DNA of 64,000 bases, taken from contig NC_091289.1 of NCBI RefSeq assembly GCF_032444005.1, positions 156,178,001 to 156,242,000 of the forward strand. The letters are read 5' to 3'. This document shows positions 1-64,000 of the stretch, one piece after another (within the stretch, counting starts at the first letter, position 1; every line of letters starts with the position of its first letter). The position numbers and the translations under genes are program-made. The DNA is from Ranitomeya imitator. Lineage: Eukaryota. The notes beneath the pieces were generated by a model. The model worked only from the letters and a program-made list of their open reading frames with translations, ran no database searches and was not told the origin of the DNA.

Positions 1-3000
1 ACAGCTTGTTCTGCCTTTCTTTCTATCTCTTTCCTTTTAGCAGCTGCAGCACCCTCATAACTGCATGGCCCCTTTCGTCCTCTCTCCTCTGTCCCTCTGA
101 CAGACTGACTGACTTCAGCTCCTGTCTCTGGCAGACTAAATAATTTTCCCTCCAGACCAGAATATACTGTATATAGGGGAGCCACCCACAAGCTGGATAA
201 GAGCTCCCCCTTCTGGCCTGGAGTATGAACATTTTGCATGCTTGTGATTACCTGATAAAAGAGATCCTTCCTCGCTTCCAAGCATGACATCACTCTCCCC
301 GTGAGGAAACAAATGCTACTGTAACAACCAGGAACCTCGGGTGCACAGAAATGGATTCCATTTATCTTTTGATTAAAGGGTTTAGGGCTCATATACCTGT
401 CATTTTTTATATTCTTGCATGCAAAAAAAGACCGATTTTAATCAGAGTGCTTGTTCCGAATTTCATCCATTTTTGGTCTGAGTATCCATTTTTTTACCAT
501 CTTTGTATCATATGTCTTTATCAAATGTAAAAAAAAGGTGATATAGGTTTCTCAAGCATTCTGTAGAATGAGTCGGTGAAAGTCTGACATCACATAGATA
601 CAACTGAGATGATATCCGTGTGCCGTCTCATTTTTTCCACTTACATTTTCATTGACATAAGCTAGTTTGGTCGGCAATTTGGACATTTCTCCATTTTTTA
701 TGCGGACAATTGGTCAACAAATAAAGCCGATATGTGATTACAGTAGATCCATAGAATATAAAATGTTAAGTGATATCACTGACAGATTAGTTCGTGAAAA
801 ACTGTTCTATGCTCATTCATGTCCATTTTGTCCTAATTATTGCAATCTTAAAAACAGACACTACATGGATTGCACATGGACGCAATGTGCCCGTGATTTT
901 CCATGGACCCATAGATGGGTAATTTTGACCCTTGACTTCGATCAAAATGAGACATGTCTCTGTAGGGTTTTTTGCAGGCACACTGTCTAGACATATGAAC
1001 ATAGATTATAATTTCTGTGGGTTCCATCCATGAAAATTCATGGGTAGAACACATATGTGAAAAATGGAAGTCTGAACGAGGCCGCAGACTCCTTGAAGAA
1101 CGCTCTATAGATAAGCGCCTGCTTAGCATCTGATGTTACTGCTGGCCTGACATTTCTAACAGAATAGGCCCGGTTCCTCTGGAGATATGCATGTGTTCTC
1201 CTCATCCTTGTAGACTCTTGCCAGTAATTGGCCATGTTTGTGTGTGCTGTTTCCCTCACGTCATATGTGAACGCCTACTGACTAGAATTGCTCTTCGCTT
1301 GTTGTAACTACTGGGTGTCAGACATCTCTTTGCAATCTTACTCCCACTCACAAGATGATACTCCAGTTTCTTGTCGGTCTAATTTTAAAATGCAATTTCT
1401 TAAAGTGGAGAGAGGAACACATTACCCCACTTACAATTTGTGAAATTGATCTGATTTCCATTTGTAGCCGCAAGGTAGATTAGTCAATGGAATGTAAGAA
1501 TGGAGAATGGCTGGTGCTGTTGCGGTTATCACAATATGCTGTATATTGGTTTACATATTTTCTTGGCTCCCAAACCGCTATAATAACTGAGCGTTGTGAG
1601 GATTCTCCAGTGCCGGTGTTAGGAGCAGGTGGTCATGTGACGGCAGGTATGTGATCTGCATACTTGCGGCCATATTCCGACTAGACTGTATCGGGACGGG
1701 CATTGAGTAAGGCTGTGCCCATCTGGTTAGCACATGGTCACATGTATGCAAATCCCATACTTCAGCCACGCGCCTGCCACCGGCACTGGAGAATCCTCAG
1801 TGTGCTTGCGATGTGAGGATTCTAGTGATGACCGAATATACTCGTTACTCGAGATTTCTCGAGCACGCACGGGTGTCCTCCGAGTATTTTTTAGTGCTTG
1901 GAGATTTAGTTTTCTTCGCCGCAACTGGATAATTTACAGCTTACTGCTGGTGATAGCAGATCACAGGGCAGTCTCCCACAAAATGGCGCTGCCCTGTGAT
2001 GCTACTCTTGATTCTTCCCCAGGGATACTAGATCACCCAAAAGGGGAGGGAAATGGTGATGTCAGCAGTTACTGCCCCAATTTTGCTGCTAACAGTAAAG
2101 CTGGTAAGTCTCACTATAGCTGCTTGAGGTCTAAAACGGAAAATGCTCCCCCTAGTGGTAAATATATATATATTTGTCAGAAAATATATAATATTTTTCA
2201 TAAGGAAATGTTTGCAAACATTGCATTAATACATTTGAATTACTATTTTAGGCTTATTTTCACACAAAAAAAAAATACAAGAAAACTGGTGGGACCTTCC
2301 CTTTAATGCCTGCAAATTAAGCCTGGGATGTGATAAAAGCTCCTGTAGTTGGAATGGTGAGATATCTCAATACATTTGTCCACATAATATATCTATTTTA
2401 CTTTTTTGCATAGGTATATTTTAATTGTTGGGTACCAAAATGCTGTGCAAACATATTATAAGCTTTACATGTAATTGCCCTATAATTTTCAATATTTCAA
2501 CAATTTTTCCATGAGAAGAAACATTATGGTGCACAACAAGTAGAAGAGGTTAAAAAAAAACTTGATTGGTGCTCTTTTTAGAACAAAGCAATGCTCTCGA
2601 TTGGTTGCGCACAGTACTGCAACTCAGTCGCGGGATCAGACAAAATCTGAGCCTGGAAAGTATAGGTCAGTAAATGGTTATAGGTCAGTATTATGGATAA
2701 AAATCTTGAGGGCTTTCAAAGAGATGCTATTCTGGAGTATCTCATAAAGAAAAAACTAATGACACCGTATAAACATGGATTTATGAGGGTTTAATCCGAT
2801 CAAAATAATTTGATCAACTGTGAGGATGCAAGGGGTCAGTATTGGACCCTCTTCTTTTTAACATATTAATTACATTGTAGGGATCATACAGAGTAGAATT
2901 TCAAAATTGGCAGATTATACTAAATTCTGCAATGTAATCAAAACAAAAGAGGATAATTTCATGTTACAGATTTATATAAAATGAAGGTTTGAGCTGAAAT

Positions 3001-3022
3001 ATGGGAATTGAAGATTAATGTA

Positions 3023-3355
3023 CAGTAGATATATATAAGCAGCACAAGGAAAGATCCAGCTCCACAGAATAAAATCTTCTTCATTGGGGAATTAAGTTCA
3101 GTTAGATAGTGAGATTAGAAACATGTCATGACCAAGTTATAAGACATATGCATAGCCCATGGCCATGGCCCAGCTGTCGACACGTTTCTGGTGTTTCCAC
3201 CCTTAAACAAGATTGCCGGTAAATTAATTCACCAATACAGAAGATTGTATTCCATGGAGCTGGATCTTTTCTCATACTGTTTCCACTGCATCTAGGCAAA
3301 GATGTTTTTCCGGAACTATTCGACAGAGTGCGTGAGATGGTCTTTGTCTTTTGCA
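3023..3355. repeat. Old imperfect foldback insertion inside the CR1
   Basis: aaagatccagctcc..aatcttct (~3051-3080) is the reverse complement of agaagatt..ggagctggatcttt (~3238-3270). The CR1 reading (..INV / DKGKVMHLG) resumes on either side. Confidence 0.45.
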
Positions 3356-4058
3356 GATAAAGGTAAGGTCATGCACTTGGGTAGAGGAAGTGAAATGTTT
3401 AATTATGTACTAAATTGTAAAATACTGGGTAAAACACATACTACAAAATGACTTGGACCTATGGGTGGACAGCAAAGTCACCTGTGGTGACCAATGCCAG
3501 GTAGCTGCTGCCAAGTCAAATAAAATTATGGAATGCATTAAAAGAGGCAGGTTATCAAACTTGGGGTCATTCAGTTTGAAAAATTAAGCCTTGGGGTGAT
3601 CTTATTACAATATACAAATATATGAAGGGACAGTACAGAGATCTTTCTTCTGATCTTTTTACACCTGGACCTGCAATGGTGACAAATGAGCATCTTCTAC
3701 ATCTAGCGAAAAGAAGGTTTAATCATAATTACAGACAAATTATTTACTGTAAGAGCAGTAAGATTATGGAACTTTCTGCCGCATGATGTTGTCATGGCTG
3801 ATTCACTACAAAAATACAAGGAAGAACTGGATGCCTTTCATGAAAAATATATTACAGGTTACATTTACTAGATTGTGTGATGGCCCGGGACATTGGTTCG
3901 GGAACTAGTCAGGTTGCCATATATGTGCAGTTGGGAAGTAATTGTTCCCCTAATTTGGGGCTATTAGCATCTGTCCCATGGGATTTTTGTCTTCCTATAG
4001 ATCAACATGTTAGGTTAATGGATGAACTCGAAGGACATAACTCTGCCTTCAACCTTAA

Positions 4059-4651
4059 AGGAAACCTGTCACCGGGTTCCACTAATATGAGATACAGCAA
4101 CCACCTTTCAGGTCTGATATACAGCGTCCTATAATGCTGTATATCTGACCCAAACCTGACCTGCAAGACAAGAAAAAGACCTTTTATTATACTCACCTGC
4201 GAGGAGGTCTGGTCCGGTGATCTTGGTCAGGCGCCTCCCTTTTTGTTGCAATGCCGTCCTCCTTCTTGCTTTGTGTGGATGACATGTCTCTACGTCATCC
4301 ACACAGTCTCCCCAGTATCGCACGCCTGTGCAGGCATATTTCTTTGCCCTGACTAAAGCAGAATAAAGTACTGCAGTGTGCAGGTACCATGAAAGGTCAA
4401 AGAATCCCGGCATGGCGCACTGCATCCACACGAAGCAAGAAGGAAGACAGCATCACAAGAAGAAGGGAGGCGCCGGACCAAGACTAGCAACACCCGTCTG
4501 ACCTGACCACGCCGCAGGTGAGAATAAAAGGTCTTTTTCTTGTCTTGCATGTCAGGTCGGGGGCAGATATACTGCATTATAGAATGTTGTATACCAGGCC
4601 TAAAAGGTGGTGGCCGTATCTCATATCGGTCAAACCTGGTGACAGGTTCAC
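4059..4651. mobile_element. T2/Kolobok-type MITE
   Basis: TTAA at 4055-4058 and 4652-4655; termini aggaaacctgtcacc ... ggtgacaggttcac; same family as 17352-17982. Confidence 0.7.
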
Positions 4652-7395
4652 TTAAAAACCATGAAACTATAGTGTGTACACAATGAAGCCAGATGTAATC
4701 TCCCCAGCTTCATCAGTGCCCAGTACTCACCCAGGCAAGAAAGCGCTCACATATTTCAGATTTAAAATAGTCTGAAGATGGCGTAACTTGTGGGAAGGAC
4801 GTCCATAATGTCCCCCTGAATTACAGGATCTGAGGCTAAACGAGTCTGGGGGAAGCAACATCCCATGATAGAAGTTCTGTCTAAATGGTTTATTACAAGT
4901 GAAAGTCTTTAGGTGGATTTTTAGAAGAAGCCTTCAATGTTTACTTCCATGGAGTAAGGTCATGTGGTCAATTATATGAGTAGATGGCACATGTATTCGT
5001 GCGATTATTACATGGTCAGGAAAAAAATTGTATCTACTGATGAGAGCAAGCAAAGGTCTTGAACGTTAGGGAAGTGAATTTGCAATTAAAAAATATTTTG
5101 AGTTATGTATTTGTTAAATCTAAAGTTTCAGCAATATATTATCAGAGAAAACAACAAGATTTCCAGGACTAACACTCTTCAGCTATTTGTCACTTCCTTC
5201 TGTTACTATTAGAAATGGTCTTCTTTAAACTCTCTGACACCGAGGCCACGATTCTCGTAATCCTCTATAGATTTCGTTATCGAACATTAGTTTATTTTGA
5301 GTTCTCATAATCGAATTAACTTCCATGAACACAAGCTGCAATATTCAATTAGATGCTGCTGCTGTAGGTATCACTGAGGATTAGCATAATTCATGTAGGA
5401 TCTGCCAGCGTCGGCAGTGTTAAGAAGCCTGGTTCATAACCCCATCATAGACAATATGGAAAATCACACATGAAAACTGTACTTTTGCCAATTGTTCTCA
5501 TTGGGTAGGTACCAACAATCTCTAGGGTTTATTTCAGATGTTCAGTTTTTTTCTAATAAGTGAAAAAACGGACCAATTTTCATCAGGGGTTGGTTGAAAT
5601 TTTCATCGATGTTTGGTCTCTGTCAATTTTTTCCATCAGTGTTTCATCGATGTTTCTCAAACAAAAACTTCAAGCTTTTCCTGGCAGTCTGTGAAAAAGC
5701 AGACAGCACACGAATGTGACTAGAATGCCACCAGTTTTTTATGAGCCCGTAGACTTGAATGTGCATTTTTGATCTGAAACTCAGACCAAAATTGGATTTG
5801 TTACTGTGAAAAACATGGTCATGTGAATAATGCCGTAGACTATGATAGACCGGGGTGTACCACCCATAGTGGCAGACCACGCGGCCGCTGTGGGACCTAT
5901 TAGCAGGGGTGGGCTTGGTGCTGAGGGCAACGCCCCTCTCAACTACCCCACCTGTCATTGCAATTTCAACTTTACCCAGCTCCATAGGTTGGCTGCAGAG
6001 CTATCAAACTGTTTGTGGGGTTTCCATACTGTGTTGAGGGCTGTGGGTAGGTACGGACTGGGGCTGAAATTCAGCTCTGACATGTGAAGTTCCACAGGCC
6101 CATGTTGTTCCCGTCCCCAAGCACCAGATGGGATATATTACTAATATTACCCTGGATGGAGGAAAGGAAGATTTACTACAAGACCAATATGATACCCGTG
6201 GTCTGCTGGAGTAAGTGATGGAGTCAGTGACTTTGTGTTCCGTCACAACACTTAACAGTATGGGTGTCTTGAGAACACTGATTTTGTTAAGAACGTAGCA
6301 GACAAGGTAGCCCACGACCAGACAGGCCCTTCTGGCATTTGCCAGAATTCCCAGTCCGGCCCTGGCTGTGAGTGTCTTATACTGAGTGGAGGGCCAAAAT
6401 CTTGGGTCTGGGGACCCTCAAACTGCATGTTGGGGCTTAGGGGACATGATATTGTGTATGGGGCTGTGGTGCCCCTCATACTTTGTGGGGGGCAGGTGGT
6501 GACATTATATAGTGTGTTGGTGCTGTGATATTTTCTCAAGCTGTGTGGTGGAGCATCATGTTGTGTGAGGAATTATACACTGTTGGGGTTACTGTGGTGT
6601 CATCATAATGTGCATGAGGAGGGACAGTGGGGGAAATATTACCGGGGGGTATCAGGGTATAATGGGTCACTTTATAGGCCATGGAGAAGGTATAGTAGTG
6701 GGTGAGAACACTAAACGGCTTCAATAGTGGCATAATTACAGTGTACCTGCCTTAGTATGTGTCCCTCTCTCTGATTTTAAAAGTTGGGAGGTATGACCCT
6801 GCCTATTCTGACAATTTTTTTCTTTTTCATTTGGGGCGGGACAAGTAGAGGAGGATGCCCAACTAAGACTTTTGCTACAGGGCCCTTTGATTTCAATGTA
6901 CATCACTGATGATGATAGGTACAGTATGTTCTCTACCTGTGAACAGCACAGATACAACATGTACACAAAAGGTCACATTCGGACAGACATTGAAAAGTCA
7001 GGTCAGCCTCAACTACAAATTGTGGAGATGAGTGGCTCCAAATGCTCAAGAGCCATCTTCTATTGTCCATAAATCAGACCTGGCACGTTGTAATTTATTC
7101 TAGCACAGAGGCCAGCACTGGCAGCTGACAACACATCGACCAAAAATACATTTGTCTGAACGTACCTAAACATGTATCTAAGCCACAGGGAGAAGTCTTG
7201 TTTTTTGTTTTTTTTTTACACAAGAAAAAAAGGACAATTTTAGATCAGGGTGCTTGATTGATCTATCAGCCAGTTTTGGGCTGTTTGTCAGTTTTTACAA
7301 TCATTGTGACAATTTTTTTACTCCTAGGCAAAAAAAAATTCTATTATATATACACACGCAAACACAGAACATTTCCAAGCTTCTCCCAGCCATTA

Positions 7396-7755
7396 GGCTA
7401 TGTGCACACGTTCAGGATTTCTCGCAGAAAATTCCTGAGAAAAACCTGAAATTTTCTGCAAGAAATCTGCAAGAAATCTGCATGCGTTTTTGACGTGTTT
7501 TTGATGCGTTTTTTTCCCGGACATTTCCCAATGCATTTTGTAGTGGGAAATCCACAAAAAAAAACCCGCAAAATTTATGAACATGCGCGATTTTTACCGC
7601 GATGCGTTTTTTCGCAGAAAAAAAACGCATCATGTGCACAAAACATGCGGAATTCATTCTAAATGATGGGATGCTTATTGTATGCTTTTTTTGTGGTTTT
7701 ATAGCATTTTTATTGGGAAAAAAATGCGAAAAAACAGCAACGTGTGCACACAGCC
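7396..7755. mobile_element. PIF/Harbinger-type MITE
   Basis: TTA TSD on both sides; TIR ggctatgtgcacacgtt / aacgtgtgcacacagcc. A second, truncated related element starts at 7759, right after the right TSD. Confidence 0.8.
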
Positions 7756-9049
7756 TTAGGGTATGTGCACACGTTGCGGATTCCATTGCGGATTTTTCCA
7801 CGAGAACAATCATTGATGTGTGAATGAGCCCTAAATGTCAGCACTGCTCTCTCCTGACATATACTGGGGCAATGATTGTAGGCGCCCATGCACGCGGCAC
7901 ATGCCAAGAGTGTCGTACAATGTGAGCTTACCATTTTTCTGCTGAATAGAAAAACGTGGCTTTTCACACTTTCTTCTATGCCGTGTGACACAGTACAAAA
8001 ACCATATATCACACTTTATTTTATTTTTTCTGCTGCCCATCATATGCCACCCTATGCAGTACAGGGGCATACATTGGTGGCATACATCAGTGTATAATCC
8101 CAGTATACTGCATACCCTAATGTACTATAATTACTGGTGAACACAGACAGAAGAGGAACCTGGGCAAGAACAATATATGGGTCATTTATAGTCCAAAAGC
8201 TCATCATAATGCACAATTCCATCTGCTTTGGAGGTGGTAATGGCCCCCTTACCTCTTGTGCCCCTATGCAAATGCACACGTTGCACCAATGACATGTCCG
8301 TCTGGACCTATAAAGTCAAACTATAGTTGTGCAGATACAGACATTGCAGGCACAACCTCTCTGGAAACCCTCACCTGTTTGCCGGCTGCCTGGATGTCCT
8401 CCTCTGAGTTTTCAGCATATCTTTGCTCTGGGGTCCGGTGCCTCTCACTTGAGCTGAAGACCCTGTTGTGGAGCGGCTGAGATCAGGTTCTGTCCTTCTG
8501 CTCAGGTGACACTGTGTCTGGTAGCTAAGCGTTTATGGTGAAAGCTTCCCTTAAACTAAGCGGTATTATTATACGACAGGTGAACAAAGGCTGATTATGG
8601 AGATCCTTTAACTCTGCTGTTGACAGAGATGGCAGATTAATGTTTCCTTGTGCAGTCAGTGTTTGCTTTCACCTTAATCCTATAGATGTATTTTTCTGAA
8701 AGGACAAATAGGTTTTATGTTGGCTGTGATGTATAGTTAAAGTCATGAAGTTATGACACCATATGGAAGTCGAATACTATTTAATGTCATCATAACTGAT
8801 ACCCTTTATCCTCCACGAAAAGCCTAGCTCCTGGGGTATCCACATGAAAGAATAAGGCCATGTTCCCATGTAGCCTTAACAGTGCAGAAAGTCGTCTCCA
8901 TTTAAGGCTCCGTTCCCACAATTTGCTGTTGGTGAGGTTTTGATGTTACAGATTTTCTGCACCCATTAAGTAAGATAGGTTACTTGCATTTTTTGAAAAT
9001 ACGTAGAGGAAAATTCACACCAAAAACTCATTATGGGATTGTAGTCTAA

Positions 9050-9243
9050 GGACGGGGTCACACTTGCGTCTACAATGCAAGCAATTCAAGCGAGTCTGTC
9101 GCCTCGATACCCGGCACTGCCGCCGGCGGTTCGGACCGGAGCGTTCAGCTACATAGAAACACATGAAGCCGCACGCTCCGGCCGCAGTGTCGGGTATTGA
9201 TGCAGGAGCTTCTCGCATTGCACACGCAACTGTGACCCCGGCC
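9050..9243. mobile_element. PIF/Harbinger-type palindromic MITE
   Basis: TAA TSD (9047-9049, 9244-9246); termini ggacggggtcacacttgcg / cgcaactgtgaccccggcc. Confidence 0.8.
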
Positions 9244-9362
9244 TAATAACACATCGTGGATGGGATTTAAGGACAACTAATTACACTGTGGAATAGGGCG
9301 TTTTTTGGTGGGGGGGGGATTTTTTTTCATTTCTATTCTTCTATGGCAAAGGTGAAAGTATG

Positions 9363-9450
9363 CATTAATAATTAATAATCTTTAATAATCTTTATTTTTA
9401 TATTGCGCTAACATATTCCGCAGCGCTTTACAGTTTTGCACACATTATGT
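9363..9450 (-). mobile_element. LINE/SINE 3' tail fragment (L2-like) with (TAA)n-like tail
   Basis: Minus strand reads tgtaaagcgctgcggaatatgttagcgcaatataaaaataaagattatta...; a similar tail lies at ~60605-60665. Confidence 0.45.
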
Positions 9451-12400
9451 ATTTAGGAGCAGAATCCCAGAATTTCTGCGTTAAAAAAAACACATAAATA
9501 AAACACTGCTTCAAATATGGACAAATAAAAGAAAGATAAAGCAATAAAGGCAACAAAAACACAAATAATCAGAGCTGCTTCCTAGCAGATTTTCTGTCTG
9601 TACTGTGGAAAGTTAGTAGCATAGCAGCACAGAGGAAGAGTTTTTGCCAAATCTTATCCATGCATTTCATAAAGATCTCAGCGTCAATGTGTATGCTCCC
9701 TTTCATTAAAGGGAGCCTGTCAGGACCCCATGCCATCCAACCCAGCAGAATTCACTTATTTATGACTAAATTTGTTGCCTAATCAGCCCTGTATAATTTT
9801 TTTCTGTACAAATGAGGTTTAGAAAAAGCATTTATCTCCCCGTTTTCTATGCTAGTGAGGGCTTTGACTTGTCGATGGACCGTTAGTTGCCCAAGACTAG
9901 TCAGCCATCTTTCCATGTTATCACGCCCCTGTGGGCATGATAGCACAATTTACAGGAGTGGCGTCATCTCCACTCATGCAAATCTCGCGCATGCGTGTCG
10001 GTCATTCCAGCAATGCCACTGCAGCTCTGAAGACAGGTGTGCGCTTCCAGCTTCAGAGACACGCGCTGCGCATGACCGGAAGTTCAGAAGATGGCTTCCG
10101 GTAATGCGCAGTGCTCCTCTGAAGCCGCGAAGCGTACACCCAGCTTCAGACACAGTGACGCCGCCAGAATAAGTAAAGAGCGAGCACGAGATTTGCATGA
10201 GCGGCAATTCTGCCACAAATCTGCATGTAATCAATGTGGATTTTTGTCAGGGATTCCGTGTAGATTTGCTGCTTGGACTGACCTGGACACTTGAAGTTTC
10301 TTTACTGGAAGTTGGAACAGAACTTATCACTCCATAAAAAAATATTTTAAGAAGTTTATCAAAGCTAGGGCAATAAAATTCAATGCTGCAGTTGTCCATA
10401 GCATCCAATCAGAATCTGACTATGTTTTTCTCAGTTTTTTTTGAACAATAGATTCTAAACTTTCCTTACAAGTTTTGATAAATTCTACCTCAAAACTAGG
10501 CAACTACATATTGTATCTAACTGCAACTTTTGCATAGCAAAATCAATAGAGTAACATTTCTATTCACTTCAATGGAAGTTTCATATCTGCAACTGCTCTA
10601 CACTCCCGTGCTGCCTTGTAACCCAGTCTATTATTCAGATCAAATTCATGTTACAGACCATAAATATCAATAACTTAACCAGTCCACATATAGAATTTAC
10701 ATATCCCTCCGGAAAAATATATGCAAATCATCAATGACTGTCGCGTTGCTACTCCTGAAGATGCCAATCGCGTAATGTCACTTGATTATGTCATGTGTCT
10801 TTGTAAATATTGTGTCATGTGAAGAGTGTTATAATGCAATGTAGAATGTGATAGTATAAAATGGGCAGTATAGGGATAGATAATAGACTGTAGCATAGGT
10901 AATGACATTAGGGTAATATACAGTTAAAGTTTGGGACTAGCCCATAGTGGGAGGAGTATGGTGTTAGGGCAAGTTACTGTTTCCTGTAGTTAATGAGATA
11001 GGGTTGAGAGAGTGAAGAGCGCAGTGTTGCTGTTGGGGTTATCCACTAAAGGAAAGGAGACTTAAGAACACGGATAGCGAGGCCTGAAATAACAGATAAG
11101 ACAGAGTGGCCTTCCAGGAAAGGGTCCTTGGATAGGATGCAGAGTCACAAAAACCTTGTATATGCCAGAAGTAACAGGCCTAAAGATGACTGAGTGTGTG
11201 GGACTATTGGGGGTCCCAGGCGGTAGATTCAGGGTGCCAGTAGTGGAAGAAATAGAATGCAAGACTGCTGAGTGAGGAGAGACTTGCTGATAAGGATTGT
11301 GGCACAGAAGCTGAGTTGTGAGAAAAAAGGGCGAAACGGAGTGGCTCGCTAGCCCTGGACTACAGACTTGTGAACCCTCACATCACACGTACTATGCAAT
11401 ATGAAGATTCTCCAGTGATGGCGGTCATGTGACCGCAAGTATGCTCTTTGTATACTCCTGGCCACGCTACAACTAGACTGTTTCCTGCCTTGTTCAATAT
11501 ATCTGAATTGAGTAAGGCTGTGCACATCTAGTCAGAATGTTGCCCGGAGTATGTATATTGCATATTTTGAACCATATGATCGCGATTCCCAGTGCCTGCA
11601 TGGGGGAATCTTTACAACGTGTGAGCATTTGTAAATCTGCACTTACAGAGTTACTGCAGAATTGTAGTTTAAGATCGGACAACTCCTTTAAGCAGGAGTA
11701 GATTAAAGGTAGCAAGGGTCTGAGGATGTGCAGACTGAGAGGGCACAGTATTCATCAGACATGTCATATGATAGGTCATTAACAAGACATATATCCAGCG
11801 AGGTCACATGTCAGGTGGTATGTCACATAACAGGTCACATGATGAACACACATGGGTGTTCGGGTGCCCGTTCTGGGGGGCAATGTTGTAAGCAGAGCTT
11901 TTTTTTAAATTTTTATTTATGCATTGCCTTACCTACGGGATTTAACTTCTCACTATGAATATATAACAAACCCTAGACTAATACAAACCACACACGAAGG
12001 AAGGCACCAGTCACTATATTTAATAAAGTAGGACGCTGTATTTAAATGAGAATACACTATGCACAATAGGGAAGGACACTATGTAAAAATGATGGGTTAT
12101 TCATTATAAAATAAGGGATGGCGCTCTTCATAATAGGAGTGGTTGTTTTATAAACAAAACTATTACCAAATTCATCATTCTCTGCAATCCATGCAGTATA
12201 GATACAGAATAAATATTTACATCCAGTTACACACTGGTGATATCTCCATCACCCCCTGTGAATTTAGCCTTATATTTTTGTGGTATTATTTTAGTTCTGC
12301 GCTTCAATATGTCCTCCTTTTTCTACTATTAAGCCTCAGCCTCCCCGAATAGCAGTTATGTCTGTTTCTGTAGACCCCTGGGGTACAATATAAACTTACT

Positions 12401-12706
12401 TTCAGGTTCTAATCTGCAGTGCATTTCTGAGAAAAGTATTGATCCTGACAAGAACATATGTGCACGATTCACCAAATGCAAACACATAATAACAGGAAGG
12501 CATGAGGCATCATCACTGTAAACAAAGTCTTTTTGTTTTCTCGTATGTCGACATGTAAGGAAGGTTTTAAGAACAAAGCAATGACTCATCCTGTAAACAA
12601 ACCGATGCCATATAATCACATTATACCTGTCATGTCAGACCTTGCAAAGCTCAGCCGTGGGCTCCTACAGCAGAATTATAGAAGTCTGGTATTGTTCAGA
12701 CCGGAG

Positions 12707-12756
12707 CCATGCAGAACTGGATGTTACTAGACCATGCAGAACTGGATGTTACTAGA
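12707..12756. repeat. Perfect 25-bp tandem duplication
   Basis: ccatgcagaactggatgttactaga x2. Confidence 0.9.
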
Positions 12757-13331
12757 CTTTAGTTCCAGGATATCTCAAACCCAATGTTCTAGAGTTTAGC
12801 CAATAACATTCTAGACTGTCTAGTTTATCCCCACTTTTTAAGAATGTCTAATCAAAGGGAGTTCTGGAGATAAGATAACCATACACCTTCAATAGCTTTC
12901 CTGAAAGAACATGTCGAAAGGGAAGAAGGGAATTCTATGGCATGAGACATGTTGAAATCCAAGATGCCCAATCTTTATTTTTACTGACACCTGTCATCAG
13001 ACAGATTTCTTTGCTTGAAGAAGTCTGTTTAAATGTCTTTGTTTTATTTAACTCAATAAGTGCTCTAAATTTCCAGTGATTGGTTGTAGGCTTTAAATCC
13101 ACGCTATTATAAATACACAGCACGGGGTCTAGGCTTCTGCAATCTAGGAGGAACAGGTCTTGTTGGTTTTTGGCTCTCAGGCACAGCCAGGAACCCTTGG
13201 GAGAAGACAGAAGTGGTTAATCTCTGCTTCTGTCTTCTATATCACCAGCTAGTGCACAGAAGCATCCTCAATGCCCATAGATGTTTTATTCCACATAGAT
13301 TGAAATAGCGGCACGCTTTATCACATATTGA

Positions 13332-13767
13332 AGGTCCAATAATAGCTGCTGGAGAAAATAGCGCAAGATAGGGTCTTATCCAAGATAGTTGGGGTTGATA
13401 CAATTAGATTGTACTCTCCAGACGGAGCTATAATTATAGCACGTAAGATTATCCGCTGCAGCAGATCCACCGGTCACAAGGTGACAGAGACTGTAGAAAA
13501 CGAATGGTAAAGCGTGGATATAATCTGCACCGCAGAATGAATGGAGGTCCAGAAATATTCACATGCTACACTGTAGTTTATTCAACACGTTTTGACATAC
13601 AACGACGTCTTCATCAGGAAATGCTACATACATCATGTCTGTGGCATTCCCTGATGAAGAAGCCGTTGTACTTCGAAACGCGTTGAATAAACTACAGTGT
13701 AGCATGTGAATATTGCTGGACCCTCATTCATTCGGCGGCGCAGATTATATCCACGCTTTCCCATTCG
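13332..13767 (+). mobile_element. Foldback, hammerhead-bearing retroelement insertion (Penelope-like pLTR-derived)
   Basis: 14-bp TSD ttatcacatattga (13318-13331, 13768-13781). Unique segment 13332-13500, then inverted arms ~13501-13624 and ~13644-13767, each with a CTGATGA...(G/A)AAAC motif. Confidence 0.75.
13645..13690 (+). ncRNA. Minimal type I hammerhead ribozyme motif
   Basis: CTGATGA (13651-13657), A, stem II GAAG/CTTC with an 8-nt loop, GAAA (13675-13678), palindromic ACGCGT in place of helix III, and GUU. Predicted cleavage is after 13684. Stem I is short and imperfect. Confidence 0.65.
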
Positions 13768-14649
13768 TTATCACATATTGAGGCAGATGGAATGGACACA
13801 AAATTGATAATTGTGTGAGACTATAGGAAGGTCTACCTTCACGCAGAATTTTATAAATGCAGTTAAGCAACATTCTAAATCCTTTTCATTTGGGAATGCT
13901 TTAAAAGGTGAGCAGCGAAAAGAAAAGCCTAAGATACTAGATGGATGGAGTAAACCAAAAGTTAAAATGGGGTTTTCCAAAGGTGGGCAAACCTATCATT
14001 CTTGCTGCTGGAGTACGTGCACAAAATTGCTCTACCATGTACATATCTGCTCTGGGATACTTACACTGTAATATTTGCTAATGGCTGTCTAATGATAGGA
14101 TTTAGACGCTCTGGGCTCCAGGTTAAGCTGAACCAGCAGGAAGCATTGACTGTGTTGTGAAGTTACTGTGACGACGGTTTACACTGGGTGATTGTGACTC
14201 ACGTCTCTCACTTTCATCCAGGAGTCTTACTATTCAGGTGTAATCCTCTTTGTCGCGGTCAGAAATTGTTTATTTACCGAAGAAGAAAAGAAATTTTGAA
14301 TATTGCAGCTTTGCCAAAATTACAGAGAATAGATTTACTTTGCCAAGAATTTTATTTGACATTACGGTTAATAAGTGACAGAAAGCGGAACAAAGGCTAC
14401 GTTACGCTGAATTCCACAGATTGGAGTGCATTCCACCTAGGAAGAGATTTCACAAGGTGACATTTAATGGGATCCGTAGCGACAGCCACTAATAAAATCT
14501 TAATTAAAATGTATCCGTCTTTTTACACAAAACCTGTAGAAAATCATGTTCCTCTGTGACTTAATTCCACATCATAAGTTAAAACTTGGTCTGGTGTTGC
14601 AAGAAGGCAGGAGGTAAGGTCCTAGATGACAGGCAAGTGTTGCTGAGAC

Positions 14650-14850
14650 GGTTTTCATTTTGACCGGATTTTGGGTCCAGGATTTAGGAGCGACCAAAAG
14701 AGCCTGGGTGGGAAAGGTCGCTCCCATAATCCAATCCAGGTTGTTCTGGCCTAATAAAATATAAATGGCTAGAGAAAGACAGAGCTGGTGGATAGTCTGT
14801 GCTACATTCTGAGAGGCTCCTCTAATACCCAGTTGGTGAGACCATTTGAT
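14650..14850. repeat. Dispersed repeat, unclassified; inverted copy at ~56210-56410
   Basis: ggagcgaccaaaagagcctgggtgggaaaggtcgctcccata here is the reverse complement of tatgggagcaacctttcccacccaggctcttttggtcgctcc at ~56325-56365. Confidence 0.6.
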
Positions 14851-15269
14851 TTATTTTGACTTACCCAGAAAAAGGACTGTTTTGATGTTTATTTATGCTG
14901 AAGGAAGGCTGTTTCATTTTGGAGCTGTAAAGTTTATGAAGGACAGAAAACTTTATTTTGTATTGATATAAAACCCCTGTACCTGGGCATAGCTACCAGA
15001 GATCTGGATCCCCTACAGTGTACATAACAGTCTAACATGTCTGCAACACTGTTTCTGTTCTTAGGCTCTGAAACTTACTATTCTTTCTTTTTGAATAAAA
15101 AAATTATTTTCCTAAGTATAATGCCAGCACTACAAGAGATGGAACTTCCATTACACCATGCCTCTTTTTCCAGCATGCTTTAATACTGTCAATGTCAAAT
15201 AGCCTGCCATAAGCTTAGAGTCCGCCTCTCTGATAGGGCTATACACAGTTTGCCTCTCTGCTGTCTAAA

Positions 15270-15757
15270 GGTACCTTCACACATAACGATTTCATTAACG
15301 ATATCGTTGCAACGTCACGCTTTTTGTGACGTTGCAACGATCCCGCTAACGATCTCGTTATGTGTGACAGCGATCAACGATCAGGCCCCTGCTGGAAGAT
15401 CGTTGGTCGTGGGGAATGATCAGGACCTTTTTTTGGTCGCTGATCACCCGCTGTCATCGCTGGATCGGCGTGTGTGATGCCGATCTAGCGATGTGTTCAC
15501 TGGTAACCAGGGTAAATATCGGGTTACTAAGCGCGGCCCTGCACTTAGTAACCCGATGTTTACCCTGGTTACCAGGGGACTTCGGCATCGTTGAAGACAG
15601 TTTCAACGATGCCGAAGTCGTTCCCCTGATCGTTGGTCGCTGGAGAGAGCTGTCTGTGTGACAGCTCCCCAGCGACCACACAACGACTTACCAACAATCA
15701 CGGCCAGGTCGTATTGCTGGTCGTGATCGTTGGTAAGTTGTTTAGTGTAACGATACC
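15270..15757. mobile_element. PIF/Harbinger-type MITE
   Basis: Starts ggtaccttcacacataacgat and ends gtgtaacgatacc followed by tta; internally palindromic (gtaaccagggtaaa..tttaccctggttac). Confidence 0.75.
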
Positions 15758-16679
15758 TTAAGGTCCCAATTTTCTGTTGCCTGTCTCAGTGTCTGCTGCC
15801 AGTGACACACTACACTGGACAACAGACAGTGCACACAGATGGAAGACACCTAGCGGTTATCACTTTGGAGTAATGTATGTTTGTTTTTTAGACTGTGAAT
15901 CACAGCATAGATAGACAAATCACTTTATTTAAAAAATTATCCCAATTTCTATGAAATAAGATCAAAGTGGTTAAAAGTGCAGTTACCATTTAGGGGTCGC
16001 ATTGCTCTAAAATACTGTACCTGGAAAATCTGCTAACAGACCAAATAGTGTGTTTTGGCCACTACTTTTTGATTGTAGGCCTGATCGGTGTGGATGTGAC
16101 ACCCGGCTGTTACCGCTGCTGATCTGCTGTTACTTCTGGAAGTTCTCAGATGTTGCTGGAACACCGCAGCAAACTACTGTATAGTAGCCGCAGCTGAGTA
16201 CTACAGACCCATCTCCTATTCATTTGAATAGTCAGTGGATCTACAGTATCTGGCTGTGGCCACTATAGCAATGATGGATATACTGTGTTCCGGCAGCATC
16301 CGAGAACTTCCGGCCAGCTCCAGTAACAGCAGATCTGTGGGCGTGCCGGGTGTCACAACCAGTCCGATTGGATATTGACCGCCTATACTAAGGATCGGCC
16401 ATCAATAAAAAAAAAATAGTGGTCAATCTCTTTAAAGGGCCTTATCTTTCCTGCTGAGTCCAGTGATTGGCTGGAGCAGACAATAGAGATATACAGACTG
16501 ATGTTTGCAGGCAAGGTCCAGAGGGGACAATATAGAATAAAAGGGAGAGTATAAATGTAATTACTTTTTAGGTAGGTGCCTATGCCATTTTCATAGTCTG
16601 ACAGCTACTTGCAACTGGCCTCACACATTTGATTCATGTTGGCCAAATCTGCCATATTTACTGAGATTGACAAAGACTA

Positions 16680-16945
16680 TTATGTCTCCTTATGTGGGGC
16701 TGCATGCGAATTTCTGGGGTCGGGAGCTACATGTCATTGATGGTAACATGAATTCACAGATGTTCTGCCCTATAATGAAAGAGAATATGCCCCCATCACT
16801 CCGTGCCCTTGGTAGATGTACACAATGTACATGTGTAAATGTGATAACGATCTAAAACACACATCTGTTACATTTCTGGAGAAGGAGCGGGTGAAAGCGA
16901 TTCAGTGGCCAAGTGACTCCTGATCTGAACCCAACCGAAACACTT
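16680..16945 (+). pseudogene. Tc1 transposase fragment (catalytic domain)
   Basis: Degenerate LWGCM..ELHVIDGNMNSQMFC..SLRALGR..DND(L)KHTS..VKAIQWPS..PDLNP. Confidence 0.7.
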
Positions 16946-17351
16946 AACATGCTTTAAAAGTCAGCTGGGGCCAAGCCACACGTGAGACTAGTTGAAAAGT
17001 TTTCTCCTTGCCCACTGCCAATGACTGACAGGTCTTTCCCTATACACACAGAGAGAAAAATACATAACGACCATTAATGGAGTAATCTCAAGTTAAGAAG
17101 TGTGCAAGGCAATGAATGGTACAATAAAAAAAAAACAATTGTTGTTCGAACAAGCCCGATTTTCACCTATACAGTTTCGGTGTATTTGTATAGATACATA
17201 CTAAGGCAGTTTAGTGCAATTTATAATAATTAATGATCAAGTGAAGAGCAATTATTTATAAAACAATGTAATAATAGCAATTGTTGTGAAGAGCACTAAT
17301 TTAAAACTATATGATACAAATATAGTGTAAAATATATACTGAGGTAGTTAT

Positions 17352-17982
17352 AGTGATCCTGTGACCAGGTTTGGCCGATATGAGATATGGACACCACCTA
17401 TCAGCCCTGATATAAAGCATTTTATAAAGCTGTATACCTGCCCCAACCCGACCTGTAAGACAAGAAAAAGCTATTAATACACTCACCTACGGGCAGTCCG
17501 GTCCGAGGAGTATCGATGTTCTTAGTCTGGCACCTCCCTTCTTGTGACTCTGTTCTTCTTGCTTCATGTGGATGACGCCTCCTACATCATCATCACAATG
17601 GTCCTTCTCTATCCTGTTGAGGGCAGAGCAAAGTACTGCAGTGCGCATGTGGCGGGAAAGGTCAGAGGCCGAGCACCTGCGCACTGCAGTACTTTGCTCT
17701 GCCCTCAACAGGGCAGATAAAGTACGCCTGTGCAGCAGCCGCGGCAGGAAGAAAAGAAGAGGACGTCATCGTATGAAGATGGGAGACGCCAGACCCGGAC
17801 CCGCGACGCCCATCGGACCCGAACCAAACCGGGATCGCCCATGAGTGAGTAAAATCTAACTCATTTTTCTCATCTTTCAGGGTACATTGGGGGCTTATCT
17901 ACAGCATTACAGAATGCTGTAGTTAAGCCCCTGATGCCGGTGGCCGCAGCTCATTCTCGAATTTTGGGGTGACAGGTTCCCT
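17352..17982. mobile_element. T2/Kolobok-type MITE (family of 4059-4651)
   Basis: Right end ggtgacaggttccct followed by TTAA; left end decayed; internal cagtactttgc..gcaaagtac repeats are shared with the 4 kb copy. Confidence 0.65.
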
Positions 17983-19220
17983 TTAAAGTTTTAACAAATT
18001 AGTTTTTACCTAAAACGAAATCCAGCTGCATATCCTTTATCTTCCCTATATATTTTAATAAAAATGGTGAATTCTAGGTGACTATTGTGAACCCAAATGT
18101 ATTAATGACGGGTTAAGGAACAGCAAATACAATGCCATGGAGCACTATGGTTTGTGCTTGTCCTATCAATAATGAATAAATATTACTATTTTTTTGTATT
18201 GAAGAAGTTCAAGAAAATCCCAATGGAGCCATTTGCAAAACCTCGCAGCCTGGTTAGAGACGCTCCACGCAGTGGCATTTAAATGCCGTATTTGATAAGA
18301 TGTCAGATGAAGACTTGACAGATCTTATTTGAAGGTTTAACAGAGACTTGTGTTTGCTGTCCAATTTATTAACACCAGGAGGATGCGGGGAAAACAGAGG
18401 AACGATTAGACTCAGTCTTATTTGCTACTGCTGCATATATAACGCTGAGGTTACAGAACAGAAAGGTGTCACTGAGCGAACACAAAATATATTGTCACAT
18501 AAATGTATCACGTCTCTGTCCGTCTTCCCTGAATTACTTTAATTTGCATTTATAACATCTGAATAAAGTCCTAATTTCCATGCGGGTGATCGGTACTCCT
18601 TCCACTTTAGTCATATACTTCCTCTTGTAATGTTTCCCTATAAATGATATTTCGGTGCTGAAGACGGGCACAACCATGACGGTTCCTTGAAGGTGATGAC
18701 ATACACAAATCAGCCAAAACTTTAAAAGCACGCGTTTACTCAAGAACACTGAATATAATGATCTTGTTACAATGGCACAAGTCAAGGGATGGGGTGTAGT
18801 CAGTAAGCAAAAAATTCTTGGCACGGGCATAACGATCACGGTTTCAGAGATTGCGACCATAATCAACATGGCTCATCAGAAGAACTACAATAAATTTCTA
18901 ATTGGAGCTATTTGCTAATATTATTACACCTACTATGCATTGGGATAGGATCTTGGAGACGGGAATACCCCTTTCATTGAAAGGGAGCAATATTTAAGGA
19001 TCTGTCATCTCTGATTTCAGACTGCTGATCCTTCTGTTCTTCCGGAGATAAGTCTTCGTCAGGGCACCAAAGTGTTCTGGCAACAGCCCTTTCTTTGAGA
19101 GCATAGGAGCTTGTCCAAATGGGAGTCGGGTGAGATAGTTGGTGAGTGAAGCATTGGTCAGCTGACAGCCAAGGAGTTGATAGTATTTGAATGTCTGTAG
19201 TCTAAAAAGTCTCTCCTGAC

Positions 19221-19756
19221 TGTGTCAGTTCCACCCCTCAGTGTGTCTGGGATGCGGTTACTGACAGCTCGGCTGTCCAATCTAGTATAGGGGTGTGCTG
19301 AAGCTGTCGTTACTTTGACTGACAGCTTGGCCATCCAATCTGTTACAGGGGCGTGCTGAGCTGTCAGTGTGTGGATTGACAGCTCAACTATATAATCTGA
19401 GACTATGAGGCGTTGGCTGTCTCCATGTGTTCATTATTCCAGATAATTGCCATGCTTCTTAACTGAGCTGTCTCCCAGAACTCTGCCAGACGTACACTCA
19501 GCTTGTGAGGTTTGTGCTCCTGCGCCTTGAGTTATGTATGCTTGATCTGCTACTTGACCTCGGACTTCATTCTGACCATCCACCTGTTTAACCCCTTTAG
19601 CTCTGATCCGTTATCCTCCTTGTACTCTGACCTCGGAATGTTACCTTACGTTTTTGCCTCTTCCTTCTGTTTACGATGTACCCTCCTAGCTTCTGACCTT
19701 GGACTCCTTGACCACTCTGTCTCACGGTTTGGCCGTGGGAAGTGGCTAGCGTCACA
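19221..19756 (+). mobile_element. Solo-LTR-like element
   Basis: TG...CA termini (tgtgtcag...gcgtcaca) with 5-bp direct repeat ctgac at 19216-19220 and 19757-19761; similar layout to 54503-54941. Strand is inferred. Confidence 0.55.
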
Positions 19757-21626
19757 CTGACAAGGGGCTATCTCCCAAAAAAGTCAAAGCTCTGCCATTA
19801 TCTATATCCTGGAGGCCCCGGTTATGTCTGGTAAATCATTTCAGTCCCTTTCTCCAGTGAATTGGGCTAAACTGCAATACCAAACCCAGCCCATGAACAA
19901 AAGTGGTGCTGTTTTTAGAAAACAAGGCAGATTTTATTTTCTTTTTTACTTTTATGTCAACATGCAAAGTGTGGGATTCCACATGTACTGTATATTTTTA
20001 ATAAGAATTGCATGTTTGTCATTTACAAATAAACGCAGTTGCATTATAGCAGTCATTCCTAAATGCTACACAATATATTTCTTTGCGTTATATTATTTAT
20101 TCTCTTGGAGCCGAACCTAAATTCTAAGATCAATATAAACTGTAATTTACGGAACAAACTTCCTATCACAATGGTTGTAGCGAGCATTGAGTCACAGCAA
20201 AGCAGCCATAAACCGGCTATTAGACCAGGAAAATGAGAATAATGCTCCATAGCCAAGAGCAGCTGCTGATGGTGTAATGGTCAAGGATTGTGGACCGTTA
20301 TACCCACAGTGCGGCAACAAAGTGTACAATAAAGCAACAGGAACTGCAAAACTAAAATGATAAATGTGAGGGGAGAAAATGGCTGGATCAGACATGGAGC
20401 ACATATTTTACACAATAACCGACAACTAGAACTTGTGCCCAGACCTAGTTATGGCCACTTTACTCTACCTGAAGCACACTTGGTCATCAAGCATCCTTTT
20501 CAAAACAATGACCCTTACGGGGGTCCCACAGAAAAGTGACATAATGTATAAACCAGGAACAGGGTACAACAAATACATAAGTCAATAATTTAATAGTGGC
20601 TTCAGGGAGAAAATGAAGTGTTATTCTCCCTGCAGCTGCTCATTTGCAGTAATCAAGGCAAGACGCTGTAACATTCACCGTGCTTTGTTTACGCCTTCTG
20701 CACCTTGACCGCCAGCCTGAACTGCAGACGCTCACTGCAGAAAAGGCTGTCAGTCAGGGCATCGGAGGAGTGACCAAAGTTCGGTGACGGTGTAGTGAGA
20801 ACCAACTGTTTCGGCTTCTTGCACTGCACTGACGAATGGAAGTGAGCAGCTGCAGGGAGAAAATAACTTCATTTTCCCGCTGTAGTCGCACCTCCAGTTA
20901 AGCTGTGTTCACACAAAGCGTAACTTTACTGCAGAAAAGATGTTTTACAGAACCAGGAAAAACAATAAGATTTCAGAAATCTCACACATGCCTTATTGAA
21001 ATGTTTTTTTTTTTCGCCCATAGAAAGCAATGTGAAAGTGAAAACAATGCAGTAAACACGTTTTGTTATGTTTTTGCACCATTTTTTTTTACTGCTGTAA
21101 ACTTGCACTGTAGACAAAACACCCATGTAATCCACTCCCCCCAAAAATTGCAAAAATGCAACAAAACAAAAAAAAAAAGCTGTAAGAAACTACATTTTGG
21201 AAGCAGTGTTTTTACTGCCAAGAAAGTAGCTTTTGAGTGTAGAAAGAAATGCTGCTAGGCTATGTTCACACATTGCATTTTTGCAACATTTTCTTTTCCA
21301 GCAGCCTAATCCTGCTCTCTTGGCGGTAAAAATGTTTTTTTTTTGGTGCAGAATACTAGTGTAATTTGACTGACAGTACATGTTTAGAAACGTTAGTTTT
21401 ATTGACCAAAAATCTTGCAAAATGCTGCAAAAACGCTCTACTGCATTTTTGAACTTTTTCATTGCTTTCTATGGGTGAAAAAACAGAAAGAAGGGACATG
21501 CTGCAGATTTAGAAAACACTGGTTTTCCAATTCATTAAGAAAAAAATATGCGTGTACATGAGATTTATGAACTTTCATTGCTTTTGATGGTACTGTAAAA
21601 ACAAAAAAAAATGAGCTTGGGTTTAA

Positions 21627-21692
21627 GTGCTTCTCAAAAATTAGAATGAAAAGGTTAATTTATTTCAGTTCTTCAATACAAAAAGTGACTCA

Positions 21693-21730
<38 letters not shown>

Positions 21731-21858
21731 TATTCACGTGTTTATTTCTGTTAATGTTGATGATTATGGCTTACAGTCAATGAAAACACAAAAGTCATTA
21801 TCTCAGTAAATTAGAATACTTTATAACACCGGCTTGAAAAATGATTTTAAAATCTGAA
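21627..21858. mobile_element. Isolated TIR fragment of the Tc1 family seen at 51315-52914, containing a (TA)n tract
   Basis: gtgcttctca..attagaat..ttaatttatttcag..ttcacgtgtttatttctgttaatgttga..attatctcagtaaattagaatactttataaca matches 51318-51550; (TA)n at ~21699-21725. Confidence 0.75.
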
Positions 21859-22257
21859 AAAAGCCAAGGGAAAATGTTGTGCTTCATGTATACCAACTTA
21901 TCTCAAGCTTTTTTTTTTTTTTATGTATTTTGTGCAAGTCATGGCGTGGCCTCCCTTCAATGAGCTGGATATTACAATTAAATAGTTTCCCATGGCCGGT
22001 GTCCTCAGTTTGAGACCTGGTCCTTTGTCTGCTCTTATGCACACTGAGGTGAACTCTGACACATGATGAGGTTTTTAATATTAGACGGTATAGGAGCATC
22101 CTGAATGGGGTCACCTTGCCCCGGTGGGAAGGCTTTTATGCTTTTTTTTTTTTTTTTTAATCAAAAACAGTATTACTAAGAACCCTGTTATTTAAATGCA
22201 CTTTTGCTTTTTTTACATATTTAGCTACAGCAGGGCTTATGTTCATTTAGTTTCTTA

Positions 22258-22677
22258 GGCTACTTTCACACTAGCGTTAACTGCAATCCGCCGCAATGCG
22301 TCGTTTTGCAGAAAAAACGCATCCTGCAAAAGTGCTTGCAGGATGAGTTTTTTCCCCATAGACTTGTATTGATGACGCATTTGCGACGGATTGCCACACG
22401 ACGGATGCGACGTGCGACGGATCCGTCGTGCTTTGGCGGACCGTCGGGAGCAAAAAACGCTACATGTAACTTTTTTACTCCTGACGGACCGCTTTTTCCG
22501 ACCGCGCATGCGCGGCCGGAACTCCGCCCCCACCTCCCCGCACCTCACAATGGGGCAGCGGATGCGCCGGAGAAATGCATCCGCTGCCTCTGTTGTGCAG
22601 TGCGTTAAACGCTAGCGTCGGAATCTCTGCCCGACGCATTGCGACGGGGAGATTCCGACGCTAGTGTGAAAGTAGCC
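22258..22677. mobile_element. PIF/Harbinger-type MITE
   Basis: TTA TSD on both sides; TIR ggctactttcacactagcgt / acgctagtgtgaaagtagcc; CpG-rich interior suggests a young copy. Confidence 0.85.
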
Positions 22678-23703
22678 TTATAGGTTGTGTGATACTGTAA
22701 AAAGCAACATTTATATAAAAAAAAAAAATAGTAAAATGAAACGTGTGAACAACCCTTTTAAATATATAAGCAATTTCCTAATCCTTCTCATGTAGTCGGA
22801 TAATGAAACAACATAATACAGGGATATTTAACAATTCAAAATGAAATCCGAAATTAGAACTTGCAGAGGAGCACATTAAACATTTATTTGTTTTTTTTAC
22901 TTTTTTTTTTTTTGTCTAAGAAAATCATTTTAAAATCTTCGGCTGGAGATTTCTTGTGTTTTATTAATTTCCCATTCTTTCGGCTGATTGCACCCGTCCA
23001 GGACATGTTCAGCACCTGTACGTTCATTGCATCCTTTATACATTTTCTCAATGTTTCGCCTTATACATAATTTAACCCTAGCTGCCAGCCTCTGAAAGGA
23101 TTTTTTAGAGGGACATCTTTTCATTGATTCTTTAAAGGGGTTGTCTACTTTTTTTTTTTTCCTTTAATGCATGTATTTTTAGCTAAAAATCATTTTTGTA
23201 TAGATTTAAACTTATACAGTGTTTACCTTCTATACCTGCTGTGCTGTCCACTCAGAATGAGTTAAGTAGGACTGTCAGTGAGCTCGTTCACAGGGTCCAA
23301 AAGGAGGGTTTCTAACTCCTTACCTTATGGGTTAGCGCACATCTGCGTATTAATAAGCAGAGTGCAATGCGATAAGATTAAAAAAAAAAAAAAAAAAAAA
23401 AAAAATTTCGCCCTGCACTCACACCAATGTTAATCAATGAGTCGGTGCTGATCTGTGACTTTTTCCCTCATCTGCTGTTGGGTTGAGGAAAAATGTCGCA
23501 GCCTGATCTGAGCACATTCGCTCGTCATCACTAATGGAATTCTCCACTGTAGATGTAGCAGTGCTCAGAATGTGCTAAAACCACCGATTTTATAGAAATA
23601 ACAAGCAGCCCAGTAAGTGACATATTTCTGGAATCCGATTCTCTGCCGCTTCACCATGCTGCTTTCGGATTACATAGTAAAAACGTGCTGACATTCACTT
23701 TAA

Positions 23704-23899
23704 GGCCGGAGTCACACATGCGAGAAACACATCCGTGTCTCGCATGTGAACAGCAAGCTCTGGCGCCAGCACTTCGGAGCGGAGCGTGCGGCTCCATGTG
23801 TTTCTATGCGGTCGCACGCTCCGCTCCGAAGTGCCGGCGCCAGAGCTTGCTGTTCACATGCGAGACACGGACGTGTTTCTCGCATGTGTGACTCCGGCC
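23704..23899. mobile_element. PIF/Harbinger-type palindromic MITE
   Basis: TAA TSD on both sides; near-perfect 196-bp palindrome ggccggagtcacacatgcgag...ctcgcatgtgtgactccggcc. Confidence 0.9.
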
Positions 23900-24767
23900 T
23901 AATTCTAATAGCACATGTGCATGATACTTACCGCTGGCAAGGGCTTAGAGGGAACCTTCCCAATGTTGGAATTAAGTGGTAGTAAATGTAATAAGGAACA
24001 CTATTGGGGGATAGTAATCCAAATAAATCTGAAATATGTCAATTGGGAAACCTACATGCTGTTAGAATTGAGCTAGAAATGAGGCATCGACCGTAGTATA
24101 GTCTTGCTAGCTTATAAATAGCTGGAAATAAATGCATTTCCGCCTTAAAAGGTATAAGAAAAAATTGCTGATACAGTAATAAATTATACACAAATTTCCA
24201 AAAACAAAAGAACATTTAGTTGGTTTACTTGTGCACTATTTCATCCCCCTCTTCGATTTTAGCCAGATTTGCTGGGCATTTAATTTAGTATATCTCCCCC
24301 AATGGACTGTAAATGAAGCACTGGGTTCAGGATGACTTATTCCGCAGTCAAACATTGTGACATTTTTCTGCCTCTTCGTATAATGCTTCTAAACCTGAAT
24401 CACTTGTTATGTTTCGCTTACATGCTCGATGAGCCCGATTCATTAGACTCATATTACTGTGTACGGACGCATAATTCAGCTGGCGGGAAAAGGGTAATAA
24501 AGGGTCTTCTGTCGGCCACTCGGGCTCCCAGAAAAAATAAAAATTTTGTAGTTTTTCACATTTGACACTAAACTAGTATTAGGGGGCTTCAGGTATAGGG
24601 TCAAAGGAGATGTTTATAGCAACCAGACGGCTCATTTTGTATTATTTTTTTTTCTTGAGGCCAAAACCAGACACATCTCTAAATTAAAACTCAAACATTG
24701 AATATGATTTACAATAAAATGTGGAGAAACATTACAATCCTGATTCTTTCCCCTTTCTCACATTTAA

Positions 24768-25097
24768 AGGGACACTGTCACCTGAATTTGGAGGGAACAA
24801 TCTTCAGCCATGGAGGCGGGGTTTTGGGGTTTCTGATTCACCCTTTCCTTACCCGCTGGCTGCAATATTGGATTGAAGTTCATTCTCTGTCCTCCGTAGT
24901 ACACGCCCATAGTACACGCCTGCGCAAGGCAAGATTGCCTTGCGCAGGCGTGTACTACGGAGGACAGAGAATGAACTTCAATCCAATATTGCAGCCAGCA
25001 TTCAGCTAGCGGGTAAGGAAAGGGTGAATCAAACACCCGAAAACCCCGCCTCTATGGCTGAAGATTGTTCCCTCCAAATTCAGGTGACAGTGTCCCT
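24768..25097. mobile_element. T2/Kolobok-type palindromic MITE
   Basis: TTAA TSD (24764-24767, 25098-25101); long TIR agggacactgtcacctgaatttggagggaacaatcttcagcc and its reverse complement. Confidence 0.9.
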
Positions 25098-26724
25098 TTA
25101 AAGCTAAATTCAGAATCTTGATGATCTCCGACTAACCAGCGCAATGCGGGAGCTCACGACATTGAAGACTCGTGCAAAGTTTCTGCAGTCATTCTATGTG
25201 ATTGCCTCAGACACGGTCATGGTGGCCTTCTGCTGCCAGCTTCTGTGGCCGTCACCTGACCAAAAATATGGTGGTCTTTTCATATCATCATATCATGTGC
25301 CAACTAACTTCTCATTTTCGTCTCTCATTAGACCATTGAAAAAAATCCGGCAATGCGAAAAAGATGCCATTATGCAAATCACATACTTCTGGTTAGAGAA
25401 GCACTCCTGGCATCAAAATGTTTATCCACTTAATATATTGCAGTCATCACATTATACAGCACTGTGTACTTACAATTGCTCATTTTCCTTTCTACCCAGC
25501 TAATTCTTCTCTTTTCCATTAGGTCTATGACATCACGTGAATAAATATGGATTATCTGAATTCTTCTAAGCTCTATGTAGAAACAGGAGGTCTAAATTTC
25601 CTGCATGAGTCATCACTGCAAAGTCTCTGGCAGGAGAGTACAGTGGGGCAGCCGAGCCAGGAGTTGAAAAGGGTGATAACTCATCTAAGGAAAAGAGACC
25701 TTTTTCAGAGATGGAGCTACGTGATGGATTTTTTTTGTGGACAAGACATTATTTCTATTGATACCATTTTGGGTGTTTTGAATCCCTTATTACAGCACTT
25801 TTTGTGGAATTGCATTGGCCACAAAAATGTAATTTTGGCATATAATGACACCAGTGTAGCCTCCAGAACAAACCACTTATTGCTGAATGTGTTACAGCAG
25901 AACTTATGCTGAGATTTATAGTTCTAGTAGTACCACAGCTCTGCTACTCACCGGAGCTGTCACTCCAGGAGGAGATCCCGCCCTGTCAGGAACCAGGAGG
26001 TAAGGAAAGTAAGGAGACTGTATAGCTCTGAACAGCTCAAGAGACAACTTGAGAAACCCCTTTAATGAATTTGGAACATCTTCTTTAATTTGATGAATCA
26101 GGGCATATAAGTTTTTATCAGGCTCATGACATTCTACTCAGAAGTCCTCTTTGCTAATTTTTCTGTTCTCTGCATCTTGGAAAATCTGAAATAATCACGT
26201 GGTTCTGAGCTAAAAACAAGTGTCAGGTAATTAACTGCTCTGATAAAGGACTTTATCTGTATAACTTGATAATATGACTTGTATCTAGAACTTTTACAGT
26301 AATTTATTGAAAAGATCTTTGAGCTAAAAAAAGAAAAAAAAAGAAAAAATTTCAAAAATCAGCATTTGTCAGTGGTTTGGAATAAGTCACGCTGACATTG
26401 CTTCTTCTTTCTCCCTGTACTATAATCTCATAGAAATTATCAGTCTCCATCACAAATGTATTATATAATCTTGTTTGTAACCATCATGTCGCCCATTGTA
26501 AACCGAAGTACAGGTCAATACAAAAAAACAAAAATTCAGAAGACACATTGTATTAAACATTAATTAAAAGTTTTTCTTTTTTACATTTATATTTAAAACA
26601 ATTACTAAAATACAAAACAAGTTGAAGAATACACATAATAGGTGATGTACACTGCCCCATCCAAGAGGCTTTCATGCATATAAAAGTCTCGGCAGCCGAA
26701 CATTTGATCCATGATTAAACAGGG

Positions 26725-26730
26725 TTTATT
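26725..26730 (-). promoter_or_regulatory. Candidate SNX7 polyadenylation signal
   Basis: AATAAA on the minus strand ~170 nt after the stop codon; motif only, usage unknown. Confidence 0.3.
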
Positions 26731-26898
26731 TTGGCGCCTGGAAGACTAGGACAGAATAGGCTTTGGCAGCGCTTCGTTGGCGTCGTTGATGCTTTCTTTG
26801 TGTGCCGTCTCCATTTGGTCCTTATTGGAGTAAGGTCACTTCATTGGTCATTTGGACCCTTCTGTAGAATATAACATATGCTGCTTGTTCAGGATATT

Positions 26899-26976
26899 TC
26901 AGGACCCATCCTCTTGTGCATCAAACTGATCATCGTATGACTGAGATGAAAGGAAGGTTTCCCATGTGGCTAGGCA
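26899..26976 (-). CDS. SNX7: Sorting nexin 7, last coding exon (CLATWETFLSSQSYDDQFDAQEDGS*)
   Basis: Acceptor ttcctgcAG|TGC, phase 0, TGA at 26899-26901. CLATWE matches the SNX7 C-terminus as I recall it (SNX30 differs). It joins in frame to exon 50559-50711. Confidence 0.93.
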   Translation of the reverse strand, partial: CLATWETFLSSQSYDDQFDAQEDGS

Positions 26977-27331
26977 CTGCAGGAAAGTAGACAGATGTAT
27001 ACATGAAAATTCCATTTATTCACCGAAAGAATTTAAAATGATATACTAAAAATATAAAAGAAAAAAAAAAAGAATATATTTGCAACTGAATAAAAAGCCT
27101 AAATCTTATAGACCATAATGAGTTATGTCCACCGTTTTCGTGGGAATACACCAAAGATTAAAAAAAAACAAAAAAAAAAACAAATATCTTAATTCCTCCA
27201 AGCTTGTAAAGACAGCAATGTTTCAACAGACGTGGTCTTTCTCAAGCTCAGGTTGAAACGCTCCTGTTTTCTCATGTATGGAGGAGGAAAGCCTATTTCG
27301 TTTTTGGTAATCCCCTGGGGAATGCTGTAAC

Positions 27332-27574
27332 CAGGGCTGTGGAGTCGATAAGCCAAACCTCCAACTCAGACTCCTCAATTTCCATGACACAGACTCAGAC
27401 TCCACCAAAATGGGCTCCGACTCAGACTCCACCAAAATGGGCTCCGACTCAGACTCCACCAAAATGGGCTCCGACTCAGACTCCACCAAAATGGGCTCCG
27501 ACTCAGACTCCACCAAAATGGGCTCCGACTCAGACTCCACCAAAATGGGCTCCGACTCAGACTCCATAGCCCTG
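27332..27574. mobile_element. hAT-type MITE carrying a 27-bp x6 minisatellite
   Basis: 8-bp TSD gctgtaac (27324-27331, 27575-27582); TIR cagggctgtggagtc / gactccatagccctg; unit gactcagactccaccaaaatgggctcc x6 at 27392-27553. Confidence 0.9.
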
Positions 27575-27699
27575 GCTGTAACTGCTCTATATGGATGAAC
27601 ATTTTGTACAGAGTCGATCCCTCTGTATTTTATGGTCTTTGCTCCTCCCTTCACTTTGAGAGTTCTGCAGATAAGCTGGAGCTTTTTTCTCATTCATAA

Positions 27700-28088
27700 A
27701 TGGGTTGTCCACTACTAGGACAACCCCTTTTCAATCTGAATGTTTGCCCTGTTAAAATAATAAAAAAAAACCCCTATATTTCTCTCCCGTGTCGGCACTC
27801 GCAGTGAGGTTACGTCACGTGAGACATGTGGCTGGCCGCTGACTTCCCTTGGTTACTTACACATCTGAAGGTGGGGCCAGTGATGCTAGCGCTGATTGGG
27901 CGCAGGGCTCACGTGACATAACTTCACGTGAGCCCTGGGAATGCAAGTGAACACACCGCTGGACGGCGCCGTTACTGGAGGCAAGTAGAGTTTTTTTTAT
28001 TTAATTTTAATTATTTTTTTTTTTTTTTTTTTTAACAGCGGCAAACATTCAGATTGAAAAGGGGTTATCCTACTAGTGGACAACCCCT
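27700..28088. mobile_element. T2/Kolobok-type MITE
   Basis: Termini atgggttgtccactactaggacaacccc / ggggttatcctactagtggacaacccct followed by TTAA. Confidence 0.7.
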
Positions 28089-28189
28089 TTAAATAAAGTC
28101 TGTCATACTCTAACACACAAATTAAACTAAGCACAAGGTCATATAGGGGAATCAGGACCTGCATAAAAAAAAAAACTTTATTGAATTGA

Positions 28190-28841
28190 AGAGGTTGTCC
28201 ACAATTCAGACATAACCTTCTCAATCCCTATATTTCCCCCTTGTAAAATAACACATACTCTCCTCCGGTGATCGTTCCAGTATTGTCGGCACTGGCTCTC
28301 CCAGGGGTCGTGTGACATTTTAGGTCTTTTATCAGAGCTGGCTTTACTCTCCCAAACTTTGAACGTATTACATATACCCTAGGTGAGAGCCTTAGGTTTC
28401 TCTTCAGGCAGAATAACATGCAGGGATGCGGGAAGATGCTGCTCGCTCACTTCCTCCAGATGTACAGGATATGTCCGAAGGCGGGGGAAAGCGAAGCTAG
28501 CGCTGATTAGGTCACGTGATCCCTCTGGCCAATATCATGCAATCCCTGGGAAAGCCAGTGCAGAAAACGCTCGAACAGTGCCACCTCCAGAGTAGAGTAT
28601 AATACCGGCATCACACTTGCGAGTGCAATGCGAGAAACTTGCATCGATACCTGGCACTCGAGACCGGAGTGTGCGGCGGCATGTATTTCTATGCAGCTGA
28701 ACACTCCGGTCCCGAGTGCTGTGTATTGATGCGCGACTTTCTCGCATTGCACTCGCAAGTGTGACCCAGCCTAAGTGCTATTATTTTACAAGGGGGAAAT
28801 TAGGGATTCAGAAAGGGTTGTCTGAGTAGTGACCAACACCT
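28190..28841. mobile_element. T2/Kolobok-type MITE with a nested Harbinger-type MITE (~28603-28771)
   Basis: Inverted ends agaggttgtcc..atttcccccttgtaaaataa / ttattttacaagggggaaat..gaccaacacct; the inner palindrome reads catcacacttgcgag...ctcgcaagtgtgacccagcc followed by taa. Confidence 0.6.
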
Positions 28842-29117
28842 TTTATCTTTGCCTGTGCGGTCCAAAAAAAATAATTTATTCAATATGAAAATTGTGATTA
28901 GTGCATTCGTGGCGTGAGTGCTCCAAGCACCGGCCCCAACTCCTCCGCATTAGCTTACCTTGCCGTGTTCCTGCATGTTATTCTGCCTGCATAGAAACCT
29001 AAGCCAGGTGTGCACAATAGTCGAGTTCGTATGTACAAACACATTCCTGTTAGTCTCTATTCTTCCAGGTGTAGACAGAGGCCACAGCAGAGAGAAGGGG
29101 GGTGTTCGACTCATTAA

Positions 29118-29296
29118 NNNNNNNNNNNNNNNNNNNNNNNNNNNNNNNNNNNNNNNNNNNNNNNNNNNNNNNNNNNNNNNNNNNNNNNNNNNNNNNNNNN
29201 NNNNNNNNNNNNNNNNNNNNNNNNNNNNNNNNNNNNNNNNNNNNNNNNNNNNNNNNNNNNNNNNNNNNNNNNNNNNNNNNNNNNNNNNNNNNNNNN
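29118..29296. other. Assembly gap (179 N)
   Basis: Run of N in the sequence. Confidence 0.98.
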
Positions 29297-29501
29297 CGTG
29301 TGGTGTGTGTGCACGCATGTTCATAGAGCGGTTTAAGGTCAGACAGCGCTCTCTCTAGGCAAGCGAGCGCTGCCAATCAACAAACCGTGAGAAAACAAGG
29401 CACGCCAATTCTGGGGCAAAGGCTGCACCAAGCACCCAAATTTACACACTGAATAGGCGTCTTTTTCTGGACATTAAAGGCAACTACCATTTTGTTAAAT
29501 A

Positions 29502-29701
29502 CAGGTCCTTCTCAAAAAATTAGCATATAGTGTTAAATTTCATTATTTACCATAATGTAATGATTACAATTAAACTTTCATATATTATAGATTCATTATC
29601 CACCAACTGAAATTTGTCACGTCTTTTATTGTTTTAATACTGATGATTTTGGCATACAACTCCTGATAACCCAAAAAACCTGTCTCAATAAATTAGCATA
29701 T
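29502..29701 (+). repeat. Tc1 left TIR (200 bp)
   Basis: Reverse complement of 30914-31113 when read base by base. Confidence 0.95.
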
Positions 29702-29779
29702 TTCACCCATCCAATCAAATAAAAGTGTTTTTTAATAACAAACAAAAAAACCATCAAATAATAATGTTCAGTTATGCAC

Positions 29780-30784
29780 TCAATACTTGGTCGGGAATCC
29801 TTTGGCAGAAATGACTGCTTCAATGCGGCGTGGCATGAAGGCAATCAGCCTGTGACACTGCTGAGATGTTATGGAGGCCCAGGATGCTTCAATAGCGGCC
29901 TTAAGCTCATCCAGAGTGTTGGGTCTTGCGTCTCTCAACTTTCTCTTCACAATATCCCACAGATTCTCTATGGGGTTCAGGTCAGGAGAGTTGGCAGGCC
30001 AATTGAGCACAGTAATACCATGGTCAGTAAACCATTTACCAGTGGTTTTGGCACTGTGAGCAGGTGCCAGGTCGTGCTGAAAAATGAAATCTTCATCTCC
30101 ATAAAGCATTTCAGCCGATGGAAGCATGAAGTGCTCCAAAATCTCCTGATAGCTAGCTGCATTGACCCTGCCCTTGATGAAACACAGTGGACCAACACCA
30201 GCAGCTGACATGGCACCCCACACCATCACTGACTGTGGGTACTTGACACTGGACTTCAGGCATTTTGGCATTTCCTTCTCCCCAGTCTTCCTCCAGACTC
30301 TGGCACCTTGATTTCCGAATGACATGCAAAATTTGCTTTCATCAGAAAAAAGTACTTGGGACCACTTAGCAACAGTCCAGTGCTGCTTCTCTGTAGCCCA
30401 GGTCAGGCGCCTCTGCCGCTGTTTATGGTTCAAAAGTGGCTTTACCTGGGGAATGCGGCACCTGTAGCCCATTTCCTGCACACGCCTGTGCACGGTGGCT
30501 CTGGATGTTTCCACACCAGACTCAGTCCACTGCTTCCTCAGGTTCCCCAAGGTCTGGAATCGGTCCTTCTCCACAATCTTCCTCAGGGTCCGGTCTCCTC
30601 TTCTCGTTGTACAGCGTTTTCTGCCACATTGTTTCCTTCCAACAGACTTACCATTGAGGTGCCTTGATACAGCACTCTGGGAACAGCCTATTTGTTGAGA
30701 AATTTCTTTCTGGGTCTTACCCTCTTGCTTGAGGGTGTCAATGATGGCCTTCTTGACATCTGTCAGGTCGCTAGTCTTACCCAT
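29780..30784 (-). CDS. Tc1 DD34E transposase, 334 aa from MGKTSDL (the frame stays open upstream to 30847)
   Basis: N-terminal HTH region, GRKR motif, WSQVLFSDES, QHD-x34-E (WPANSPDLNPIENLW) and C-terminal MPRRIEAVI..KG..TKY. Confidence 0.95.
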   Translation of the reverse strand: MGKTSDLTDVKKAIIDTLKQEGKTQKEISQQIGCSQSAVSRHLNGKSVGRKQCGRKRCTTRRGDRTLRKIVEKDRFQTLGNLRKQWTESGVETSRATVHRRVQEMGYRCRIPQVKPLLNHKQRQRRLTWATEKQHWTVAKWSQVLFSDESKFCMSFGNQGARVWRKTGEKEMPKCLKSSVKYPQSVMVWGAMSAAGVGPLCFIKGRVNAASYQEILEHFMLPSAEMLYGDEDFIFQHDLAPAHSAKTTGKWFTDHGITVLNWPANSPDLNPIENLWDIVKRKLRDARPNTLDELKAAIEASWASITSQQCHRLIAFMPRRIEAVISAKGFPTKY

Positions 30785-30913
30785 GATGGGGGTTTTGAGT
30801 AATGAACCAGGCAGGGAGTTTATAAAAGCCTCAGGTATCTTTTGCATGTGTTTAGAGTTAATTAGTTGATTCAGAAGATTAGGGTAATAGGTCGTTTAGA
30901 GAACCTTTTATTG

Positions 30914-31113
30914 ATATGCTAATTTATTGAGACAGGTTTTTTGGGTTATCAGGAGTTGTATGCCAAAATCATCAGTATTAAAACAATAAAAGACGTGACA
31001 AATTTCAGTTGGTGGATAATGAATCTATAATATATGAAAGTTTAATTGTAATCATTACATTATGGTAAATAATGAAATTTAACACTATATGCTAATTTTT
31101 TGAGAAGGACCTG
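30914..31113 (-). repeat. Tc1 right TIR (200 bp)
   Basis: Reverse complement of 29502-29701. Confidence 0.95.
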
Positions 31114-32176
31114 TATATGTGTTCTATAGGGGTTTCGTTCTACTAATTAACCATGTGCTTGGCTTAAGTTATGATTCGGGGGAGTTGTCAGGGAGTTCGC
31201 CCTTTTTCCCAGGATCATGGTCAACTATAGGCTTGTATACCGCACACATAAGATTATGAAATTGAAAAAAAATGATGAGTAAAGCCTATAACAGGCATTA
31301 CTTTTACAGCAATAAAAAATAAAATGCACCTTACACAGGAAACTAATAATAGACCTTAAAGCCACTGAGACAGAAACCCATAACCGGCATAGGATACACA
31401 ATGTGCGCATCTTCGGGCAAACATTTAGACATACACCAGGCAGCTGGTTATTATCTTATAATTTACTGCTGTATTAAATGTAATTTTTTTTTTCATGGAA
31501 ACCATTGCAGCATCTAGAGGAAGCTCAGGATCCAACCCTCCTTTTGTCACAATTACACGGGGTGGGAAAGCATGGCTGGCTGTATGTGTAATTGAACCAT
31601 TTAATCCTCTAGATTTGGAGAGACCATTATGCCTGTTGACAACTTAATACCGATATCTCAGATAGAGACGCTTGTTATTTTGGAGGAAAAAAAAAAACAA
31701 CTTTTAAAAATTGCTCCATTTACCTCACTCAGAATACGTAATTATAGAAAATGGCATTTATCGGACTCTTCCGCTATATTTAGGAGATAGAAAGACTTAA
31801 AAAGGATGATAGCAGTGGTGCAACATGAAACTTGTCGGCTCCAGTGATAAATCGCCAAATGAGCCCCAATTACCAGACAACTTTAATAGCATTGGTCCTC
31901 TCATATGCCTCCTTATGCTCCCCTGCACCTATTATTGGGTCAGATGCCTTCTTCTTGTAGTCATCCGAAGATATGCAGGAAGTGACAATTCTGTCACTAG
32001 CTAATTATGTATTTTCTATACTTTATGCTATCTAAGAGCCACACAATCTGCCAGGGTAATACATATTATATACTCCTCTGGCTGCAGTAGCGACCTGTAG
32101 CCGCATCATTACGGTATGAGAAGCGCCATGTACTATTACTTAATCTTAGCATTTTTTTTTAAATTATTTAGCTTAA

Positions 32177-34958
32177 CCCCTTAAGCCCCGAGGGTGGTTT
32201 GCATGTAAATGACCGGGCCAATTTTTACAATTCTGACCACTGTCCCTTTATGAGGTTATAACTCTGGAACGCTTCAACGGATCCCGGTGATTCTGACAAT
32301 GTTTTCTCATGACATATTGTACTTCATGATAGTGGTAAAATTTCTTCAATAAGACTTGCGTTTATTTGTAAAAAAAAAAACCAAAAAACGAAATTTGGCA
32401 AAAATTTAGAAAATTTCGCAATTTTCCAACTTTGAATTTTTATGCCCTTAAATCACAGAGATGTCACAAAAAATACTTCGTAAGTAACATTTCCCACATG
32501 TCTACTTTACATTAGCACAATTTTGGAACCAAAAATTTTTTTTGTTAGGGAGTTATAAGGGTTAAAAGTTGATCAGCAATTTCTCATTTTTACAACACCA
32601 TTTTCTTTTTAGGGACCACATCTCATTTGAAGTCATTTTTGGGGGTCTATATAATAGAAAATAACCAAATGTGACATCATCCTAAAAACTGCACCCCTCA
32701 AGGTGCTCAAAACCATATTCAAGAAGTTTATTAACCCCTCAGGTGTTTCACAGGAATTTTTGGAATGTTTAAATAAAAATGAACATTTAACTTTTTTTTC
32801 CACACAAAATTTACTTCAGCTCCAATTTGTTTTATTTTCTCAAGGGTAAGAGAAGAAAATGGACCCCAAAAGTTGTTGTGCAATTTGTCCTGAGTACACC
32901 GATACCCCATATGTGGGGGTAAACCACTGTTTGGGCGCATGGCAGAGCTCGGAAGAGAAGGAGCGCCGTCTGACTTTTCAATGCAAAATTGACTGGAATT
33001 GAGATGGGATGCCATGTTGCATCTGGAGAGCCAATGATGTGCCTAAACATTGAAACCCCCCAAAAGTGACCCCATATTGGAAACTAAACCCCCCAAGGAA
33101 CTTATCTAGAGGCGTTGTGTGAACTTTGAACCCCCAAGTGCTTCACTTCAGTGTATAACGCAGAGCCGTGAAAAGAAAAAAAATCATTTTTTCCCAGAAA
33201 AATGTTTTTTTTAGCCCCCCAAATTTGTATTTTCCCAAGGGTAACAAGAGAAATTGGACCCCAAAAGTTGTTGTCCAATTTGTCCTGAGTACGCTGATAC
33301 TCCATATGTTGGGGTAAACCCCTGTTTGGGCGCACGGAAAAGCTCAGAAGGGAAGGAGCACTGTTTTACTTTTTCAATGCAGAATTGGCTGGAATTGAGA
33401 TCGGACGCCATGTCGCATTTGGAGAGCCCCTGATGTGCCGAAACAGTGGAAACCCCCAATTCTAACTGAAACCCTAATCCCAACCCTAGCCCTAACCATA
33501 GCTCTAACCCTAACCTTAGCCTCAACCCTGCCCCTAACCCTAATCCTAACCCTAATGGGAAAATGAAAATAAATAAAATTTAATTTTATTATTTTTCCCT
33601 AACTAAGGGGGTGATGAAGGGGGTTTGATTTACTTTTATAGCGGGTTTTTTAGCAGATTTTTATGATTGGCAGCCGTCACACATTGAAAGACGCTTTTTA
33701 TTGCAAAAACTAGTTTTGCGTCTCCACATTTTGAGAGCTATAATTTTTCCATACTTTGGTCCAAAGAGTCATGTGAGGTCTTATTTTTTGCGGGACGAGT
33801 TGAAATTTTTATTGGTAATATTTTCGGGCACGTGACATTTTTTGATCGCTTTTTATTCCGATTTTTGTGAGGAAGAATGACCAAAAACCAGCTATTCATG
33901 AATTTCTTTTGGGGGGTGGCAGGGGGGCGTTTATACCATTCCACGTTTGGTAAAATGGATAAAGCAGTTTTATTCTTCAGGTCAGTACGATTACAGTGAT
34001 ATCTCATTTATATTTTTTTTTATGTTTTGGCGCTTTTATACGATAAAAACTATTTTATAGAAAAAATAATTATTTTTGCATCGCTTTATTCTGAGGACTA
34101 TAACTTTTTTATTTTTTCACTGATGATGCTGTATGGCGGCTTGTTTTTTGCGGGACAAGATGGCGATTTCAGCGGTGCCATGTTTATTTATATCCGTCTT
34201 TTTGATTGCGTGTTATTCCACTTTTTGTTCGGCGGTATGATATACAGCGTTGTTTTTTGCCTCTTTTTTTACCGCATTCACTGAAGGGGTTAACTAGCGG
34301 GACAGTTTTATAAGTGGGGTCAATAAGGACACGGCGATACTAAATATGTGTATGGTTATTGTTTTTTTATTATTTAGATAAAGAAATGTATTTATTGGAA
34401 CAATATATATATATTTTTTCTTTATTTAGGAATTATTATTTATTTATTTTTTTTTTTTTTACACTAACATTGCTCGGGGGGTGGCATCATGTTATAGGGT
34501 CAGATCGCTAATCTGACACTTTGCAGAGCACTGTGTGAGATCAGCGATCTGACATGCAGGGCTGCAGGCTTGCCAGCGCTTGCTCTGAGCAGGCGCTTGG
34601 TAAGCCACCTCCCTGCAGGACCCGGATGTAGACCCGCGGCCATTTTGGATCCAGGGCCTGCAGGGAGGAGACGCTTGGTACAAGGTGAGCATATCGCCTT
34701 GTACCGATGGTCTCAGGGAAGCCCGCAGGGAGCGATGCTTCCCTGTACCGCCAAAATGCTGCAATCATGTTTGATCGCAGTGTTCCGGGGGTTAATGACC
34801 GTTCCTGGCACATAGTGCCGGATGTCAGATTCGATAGCTGACACTCGGCCGCGCTCCCCCCATGAGCGCGGCCGATCGCATATGACATACTATCCCGTCA
34901 CTGGGAATTAAGTCCCAGGTCACCTCGACGGGATAGTATGTCATATGGGATTAAGGGG
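32177..34958. mobile_element. Non-autonomous piggyBac-type element (~2.8 kb)
   Basis: TTAA TSD (32173-32176, 34959-34962); CCCCTTAA...TTAAGGGG termini; internal ~395-bp direct repeat (starts at 32842 and 33237); no transposase ORF. Confidence 0.8.
33470..33556 (+). repeat. Degenerate (CCCTAA)n telomere-like tract inside the piggyBac-type element
   Basis: accctaatcccaaccctagccctaaccatagctctaaccctaacc..., about 14 imperfect hexamers. Confidence 0.8.
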
Positions 34959-34962
34959 TTAA

Positions 34963-35534
34963 AGGAGTTTTCCAACAAACAAAGTTCATTTTAATTAACA
35001 TTTTAATCAATAGATCTTGGAATAATAAGTTCCACAATTGGATGTGTGTAAATAAAATGTTCCTGTGCTGAGATAATCTTATAAATGTGTCCCTGCTGTG
35101 TACTGTGTAATGGTTGTGTCTGACTGTGCAGGAACATGGTCTGATCATACCACATCTCCTGGCCGGGGAGGAAGGGAAAAAAGTATACAGATATTATGAC
35201 ATGGGATTGCAAATCATTCTTTCTTTCAGCTAAAATATTGCTAAAAAAAAAAAAAAAAAAAACAGGCAGAGAAATGTTTTGCCTCACAAGAAGAATCAGC
35301 TGTGATCCCCGGCTGTAATGTATGTATACTCGCTTTTGCTCCTTCCCCTGCCCAGGAGATGTGGTATGATCAGACCATGTTCCTGCATGGTCAGACACAG
35401 CCATTACACAGCAGGGGCACATTTTAAGATTATCTCCACAAAGGAGCTTTTTTTTTTAACACATTCAGTTGTGGAACTTATTATTATTCCAAGATCTAGT
35501 GATTAAAACGTATCTGGTTCGTGGAAAAATCCCT
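34963..35534. mobile_element. T2/Kolobok-type MITE sharing its left TTAA with the piggyBac-type element
   Basis: ttaa|aggagttttcc ... ggaaaaatccct|ttaa. Confidence 0.7.
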
Positions 35535-35919
35535 TTAAAAAAAAATTCCCAAAAAGTGATAATGCTTAAAATCAGCAGGTGTTCAAATTAAGAAAAAAGA
35601 AATACTAAAAAGAATGTTATTGCTGGCACACCAAAACCATTTATCATGATTAGAAAGTGAATGGCTTTTTATGAGGCATCAAAATCAAGCAGGATCATCA
35701 CTGATTGTAATAACAGTACCATTCAGACTGGCAGCTCCGATCAGCTTCTCTCCTCCTTGAACAGTGGAGGAAGATTACTTTCCTTTAAATAGCACTAATT
35801 ATCTTGGATTTTGTCACCTTCTACTAAATCAGCACATTTCCATATTACAAAAGAGAGAACAGGCAGCAGCAGGCTCAGGGAAGTATGGCGTCTTCTCATC
35901 TGATCTGGCTACCCATCCA

Positions 35920-36215
35920 CAATAGAGAGGAGTGCATTACTTCGCACAACCTTGAGCCACAGTCTAGGACAGTGATCTCTAGCGATGGACAGGAGCTGCC
36001 TGAATTTCCTGACCTCCCAGGTACCTCGGTGCGGCATTTGATTAGCTGGCCTGGTGTGACACACAGGTGATGATGTGCTAGTACCTCAAATCATAAGACG
36101 AGTCCCAGATCCCTGAAGGTCAGGAAATTCCAGCAGCTCCTGTTCACGGCCAGAGAGCATCGACTTGATCTGTGGCCCAGGGTTATGCGAAGTGATCCAT
36201 TCATTACACGATGGA
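35920..36215. repeat. Old imperfect inverted repeat (~100-bp arms), unclassified
   Basis: acttcgcacaacc..caggagctgcctgaatttcctgacct is the reverse complement of aggtcaggaaattccagcagctcctg..ggttatgcgaagt. Confidence 0.55.
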
Positions 36216-36344
36216 GAGTGTTTAGAAAGAAGGAGGATTGTGGAAGCTTGTCTTCGGAGATCTGGGACTGAAGAGCAGTAAGCACCATGGTCCAAGCAGG
36301 AAGGGTAACGAAGTTAGCATCAAGAGTGTTGCAATGGTCTAGGG

Positions 36345-37119
36345 CAGAGGTCTCCAACTTTTCTGACCTTGAGAGCCACCACATCCAGCTCAGAGAGATG
36401 GTCGCGAGCCACATCCAGCTCAAGAGAGATGGTCATGAGCCACATCCAGCTCAAAAGAGATGGTCGCGAGCCACATCCAGCTCAGAGAGATGGTCGCGAG
36501 CCACATCCAGCTCCAGAGAGATGGTCGCGAGCCACATCCAGCTCAAGAGAGATGGTCATGAGCCACATCCAGCTCAGAGAGATGGTCGCGAGCTACATCC
36601 AGCTCCAGAGAGATGGTCGCGAGCCACATCCAGCTCAAGAGAGATGGTCGCGAGCCACATCCAGCTCAGAGAGATGGTCGCGAGCCACATCCAGCTCAGA
36701 GAGATGGTCGCGAGCCACATCCAGCTCAGAGAGATGGTCGCGAGCCACATCCAGCTCAGAGAGATGGTCGCGAGCCACATCCAGCTCAGAGAGATGGTCG
36801 CGAGCCACATCCAGCTCCTGCCCCACTCACAGTAGTGACATGCAGACCCCCATTACCGGTATACTGACAGACAAAGCTTTTCCACTGAAATCACACCAAG
36901 TCAGTATGGAAAGCTCCAAGGTTTCCAATCACACCCACATTCGTATCTGCTCTTCTGAGCAGGGCTACAAAAAAAGTCATCAAGTAGAGATCTGTGCTTA
37001 GTACCGTAACGGTTTGCTGCACCTGGTGCAAATGGGCCAAGCTAGCAGACAGCCGCGAGCCACATATCACAGGCCTGCGAGCCACATGTGGCTCTCGAGC
37101 TACAGGTTGGGAACCCCTG
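36345..37119. mobile_element. hAT-type non-autonomous element, 775 bp
   Basis: 8-bp TSD gtctaggg (36337-36344, 37120-37127); termini cagaggtctccaac / gttgggaacccctg. Confidence 0.88.
36373..36787. repeat. 30/31-bp minisatellite, 14 copies
   Basis: Unit gagccacatccagctc(a/c)agagagatggtcgc; copies counted at 36381, 36411, 36442 ... 36777. Confidence 0.95.
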
Positions 37120-38395
37120 GTCTAGGGCAAATTGAAGGGTCTGATCTGAATGGTCAAAGGGAATTTGTCAGCACAGATGACTGTTAAAACCAAATATGGC
37201 GCAGGCTTTAACATCCATCCCTGCCCTTTATAAAGCCAAAACTGGCACTTAAATGTTTGGCCACGCCAAGGGCGTATCGAGAACCTGTGCTTGGATTCAA
37301 CAGTCATTCTGTGCTGACAGACTCCGTTTAACGGGTTATTCTTCGGATTCTGTCTTGAGGACCACACCGCTGCCCAGGCTCCCGGCTTCCTAGGGAGTGG
37401 TGTCACCATGGTGTACATTATTCTCTGTGACATTGGCTGGTAAATACCATTGCGATTTTGCAGTCCTTAAGAGTGAAGGACAACTGTGAAAGCCAAATTC
37501 TCCGAACGTGGGGGAAAAAAATGCAAAAGCAGTTTCCACCTCTATCTAATGGGCCTTCCCAAAGCACAAAAGCCCTTATGAACTCGAAGGCCTTGGATGA
37601 CTAAGAAAACTTTGTAAGATAGATGTGTTAAATATGGAATTATTTGATGGCTGCCTGCCCAGAAGAAAAAAAAAATGTAACATTAGCAAAAATCAAAGAT
37701 ATGAAATTTTGCACCTTTTAGACAACCATATTACTAAGACAAATGGCATCAGGCTCGTCCAGAAGATTAAATGTGAATTTAATACCATGTACAACGTGTA
37801 GAGTCATTTTTCAGTTTCTACCCAGAGAATAAGGTGGGAAGTGAACTGAGAAGACCTAGACATTGTATTAATTATCCATCTGTCACTACAGGGAATGTAT
37901 CAATGGACGGCCATTATAATAAAATGCAAGCCACGCAAGTTTCTGGGTTTTATAGATTACGGATGTGGCCAATCCAAGAGGTATTCTATCCTTATCAAAG
38001 CCTTAAAACGGATTCTTTACATGGAAGCGCTTAAAGGGGCTGTTCTCTACTGAATGCCCCCTCACTATGTGATTAATAAAATAAGAAAAAAAAAAAGCAT
38101 ACTTCCCTTCCGGACCAGCGACACTCCTTTGGCTCAGAGTGGTGTTCACTTGCAATCTCGTGACATGGTCTATGTCACATGAACGCTGCACACTATCAGC
38201 AGCCAATGATGGGCTGCAGCCTTCACAGCTCAGTCGAATTCCATATGCTCCTGTATAACACATGAGGCATGCAAAGTCACCTCCATGGGTGATCTATGAC
38301 ATTTGCAATAAGCATTTGCTTTGTTCTCTCACCTATTTACATTAATGGGATTATCTGGTTTTATAAAAAAAATAAAAATAAAAAACACTGCTTAA

Positions 38396-39163
38396 AAGGA
38401 ATGTGTCATCAGGAATTGACCTATGGTTTAAAAATCTAATTTTTGTGATAAATATATAGCTTTCTTAATTTGCCATTTTTTCCCCATAAAAAGAATAGAA
38501 ATCTTGCAGTTTTCACACTGGCCACTGGGGCTTTTTTAGACTCCAACTTCCTGTCTCAAAAATTTAACATGCACATTAGTCGCAATGAACAGACTGCACA
38601 CGCTCATTAGATGCTGAATAAAACAGTCACAAAGGGAGGGGAAATAAGGTCAGCTGTGACATTGCCCATTGTGATAATCTATCAGCTGTGTTTAGAGGCG
38701 TTACTGGGATCCAGTTTGAAGAACATAGGTGGGCTGCACTTAGTCTAGCAGCGCAGCCCACCTACGTGTTCATCCAACATCTGTTAGAGGATTTCTCCAC
38801 CAGCCATGTGGCAGCATTAGCTTTGTTTCTTCTTGCCTTCATAGCAGTTGTGCCTGTCACAACTCCACCAGGTGAGCGTAGCCAGCAGTCTCCCCTCCAC
38901 AGGGTATCACCTTATTGTGGGTTCTGTTCCCCCTTCTAGATTTACACATAGAGGTGTTAGCAGTCATAGTAATCCTGCCTCTGAAGATAAGGAGCCTGCT
39001 GAAAGGACAGGAAGTAGGAGTCCCAAAAAGCCCCAGTGACCAGAGTAAAAATTACAAGACTACTATTTTTTTAATGTCAAAGAAAGAAAAACCCAAATAA
39101 ACCCAAAGTAAAAAAAAAAACCATTTAACACAAAAACCTGATTTAAACAATAGGTCATTCCCT
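38396..39163. mobile_element. T2/Kolobok-type MITE
   Basis: ttaa|aaggaatgtgtcatcaggaattgacctat ... aataggtcattccct|ttaa. Confidence 0.6.
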
Positions 39164-39591
39164 TTAAAGTTGAAAACGACAAAATAAAAAGTTATCATCT
39201 ATTGAAGTCCCAGCTGCGCCAGTGACTGTTTGCAGTAATGTAATGTATGTACACAGTGACTGCACCAGCAGAATAGTGAGTGCAGCTCTGGAGTATAATA
39301 CAGGATGTAACTCAGGATCAGTAATGTAATGTATGTACACAGTGTCTGCACCAGCAGAATAGCGAGCGCAGCTCTGGGGTATAATACAGGATGTCACTCA
39401 GGATCAGTAATGTAATGTATGTACACAGTGACTGCACCAGCAGAATAGCGAGCGCAGCTCTGGGGTATAATACAGGATGTCACTCAGGATCAGTAATGTA
39501 ATGTATGTACACAGTGACTGCACCAGCAGAATAGTGAGTGCAGCTCTGGAGTATAATACAGGATGTTACTCAGGATCAGTAATATAATGTA

Positions 39592-41046
39592 CCGTATATA
39601 CTCGAGTATAAGCCGAGATTTTCAGCCCAAAATTTTGGGCTGAAAGTGCCCCTCTCGGCTTATACTCGAGTTACGGTAGCGGTGGGGTCGGCGGGTGAGG
39701 GGGAGAGGGCGCTGAGGCATACTTACCTAGTCCCGGCGGTCCTGACGCTCCCCCTGCCTGTCACACGGTCTTCGTTGCTGCAGCTCTTCCCCTGTTCAGC
39801 GGTCACGTGGGACCACTCATTAGAGAAATGAATATGCGGCTCCACCTCCCATAGGGGTGGAGCCGCATATTCATTTCTCTAATCAGCGGTGCCGGTGACC
39901 GCTGATAGAGGAAGAAGCTGCGGCACCGAAGACCGTGTGACAGGCAGAGGGAGCGGGATGCCGGGAGCAGGTAAGTATGTAATATTCACCTGTCCGCGTT
40001 CCACCCGCCGGGCGCCGCTCTGTCTTCGCGTCCTCTTGCACTGACTGTGCAGGTCAGAGGGCGCGATGACGCATATAGTGTGCGCAGCGCCCTCTGCCTG
40101 ATCAGTCAGTGCGGAGAGACGCCGGGACTGGACGCTGGGAGCTGCAAGCAAGAGAGGTGAGTATGGCATTTTTTTTTTTTTATTGCAGCAGCAATGGCAC
40201 AGCTATGGGGCAATACTGAACGGCGCAGAGCACTATATGGCAGCTATGGGGCAGGAATGAACGGCGCAGAGCACTATATGGCAGCTATGGGGCAATAATG
40301 AACGGCGCAGAGCACTATATTGCACAGCTATGGGGCAATAATGAACGGCGCAGAGCACTATATGGCAGCTATGGGGCAATAATGAACGGCGCAGAGCACT
40401 ATATGGCACAGCTATGGGGCAATAATGAACGGCGCAGAGCACTATATGGCACAGCTATGGGGCAATAATGAACGGTGCAGAGCACTATATGGCAGAGCTT
40501 TCTATGGCACATCTATGGGACCATAATGAACGGTGCAGAGCACTATATGGCAGAGCTTTCTATGGCACATCTATGGGGCAATAATGAACGGTGCAGAGCA
40601 TTATATATGGCACAGCTTTATATGGAGCATCTATGGGGCAATAATGAACAATATGGAGCATTATATGTGGCACAGCTTTATATGGAGCATCTATGGGGCA
40701 ATAATGAACAATATGGAGCATTATATGTGGCACAGCTTTATATGGAGCATCTATGGGGCAATAATGAACAATATGGAGCATTATATGCGGCACAGCTTTA
40801 TACAGAGCATCTATGGGGCAATAATGAACGGTATGCAGCATTATATGTGGCACAGCTTTATATGGAGCATCTTATGGGGCAATAATGAACGGTATGGAGC
40901 ATCTATTTTTATTTTTGAAATTCACCAGTAGCTGCTGCATTTTCCACCCTAGGCTTATACTCGAGTCAATAAGTTTTCCCAGTTTTTTGTGGCAAAATAG
41001 GGGGGCCGGCTTATACTCGGGTCGGCTTATACTCGAGTATATACGG
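39592..41046. mobile_element. Tc2/pogo-like non-autonomous element, 1,455 bp
   Basis: TA TSD; TIR ccgtatatactcgagtataagccga / tcggcttatactcgagtatatacgg; internal hairpin at ~39819-39884. The superfamily is assigned from TIR style and the TA TSD. Confidence 0.82.
40194..40900. repeat. Internal tandem array with 41/43, ~58 and 60-bp units
   Basis: The core ctatggggcaataatgaac recurs; the period is 41-43 in the left part, ~58 near 40500 and 60 at 40621/40681/40741. Confidence 0.9.
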
Positions 41047-41584
41047 TATGTACACAGTGACTGCACCAGCAGAATAGCGAGCGCAGCTCTGGGGTATAAT
41101 ACAAGATGTAACTCAGGATCAGTAATGTAATGTATGTACACAGTGACTGCACCAGCAGAATAGCGAGCGCAGCTCTGGAGTATAATACAGGATATCACTC
41201 AGGATCAGTAATGTATGAACACAGTAACTGCAGCAAGAAAGACCAGCAGACCGCAGACGTACGTTCTTCGTTAAAGAGGTTGGCTGATTACAAAAAATAA
41301 ATACACATTTTGTTATACACATGGTTATTTCCTTTGCGTGTATTGGATCAAAAAAAAAAAAAAAAAAAGGAAAAGGCAAATTAGATAATTTCACACAAAA
41401 TCCCAAAAATGGTCAGGACAAAATTGTTGGCAGCTGTCTCAAAAATGTGGGTAAACAACTTTGTTTCAAGCATGTGATGCTCGTTCAAACAGATCTGTGG
41501 CAAGTAAAAGGTGTGGACAATGTGAAAATCACACCAGAAACCAGATAAAAGTGTGAGAAGTTGACTCAATCTTTGCATTGTGCG

Positions 41585-41725
41585 TCTGTATGTGTGCCAC
41601 ACTAAGCATTGAGAACAGAAAGAGGAAAAGAGAACTGTCTGAGGACCTGAGAACTAAAAGTGTCGAAAAATATCAACAATCTCAACGGTACAAGTCCATT
41701 TCCAGAGATCTCGATGTTCCTTTGC
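41585..41725 (+). pseudogene. 5' fragment of another Tc1 transposase
   Basis: IENRKRKRELSEDLRTKSVEKYQQSQRYKSISRDLDVPL resembles a Tc1 N-terminal HTH. Confidence 0.6.
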
Positions 41726-42715
41726 ACACATATACACACATGCATACACTGTGTGCAGAATTATTAGGCAAGTTGTATTTTGATCACATGATACTTTTAT
41801 ACATGTTGTCCTACTCCGAACTGTTCAGGCTTGAGAGCCAACTACCAATTAAGTAAATCAGGTGACGTGCATCTCTTAATGAGGAGCTGTGTTGTCTAAT
41901 GACATCAAAACCCTATATAAGGTGTGCTTAATTATTAGGCAACTTCCTTTCCTTTGGCAAAATGGGTCAGAAAAGAGATTTGACGGGCTCTGAAAAGTCC
42001 AAAATTGTGAATTGTCTTGCAGGGGAATGCAGCAGTCGTGAAATTGCCAAACTTTTGAAGCGTGATCTCCGAACAATCAAGCGTTTCATGGCAAATAGCC
42101 AACAGGGTCGCAAGAAGCCTGTTGGGCAAAAAAGGTGCAAAATAACTGCCCATGAATTGAGGAAAATCAAGCGTGAAGTGCCAAGATGCCATTTGCCACC
42201 AGCTTTGCCATATTTCAGAGCTGCAACGTAACTGGAGTAACAAAAAGAACAAGGTGTGCGATACTCAGGGACATGGCCAAGGTAAGGAAGGCTGAAAAAC
42301 GACCACCATTAAACAAGAAACACAAGATAAAAGGTTAAGACTGGGCCAAGAAATATCTTAAGACTGACTTTTCAAAGGTTTTATGGACTGATGAAATGAG
42401 AGTGGGGCAGATGGATGGGCCAGAGGCTGGATCAGTAAAGGGCAGAGAGCTCCACTCCAACTCAGACGCCAGCAAGGTGGAGGTGGGGTAGTGATATGGG
42501 CTGGGATCATCAAAGATGGACTTGTGGGACCTTTTTGGGTTGAGCATGGAGTGAAGCTCAACTCCCAGACCTACTGCCAGTTTCTGGAAGACAACTTCTG
42601 CAAGCAGTGGTATAGGAAGAAGTCGGTATCGTTCAAGAAAAACATGATTTTTCATGCAGGACAATGCTCCATCACATGCTTCCAACTACTCCACAGCGTG
42701 GCTGGCCAGTAAAGG

Positions 42716-43592
42716 TGTGCCAATCTGACTGCACTCTGATGGAATCTGAGCGCAGTCCTATAGTGACCGTGAGGACGGAAGACTGACAATCTGACTGCAC
42801 TCTGATGGAATCTGAGCGCAGTCCTATAGTGACCGTGAGGACGGAAGACTGACAATCTGACTGCACTCTGATGGAATCTGAGCGCAGTCCTATAGTGACC
42901 GTGAGGACGGAAGACTGACAATCTGACTGCACTCTGATGGAATCTGAGCGCAGTCCTATAGTGACCGTGAGGACGGAAGACTGACAATCTGACTGCACTC
43001 TGATGGAATCTGAGCGCAGTCCTATAGTGACCGTGAGGACGGAAGACCCGGACCGAGAGTGGACCCTCTGGGTCACGGTACTGATACACCCAGGGGCGAG
43101 CGAACCCGAGATGACAACCCCTATACAGGGATAGTTGGGGAGCAGGCCCGAGGGGAACAATACCGCAACAGCTGGCACCAAGAGGGACGGCTCTGGAAAG
43201 GACAGGCTGAGAAAACGGACTAGACCGGAGCAGAAAAGGATCTGAACCAGACAAGGCCAAACGGAGGTACAAACTGCACACAACAATCAGGCACCTCCAT
43301 TATGGAGGCGAGGCCTGATATAGCCCAAAGAAGTACCTGATTGGAGAACACAGGAGCAGGGAGGATCTGGAATGGTTAACTGGAGGAAGAAGTGCACACC
43401 CGCTTCCTAAGGCGCATGTGTGGAGCAGGTACAGGACGGGAGGGAAGAGGAGCGCGCACCCCACGCCGAAATCCCCGGGCAGTAGGAAGAGGATGCGGGG
43501 AACCGGCGCGACACTGAGAGCGGCGAGGAGAAATGGAGAGAGCGGGACTGATAGGAGAAGCGGCCGCAGCGTCAGAGGAGGCCGGTATGACA
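42716..43592 (-). mobile_element. Solo-LTR-like insertion, 877 bp
   Basis: TG...CA termini; 5-bp TSD aaagg (42711-42715, 43593-43597); removing it restores ASKGLKEEK in the transposase. Strand is inferred. Confidence 0.78.
42721..43047. repeat. 66-bp tandem repeat, ~5 identical copies
   Basis: caatctgactgcac starts at 42721, 42787, 42853, 42919 and 42985. Confidence 0.95.
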
Positions 43593-45585
43593 AAAGGTCT
43601 CAAAGAAGAAAAAATAATGATATGGCCCCCTTGTTCACCTGGATCTGAACCCCATAGAGAACCTGTGGTCCCTCATACAATGTGAGATCTACAGGGAGGG
43701 AAAACAGTCCACCTCTCGGAGCAGTGTCTGGAGGCTGTGGTGGCTGCTGCACGCAATGTTGGTCGTAAACAGATCAAGCAACTGACAGAATCTATGGATG
43801 GAGGCTGCTGAGTGTCATCAGAAAGAAAGGTGGCTATATTGGTCGCTAATTTTTGGGGTTTTGTTTTTGCATGTCAGAAATGTTTATTTCTAAAGTTTGT
43901 GCAGTTATATTGGTTTACCTGGTGAAAATAAAGAAGCGAGATGGGAATATATTTGGTGTTTATTAAGTTGCCTAATAATTCTGCAATAATTACCTGTACA
44001 AACAGATATCCTCCTAAGATAGCCAAATCTAAAAAACAACTCCAACTTCCAAAAATATTAAGCTTTGATATTTATGAGTCTTTGGGGTTGATCAATAATA
44101 AAAATAATCCTCTAAAATACAACGTGCCTAATAATTCTGCACACAGTGCATATGAAGACTACACACATGGTGTATATACCATACTAAGACATGTGACAGT
44201 TCTCCAACGTCCGTAAATTAGTTGGACATGCCTCAATGGGCACGAGACAGTAAATACACAAGACGTTGTCTGGCAGTGGAGTTTCCCCAAGAATCAGGGC
44301 GCTTACATTTTTAATGCAGGTTTATATGATAAGGACTCAGTCATTTTACTAGTAGGGTGAGCTCTCCACTACTTTTATCTTTCAGGCTCGTCCATGTGTG
44401 AACATGGTCTACGGGTAATTCACCCTCCTATATTGGCATGTATGATAAATTATCTGACAGCTTTTATAAAATGGATCATGAATCATCTCCGTCCTGTTAT
44501 ATTTTTCAATCACAAGACACAAGTGAATGCCGGAGATAATGTCACAGAGAGGAGGTTAACCTTGGGCTAAATACGCATTTTCCAATTCTGCCAATCAAGC
44601 ACAATTTAGTTTAATTTGTTAATTTAAGACTGTATGTTATTCCTAATTAGCCGGGGCCATTCTATTTGGCATTCACTATTCTGGTGTAAGTGCAGAAATA
44701 AGGCACAGACGGGCAGAGCCGAGGTAACAATGGGGATTTTAATTAAATATTCTGAGCGTATTATTTAAAATCAGACTTTACTTCTTAATTAGCATTTGGC
44801 CATTGGCTTTCTTTCAGGATTCCCAGTGGCTTTAGTCATATTTCTGATTTTTCGCTGCAGGATTTTTCACCGTAACCTCATTATTAGAGACAGATGTCTA
44901 CAGCTCCAGCTGCAAGTAGTGTAGTAGAATATGAGGTGCACATCTGTTTGGAGCTTTACTGCGCCCAAACGGTACCTGTCATTTCATATAAATATATGTA
45001 TATATATTTCGCCAACAAGTTATAATTGCTTTGGTTGCACATATCAGTCCTGTGTGTCCAAAAACGTTGACAATTTTTACAGCCTGTAACTTGCCCTCCA
45101 CTCATTAGGAGTATGTGGATCTCTTTCATTAGCATCCTGCCAGCACTATAGGATCTGGAACGTTACTTCACTTACCAGCATGCATTGCTCCTGCTAATGA
45201 TCAACAGTTTGCCTTCCCTAAACTGAAAGCCCACCTCCCCGTTTTGCCTCTATGCAGTTTTTCAGTTTTTTCCCATTCCCTATAATCGATCTCAGATGGG
45301 TTACGCTTCAGAACAGGAACTGAAAAGTAAATTCAATAGTTGAGTTTCATTATTTGACATAAAAACAATGTTTTATAATGATCTGCAGAACATCTATGCA
45401 TCACAGTATCTACTAAAAGAGATCGAGTTATCTAAGAGGCATAATGACCATTTAAAGCCGGGGTCTCAAATACGTGGCCCCTGTGACCGTCTTCTGAAGC
45501 CTGTGGGACACTGAAGCTTAAGAGACATTACTGGGACAGCAGAGAGCGGGCCGAAGGAGAAGCACTATGGTACCTCTTAATGACA

Positions 45586-46236
45586 TCATGCCAGAGCGCA
45601 GTGAGCCAGAGCAAAGTGTGCCAGAGCACGAGGTCTGCCAGAGCGAGGTGTGCCAGAGCACAAAGTGTGCCAGAGCACGAGGTGTGCCAGAGCAAAGTGT
45701 GCCAGAGCACGAGGTGTGCCAGAGCAAAGTGTGCCAGAGCACGAGGTCTGCCAGAGCGAGGTGTGCCAGAGCACAAAGTGTGCCAGAGCGAGGTCTGCCA
45801 GAGCAAAGTGTGCCAGAGCACGAGGTGTGCCAGAGCAAAGTGTGCCAGAGCACGAGGTCTGCCAGAGCGAGGTGTGCCAGAGCGCGAGGTCTGCCAGAGC
45901 AAAGTGTGCCAGAGCACGAGGTGTGCCAGAGCAAAGTGTGCCAGAGCACGAGGTCTGCCAGAGCGAGGTGTGCCAGAGCGCGAGGTCTGCCAGAGCAAAG
46001 TGTGCCAGAGCACGAGGTGTGCCAGAGCAAAGTGTGCCAGAGCACAAAGTGTGCCAGAGCACAAAGTGTGCCAGAGCACAAAGTGTGCCAGAGCACAAAG
46101 TGTGCCAGAGCCCGAGGTGTGCCAGAGCCCGAGGTGTGCCAGAGCACGAGGTGTGCCAGAGCACGAGGTGTGCCAGAGCACGAGGTGTGCCAGAGCACGA
46201 GGTGTGCCAGAGCACGAGGTGTGCCAGAGCACGAGG
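45586..46236. repeat. 15/17-bp minisatellite (~40 monomers) with a 96-bp higher-order unit
   Basis: Monomers gtgtgccagagcacgag, gtgtgccagagcaaa and gtctgccagagcgag; cacgaggtct recurs at 45851 and 45947. Confidence 0.92.
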
Positions 46237-46633
46237 CATCTCTTTCCCGCCCTGCTTGATTGCTTGTGGGAGGTGAATGTGGAGGGGAGGACTTTTTTAA
46301 CCCATTCTTGACATCCGACATACACATATGGCTTAGTGGGAGGGGACATGTTGCGAAATGCTGTACGGCGTGATAATGGCACCGGCTCACAAGCAGGTCC
46401 GGCACCATCATCAGCAGGGATCAGCTGTATATTATTGATGACACCGTGCTGCAATGACCATGATCGGTATTAGAACCTGTCACAGCTATTTAACCCTTTA
46501 GATACCATGGTCAACGGTGACCGACTGCAAAGTGGAATATTGGTATATGTGTTAGCTAATGTTGTCCATATCCTATTTCAGCCTATTTTTCATGGCCTAT
46601 ATATATGTGACCAAAAGAGGAGATGCTTTGTCT

Positions 46634-46716
46634 TGCTGTGGTGTAAAGGGGACTGCGACGCGGTGTCCACCGCTGGTTGAGTGGACGCCGCGTCGCAGTC
46701 CCCTTACATCACAGCA
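46634..46716. other. Isolated 83-nt near-perfect hairpin
   Basis: Arms 46634-46670 and 46681-46716 with a 10-nt loop; two G-U wobbles and one bulge on the plus strand. Confidence 0.85.
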
Positions 46717-47299
46717 GAATGAACAAATGCGCGACTTCGACTAATAAGGAGGGTAAATCCTACTGATGGATACCCTTTTGGCTTATGTATTGGAAATCCA
46801 GTTTCTTGCAAGTACAAGGTGCCAAGGGTGCTATAAAATATAAACTAAGCAGTGGTAATTATAATAAATAGGTGAGAGATTAGCAGCGCAGTCAGAAAAG
46901 TCACCGCAGGATGAACAGAAATCGAGATGGAGCAGCCCGCACTGTAACAAATGCTACGGGCAAAACTGGAGAACATTTTTAACAATCAATAATAAATCTC
47001 TTCAACTTGTAAACGTACATGCAATGAAATAATGAGAAAGTGTTCAAAGCAGTACACAAAGCCTTTAAGGTTTCCTTTGTTGGGAATCATTATGTCGGTC
47101 CGATATTGCTCAAGCGGAGCAAGTTACGCATAAATTGTATGGAATTAAAAGTAAGAAAATCCCCAAAAGAGTCCCAAGCCACACAGGACACATGGCTCCA
47201 GCAGGGACATATTCTCTGGGTTGCACAGTGCGGAGTATAAAACTAGTTCAGCAAGCCCTTATTCATTTTGGCTTTAATGTCTTGATACTGAATCCTTAA

Positions 47300-47747
47300 A
47301 GAAGCACTCCTCCTCCCATTACAGTCTTTATCCTCTTAATATATTGGTCATCATATTATATAGCACTATGTACTTGCCTTACAATTGCTCATATTGCCTT
47401 TCTACCCATCTAATTCTTCTCTTTTTTTCTGCTCTATCTAGAAAGAGGAAGTCTCTTTGCCCTGCATTTATCATTCCCCCTCTTCACCTCCCGACCCAGC
47501 TGCTCCACTCCTCCCCCTGCCAGGGACTTTTGCAGTGACTCATGACTTACACAGGGAAAATTGACCTCCTGTTTCTGCATAGAGCCTAGTCCATTTTAAT
47601 CACATGATGTCATAGACATAGAAAAGAGAAGAATTAGCTGGGTAGAAAGGCAAAATGAGTAACTGTCAGTACACAGTGTTATAGAATATGATGACTGCAA
47701 TTTATTAAGAGCATAAAAACGTTGATGGGAGTAGGAGGAGTGCTCCT
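47300..47747. mobile_element. T2/Kolobok-type MITE
   Basis: ttaa|agaagcactcc ... ggagtgctcct|ttaa; a partial relative lies at ~25357-25530. Confidence 0.75.
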
Positions 47748-49442
47748 TTAAAGACTGGCATGCGCAACACCAGTCTTAATGAATCTACCCCATTCTGTAT
47801 AGGGACACAACCCCAATTGATAACAGCCAGTTGTCGATTTATTAAAAAAAAATCTAGAAAGAATAATTAAGAAATTGAATACTGCAGACATAAAAAAAAA
47901 AGTATTTTCTAGTGAGTGGTGACAGAGACTCTAAGAAAGTACATGTGTGAGTTTCATTCTTTTTTTTTTTTTGCGGCTTCTATTTCGAAATATTTAATCC
48001 ACCATATTGTGGCCACCGACTAGTGGATTTGGCTGTATCACAACCGTTCTCTGCTTGAGTCTATAGGCTCCTATCTGTCACTTATAAAGGTACAAGGTTC
48101 CGCACAAGGAGAGGGACCCAAACTTATAGCACAGTTACTGGCAATTATTAATGTAGGACAGTGGAGATCAGCTAGGATTCTAGATAATAAAAAAAGGGAA
48201 AGTGGATGAAGCTCACAAATCTGAGAAGTAATCAAATTCTAGGATGGAGATACACGTGGAGGGTGCCGCTTATGTTGGTGAGGCACAGCCATGAAGAGGA
48301 GGAAGAAGGTAGGAGCTCGGCACAATCATCTAATTGGACCGTTTGATGGTTGCTCTGGATTCCTGCCTTCCTCTCCTCTATTCTTCTAGCTAGGGAACTT
48401 CACATTAGCAATATACTGAACGCCCATCTGAACTACATATATCTGTGTGCGTGGCACCCTATAGAAGCTCGACCTATGTGCATGTATCGTACTAAGCAGT
48501 CCCCGCTCATATAGCATCTCCATTCTGCTGGGAACTGGTGCGCGAGCCTGCATTCATATCATTGAGAAGGACCTGCTGAACATTACATTGAGAGGAATCT
48601 CAGCCTCTCTGGCCATGTACTTATTTTAGAAGATAGTTGAAGGAAGGATAATCCGTCTGTCCTCCTCCGGCCATGCCTGGAGGCATAGATGGTACTGGCT
48701 CCATCTGCTCATGTCATGCTGAGCTTACCAGGCGTTCAGTGATGTGTGCACCTTATGGATCCTTCCTAGTCAATTTTTCTAGCGCACGACACATTTACTG
48801 CTCCCACATGCTCTGTAGAAAATACTGATGACACTATTACAAGAAGCAATGCTAGAAAAACATATTAGCAAAGGGGATGCTGAAGGAGTCACAAACTAGA
48901 GGAAAAATGCCACGGAACCCCCTAATGATCTCAAAACCTGCATCAACCTTCCAAGGAGGAGGATGTTCTCCCTTACAGATACATCTATAATAGATCAGAC
49001 ATATCAGAAAAAAAATTGGCTGATTATGTAGGATTTCTGAAAATGAATGGTTGTTTGTGAGGTAGAAATCTCTCTCCTAAAAGGAGCCCATGCACGAGAG
49101 CAATATGAGAAAGCCACAGGAGGACACTTTTGGTAGCAGATCCTGATGAAGAAGTCCTCATTCACATGTCCAATATTCTTGCCTTAACACATTGTGGAGG
49201 AGTCAAATCCGATTTTCTCGTATGTGGAGAAATAACCCCCAAAATTCTCCACCTTCTCTATTCCGACAGTCCATGAAAATTCTGTCATAAGAGTGTGGTC
49301 CGATTTTTTTTCATGGACCCATTTATTTGCATTTCAGATTTTGATCTGACCCTCAGATTAAAATTGGACGTGTCTCCGAGATTTTCTGGGGAGCCCTCGG
49401 TCCAGGAAAAATCACGGCTGTGCTAATGGTCCCATAGACTAA

Positions 49443-49787
49443 GGCTAGGTTCACATTGCGTTAGGGCAGCCCGTTTAGCGCATGGCGCTACGGACTGCGC
49501 TAACGCAATGTCTCAAAAGGGATCGTGTTTGCGGATCCCGCTAGCGCAGATACCCGATCTGCGCTAGCGAGGAACGGACCTCAGACGCTGCAAGCAGCGT
49601 CCGTGGTCCATCCGAAACTTACGGGACATCGCTAGCGTGTGCCGAAAATGGCATGCGCTAGAGATCCGTTAGCACATTGCCGCCAATGGGTGCGCTAACG
49701 GATCCGTCGCATGGCGTTAATTGCGACAATTTCACCATGTAACGGAGTCCGCTAGCGTTAACCCATTAACGCAATGTGAACCTAGCC
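49443..49787. mobile_element. PIF/Harbinger-type MITE nested in an older MITE
   Basis: taa|ggctaggttcacattgcgtt ... aacgcaatgtgaacctagcc|tat. Confidence 0.85.
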
Positions 49788-50558
49788 TATCGCAGGTATG
49801 AGTGCCATCAGAGAAAACCAAGGATAGCACTCATACACAGAAATCGGACATCCGAATGAGCCATAAGTGAGCAAGAGTAATCCTCTCCAAGGCGGCAGCC
49901 AGTATGCACAATATATGGAAAATCTTGTCTAGATAGGTGGGCTTCTCACAGAGGTGGTCTATTGGAGAGGTTTTGCCATATTTATATTCTTGAAATAAGA
50001 CCAGATATTTTTTTAATTAAGTATATTTCAATGAGGCAATTTGCAGGATGCATCATTTCATGGTATTAATCTTGAATAGTTTCCACTCCGCACCGCTGTG
50101 CCGTGTTAGTAAAAACAATTTGCTAAGACACGGCTAATTTCACAGCATAATAAAATATAAAAGAATTCTACCTAAATGGAAGCAAGGACGAATGTGAATG
50201 CCGAGGATTCGATAGTAAAAGGACTCCAACAAAAGAGCACACACTAGTTTACAATTTGCGGAGTACTACTTGGCCTAAATTGTCCAACGATTTATTTACA
50301 GCCATTCAATAATGTGAGAACAGAGCGAGAAAAGTAATCATAAACGTATAATAGGGAAAAAAGGTAATAAATTACCATCTCCGTTTCATGGTAATTCCAA
50401 CCACACAGTCAACAATCATCTGAGGCTGGTCATCACTTATGAGAGGTTATGCAAAAAGCACAAAAGTAAAAACTAAAACAGGTGTTTAAAAAGCCGGTAA
50501 TAAATTGTTACATAGCCATCCAGTACAAACCCCCCCAAAAAATAATGAACTACATCAC

Positions 50559-50711
50559 CTCCTGATAATGGTCGATTCTGGTGTCGGCCATGGTTAGAAA
50601 AGTAGCTTTTAAATCAGTCCGCATGTTTTTTGTCCATCGCTCCCAGTCAGCTTTCAAAGCGTTATTGGCACATTCTACTTTATCTTCTAGTTTTTCAATC
50701 TCTTCCTTCAC
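50559..50711 (-). CDS. SNX7: SNX7 penultimate coding exon (153 nt; VKEEIEKLEDKVECANNALKADWERW...HYQE)
   Basis: Acceptor ttccAG|GTG and donor GAG|GTgatg, phase 0 at both ends; KLEDKVECANNALKADWERW is the SNX7 BAR-domain C-terminal helix. Confidence 0.96.
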
Positions 50712-51314
50712 CTGGAACAAAAAATAAAATAAAAATTCAAACAAAAAATAAAAAAGACAAAACATAAAAATGCAAGTTATCCCATAAAATAGCTAAATGA
50801 TCTACTGCAAGTAAGTTAGGGCAGAATGAGATGTGTTAGTTCAATGGGGCGACGTTGCCGAATCAGGCACAGCCGTATAGGTAAGGACGTCGCAGTGCTG
50901 GGTGCTATGTTGGGTACTGTAGTGCGCATTGCTGCCCTTGTTAGGGTTTACGGAGGTCAGACCACCAGGGATTATACATTAATGGCCTGTTTAGGATAGA
51001 CCATCACGTTAAGATCCCAAAGAACCCCTTTGACAAAAGTTTTCAATGTTAGTACTGTGCTGGTTATACTTTATGTGCCGGTACGTCTGTAAAGAAAGCA
51101 GGTCAAAAGTTGCCCAACCGATTTGAAAGGGAAGCTGTTGTGGGCATGCTCTGCGACATGTGCAATGATATGGGTGCAGGGAGAAGGAAGAATAGCCGAG
51201 GTGTATCTGTTACACACGGTCAATGATGTCATTCTGTGTTATGTGGCCTCTGATAACTTTCACTAAAGTACAAGTTAAAAAGGGTCATCCCTACTGAACA
51301 AATTATAGCATCTA

Positions 51315-52914
51315 CAGGTGCTTCTCACAACATTAGAATATTATCAAAAAGTTAATTTATTTCAGCTCTTCAATACAAAAAGTGAATCTCATATTCTACA
51401 GCGTCATTACAAACAGAGTGATCAATTTCACGTGTTTATTTCTGTTAATGTTGAGGATTATGGCTTAGAGCCAATGATAACCCAAATATCATTATCTCAG
51501 TAAATTAGAATACTTTATAACATCAGCTTGAAAAATGATTTTAAAATCCGAAATGTTGGCCTACTGAAATGTATGTTCAGTAAATGCACTCAAAACTTGA
51601 TCGGGGCTTTTTTTGCATCAATTACTGCATCAATGCGGCGTGGCATGGAGGCGATCAGCCTGTGGCACTGCTGAGGGGTTATGGAAGCCCAGGTTGCTTT
51701 GATGGCAGCCTTCAGCTCGTCTGCATTGTTGGGTCTGGTGTCTCATCTTCCTCTTGACAATATCCCATAGATTCTCTATGGGGTTAAGGTCAGGCGAGTT
51801 TGCTGGCGAATCAAGCACAGTGATACTGTTGTTTGTAAACCATGTATTGGTACTTTTGGCAGTGTGGACAGGTGTCAAGTCCTGCTGGAGAATGAAATAT
51901 CCATCTCCAAAAAGCTTGTCGGCAGAGGGAAGCATGAAGTGCTCTAAAATTTCCTGGTAGACGGCTGCGCTGACTTTGGTCTTGATAAAACACAGTGGAC
52001 CTACACCAGCAGATGACATGGCTCACCAAACCATCACTGATTGTGGAAACTTCACACTGGACCTCCAGCAGCTTGGATTGTGGCTTCTCCACTCTTCCTC
52101 CAGACTCTGGGATCTTAATTTCCAAATTAAATGCAAAATTTACTTTTATATGAAAACAACACCTTGGACCACTGAGCAACAATTCAGTTCTTTTTCTCCT
52201 TGGCCCAGGTAAGACGCTTCTCGTGTTGTCTATTGGTCATGAGTGGCTTGACACAAGGAATGCGACACTTGTAACCCAGGTCCTGGATACGCCTGTGTGT
52301 GGTAAATGACGGGAGGTATCACTTATGCGCTGTTGAGATGAAATCGTTACAATCAAATCATTTATTGGAAAAGGTTTACAAGTCAACGCGTTTTGAGGTC
52401 ACGCAGGACCTCCATCAGGTTTGTCCTGAAGAGGTCCTGCGTGACCTGAAACACTTTGACTTGTTAATGTGTTCCAATAAATGATTTGATTTTAACAATT
52501 TCATCTCAGCAGCGCATAAGTGATACCTCCCGTCATGTTCTTCATACCAGTGGTCGCCCTCCATACCGGTACCAGTGCAGCAGCTGTTACATGTCATTCA
52601 TGTGTTGCAATTAAGCAACTCAACAAGGTGAGTGTATCTTACTTTTTCCCCCGACTCCCTATTGTCAATGGATATGACCCTATTGAACTTTTATTCTTCC
52701 CAGTTGTATTTGCATTGTCTGTGTGTGGTGGCTCTTGAAGCAATGACTCCAGCAGCAGTCCACTCCTTGTGAATCTCCCCCAAATTTTTGAATGGCTTTT
52801 CTTGATAATCCTTTCAAGGCTGGGGTTATCCCGGTTGCTTGTGCATCTTTTAGTATTGAAGAAGTTAAATAAATTAACTTTTTGATGATATTCTAATTTT
52901 ATGAGAATCACCTG
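51315..52914 (-). mobile_element. Decayed, internally deleted Tc1 (DD34E), related to 29502-31113
   Basis: TA TSD; termini caggtgcttctcac..attagaata / tattctaattttatgagaatcacctg; remnant MSSAGVGPLCFIK..YQEILEHFMLPSA..QQD-x34-E; frameshifts and stops present. Confidence 0.9.
52304..52718 (-). mobile_element. Second foldback, hammerhead-remnant-bearing insertion (Penelope-like pLTR-derived)
   Basis: 11-bp TSD ctgtgtgtggt (52293-52303, 52719-52729); foldback at 52306-52536; unique segment 52537-52718; motifs CTGAAGA..GAAAC (+, 52426-52452) and CTGATGG..CAAAACGCGTT (-, 52385-52418). Confidence 0.72.
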
Positions 52915-54053
52915 TATTTATGTAGTTTTTTTTGGCGTTTTTATGTGTAAATAAAATAGCAGAAGTCGAATTAAGAAACTTTTCCCAATAGTCACTTCCA
53001 CTCCCTGCACGGATTATTTATCTTCAAAAGACTGCTCAAATCTGTCTATGGTTCTGTCTCCAGTGAGTGATCAAACCAAGCCTGCTGCCTATAGAAACCT
53101 ATGGAGAGTGGGAGAAGTGAGAGGGAGAAAGCGGTAGATCAGTAAGAGAAACTGCCGTGGCCTCTAGGGAATAAAGCCTGGGGAAAAGTCCTAAATAATA
53201 CAGAACATAGTGTCATTTCTCATGTATGCAAATAACAGTTTATTTTTTTTTTTTAAACGACCAAATAAAGATGAAAGTGTAAATAAAGCACAAAAAAGCA
53301 CAACACATTTCTATTATGCTAACAGATGTAAAATTTAGGCTGATGGACGAGTAAAAATGTTAAAAGACTACTATGTTTTCTCTAGTTTGCCCTGCATCCC
53401 GAGCAGAGCTACTTCACATATATTCGCTTTCGTAACACACATTTGCTGCACTCTTTCCCCCAATGAAGACCATCTGCATCTGTTATCTACAAATACACAG
53501 ATCAAAAAAATGTGAGTTATTGGAAAGTCCCCTGGGTGAATGCAGCCCCTAATTTCCTCACAGATTGTGTTTTCCGAATAAGAGAGTGAAACTGGCACAG
53601 AATAGAACTGCGCATTATGTTGGCATCTGCAGTTGTGGAGTAATTGGACAAATTTAATGAACTTATTTTGATATACAGATTTATTTGACTCGCAATCTTT
53701 GAAGAGGGAGATGTTTGCAAAGCGGTAATTTTACATCAAGGTTCTAGTTTAAATATTGAATGCGTACGTTCACAAACCCGCAGATCGCGACGATGAATTC
53801 GAAATATTTAAATGGCCATTGTTGTATCTCTTATTAATGAAAAAAGAAATTCTATAGGATATTACGCAGCTATGAAAAAAAAAATGTTTGTATCCTGCCG
53901 AAACAGGACTGGACAGATATTCTGAATTATTGGACGTTTATAGAAAGCCATATAAAATTCTCTGGAAAGGGGTAAAGGACTTTCCTATTGAAAGGAAAAA
54001 TTAAAATCTGTTACTATTAATTTTTCTGTTCTACTTTCATGCTCTCTGCTCAC

Positions 54054-54252
54054 AAGTGATGAGCGAACGTGCTCGGATAAGGCGTTAGCATGCTCGGATA
54101 AAGCGTTAGCATGCTCGGGTGCTATCCGAGAGTCTTCGGCGTGCTCGAATAATATGCTCGAGACCCCGCGGCATATGTAGGCATTACCTAACGGCCGTGA
54201 GACGTGCAGACCTTAACACCTTGTCCGAGCAGAGCATGTTCATTCATCACTA
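54054..54252. mobile_element. hAT-like MITE
   Basis: Termini (a)agtgatgagcgaac / gttcattcatcacta; 8-bp flanks ctgctcac and ctactcac (one mismatch). A truncated relative lies at ~1823-1925. Confidence 0.65.
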
Positions 54253-54502
54253 CTACTCACTCTTCTAAAATATAAAATTAGATTCTGCTCCTGTGCGTGA
54301 AATTATAGGCGCAGATGATGTGATGCTGAATGAAAGGAAGTGGCTACACTCATAAAAAAAAACAACTAATTAATTGACATGATGGCAAAATGTATTGTAA
54401 AATGGTTTAGCCCATTCAAAGAGCAGAGGAACAGAGTTCAGTGAAGGGGCAGATGCAGGAGATTGTGCCACTTATATCTCTTGGTGCTCAGGAGAAGCTA
54501 TG

Positions 54503-54941
54503 TGTCACGATTCCACCGCCCAGTGTGTCTTGGACTCAGTGACTGACGGCTCAGTCGTTCAATTTTGCTGAGCTGTCGGTATTTTGAGGGACAGCTTGGA
54601 CGTCCAATCTGGGGTTAGGAGGTGCTGAGCTTCCTTCAGGTGTTCCCTGTTCCAAGTAATTACCCAGCTACTTAACAAAGCTGTCTGACCCAGATAGCTG
54701 CCAGTCGTAGCTTTCCACTCTGTGCTCTGAATTCAGACATTCTGATCTTCTGTTGCCAAACCCTGGATTTGCCTATTGACTACCCATTTGTATTACCCTT
54801 GACCTTGGAATTCTGACCCTGTGACCTGAATATGCCTTTGTCTCTTCCCTCTGTTTATGACATGCCCTCCCGGCTCTTGATCTCAGACTCTTTGGCTATC
54901 CAGGCTCACTGCTTGTCCGTGAGAAGTGACTTAGCATCACA
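54503..54941 (+). mobile_element. Solo-LTR-like element
   Basis: tgtcacg...gcatcaca with 5-bp TSD ctatg (54498-54502, 54942-54946). Strand is inferred. Confidence 0.62.
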
Positions 54942-55557
54942 CTATGGGGGCCTAGTACCTGTGTCGGTGCTAGATGCTTTCAGCACATGAGCACTATAGG
55001 CTCAGCAGTTACTATGTCAGGAAGCTATGTCTGCCTTATATCTACGCCTGCCGTAGATACATTCAGCACATGGCCAGTAAAAGGCTCAGAAGTCACCATC
55101 TTAGGAAGCTATGGATTTCTTGTATCTGGGCTGAAAGTCTTCAGTGCATGATCAACAGAGGGTTTAGCATCAGCAATCTTGGAAAGCTTTCAATGTCAAA
55201 GTTTGTTTTAACCACTTACTGACCAAGCCACATTTTTAAAATCTGACATATATGTTACTTTATGTGGTAATAACATCGAAATATTTCAGCGATTCTAAGA
55301 TTTTTTTTTCGGGACAAATTGTACCTTGTGTTAAGTGCCAAAATCATTTTTAGGAAAATCTCAAAAATGTGACCAAATTTTTTGAAAAAGTAACAATTTC
55401 TAAACTTACTTTTTTTTTTTTTTGTATATACCATTAGATCAGATAGTTGAACCACAGAAAACAAAGTTAATACATAACATTTCCCCCATGTCTATTTTAC
55501 ACCAGCATCATTTTGGCATTTCGTTTTATGGTAGAATGTTAGAAGGTTTAAGAGTTA

Positions 55558-55781
55558 GGCTATGTGCACACGTCACGATTTATTGCAGAAATTTCCTGAA
55601 CGAAACTGGACATTTTCTGCAAGTTTTTTTTTTTTCGCCGATTTTTTGCTGATTTTTCCTGAAGTTCCCAATGCAATAATATAGTGGGAAATCCATAAAA
55701 AATCTGCAAAATTAATGAACATGCTGCGTTTTTTTATAGCGAAAAAAAAAAGCAAAAAATCCGGAACGTGTGCACACAGCC
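55558..55781. mobile_element. PIF/Harbinger-type MITE (shorter member of the 7396-7755 family)
   Basis: TTA TSD on both sides; ggctatgtgcacacgt / acgtgtgcacacagcc. Confidence 0.85.
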
Positions 55782-56751
55782 TTAAGCAGTCTTTTCATTG
55801 TTTTTTTTTCCTCAAGGAAATTTAAAAAATATATATATTTTTTATAGACCTTTAGTTTCAAAGTGACTGAGGAGACTATACATTGGACAGTCCCTAAAAC
55901 GTATACCATTTTAATAACAGCTCCCCTCAAAGTATTCCAAACAGCTGTCACGTAATTTGTTAACCCTTCAGTTGTTTCAAAAGTAATTAACACAAAGTGG
56001 AGTGACTTATATGAAAAGTAATATTAATCAATTAATTTTTTTTATATCTACTGATATTATAGGGGTTCAGCTCTTGGTAGCCACTTGGATACGCACAGAC
56101 TTTTAAATCGAAAAAAAAAACCTTCATAAACTTAACAACTCCAAACTCCAACATCTGCAGCACAAAATGAATAACTGTCCTTTCTCTGGTAAGGCAAAGT
56201 GAATCAAACTTGGTATTACAGGAGCCTCTCAGGCTGCAGTACAGACTATCTACCAGTCCCAACACAACACAATAAGATAGCCCAGCTGCCCGTTATTAGG
56301 CCTGTAAGACCTAGGCAGGAGTATGGGAGCAACCTTTCCCACCCAGGCTCTTTTGGTCGCTCCAAAATCCCAGACCCAAAATCCAGTCAAATAAAAATTC
56401 TCACAATAACCTATTGTTACTGGTACAGACTTCCTGGGGACTTATGCTACAGAGGCCAGAAACCTCAGTGACACACACCTTCTGCTTTCTTACAGTACCC
56501 AAAAGGAAACCCACACAGACAAGAGCAAACAAACTCCATTCAGATGTTGCCCTGGTTGAATTCTAAATCAGGACCCTGACGTTGCAAGACAAAGATGTTA
56601 ACCACTGAAAAACTGTCCTGCCCATATAATGAAAAGCTGTGTAATAAGTCATCTTCATTATCTCATTGGGTCCCATAAGGAATGAGTGGACTTTGATTCA
56701 CCCTCTCCAGGGGCTAAGACCAAGCCATTGTACTAGGCGATGGAAAAAGCA

Positions 56752-57652
56752 TCTACTAAATAATTGTCTAAGGGTCACTTCCGTCTGTCTGTCTTTCTGT
56801 ATGTCCTTCTGTCTGTCTGTCACGGATATTCATTGGTTGCGGCCTCTGTCTTTCCCTGTCTTTCAGTATGTCCTTCTGTCTGTCTGTCACGGATATTCAT
56901 TGGTTGCGGCCTCGGTCTTTCCCTGTCTTTCAGTATGTCCTTCTGTCTGTCTGTCACGGATATTCATTGGTTGCGGCCTCTGTCTTTCCTGGAAATCCAA
57001 GTCGCTGATTGGTCGCGGCAAAACAGCCACGACCAATCAGCGACGGGCAAAGTCCGGAAGAAAATGGCCGCTCCTTACTACCCGCAGTCAGTGGCCGGCG
57101 TCCGCATACTCCCCTCCACTCACCGCTCATACAGGGTTAATGCCGGCGGTAACGGACCACGTTATGCCGAGGGTAATGCACTCCGTTACCGCCACTATTA
57201 ACCCTGTGTGTCCCCAACCTTTTACTATTGATGCTGCCTATGCGGCATCAATAGTAAAAAAAAAATGTAATGTTAAAAATAATAAAAAAACAAAAAACCT
57301 GCTATACTCACCCTCCGTTGTCCGCTGAGCCGCTCGTGACGGCCGCCATCTTCCGTTTTCGGCGATGCATTGCAAAATTACCCAGAAGACTTAGCGGTCT
57401 CGCTGGGCCACATACTACGTGGCTGGGCCACATACTACGTGGCTGGGCCACATACTACGTGGCTGGGCCACATACTACGTGGCTGGGCCACATACTACGT
57501 GACTGGGCAATACACTACGTGACTGGGCAATACACTACGTGACTGGGCAATACACTACGTGACTGGGCAATATACTTCGTCGCTGGGCAATATACTACGT
57601 GGACATGCATATTCTAGAATACCCGATGCGTTAGAATCGGGCCACCATCTTG
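56752..57652 (+). mobile_element. Non-autonomous Helitron-type element
   Basis: A|TC start; 3' hairpin cccgat-gcgttaga-atcggg (57622-57641) shortly before CTTG|T (canonical is CTAG|T); no TSD; internal 67-bp and 20-bp tandem repeats. Confidence 0.65.
57403..57602. repeat. 20-bp tandem array, 10 copies
   Basis: ctgggccacatactacgtg(g/a) x5, then ctgggcaata(c/t)act(a/t)cgt.. x5. Confidence 0.92.
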
Positions 57653-59017
57653 TAGTTTATAATCAACTAACTTTTTCTGAAATGTGAACAATACCGTGAT
57701 ATCATCTGCTGGTCAACTAGAAGACAGCGTCGGTATGAAACAATGACTAACAAAAGGCTAATGCCTCTGGACAACATCTGGAGAATACTCCTGTGACAGC
57801 GAATTAATGAGGCGGCTAGGAAAGATGTAACAGTAACAGACATAAATGAAAGACGGGTGGCGAGAGGGCAGCTGAAGACTTTGGAGTAAAAGGATTAAAA
57901 AAAACAAAAAAAACAAAACATCAAATCGACTTTCTTCACAAAAACATCAAACAACCGATGGGCTGCTCTGCATGCCGTCAGAAAATAGTCTGAGTGAATT
58001 ACCGTCAGGACGACTTTTACTGAACTGCCGCTCATGAATTTCTAATAAGAAAAAAAATAAATTCAAAGACACTTTTTTTTATTTGAAATTACAGCCAGTG
58101 ATGTCAGCGCCCAACTCCCAGTGTTAATAGAAATGTGCATAATCCCGGATTTCTGCATTCAGTTACATTATCCAGATCTGAGGTATGTGACGGGGTTCCA
58201 TAATGGCTTCAATTAGATTGTATTACGAGTACAGAAGTGACTCTGCTTAAATTCTTCCTACAAATTTCTAATAACGCTCGACCAGTCTTTGGTTACTTAA
58301 AGGAACTTTCCAAAAACTAAACTGATCAACAGGACAAATGGACAGCGAGAATTTTTGGCCCTTTCTTTGCAGTATTCGTCATGACAGCCATATGTGCTTG
58401 TGACTAGTATCTTCAAATGAACAGTGCCAACTTTAGCTCAGATGCAGCGTCAGGTACAGTGACTCCTCTGTCAAGACCCCCTAATCACTATGGGTAATCC
58501 AAAAGGAAGGGAACATAGAAAACCCCCTTTAAAAAAAGAACCCAAAAGGCAGGACATGCCAAGAAAAGTTCAGGAGCTCCTCTATGTTCTCCTCGTCCTC
58601 CTCAGTGTCTTGTATGTGGCTGTAGGACAACTGGCTGCAGCAGAAACCTCCCGGCTGTGCCCCGTCTACAGTAGGATAAAGGATCGCTAAGAACCTCCAT
58701 TCTGCTAAGGGTTTTAACTGGTCACGAACAGAAGACGGATCAGCACAAGATTAACCCCTGTTCACTGCGGGATTTATGCAAGATTGATTTTTCTAGGCTC
58801 ATTAATTTATAGGTTTGGTGTTCCTTTACACAGCCACATCCATATGACTGGATGTTGGTGAGGCGGCACTTACATCACATTGACACTAAGTTCTCTGTGC
58901 TGAGCACTCTGTGGGGCGATACAGCTTTATTCCTGAAAACACAATACAGATATAACCCCGTCACATAGCCATTTACTTTAATGAGGGAATTGGAATACCA
59001 AGGATTAATGTTTGGAC

Positions 59018-59092
59018 CAGGGCTGTGGAGTTTGTAAGCCAAAACTCCAACTCCTCAATTTCCATGACACTGACTCAGACTCCACAGCCCTG
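59018..59092. mobile_element. 75-bp minimal hAT-type MITE (same family as 27332-27574)
   Basis: 8-bp TSD gtttggac (59010-59017, 59093-59100); TIR cagggctgtggagt / actccacagccctg. Confidence 0.9.
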
Positions 59093-60469
59093 GTTTGGAC
59101 TCAGTTTTAACTACTTATTAATCTCATCTCCTTTCAGGCCGCACGCTGATCCATGGATAAAAGGAAATGCTGGTCGGTGCCACTGATTTACTACCTCCTT
59201 TTTGTGGATCAGTTTTTGTCACCCGCCTCCTCTACCTATACTCTACCTATGGGCTGAGTAAGAATGGCAAGTCATGGCTGGAGGGAGCAGCATGGCTCGG
59301 GACTAGAAGATGGTTCCCACAGATTGTCCTCATTGCTGATGTCCACTTCCCAATGTAATGTAAGCACTGCCTGTGCCAAATACTCACATCCCAAAATAGG
59401 GGAACATTCAATAAGGGCTAACAGTGATATAATGCTGGTTCCAGTGGTGGGGATGGTACAATGCCACACCATGAAACGCCTACCATTTTTTTTATTTCCA
59501 TGAATAAACCAGTGTATCATCAAGCAGTTGGTACACCTGAAATGAAGAATAGAGGGGTCGCCACTAGACATTATGCCACCCCACAATCCTGGGAGTAGAA
59601 ATCTATCGAAGACAAAAGCGGGACTCATTGCTGGAGAGGATAGACTCCAATCCATCCTCCATAGCTGTTTTGCTCTGCTCTAGGATAGCCTTTGCCTTTT
59701 CCTCGACTTCACGCCACCTCTCTCAAAGGCTATCGTGGTGCAGAGCAAAATGGCCAGAGAGGATGGAATGAAGGTCTGTCCTCTTCAGTGAAAAGTTCCG
59801 CTTTAGTATTTCATTTTTACAAAGCAGCCTTCCACTATTGGGTCGTGCCGAAAGCATGGGGGCTGTTTGATAGGAGGTTTAACAATCGGTTATCCTACTA
59901 AAGTCAATAGCACCATTGAAAACACATCCGAATTAAGTATTTAAAAAAAAAAAAAAAATCAGACAAAAGCCACCGAAGGCGTCAGACAAGGATCAAGACA
60001 AGGTGTAATCACAGCCTTAGCTGTAACCGTAATCAGAGTTTCCACAAGGGAATGCTCGACGATAACAGCAAAAAAATAATTAAAATTCTGCATTTTAGCT
60101 TCAGTCGTGGAGAAGATAGCCTCAGGAAACTCAAGACAAAAAATGTAGAGCAAATTATTAACTTAATGATTTCCATGTTATGCAACTTGAATTTCAGATG
60201 TACTCGTTATGAATGTTTAAATACTTTCTTATATATGAAAAATAGTTTCCTTAAGTTATCAGATTCTGAGCGTTACTAAACAAAACTTTACTGGTCAATG
60301 TAGTCTATGAAGCCATTTTTCCTCCAGGACAGCTTTGATACATGAGGACTATTGTGAAATGTGACCTCCTTTCGCTCCACCGGCAGCACGTGTGGTCTGT
60401 AGGACACAAAGTTCATCAATCAAACTGAAGAACAAAGCACATTAGCAGACAAACAAGCGTACAACTTAC

Positions 60470-60556
60470 AATTACTTGGTCAGCTTTTCTGTTCACCAGA
60501 GCATCTACTTTGGCATCAAGTTCTGCCTGGATTAGGTCTCTTCTTCTCAAGACTCC
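60470..60556 (-). CDS. SNX7: SNX7 coding exon (87 nt; GVLRRRDLIQAELDAKVDALVNRKADQVI)
   Basis: Acceptor gtcttAG|GGA and donor ATT|GTaagt, phase 0 at both ends; resembles GVMKRRDQIQAELDSKV of SNX7 as I recall it. It is absent from the ORF track. Confidence 0.94.
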
Positions 60557-62739
60557 CTAAGACAAAATTGTACTAAAATTAATACATTAATGAGGCTCCG
60601 AGAAATTATAATTAGTATTATTTATTATTATAGCGCCATTTATTCCATGGTGCTTTGCATGTGAGGAACATGACCTCTCATAGAGTAGAGAGGGAAAGCG
60701 CGTGTTGGATACTGGGCTGTGGCGTGTGGTGAAACTCTGCCCACAGCCCAGCCAATCAGGAGGGGTGCGCGTAACTGGGTCATGCCCGGTTGATGAAAGG
60801 CATTCTGGAACTTGAAGTGACATCAGTGGCGGCTGCAGCCGGGGTCACGTGATGCCAAGTGAGCGGCCAAAGATACCGCCGCTCACAGGCAGAGAGGGGA
60901 CAACAAGAGGTGTTAAGAAAAATACTTCTATACAAGGTTTAAAAATCGGTGGGGGCATTATAGAATGTAGTGGGCAACCTCTAAGTTATTTTTTAGTATT
61001 ACTCCCACCGTACACATGATATTGAAATAAAGCCGGATCACTTCTGTAACATTTGCATCGAGGTCATGTCAACATTTATGAAACTCTACAAACACAAAGG
61101 CCTCGCAGCCCGTAATGAAGCATGCCAGAGGGTGGGAATGTGTAGATGTGCTCACCAGAGTCAGGAAAATGTGAAATAAAAGACAAAAGCTGCTGGCATT
61201 ATTATACAAGTAGCAAATAGAATCACACTGTCCTGACGAGAAAATAAAGGATTTCTTCTGGTAACCGTGTAGTCATTATTACACTGAAGCCATTGTGACA
61301 TTTGCACAACAGTCAAGACAAGGACTCGCTAGGACGACTGGAACTGACAGAAGTGGACACACGTGGCCATCAACGATAGATTGTTAGCCTTTGGTGTTCA
61401 TCTGTGACTACTGAGGTAAAAGGGATTCTCTCATTTTACAACTTTATAATTTAGCCATTATTAAAAATTCTCACTTTTGAAGAACAAAGGGATTTTTACT
61501 TGTATGGTTTAACGCTCATTGCTTAGAATACGGCCAGTGCCGCAGTGTATCAGCCAAGGAGCGCGGCATCTGGAAGCACAGCACTGAAACTGAACAGGTC
61601 ACTGGATCCAGTGCTGCCAAAGTAATGCTGCCTCGGTTTGCAGCATGGGAAATCACACAGTTTGGGCCAGAAGCGCAACCGTGCAGATGGTCAAACTGTA
61701 AATCATCAGGCGAGATCCTGACAGACAGAACATGAGAAGACCTCTTTAATGTTTGCCCCCAAAAATTTTCACTTGAATATGTTACCACCAGTGACCTGAA
61801 GTGCTGAAAAGTCCATCTGATCATTCAGATAAAAATGTAGAACTTTGCATTCTTCAACAGTCTTGCGTTTTCTCCAGTACAAACATAGTCTTACACTTTA
61901 AGTAGATGTCAGACCATCGAACTGTATCCCTGTCCCCCATACATGTACTTGACAGTCACTTTGGGTATAATTAAACCCAACGCTTGATTCCTCACTTCCC
62001 ATGTTCTGCTTAGCATCTTCCTTCGAGGGAGAATTGGGACACCAGAATACACCCTAGCCTATCAGCAGGCTGGGGGTGACAATGTGCTTGGTCACTTTTA
62101 TTTTGCTGTGGTTAGTACAAAAGGTTGCGCCCAGTTGGTTTCAGGGTTGATGCAGATTTAACCTTATTCACGGGAACATAAGACTTTTGGTGACCACTTA
62201 AACCTATTGGGTTTAATTTGGACTATTCTAGAGGAGTTCGGACGCTGTTCATCAATGAAAGAAAGCAAGTATGTTGAAGAAAGCGGTGCACAAATTAGGT
62301 TGTCACTTAAAAATATACAGCTGCAAACAAAATGACAACCACCATTGCAAGATATGTTTGTTACCAAAATTTACAAACTTTTTGCTGCTTGCAATAAACC
62401 AAACATGTAAAGCACCTTTGGCTGTTATGACTTATTGCAAACATGATGCATACCCAGACATCAGCTTCTAGAAGTGTTCATGAGCAATCTCGGCCTCCAG
62501 TTCACAAGCAATCTTGTATTTGTGTGTTGCAACCACGGTCTTCTAATTTAATCAAGGATTTTCTGTGGAGTTATGATTTATGCTTGGCATCTCTGTCCTT
62601 TTGAAAAGTCCAGTTACACAGAAACTTCAGGTCCTCAGAGAAAAGACATGGCATTTTCTACTAGTATCGCCTGATACTAGATTGAAACTATCTTGTCCTA
62701 TACATGCTACAGGTTTCAGTGCTATAGGAAGGCTAGCAG

Positions 62740-63010
62740 CCATGGAGAACCATCAAGCTACTGACATGCTTCACTGTAGGCATCGCTGAGCCACCGCCAT
62801 GCTTCATTGTAGGCATCATTGAGACACCATCATGCTTCACTGTAGGCATGGAGTTATTTTTAGAGTATGCTTCATTCTTCCTTCTCCAGACATACACGTG
62901 ATCCATAGACCTGAAAGATTCTAGTTTCGTTGCATTGCTCCAGAGAACAGAATCCCAAAAAATTGGGTAGCATTTTTGTGTGTTTTTGATTGTGTCAAAA
63001 TGGCCTCTTA
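62740..63010 (-). pseudogene. Tc1 transposase fragment with a 33-bp local triplication
   Basis: FWDSVLWSNATKLESF..VWRRKNEAY..PTVKH; catgcttca recurs at 62765, 62798 and 62831. Confidence 0.7.
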
Positions 63011-63691
63011 AGTTGTTGGCTAAATAAGACACTGGAGCACCCCTAAGATACTCACACAAACACAAATGTTACCTTCAAGGCCACAGTACATCATGCAGAT
63101 CTGTATGAATGTTTATACTCCCCTATTTTTGGCCCTCCTATTGGTCCTACCACCAACACTCCTCTGATTCGCTCTTTGACGTACATTGCACCCCACCCGT
63201 AACACAGATAGAAGAAAGAAAACAGAAGAGCCAATAAGAACTACAGCAGTGGATGGATAGGTGGGCTTGTTTGTTTGTTTTTTTAAACTCCTTCCTGACT
63301 AGCCCCCATTTTGCTGGATTTGTCATTAATGAAATAAAAATATTCTGATTCAGGTGAATCTACATTTTTTTTTGCAAAATTCAAACCCAAAGTGAATTTG
63401 ATTCATCCACCTCTCATGCTTACGGATGGCAACGTGTTCTCCCCAGCCAGTGCTGCAATTCATACAACTCATAAAAGACTAATGTTTGGGGCATTTTTCA
63501 TTTATTATAATTCACACTGACAAGTTCGCTTTAACAGTCATGCAATAGCTAGCAGCGCTGAAAAATTTATCAGGAAATGAACGCTGCTCAAACCTCCCAG
63601 TCACAAGTTTAATCTGCTAATCAGGTTACCGCCATTGACTCAATGCAATCCCCAGTGTAACATAAAACATCCGTAGTTAAGCAGCACTTAC

Positions 63692-63891
63692 AGAAAGGGT
63701 TTCACTGTATAGAACATATTCATGAATGATTGGAATCAGATCATTGGAGAGCTTAGAATTTAAGGCTTCGGTGATCTTGGAGCACTTGTCAATGCAGCCT
63801 GCCACCCCTCTCAGGGGGTCCACTAGGTCCTCTTCAGAGGCAGACCACAAAGTATAGATGGGGCCATATTCTTTCATCTCCTCGTAATAAT
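63692..63891 (-). CDS. SNX7: SNX7 coding exon (200 nt; YYEEMKEYGPIYTLWSASEEDL...HEYVLYSETLS)
   Basis: Acceptor ccatAG|AT (phase 1) and donor TCT|GTaagt; EMKEYGPI..LWSASEEDLVD is an SNX7 BAR-domain motif. Upstream exons lie outside the window. Confidence 0.95.
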
Positions 63892-64000
63892 CTATGGAGC
63901 AATATACAACATTTTGAATAAGAGTTGAACAGAAAATATGTTTTTTTTTGGGGGGAAAGTCAAGTTCCATACAGCAAAATCGTTACTTCTACATTAAAAA

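What the first reader, a model, noticed from the sequence alone, without database searches (positions are those of the whole stretch)
13318..13781. Foldback retro-insertion with back-to-back hammerhead ribozyme motifs, one with an intact core
Seen: a 436-bp insert between 14-bp TSDs, made of a 169-bp unique part plus ~125-bp inverted arms ending exactly at the TSD. The plus arm reads CTGATGA-A-GAAG-ccgttgta-CTTC-GAAA-CGCGTT. The minus arm reads CTGATGA-A-GACG-tcgttgta-TGTC-AAAA-CGTGTT. Stem II shows a compensatory change between arms (A-U to C-G, plus G-C to G-U), suggesting the structure was under selection. The minus copy has G12 changed to A, consistent with CpG decay. AATAAA follows the predicted cleavage site immediately. 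Established: Penelope-like retroelements carry minimal type I hammerheads in their pLTRs, with a palindrome replacing helix III that is thought to work as a dimer; they often insert with inverted pLTR segments and variable-length TSDs. Inference: a non-autonomous, ribozyme-bearing retroelement.
Basis: partly seen in the sequence, partly recalled or inferred. Interest (0 to 1): 0.82.

Follow-up and report, generated by a model that had tools for sequence, protein, structure and literature searches.

The report
Dead hammerhead retrozyme foldback insertion, frog
This is a real but long-dead insertion of a small non-coding mobile element that carries self-cutting "hammerhead" RNA motifs and was laid down head-to-head in the manner of Penelope-like retrotransposons; the kind is already well documented in amphibians, so it is a clean example, not a discovery.

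Summary
A 436-bp insert (13332-13767) lies between perfect 14-bp target-site duplications. A contig from a related organism carries the empty site. The insert is a 133-nt arm in both orientations, 1 nt apart, plus 169 nt on one side only.

The + arm has a complete hammerhead core: CUGAUGA, an unpaired A, a 4-bp helix II with G10.1-C11.1, GAAA, palindromic ACGCGU and U17. The - arm has G12>A and a broken palindrome.

No Rfam hammerhead model matches. These models do not cover the Penelope-type minimal hammerhead, which matches feature by feature.

The 37-nt box is one of the most repeated pieces of this genome, with matches ending exactly at its edges. A covariance model built from 43 unrelated metagenome hammerheads finds both arms, and both arms of a second foldback at 52304-52718.

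Best reading: a solo, dead copy of a non-autonomous Penelope-dependent element (non-LTR retrozyme type). No helper ORF is in the window and no RNA evidence was found.

The scan had already found and followed up this kind elsewhere in the same genome. It is a new member of a known kind, of low interest. Shared end positions in both elements hint at priming from both DNA ends.

The parts
13318..13331 (.). Left copy of the 14-bp target-site duplication
   Evidence: Identical to 13768-13781. A contig of organism B joins 13317 to 13768 with 14 bases fitting both sides.
13332..13500 (-). 169-nt 3' part ('tail') of the long copy, present at one end only. The element's 3' end is at 13332.
   Evidence: Contiguous with the left arm in other copies (records 14 and 18). 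Depth falls from 1266 near 13356-13383 to about 60 near 13608-13635, as expected for 5'-truncated copies of a minus-strand element.
13368..13382 (-). Conserved 15-mer TGGATAAGACCCTAT, 36 nt from the element's 3' end
   Evidence: The same 15-mer (one A/T difference) lies 35 nt from the 3' end of the second element, and these are the only two matches in the window. The depth peak of the unique part lies over it.
13501..13633 (-). Left arm: the 5' 133 nt of the long copy, read on the minus strand, with a decayed hammerhead
   Evidence: 118/133 identical to the right arm. Covariance model R1 scores 25.1 bits, E 6.6e-6, at 13628-13572.
13584..13617 (-). Decayed hammerhead motif: G12>A (13593) and palindrome ACGCGU>ACGUGU (13587). 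Helix II is GACG/UGUC.
   Evidence: G12 as the general base is established knowledge.
13634..13634 (.). Single base between the two arms (head-to-head junction)
   Evidence: The junction is spanned by a 155-nt contig of the source run (record 7).
13635..13767 (+). Right arm: inverted second copy of the same 133 nt. It ends at the TSD, 83 nt after the predicted cut.
   Evidence: R1 scores 33.6 bits, E 8e-9, at 13639-13696.
13651..13684 (+). Hammerhead motif with a complete core: CUGAUGA, unpaired A13658, helix II 13659-13662/13671-13674, GAAA 13675-13678, palindrome ACGCGU 13678-13683, U17 13684. The predicted cut is after 13684.
   Evidence: In a cofold of two copies, the MFE structure pairs AACGCGUU between the molecules and is 7.5 kcal/mol more stable than two monomers.
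13768..13781 (.). Right copy of the 14-bp target-site duplication
52293..52729 (+). Second, diverged element of the same architecture. TSD CTGTGTGTGGT at 52293-52303 and 52719-52729. Inverted arm 52304-52420, direct arm 52422-52538, one-sided 180-nt tail 52539-52718. Both hammerheads are decayed.
   Evidence: R1 scores 16.8 bits (E 0.005) on the + arm and 11 bits (E 0.44) on the - arm. The 15-mer box is at 52669-52683.

Best explanation
The insert is one old, dead insertion of a roughly 300-nt non-coding retroelement. That element carries a type I, Penelope-style minimal hammerhead near its 5' end (a non-LTR retrozyme, or pLTR-only Penelope derivative).

The long copy lies on the minus strand, from 13633 to 13332. 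It has the hammerhead at positions 17-50 and a conserved 15-mer 36 nt before its 3' end. A second, inverted copy of its first 133 nt (13635-13767) abuts its 5' end head-to-head.

Shown here:
- It is a lineage-specific insertion with a 14-bp TSD.
- The hammerhead box is a conserved, massively repeated module.
- The motif has the defining features of the Penelope minimal hammerhead.

Inferred:
- It was copied in by target-primed reverse transcription, using a Penelope-like RT/GIY-YIG enzyme supplied in trans.
- Both staggered DNA ends served as primers. One started at the element's 3' end. The other started at an internal site 83 nt after the hammerhead cut.
- Both cDNAs ran to the RNA's 5' end and were joined there.
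- In active family members the hammerhead has no stable helix III of its own. It would cut after GUU only when two copies pair through ACGCGU (the dimer model), possibly with protein help.

This copy does nothing. One hammerhead has lost G12 and its palindrome, and the other has a weakened helix I. Any read-through RNA would fold into a 133-bp hairpin instead.
For: Insertion:
- Perfect 14-bp TSD.
- Empty-site contig in organism B, joint 13317>13768 with 14 shared bases.

Motif:
- Sequence read directly.
- Descriptor scan gives 1 hit against 0.03 expected.
- The unpaired nucleotide after A9, G10.1-C11.1 and the palindromic helix III match the features listed in PMC4209133.

Family:
- Summed depth is 2600-6750 on 13636-13691 against about 14 for the flanks, with loose ends at 13649/13650 and 13685/13686 in three data sets.

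Independent family:
- Among the matches in the 85 metagenome loci, 53 have the same 1+4+8+4 layout.
- Of these, 43 were aligned. Their helix II covaries: 95.6% of cells paired against 23-42% when the partners are slid, and 5 pairs change on both sides.
- The model built from them ranks the four hammerhead copies of this window 1st, 2nd, 3rd and 5th.

Architecture:
- Two of those loci are head-to-head foldbacks with 15-16-nt TSDs and a 23-30-nt extension at one end. PMC8557442 describes this layout for Penelope-like elements.
- The Anolis Penelope enzyme cleaves and extends both strands. It starts reverse transcription internally, 85-92 nt after the hammerhead cut (PMC11167929).
- Here the inverted arms end 83 nt (this element) and 81 nt (second element) after the cut.

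Class:
- Non-LTR retrozymes occur in all seven amphibians sampled, average 316 bp, and derive from Penelope pLTRs (preprint 10.64898/2026.07.22.740005).
- Amphibian hammerheads need dimers to cut efficiently (PMC7229834).

Against: - No Rfam hammerhead model matches, even at E<=10 on a 76-nt stretch.
- No Penelope RT/GIY-YIG ORF was found among the ten longest ORFs of the window, and the rest of the genome could not be searched. The helper is therefore inferred from the literature and from unchecked notes of this scan.
- No RNA run holding the element was listed, so transcription, cleavage and circles are untested.
- The R1 model was trained on sequences selected with a pattern taken from the + arm. 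Its score on that arm is partly circular.
- Self-cleavage of Penelope minimal hammerheads is weak in vitro (PMC4209133) and is not needed for insertion in vitro (PMC11167929).
- This locus is a monomer plus an inverted piece, not the tandem array that defines active retrozymes.
Confidence: 0.85

Rival explanations
1. Same element and same helper, but the foldback arose by snap-back. A single cDNA reached the 5' end of one RNA, folded back and copied itself. The two arms were then identical at insertion and the right arm's outer end is arbitrary.
For: - Only 1 nt separates the arms.
- The arms share several states that differ from the wider family, at 13531, 13693, 13703, 13727 and 13729.
- Arm divergence of 11.3% is just within the 12.4% divergence of the flank between the two organisms.
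Against: - The inverted arm ends at homologous places in two independent insertions, 83 and 81 nt after the cut. This is close to the internal RT start of the Anolis enzyme.
- A 900-nt contig of organism B matches 13635-13766 only, with the same boundaries (record 24).
- Nine of the 15 arm differences fall in the first 47 nt. They include a paired A-U/C-G double transversion that keeps helix II intact, which is unlikely by neutral decay (my estimate p about 0.02).
- The TSDs are still perfect.
Confidence: 0.35
2. The conserved box is kept not as a self-cleaving ribozyme but as a binding or positioning module for the Penelope protein, or for some other role. Cleavage would be incidental or absent in vivo.
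For: - Low in vitro activity of Penelope minimal hammerheads.
- Anolis catalytic mutants still insert in vitro, and no RNA-seq reads start at the cut.
- Eight of nine Xenopus dimer constructs did not cleave.
- Neither element here has an end at the predicted cut site.
Against: - Exactly the catalytic nucleotides and the helix pairing are conserved across frog and metagenome families, with covariation in helix II.
- The C3G/G8C rescue experiment in Anolis shows genuine ribozyme chemistry, assisted by protein.
Confidence: 0.2
3. A SINE-like element mobilised by a LINE (L1, L2 or CR1), with a twin-priming 5' inversion. The hammerhead-like motif would be irrelevant to its mobility.
For: A 14-bp TSD and a 5' inversion also occur with L1-type target-primed reverse transcription (established knowledge).
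Against: - No poly(A) or microsatellite 3' tail and no tRNA-derived head.
- Classic twin priming inverts a more upstream segment rather than duplicating the same 133 nt.
- The same architecture travels with the same hammerhead in unrelated genomes.
Confidence: 0.04
4. A chance motif inside a DNA-transposon foldback (MITE), or an assembly artefact.
For: Long inverted repeats are typical of foldback DNA elements.
Against: - The insert ends are not inverted repeats of each other.
- TSDs of 14 and 11 bp are not a fixed DNA-transposon length.
- The junction is spanned by an independent contig.
- The descriptor expectation is 0.03 per window, and the box is conserved genome-wide.
Confidence: 0.01

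Closest known systems
Minimal type I hammerheads of metazoan Penelope-like elements (Cervera & De la Pena 2014, PMC4209133; about 9,000 in Xenopus tropicalis)
   Same: - CUGAUGA and GAAA boxes.
- One unpaired nucleotide between A9 and G10.1, and a G10.1-C11.1 pair.
- No stable helix III, with a palindromic 15.1-16.1 stretch in its place (ACGCGU), which implies action as a dimer.
- Short helix I.
- Motifs often found as pairs on opposite strands 100-700 bp apart, mostly outside full elements.
   Different: - Helix II is only 4 bp, whereas those authors describe 6-8 bp in the schistosome and fly families.
- No Penelope ORF is linked to this copy.
- Activity is untested.
Non-LTR retrozymes of amphibians (Cervera & De la Pena 2020, PMC7229834; Li, Clavereau & Pollet 2026 preprint, 10.64898/2026.07.22.740005)
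   Same: - Non-coding unit of about 300 nt (302 here; the amphibian mean is 316).
- Type I hammerhead with a one-base-pair helix III capped by a palindromic tetraloop, so it depends on dimers.
- Derived from Penelope pLTRs.
- Many solo 'monomer' copies dispersed in introns and intergenic DNA.
   Different: - Retrozymes are defined by tandem arrays and circular RNAs. This locus is one unit plus an inverted partial copy, and no RNA evidence was found.
- TSDs and foldback layout are not described for retrozymes in those papers.
Penelope/Poseidon insertion architecture (Craig et al. 2021, PMC8557442; Frangieh et al. 2024, PMC11167929)
   Same: - An inverted copy abutting the 5' end.
- An extension ('tail') at one end only.
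- TSDs of variable length.
- The short arm's end lies 81-83 nt after the hammerhead cut, against 85-92 nt for the internal RT start of the Anolis element.
   Different: - The one-sided extension is 169-180 nt here, not 30-40 nt.
- The element has no ORF.
Extra nucleotide after A9 in the CChMVd (+) hammerhead (De la Pena & Flores 2001, as cited in PMC4209133)
   Same: An unpaired base between A9 and 10.1 is tolerated in a natural, active hammerhead.
   Different: That is a viroid type III hammerhead and is not related by descent. My account of its details rests on memory, apart from the citation in PMC4209133.

Membership tests
Hammerhead ribozyme as modelled in Rfam (Hammerhead_1, _3, _II, HH9, HH10) | Covariance-model match at or near the gathering score | tested here: not met
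   No hammerhead match at E<=10 on 2 kb or on 76 nt, and none at gathering score in the whole window. This is expected, because these models require a closed helix III.
Penelope-type minimal hammerhead (PMC4209133) | Catalytic boxes CUGANGA and GAAA, and a non-G at position 17 | tested here: met
   The + arm at 13651-13684 is complete. The - arm fails at G12 (13593).
Penelope-type minimal hammerhead (PMC4209133) | [quoted passage not shown] | tested here: met
   A13658 in the + arm and its counterpart in the - arm. The metagenome family has U (42) or C (2) at the same place among 44 distinct sequences.
Penelope-type minimal hammerhead (PMC4209133) | G10.1-C11.1 closing pair of helix II | tested here: met
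   G13659-C13674 in the + arm, and G-C in the - arm as well.
Penelope-type minimal hammerhead (PMC4209133) | Palindromic 15.2-16.2 and loop 3, allowing a helix III formed between two molecules | tested here: met
   ACGCGU at 13678-13683. In a cofold of two copies the MFE structure pairs AACGCGUU between the molecules, at -27.9 against -20.4 kcal/mol for two monomers. The palindrome is broken in the - arm (ACGUGU).
Penelope-type minimal hammerhead (PMC4209133) | Short helix I (4-5 bp) flanking the core | tested here: inconclusive
   The - arm gives 3 bp, then an internal loop, then 4 bp (UUC/GAA and GUAG/CUAC). The + arm has two of these pairs disrupted, at 13643 and 13649.
Penelope-type minimal hammerhead (PMC4209133) | Large intragenomic families with covariation | tested here: inconclusive
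   Massive repetition of the box, with sharp edges, is shown, but individual frog copies could not be retrieved for counting pairs. Covariation was shown only in the metagenome family.
Penelope-type minimal hammerhead (PMC4209133) | Self-cleavage, as a dimer | not testable with these tools
   This needs in vitro transcription.
Non-LTR retrozyme | Non-coding unit of roughly 170-400 nt carrying a type I hammerhead | tested here: met
   The long copy is 302 nt (13633-13332). The longest ORF touching the insert is 60 aa.
Non-LTR retrozyme | Head-to-tail tandem arrangement in the genome | tested here: not met
   This locus is one unit plus an inverted 133-nt copy. It corresponds to what the 2026 preprint calls monomer derivatives.
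Non-LTR retrozyme | Expressed as linear and circular RNAs | tested here: inconclusive
   No RNA run holding the stretch was listed. This is not evidence of silence.
Non-autonomous Penelope-like element | Penelope insertion signature: TSD of variable length, inverted copy at the 5' end, extension at one end only | tested here: met
   TSDs of 14 and 11 bp, head-to-head arms, and one-sided 169- and 180-nt parts in two independent insertions.
Non-autonomous Penelope-like element | Sequence shared with the pLTR or 3' end of an autonomous RT+GIY-YIG element of the same genome | not testable with these tools
   No such ORF among the ten longest ORFs of the window. The genome outside the window cannot be searched. 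Earlier notes of this scan mention Penelope elements in this genome, but they are unchecked.
DNA transposon, MITE or foldback element | Terminal inverted repeats at the insert ends and a TSD of fixed short length | tested here: not met
   The insert ends are unrelated to each other. TSDs are 14 and 11 bp.
LINE-dependent SINE | tRNA/7SL/5S-derived head, and a poly(A) or microsatellite tail | tested here: not met
   No tRNA-like gene and no A-rich or simple-repeat 3' end.

The most novel reading that the evidence does not exclude
The two foldbacks in this window may be genomic footprints of double-ended target-primed reverse transcription by a Penelope enzyme on a non-autonomous RNA with two fixed start sites about 170-180 nt apart.

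One start site would lie 35-36 nt after a conserved 15-mer, TGGATA(A/T)GACCCTAT. The other would lie 81-83 nt after the hammerhead cut.

The two arms would have been copied from two different RNA molecules, perhaps the two partners of a hammerhead dimer. That would explain the pairing-preserving differences in helix II between the arms. If so, the in vitro behaviour of the Anolis enzyme would extend to natural insertions of retrozyme-like elements, and the hammerhead dimer would gain a role in pairing templates.
Probability: 0.3. Interest if true: 0.5.

Novelty: new member of a known kind. Interest (0 to 1): 0.25.

Why it matters
As a class this is known. Hammerhead-bearing Penelope derivatives fill amphibian genomes, and this copy is dead, so it changes nothing about the host gene or about ribozyme biology.

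It has modest value as a well-resolved specimen. It has an empty site in a relative and exact boundaries, and a sister insertion 39 kb away has the same layout. Together they point to reproducible start points for reverse transcription and to priming from both DNA ends. A genome-wide survey could test this, and it would bear on how Penelope-like elements build their odd inverted structures.

It also shows that Rfam hammerhead models miss this whole class. A negative model search must therefore not be read as refutation.

Tried and rejected
- Rfam searches at three scales gave no hammerhead. The only notable match was mir-5014 at 61 bits, below its gathering score of 101. I rejected it as a generic long-hairpin match.
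- BLAST of the insert against the window found no second close copy, only the hammerhead fragment at 49133-49156.
- An exact-box scan of metagenome contigs found nothing. The looser pattern worked.
- Pfam scans found Tc1 transposase only among the window's longest ORFs. In the metagenome loci they found an APE-type LINE in L008 and an unclassified RVT_1 in L025, with no GIY-YIG domain. A protein-atlas look-up of the L025 RT gave only generic RT clusters. I ran no further search on classifying it.
- An RNAalifold fold of the shared 3' box in the two elements gave no convincing structure (-0.65 kcal/mol, no covariation).
- The RNA-run search listed no holder.
- Look-ups in earlier findings by sequence, and by Penelope/GIY-YIG words, returned nothing.
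- I did not build any consensus or repaired version of the element.
Full report
**1. What is in the sequence**

The 14-mer TTATCACATATTGA occurs at 13318-13331 and again at 13768-13781, identical in both places. It brackets a 436-bp insert, 13332-13767.

Inside the insert, 13501-13633 and 13635-13767 are reverse complements of each other. They are 133 nt each, ungapped, 118/133 identical, with a single base (13634) between them. The remaining 169 bp (13332-13500) are unique within the insert. The ends of the insert are not inverted repeats of each other, and there is no A-rich or simple-repeat end. There is no tRNA-like part. The longest ORF touching the insert is 60 aa.

**2. It is a genuine, lineage-specific insertion**

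I laid contigs of public runs on 13132-13967.

- The source organism's contigs cover the whole stretch with 0-1 differences. One 155-nt contig spans the head-to-head junction, so the foldback is not an assembly artefact.
- In a second organism (coded B), one 310-nt contig matches 13133-13317 (23 differences and 1 gap) and then continues directly at 13768. Fourteen bases fit either side of this joint. This is the empty site with a single copy of the 14-mer.
- The insertion therefore postdates the split of the two lineages, or was polymorphic at that time.
- It is nonetheless old. The arms differ by 11.3%, against 12.4% for the flank between the two organisms.

**3. The hammerhead motif**

On the + arm the order of parts is:

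- C2.1 at 13650
- CUGAUGA at 13651-13657
- an unpaired A at 13658
- helix II, GAAG/CUUC, at 13659-13662 and 13671-13674, around an 8-nt loop
- GAAA at 13675-13678
- CGCG, then U16.1 and U17 at 13683 and 13684
- G1.1 at 13685

A15.1 through U16.1 reads ACGCGU, which is a palindrome. A single molecule cannot close helix III, but two molecules can form it between them.

Folding supports this:

- A monomer forms helices I and II.
- In a cofold of two copies, the MFE structure pairs AACGCGUU between the molecules. It is 7.5 kcal/mol more stable than two monomers.

A descriptor for the full motif finds this site alone in the window. The descriptor requires the boxes, 0-1 bulged base, a helix II of at least 4 bp, a palindromic helix III and a non-G at position 17. 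It finds 0.03 sites per simulated window.

The - arm carries the same motif with three kinds of change:

- G12>A, which is a CpG transition. G12 is the general base of the reaction (established knowledge).
- C>U inside the palindrome, also at a CpG.
- Helix II reading GACG/UGUC.

The + arm is not fully intact either. Its helix I 5' strand differs from the - arm at 13643 and 13649. At 13649 most other family copies agree with the - arm.

**4. Why the negative Rfam result does not refute it**

No Rfam hammerhead family matches at any scale. Cervera & De la Pena (PMC4209133) had to design a special descriptor for exactly this reason, because Penelope hammerheads lack helix III.

They list four features, not built into their descriptor, that mark genuine members:

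- large families with covariation
- a G10.1-C11.1 pair
- a palindromic 15.2-16.2 and loop 3

The last three are met here by direct reading.

The first is met in part. The 37 bases 13650-13686 have a summed contig depth of 2600-6750, against about 14 for single-copy flanks. This holds in the source organism, with lower but similarly peaked values in organism B and in a third data set. Dozens of contigs break off at 13649/13650 and 13685/13686 into unrelated sequence. The box is thus a module shared by many different repeats, with edges that coincide with the motif.

**5. An independent family**

A scan of metagenome contigs for CCTGATGA-N12-24-GAAACGCGTTGA returned 85 loci. Fifty-three matches have a 17-nt middle part laid out exactly as here: 1 unpaired base, 4 bp, an 8-nt loop and 4 bp. 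Most come from a handful of projects, presumably from animal host DNA. I could not identify the organism.

I aligned 43 of them.

- Helices I and II are 95.6% paired, against 23-42% when the partners are slid.
- Five pairs change on both sides.

A covariance model built from these sequences (R1) was run on the window with filters off:

| Hit | Bits | E-value | Rank |
|---|---|---|---|
| + arm of this element | 33.6 | 8e-9 | 1 |
| - arm of this element | 25.1 | 6.6e-6 | 2 |
| + arm of the second element | 16.8 | 0.005 | 3 |
| - arm of the second element | 11 | 0.44 | 5 |

The training set was selected with boxes taken from the + arm, so its own score is partly circular. The other three hits are not.

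**6. Architecture and likely mechanism**

Other copies keep the left arm contiguous with the 169-nt part (records 14 and 18). Depth falls steadily from 13356-13383 to 13608-13635. This is the gradient expected from 5'-truncated copies of an element that lies on the minus strand with its 3' end at 13332.

The basic unit is therefore 302 nt (13633 to 13332), with the hammerhead near its 5' end. The right arm is an inverted second copy of its first 133 nt.

It has the same plan:

- TSD CTGTGTGTGGT at 52293-52303 and 52719-52729
- inverted arm 52304-52420
- direct arm 52422-52538
- one-sided 180-nt part 52539-52718

The two elements are only weakly alike overall, but they share three things:

- the hammerhead, ending ...AAACGCGUU|GA in each
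- the end of the short arm, 83 and 81 nt after the predicted cut
- an exact 15-mer, TGGATA(A/T)GACCCTAT, lying 36 and 35 nt before the 3' end. The depth peak of the unique part lies over this 15-mer.

Two metagenome loci show the same head-to-head layout, with 15-16-nt TSDs and a 23-30-nt extension at one end.

This is the published Penelope signature: an inverted copy adjacent to the 5' end and a 'tail' at one end only (PMC8557442). It fits the biochemistry of the Anolis element (PMC11167929):

- That enzyme cleaves and extends both DNA strands.
- It starts reverse transcription at internal sites 111-118 nt into the ORF.
- The hammerhead cut lies 26 nt into the ORF, so the start sites are 85-92 nt after the cut.

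I therefore favour priming from both ends, using two start sites, over a simple snap-back. Both remain open. The snap-back reading is supported by the 1-nt spacer and by the states the two arms share against the family.

**7. The compensatory change**

The arms differ at 15 positions, and nine of these lie in the first 47 nt. The + arm's box equals the pan-family majority. No variant of 10% or more is listed there, despite the highest depth of the stretch.

The - arm departs from that majority at six positions:

- two are a paired A>C / U>G double transversion
- one is a C>U that leaves a G-U pair
- two are the inactivating CpG transitions, G12>A (13593) and C>U in the palindrome (13587)
- one is a C>U in loop 2 (13605)

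By my rough estimate, a pairing-preserving double transversion arising by neutral decay has a probability of about 0.02. Selection cannot have acted on this dead copy. The observation makes sense only if the two arms were copied from two different, then-functional templates. This is suggestive, but it is a single case read after the fact.

**8. What it does now**

It does nothing that can be inferred. One hammerhead lacks G12 and the palindrome, and the other has a weakened helix I. A transcript through the locus would fold into a 133-bp hairpin of -189 to -200 kcal/mol, which would outcompete the ribozyme fold.

AATAAA does follow the cut by one base. It forms part of the helix I 3' strand. 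AUAAA-like strings also recur after the cut in the frog pan-family and in the metagenome family. Whether they serve as polyadenylation signals is unknown.

**9. Comparison with the known, and novelty**

- Minimal hammerheads in Penelope pLTRs, with about 9,000 motifs in Xenopus, are described in PMC4209133.
- Retrozymes in amphibians that depend on hammerhead dimers are described in PMC7229834.
- The derivation of vertebrate non-LTR retrozymes from Penelope pLTRs is described in preprint 10.64898/2026.07.22.740005. It reports an amphibian mean unit of 316 bp and many solo monomers.

Earlier follow-ups of this same scan reached the same verdict for other loci of this genome. Those notes describe the genome as a poison frog's.

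This is a new member of a known kind. The link to a helper RT could not be tested, because no such ORF is in the window. No RNA evidence was found.

Noticed in passing
window 49133-49156 (+): A 22-nt relic matching the helix I 5' strand, CUGAUGA, the unpaired A and GAAG of this hammerhead (the 13-mer CCTGATGAAGAAG is exact). Unrelated sequence follows. It is probably the stump of another hammerhead-bearing element.
   Followed up: no
window 52293-52729: A second foldback hammerhead insertion of the same architecture: 11-bp TSD, 117-nt arms and a 180-nt one-sided part. It shares with the first element a 15-mer at the same distance from the 3' end. Both of its hammerheads are decayed.
   Followed up: partly
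window 13650-13686 (contigs of runs X1 and X2): In some contigs of the source organism the 37-nt hammerhead box recurs after a 14-nt spacer (CTTCTGTGGTTTAT), giving a 51-nt period at summed depth of about 120-145. This may be a tandem mini-repeat made of little more than the ribozyme. The 2026 preprint gives 51 bp as the shortest retrozyme consensus.
   Followed up: no
window 13188-13243: A piece of another high-copy repeat just upstream of the insertion (summed depth 430-840 against about 14). It contains a 12-nt inverted repeat at 13202-13213 and 13227-13238.
   Followed up: no
window 13558-13710 (-): An Rfam mir-5014 match of 61 bits (E 3e-12), below the gathering score of 101. It is a generic long-hairpin match to the foldback, not evidence of a microRNA.
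   Followed up: partly
L006:5822-6228 and L057:888-1320: Metagenome contigs, probably animal host DNA, carry head-to-head hammerhead foldbacks with 16- and 15-nt TSDs and 30- and 23-nt one-sided tails. The L006 copy sits inside another hammerhead foldback.
   Followed up: partly
L025:2718-3341 (-): A reverse-transcriptase ORF fragment (RVT_1, E 1e-28) lies about 3.5 kb downstream of a hammerhead on the same strand. No GIY-YIG domain was found, and the RT was not classified as Penelope-type.
   Followed up: partly
   Followed up: no
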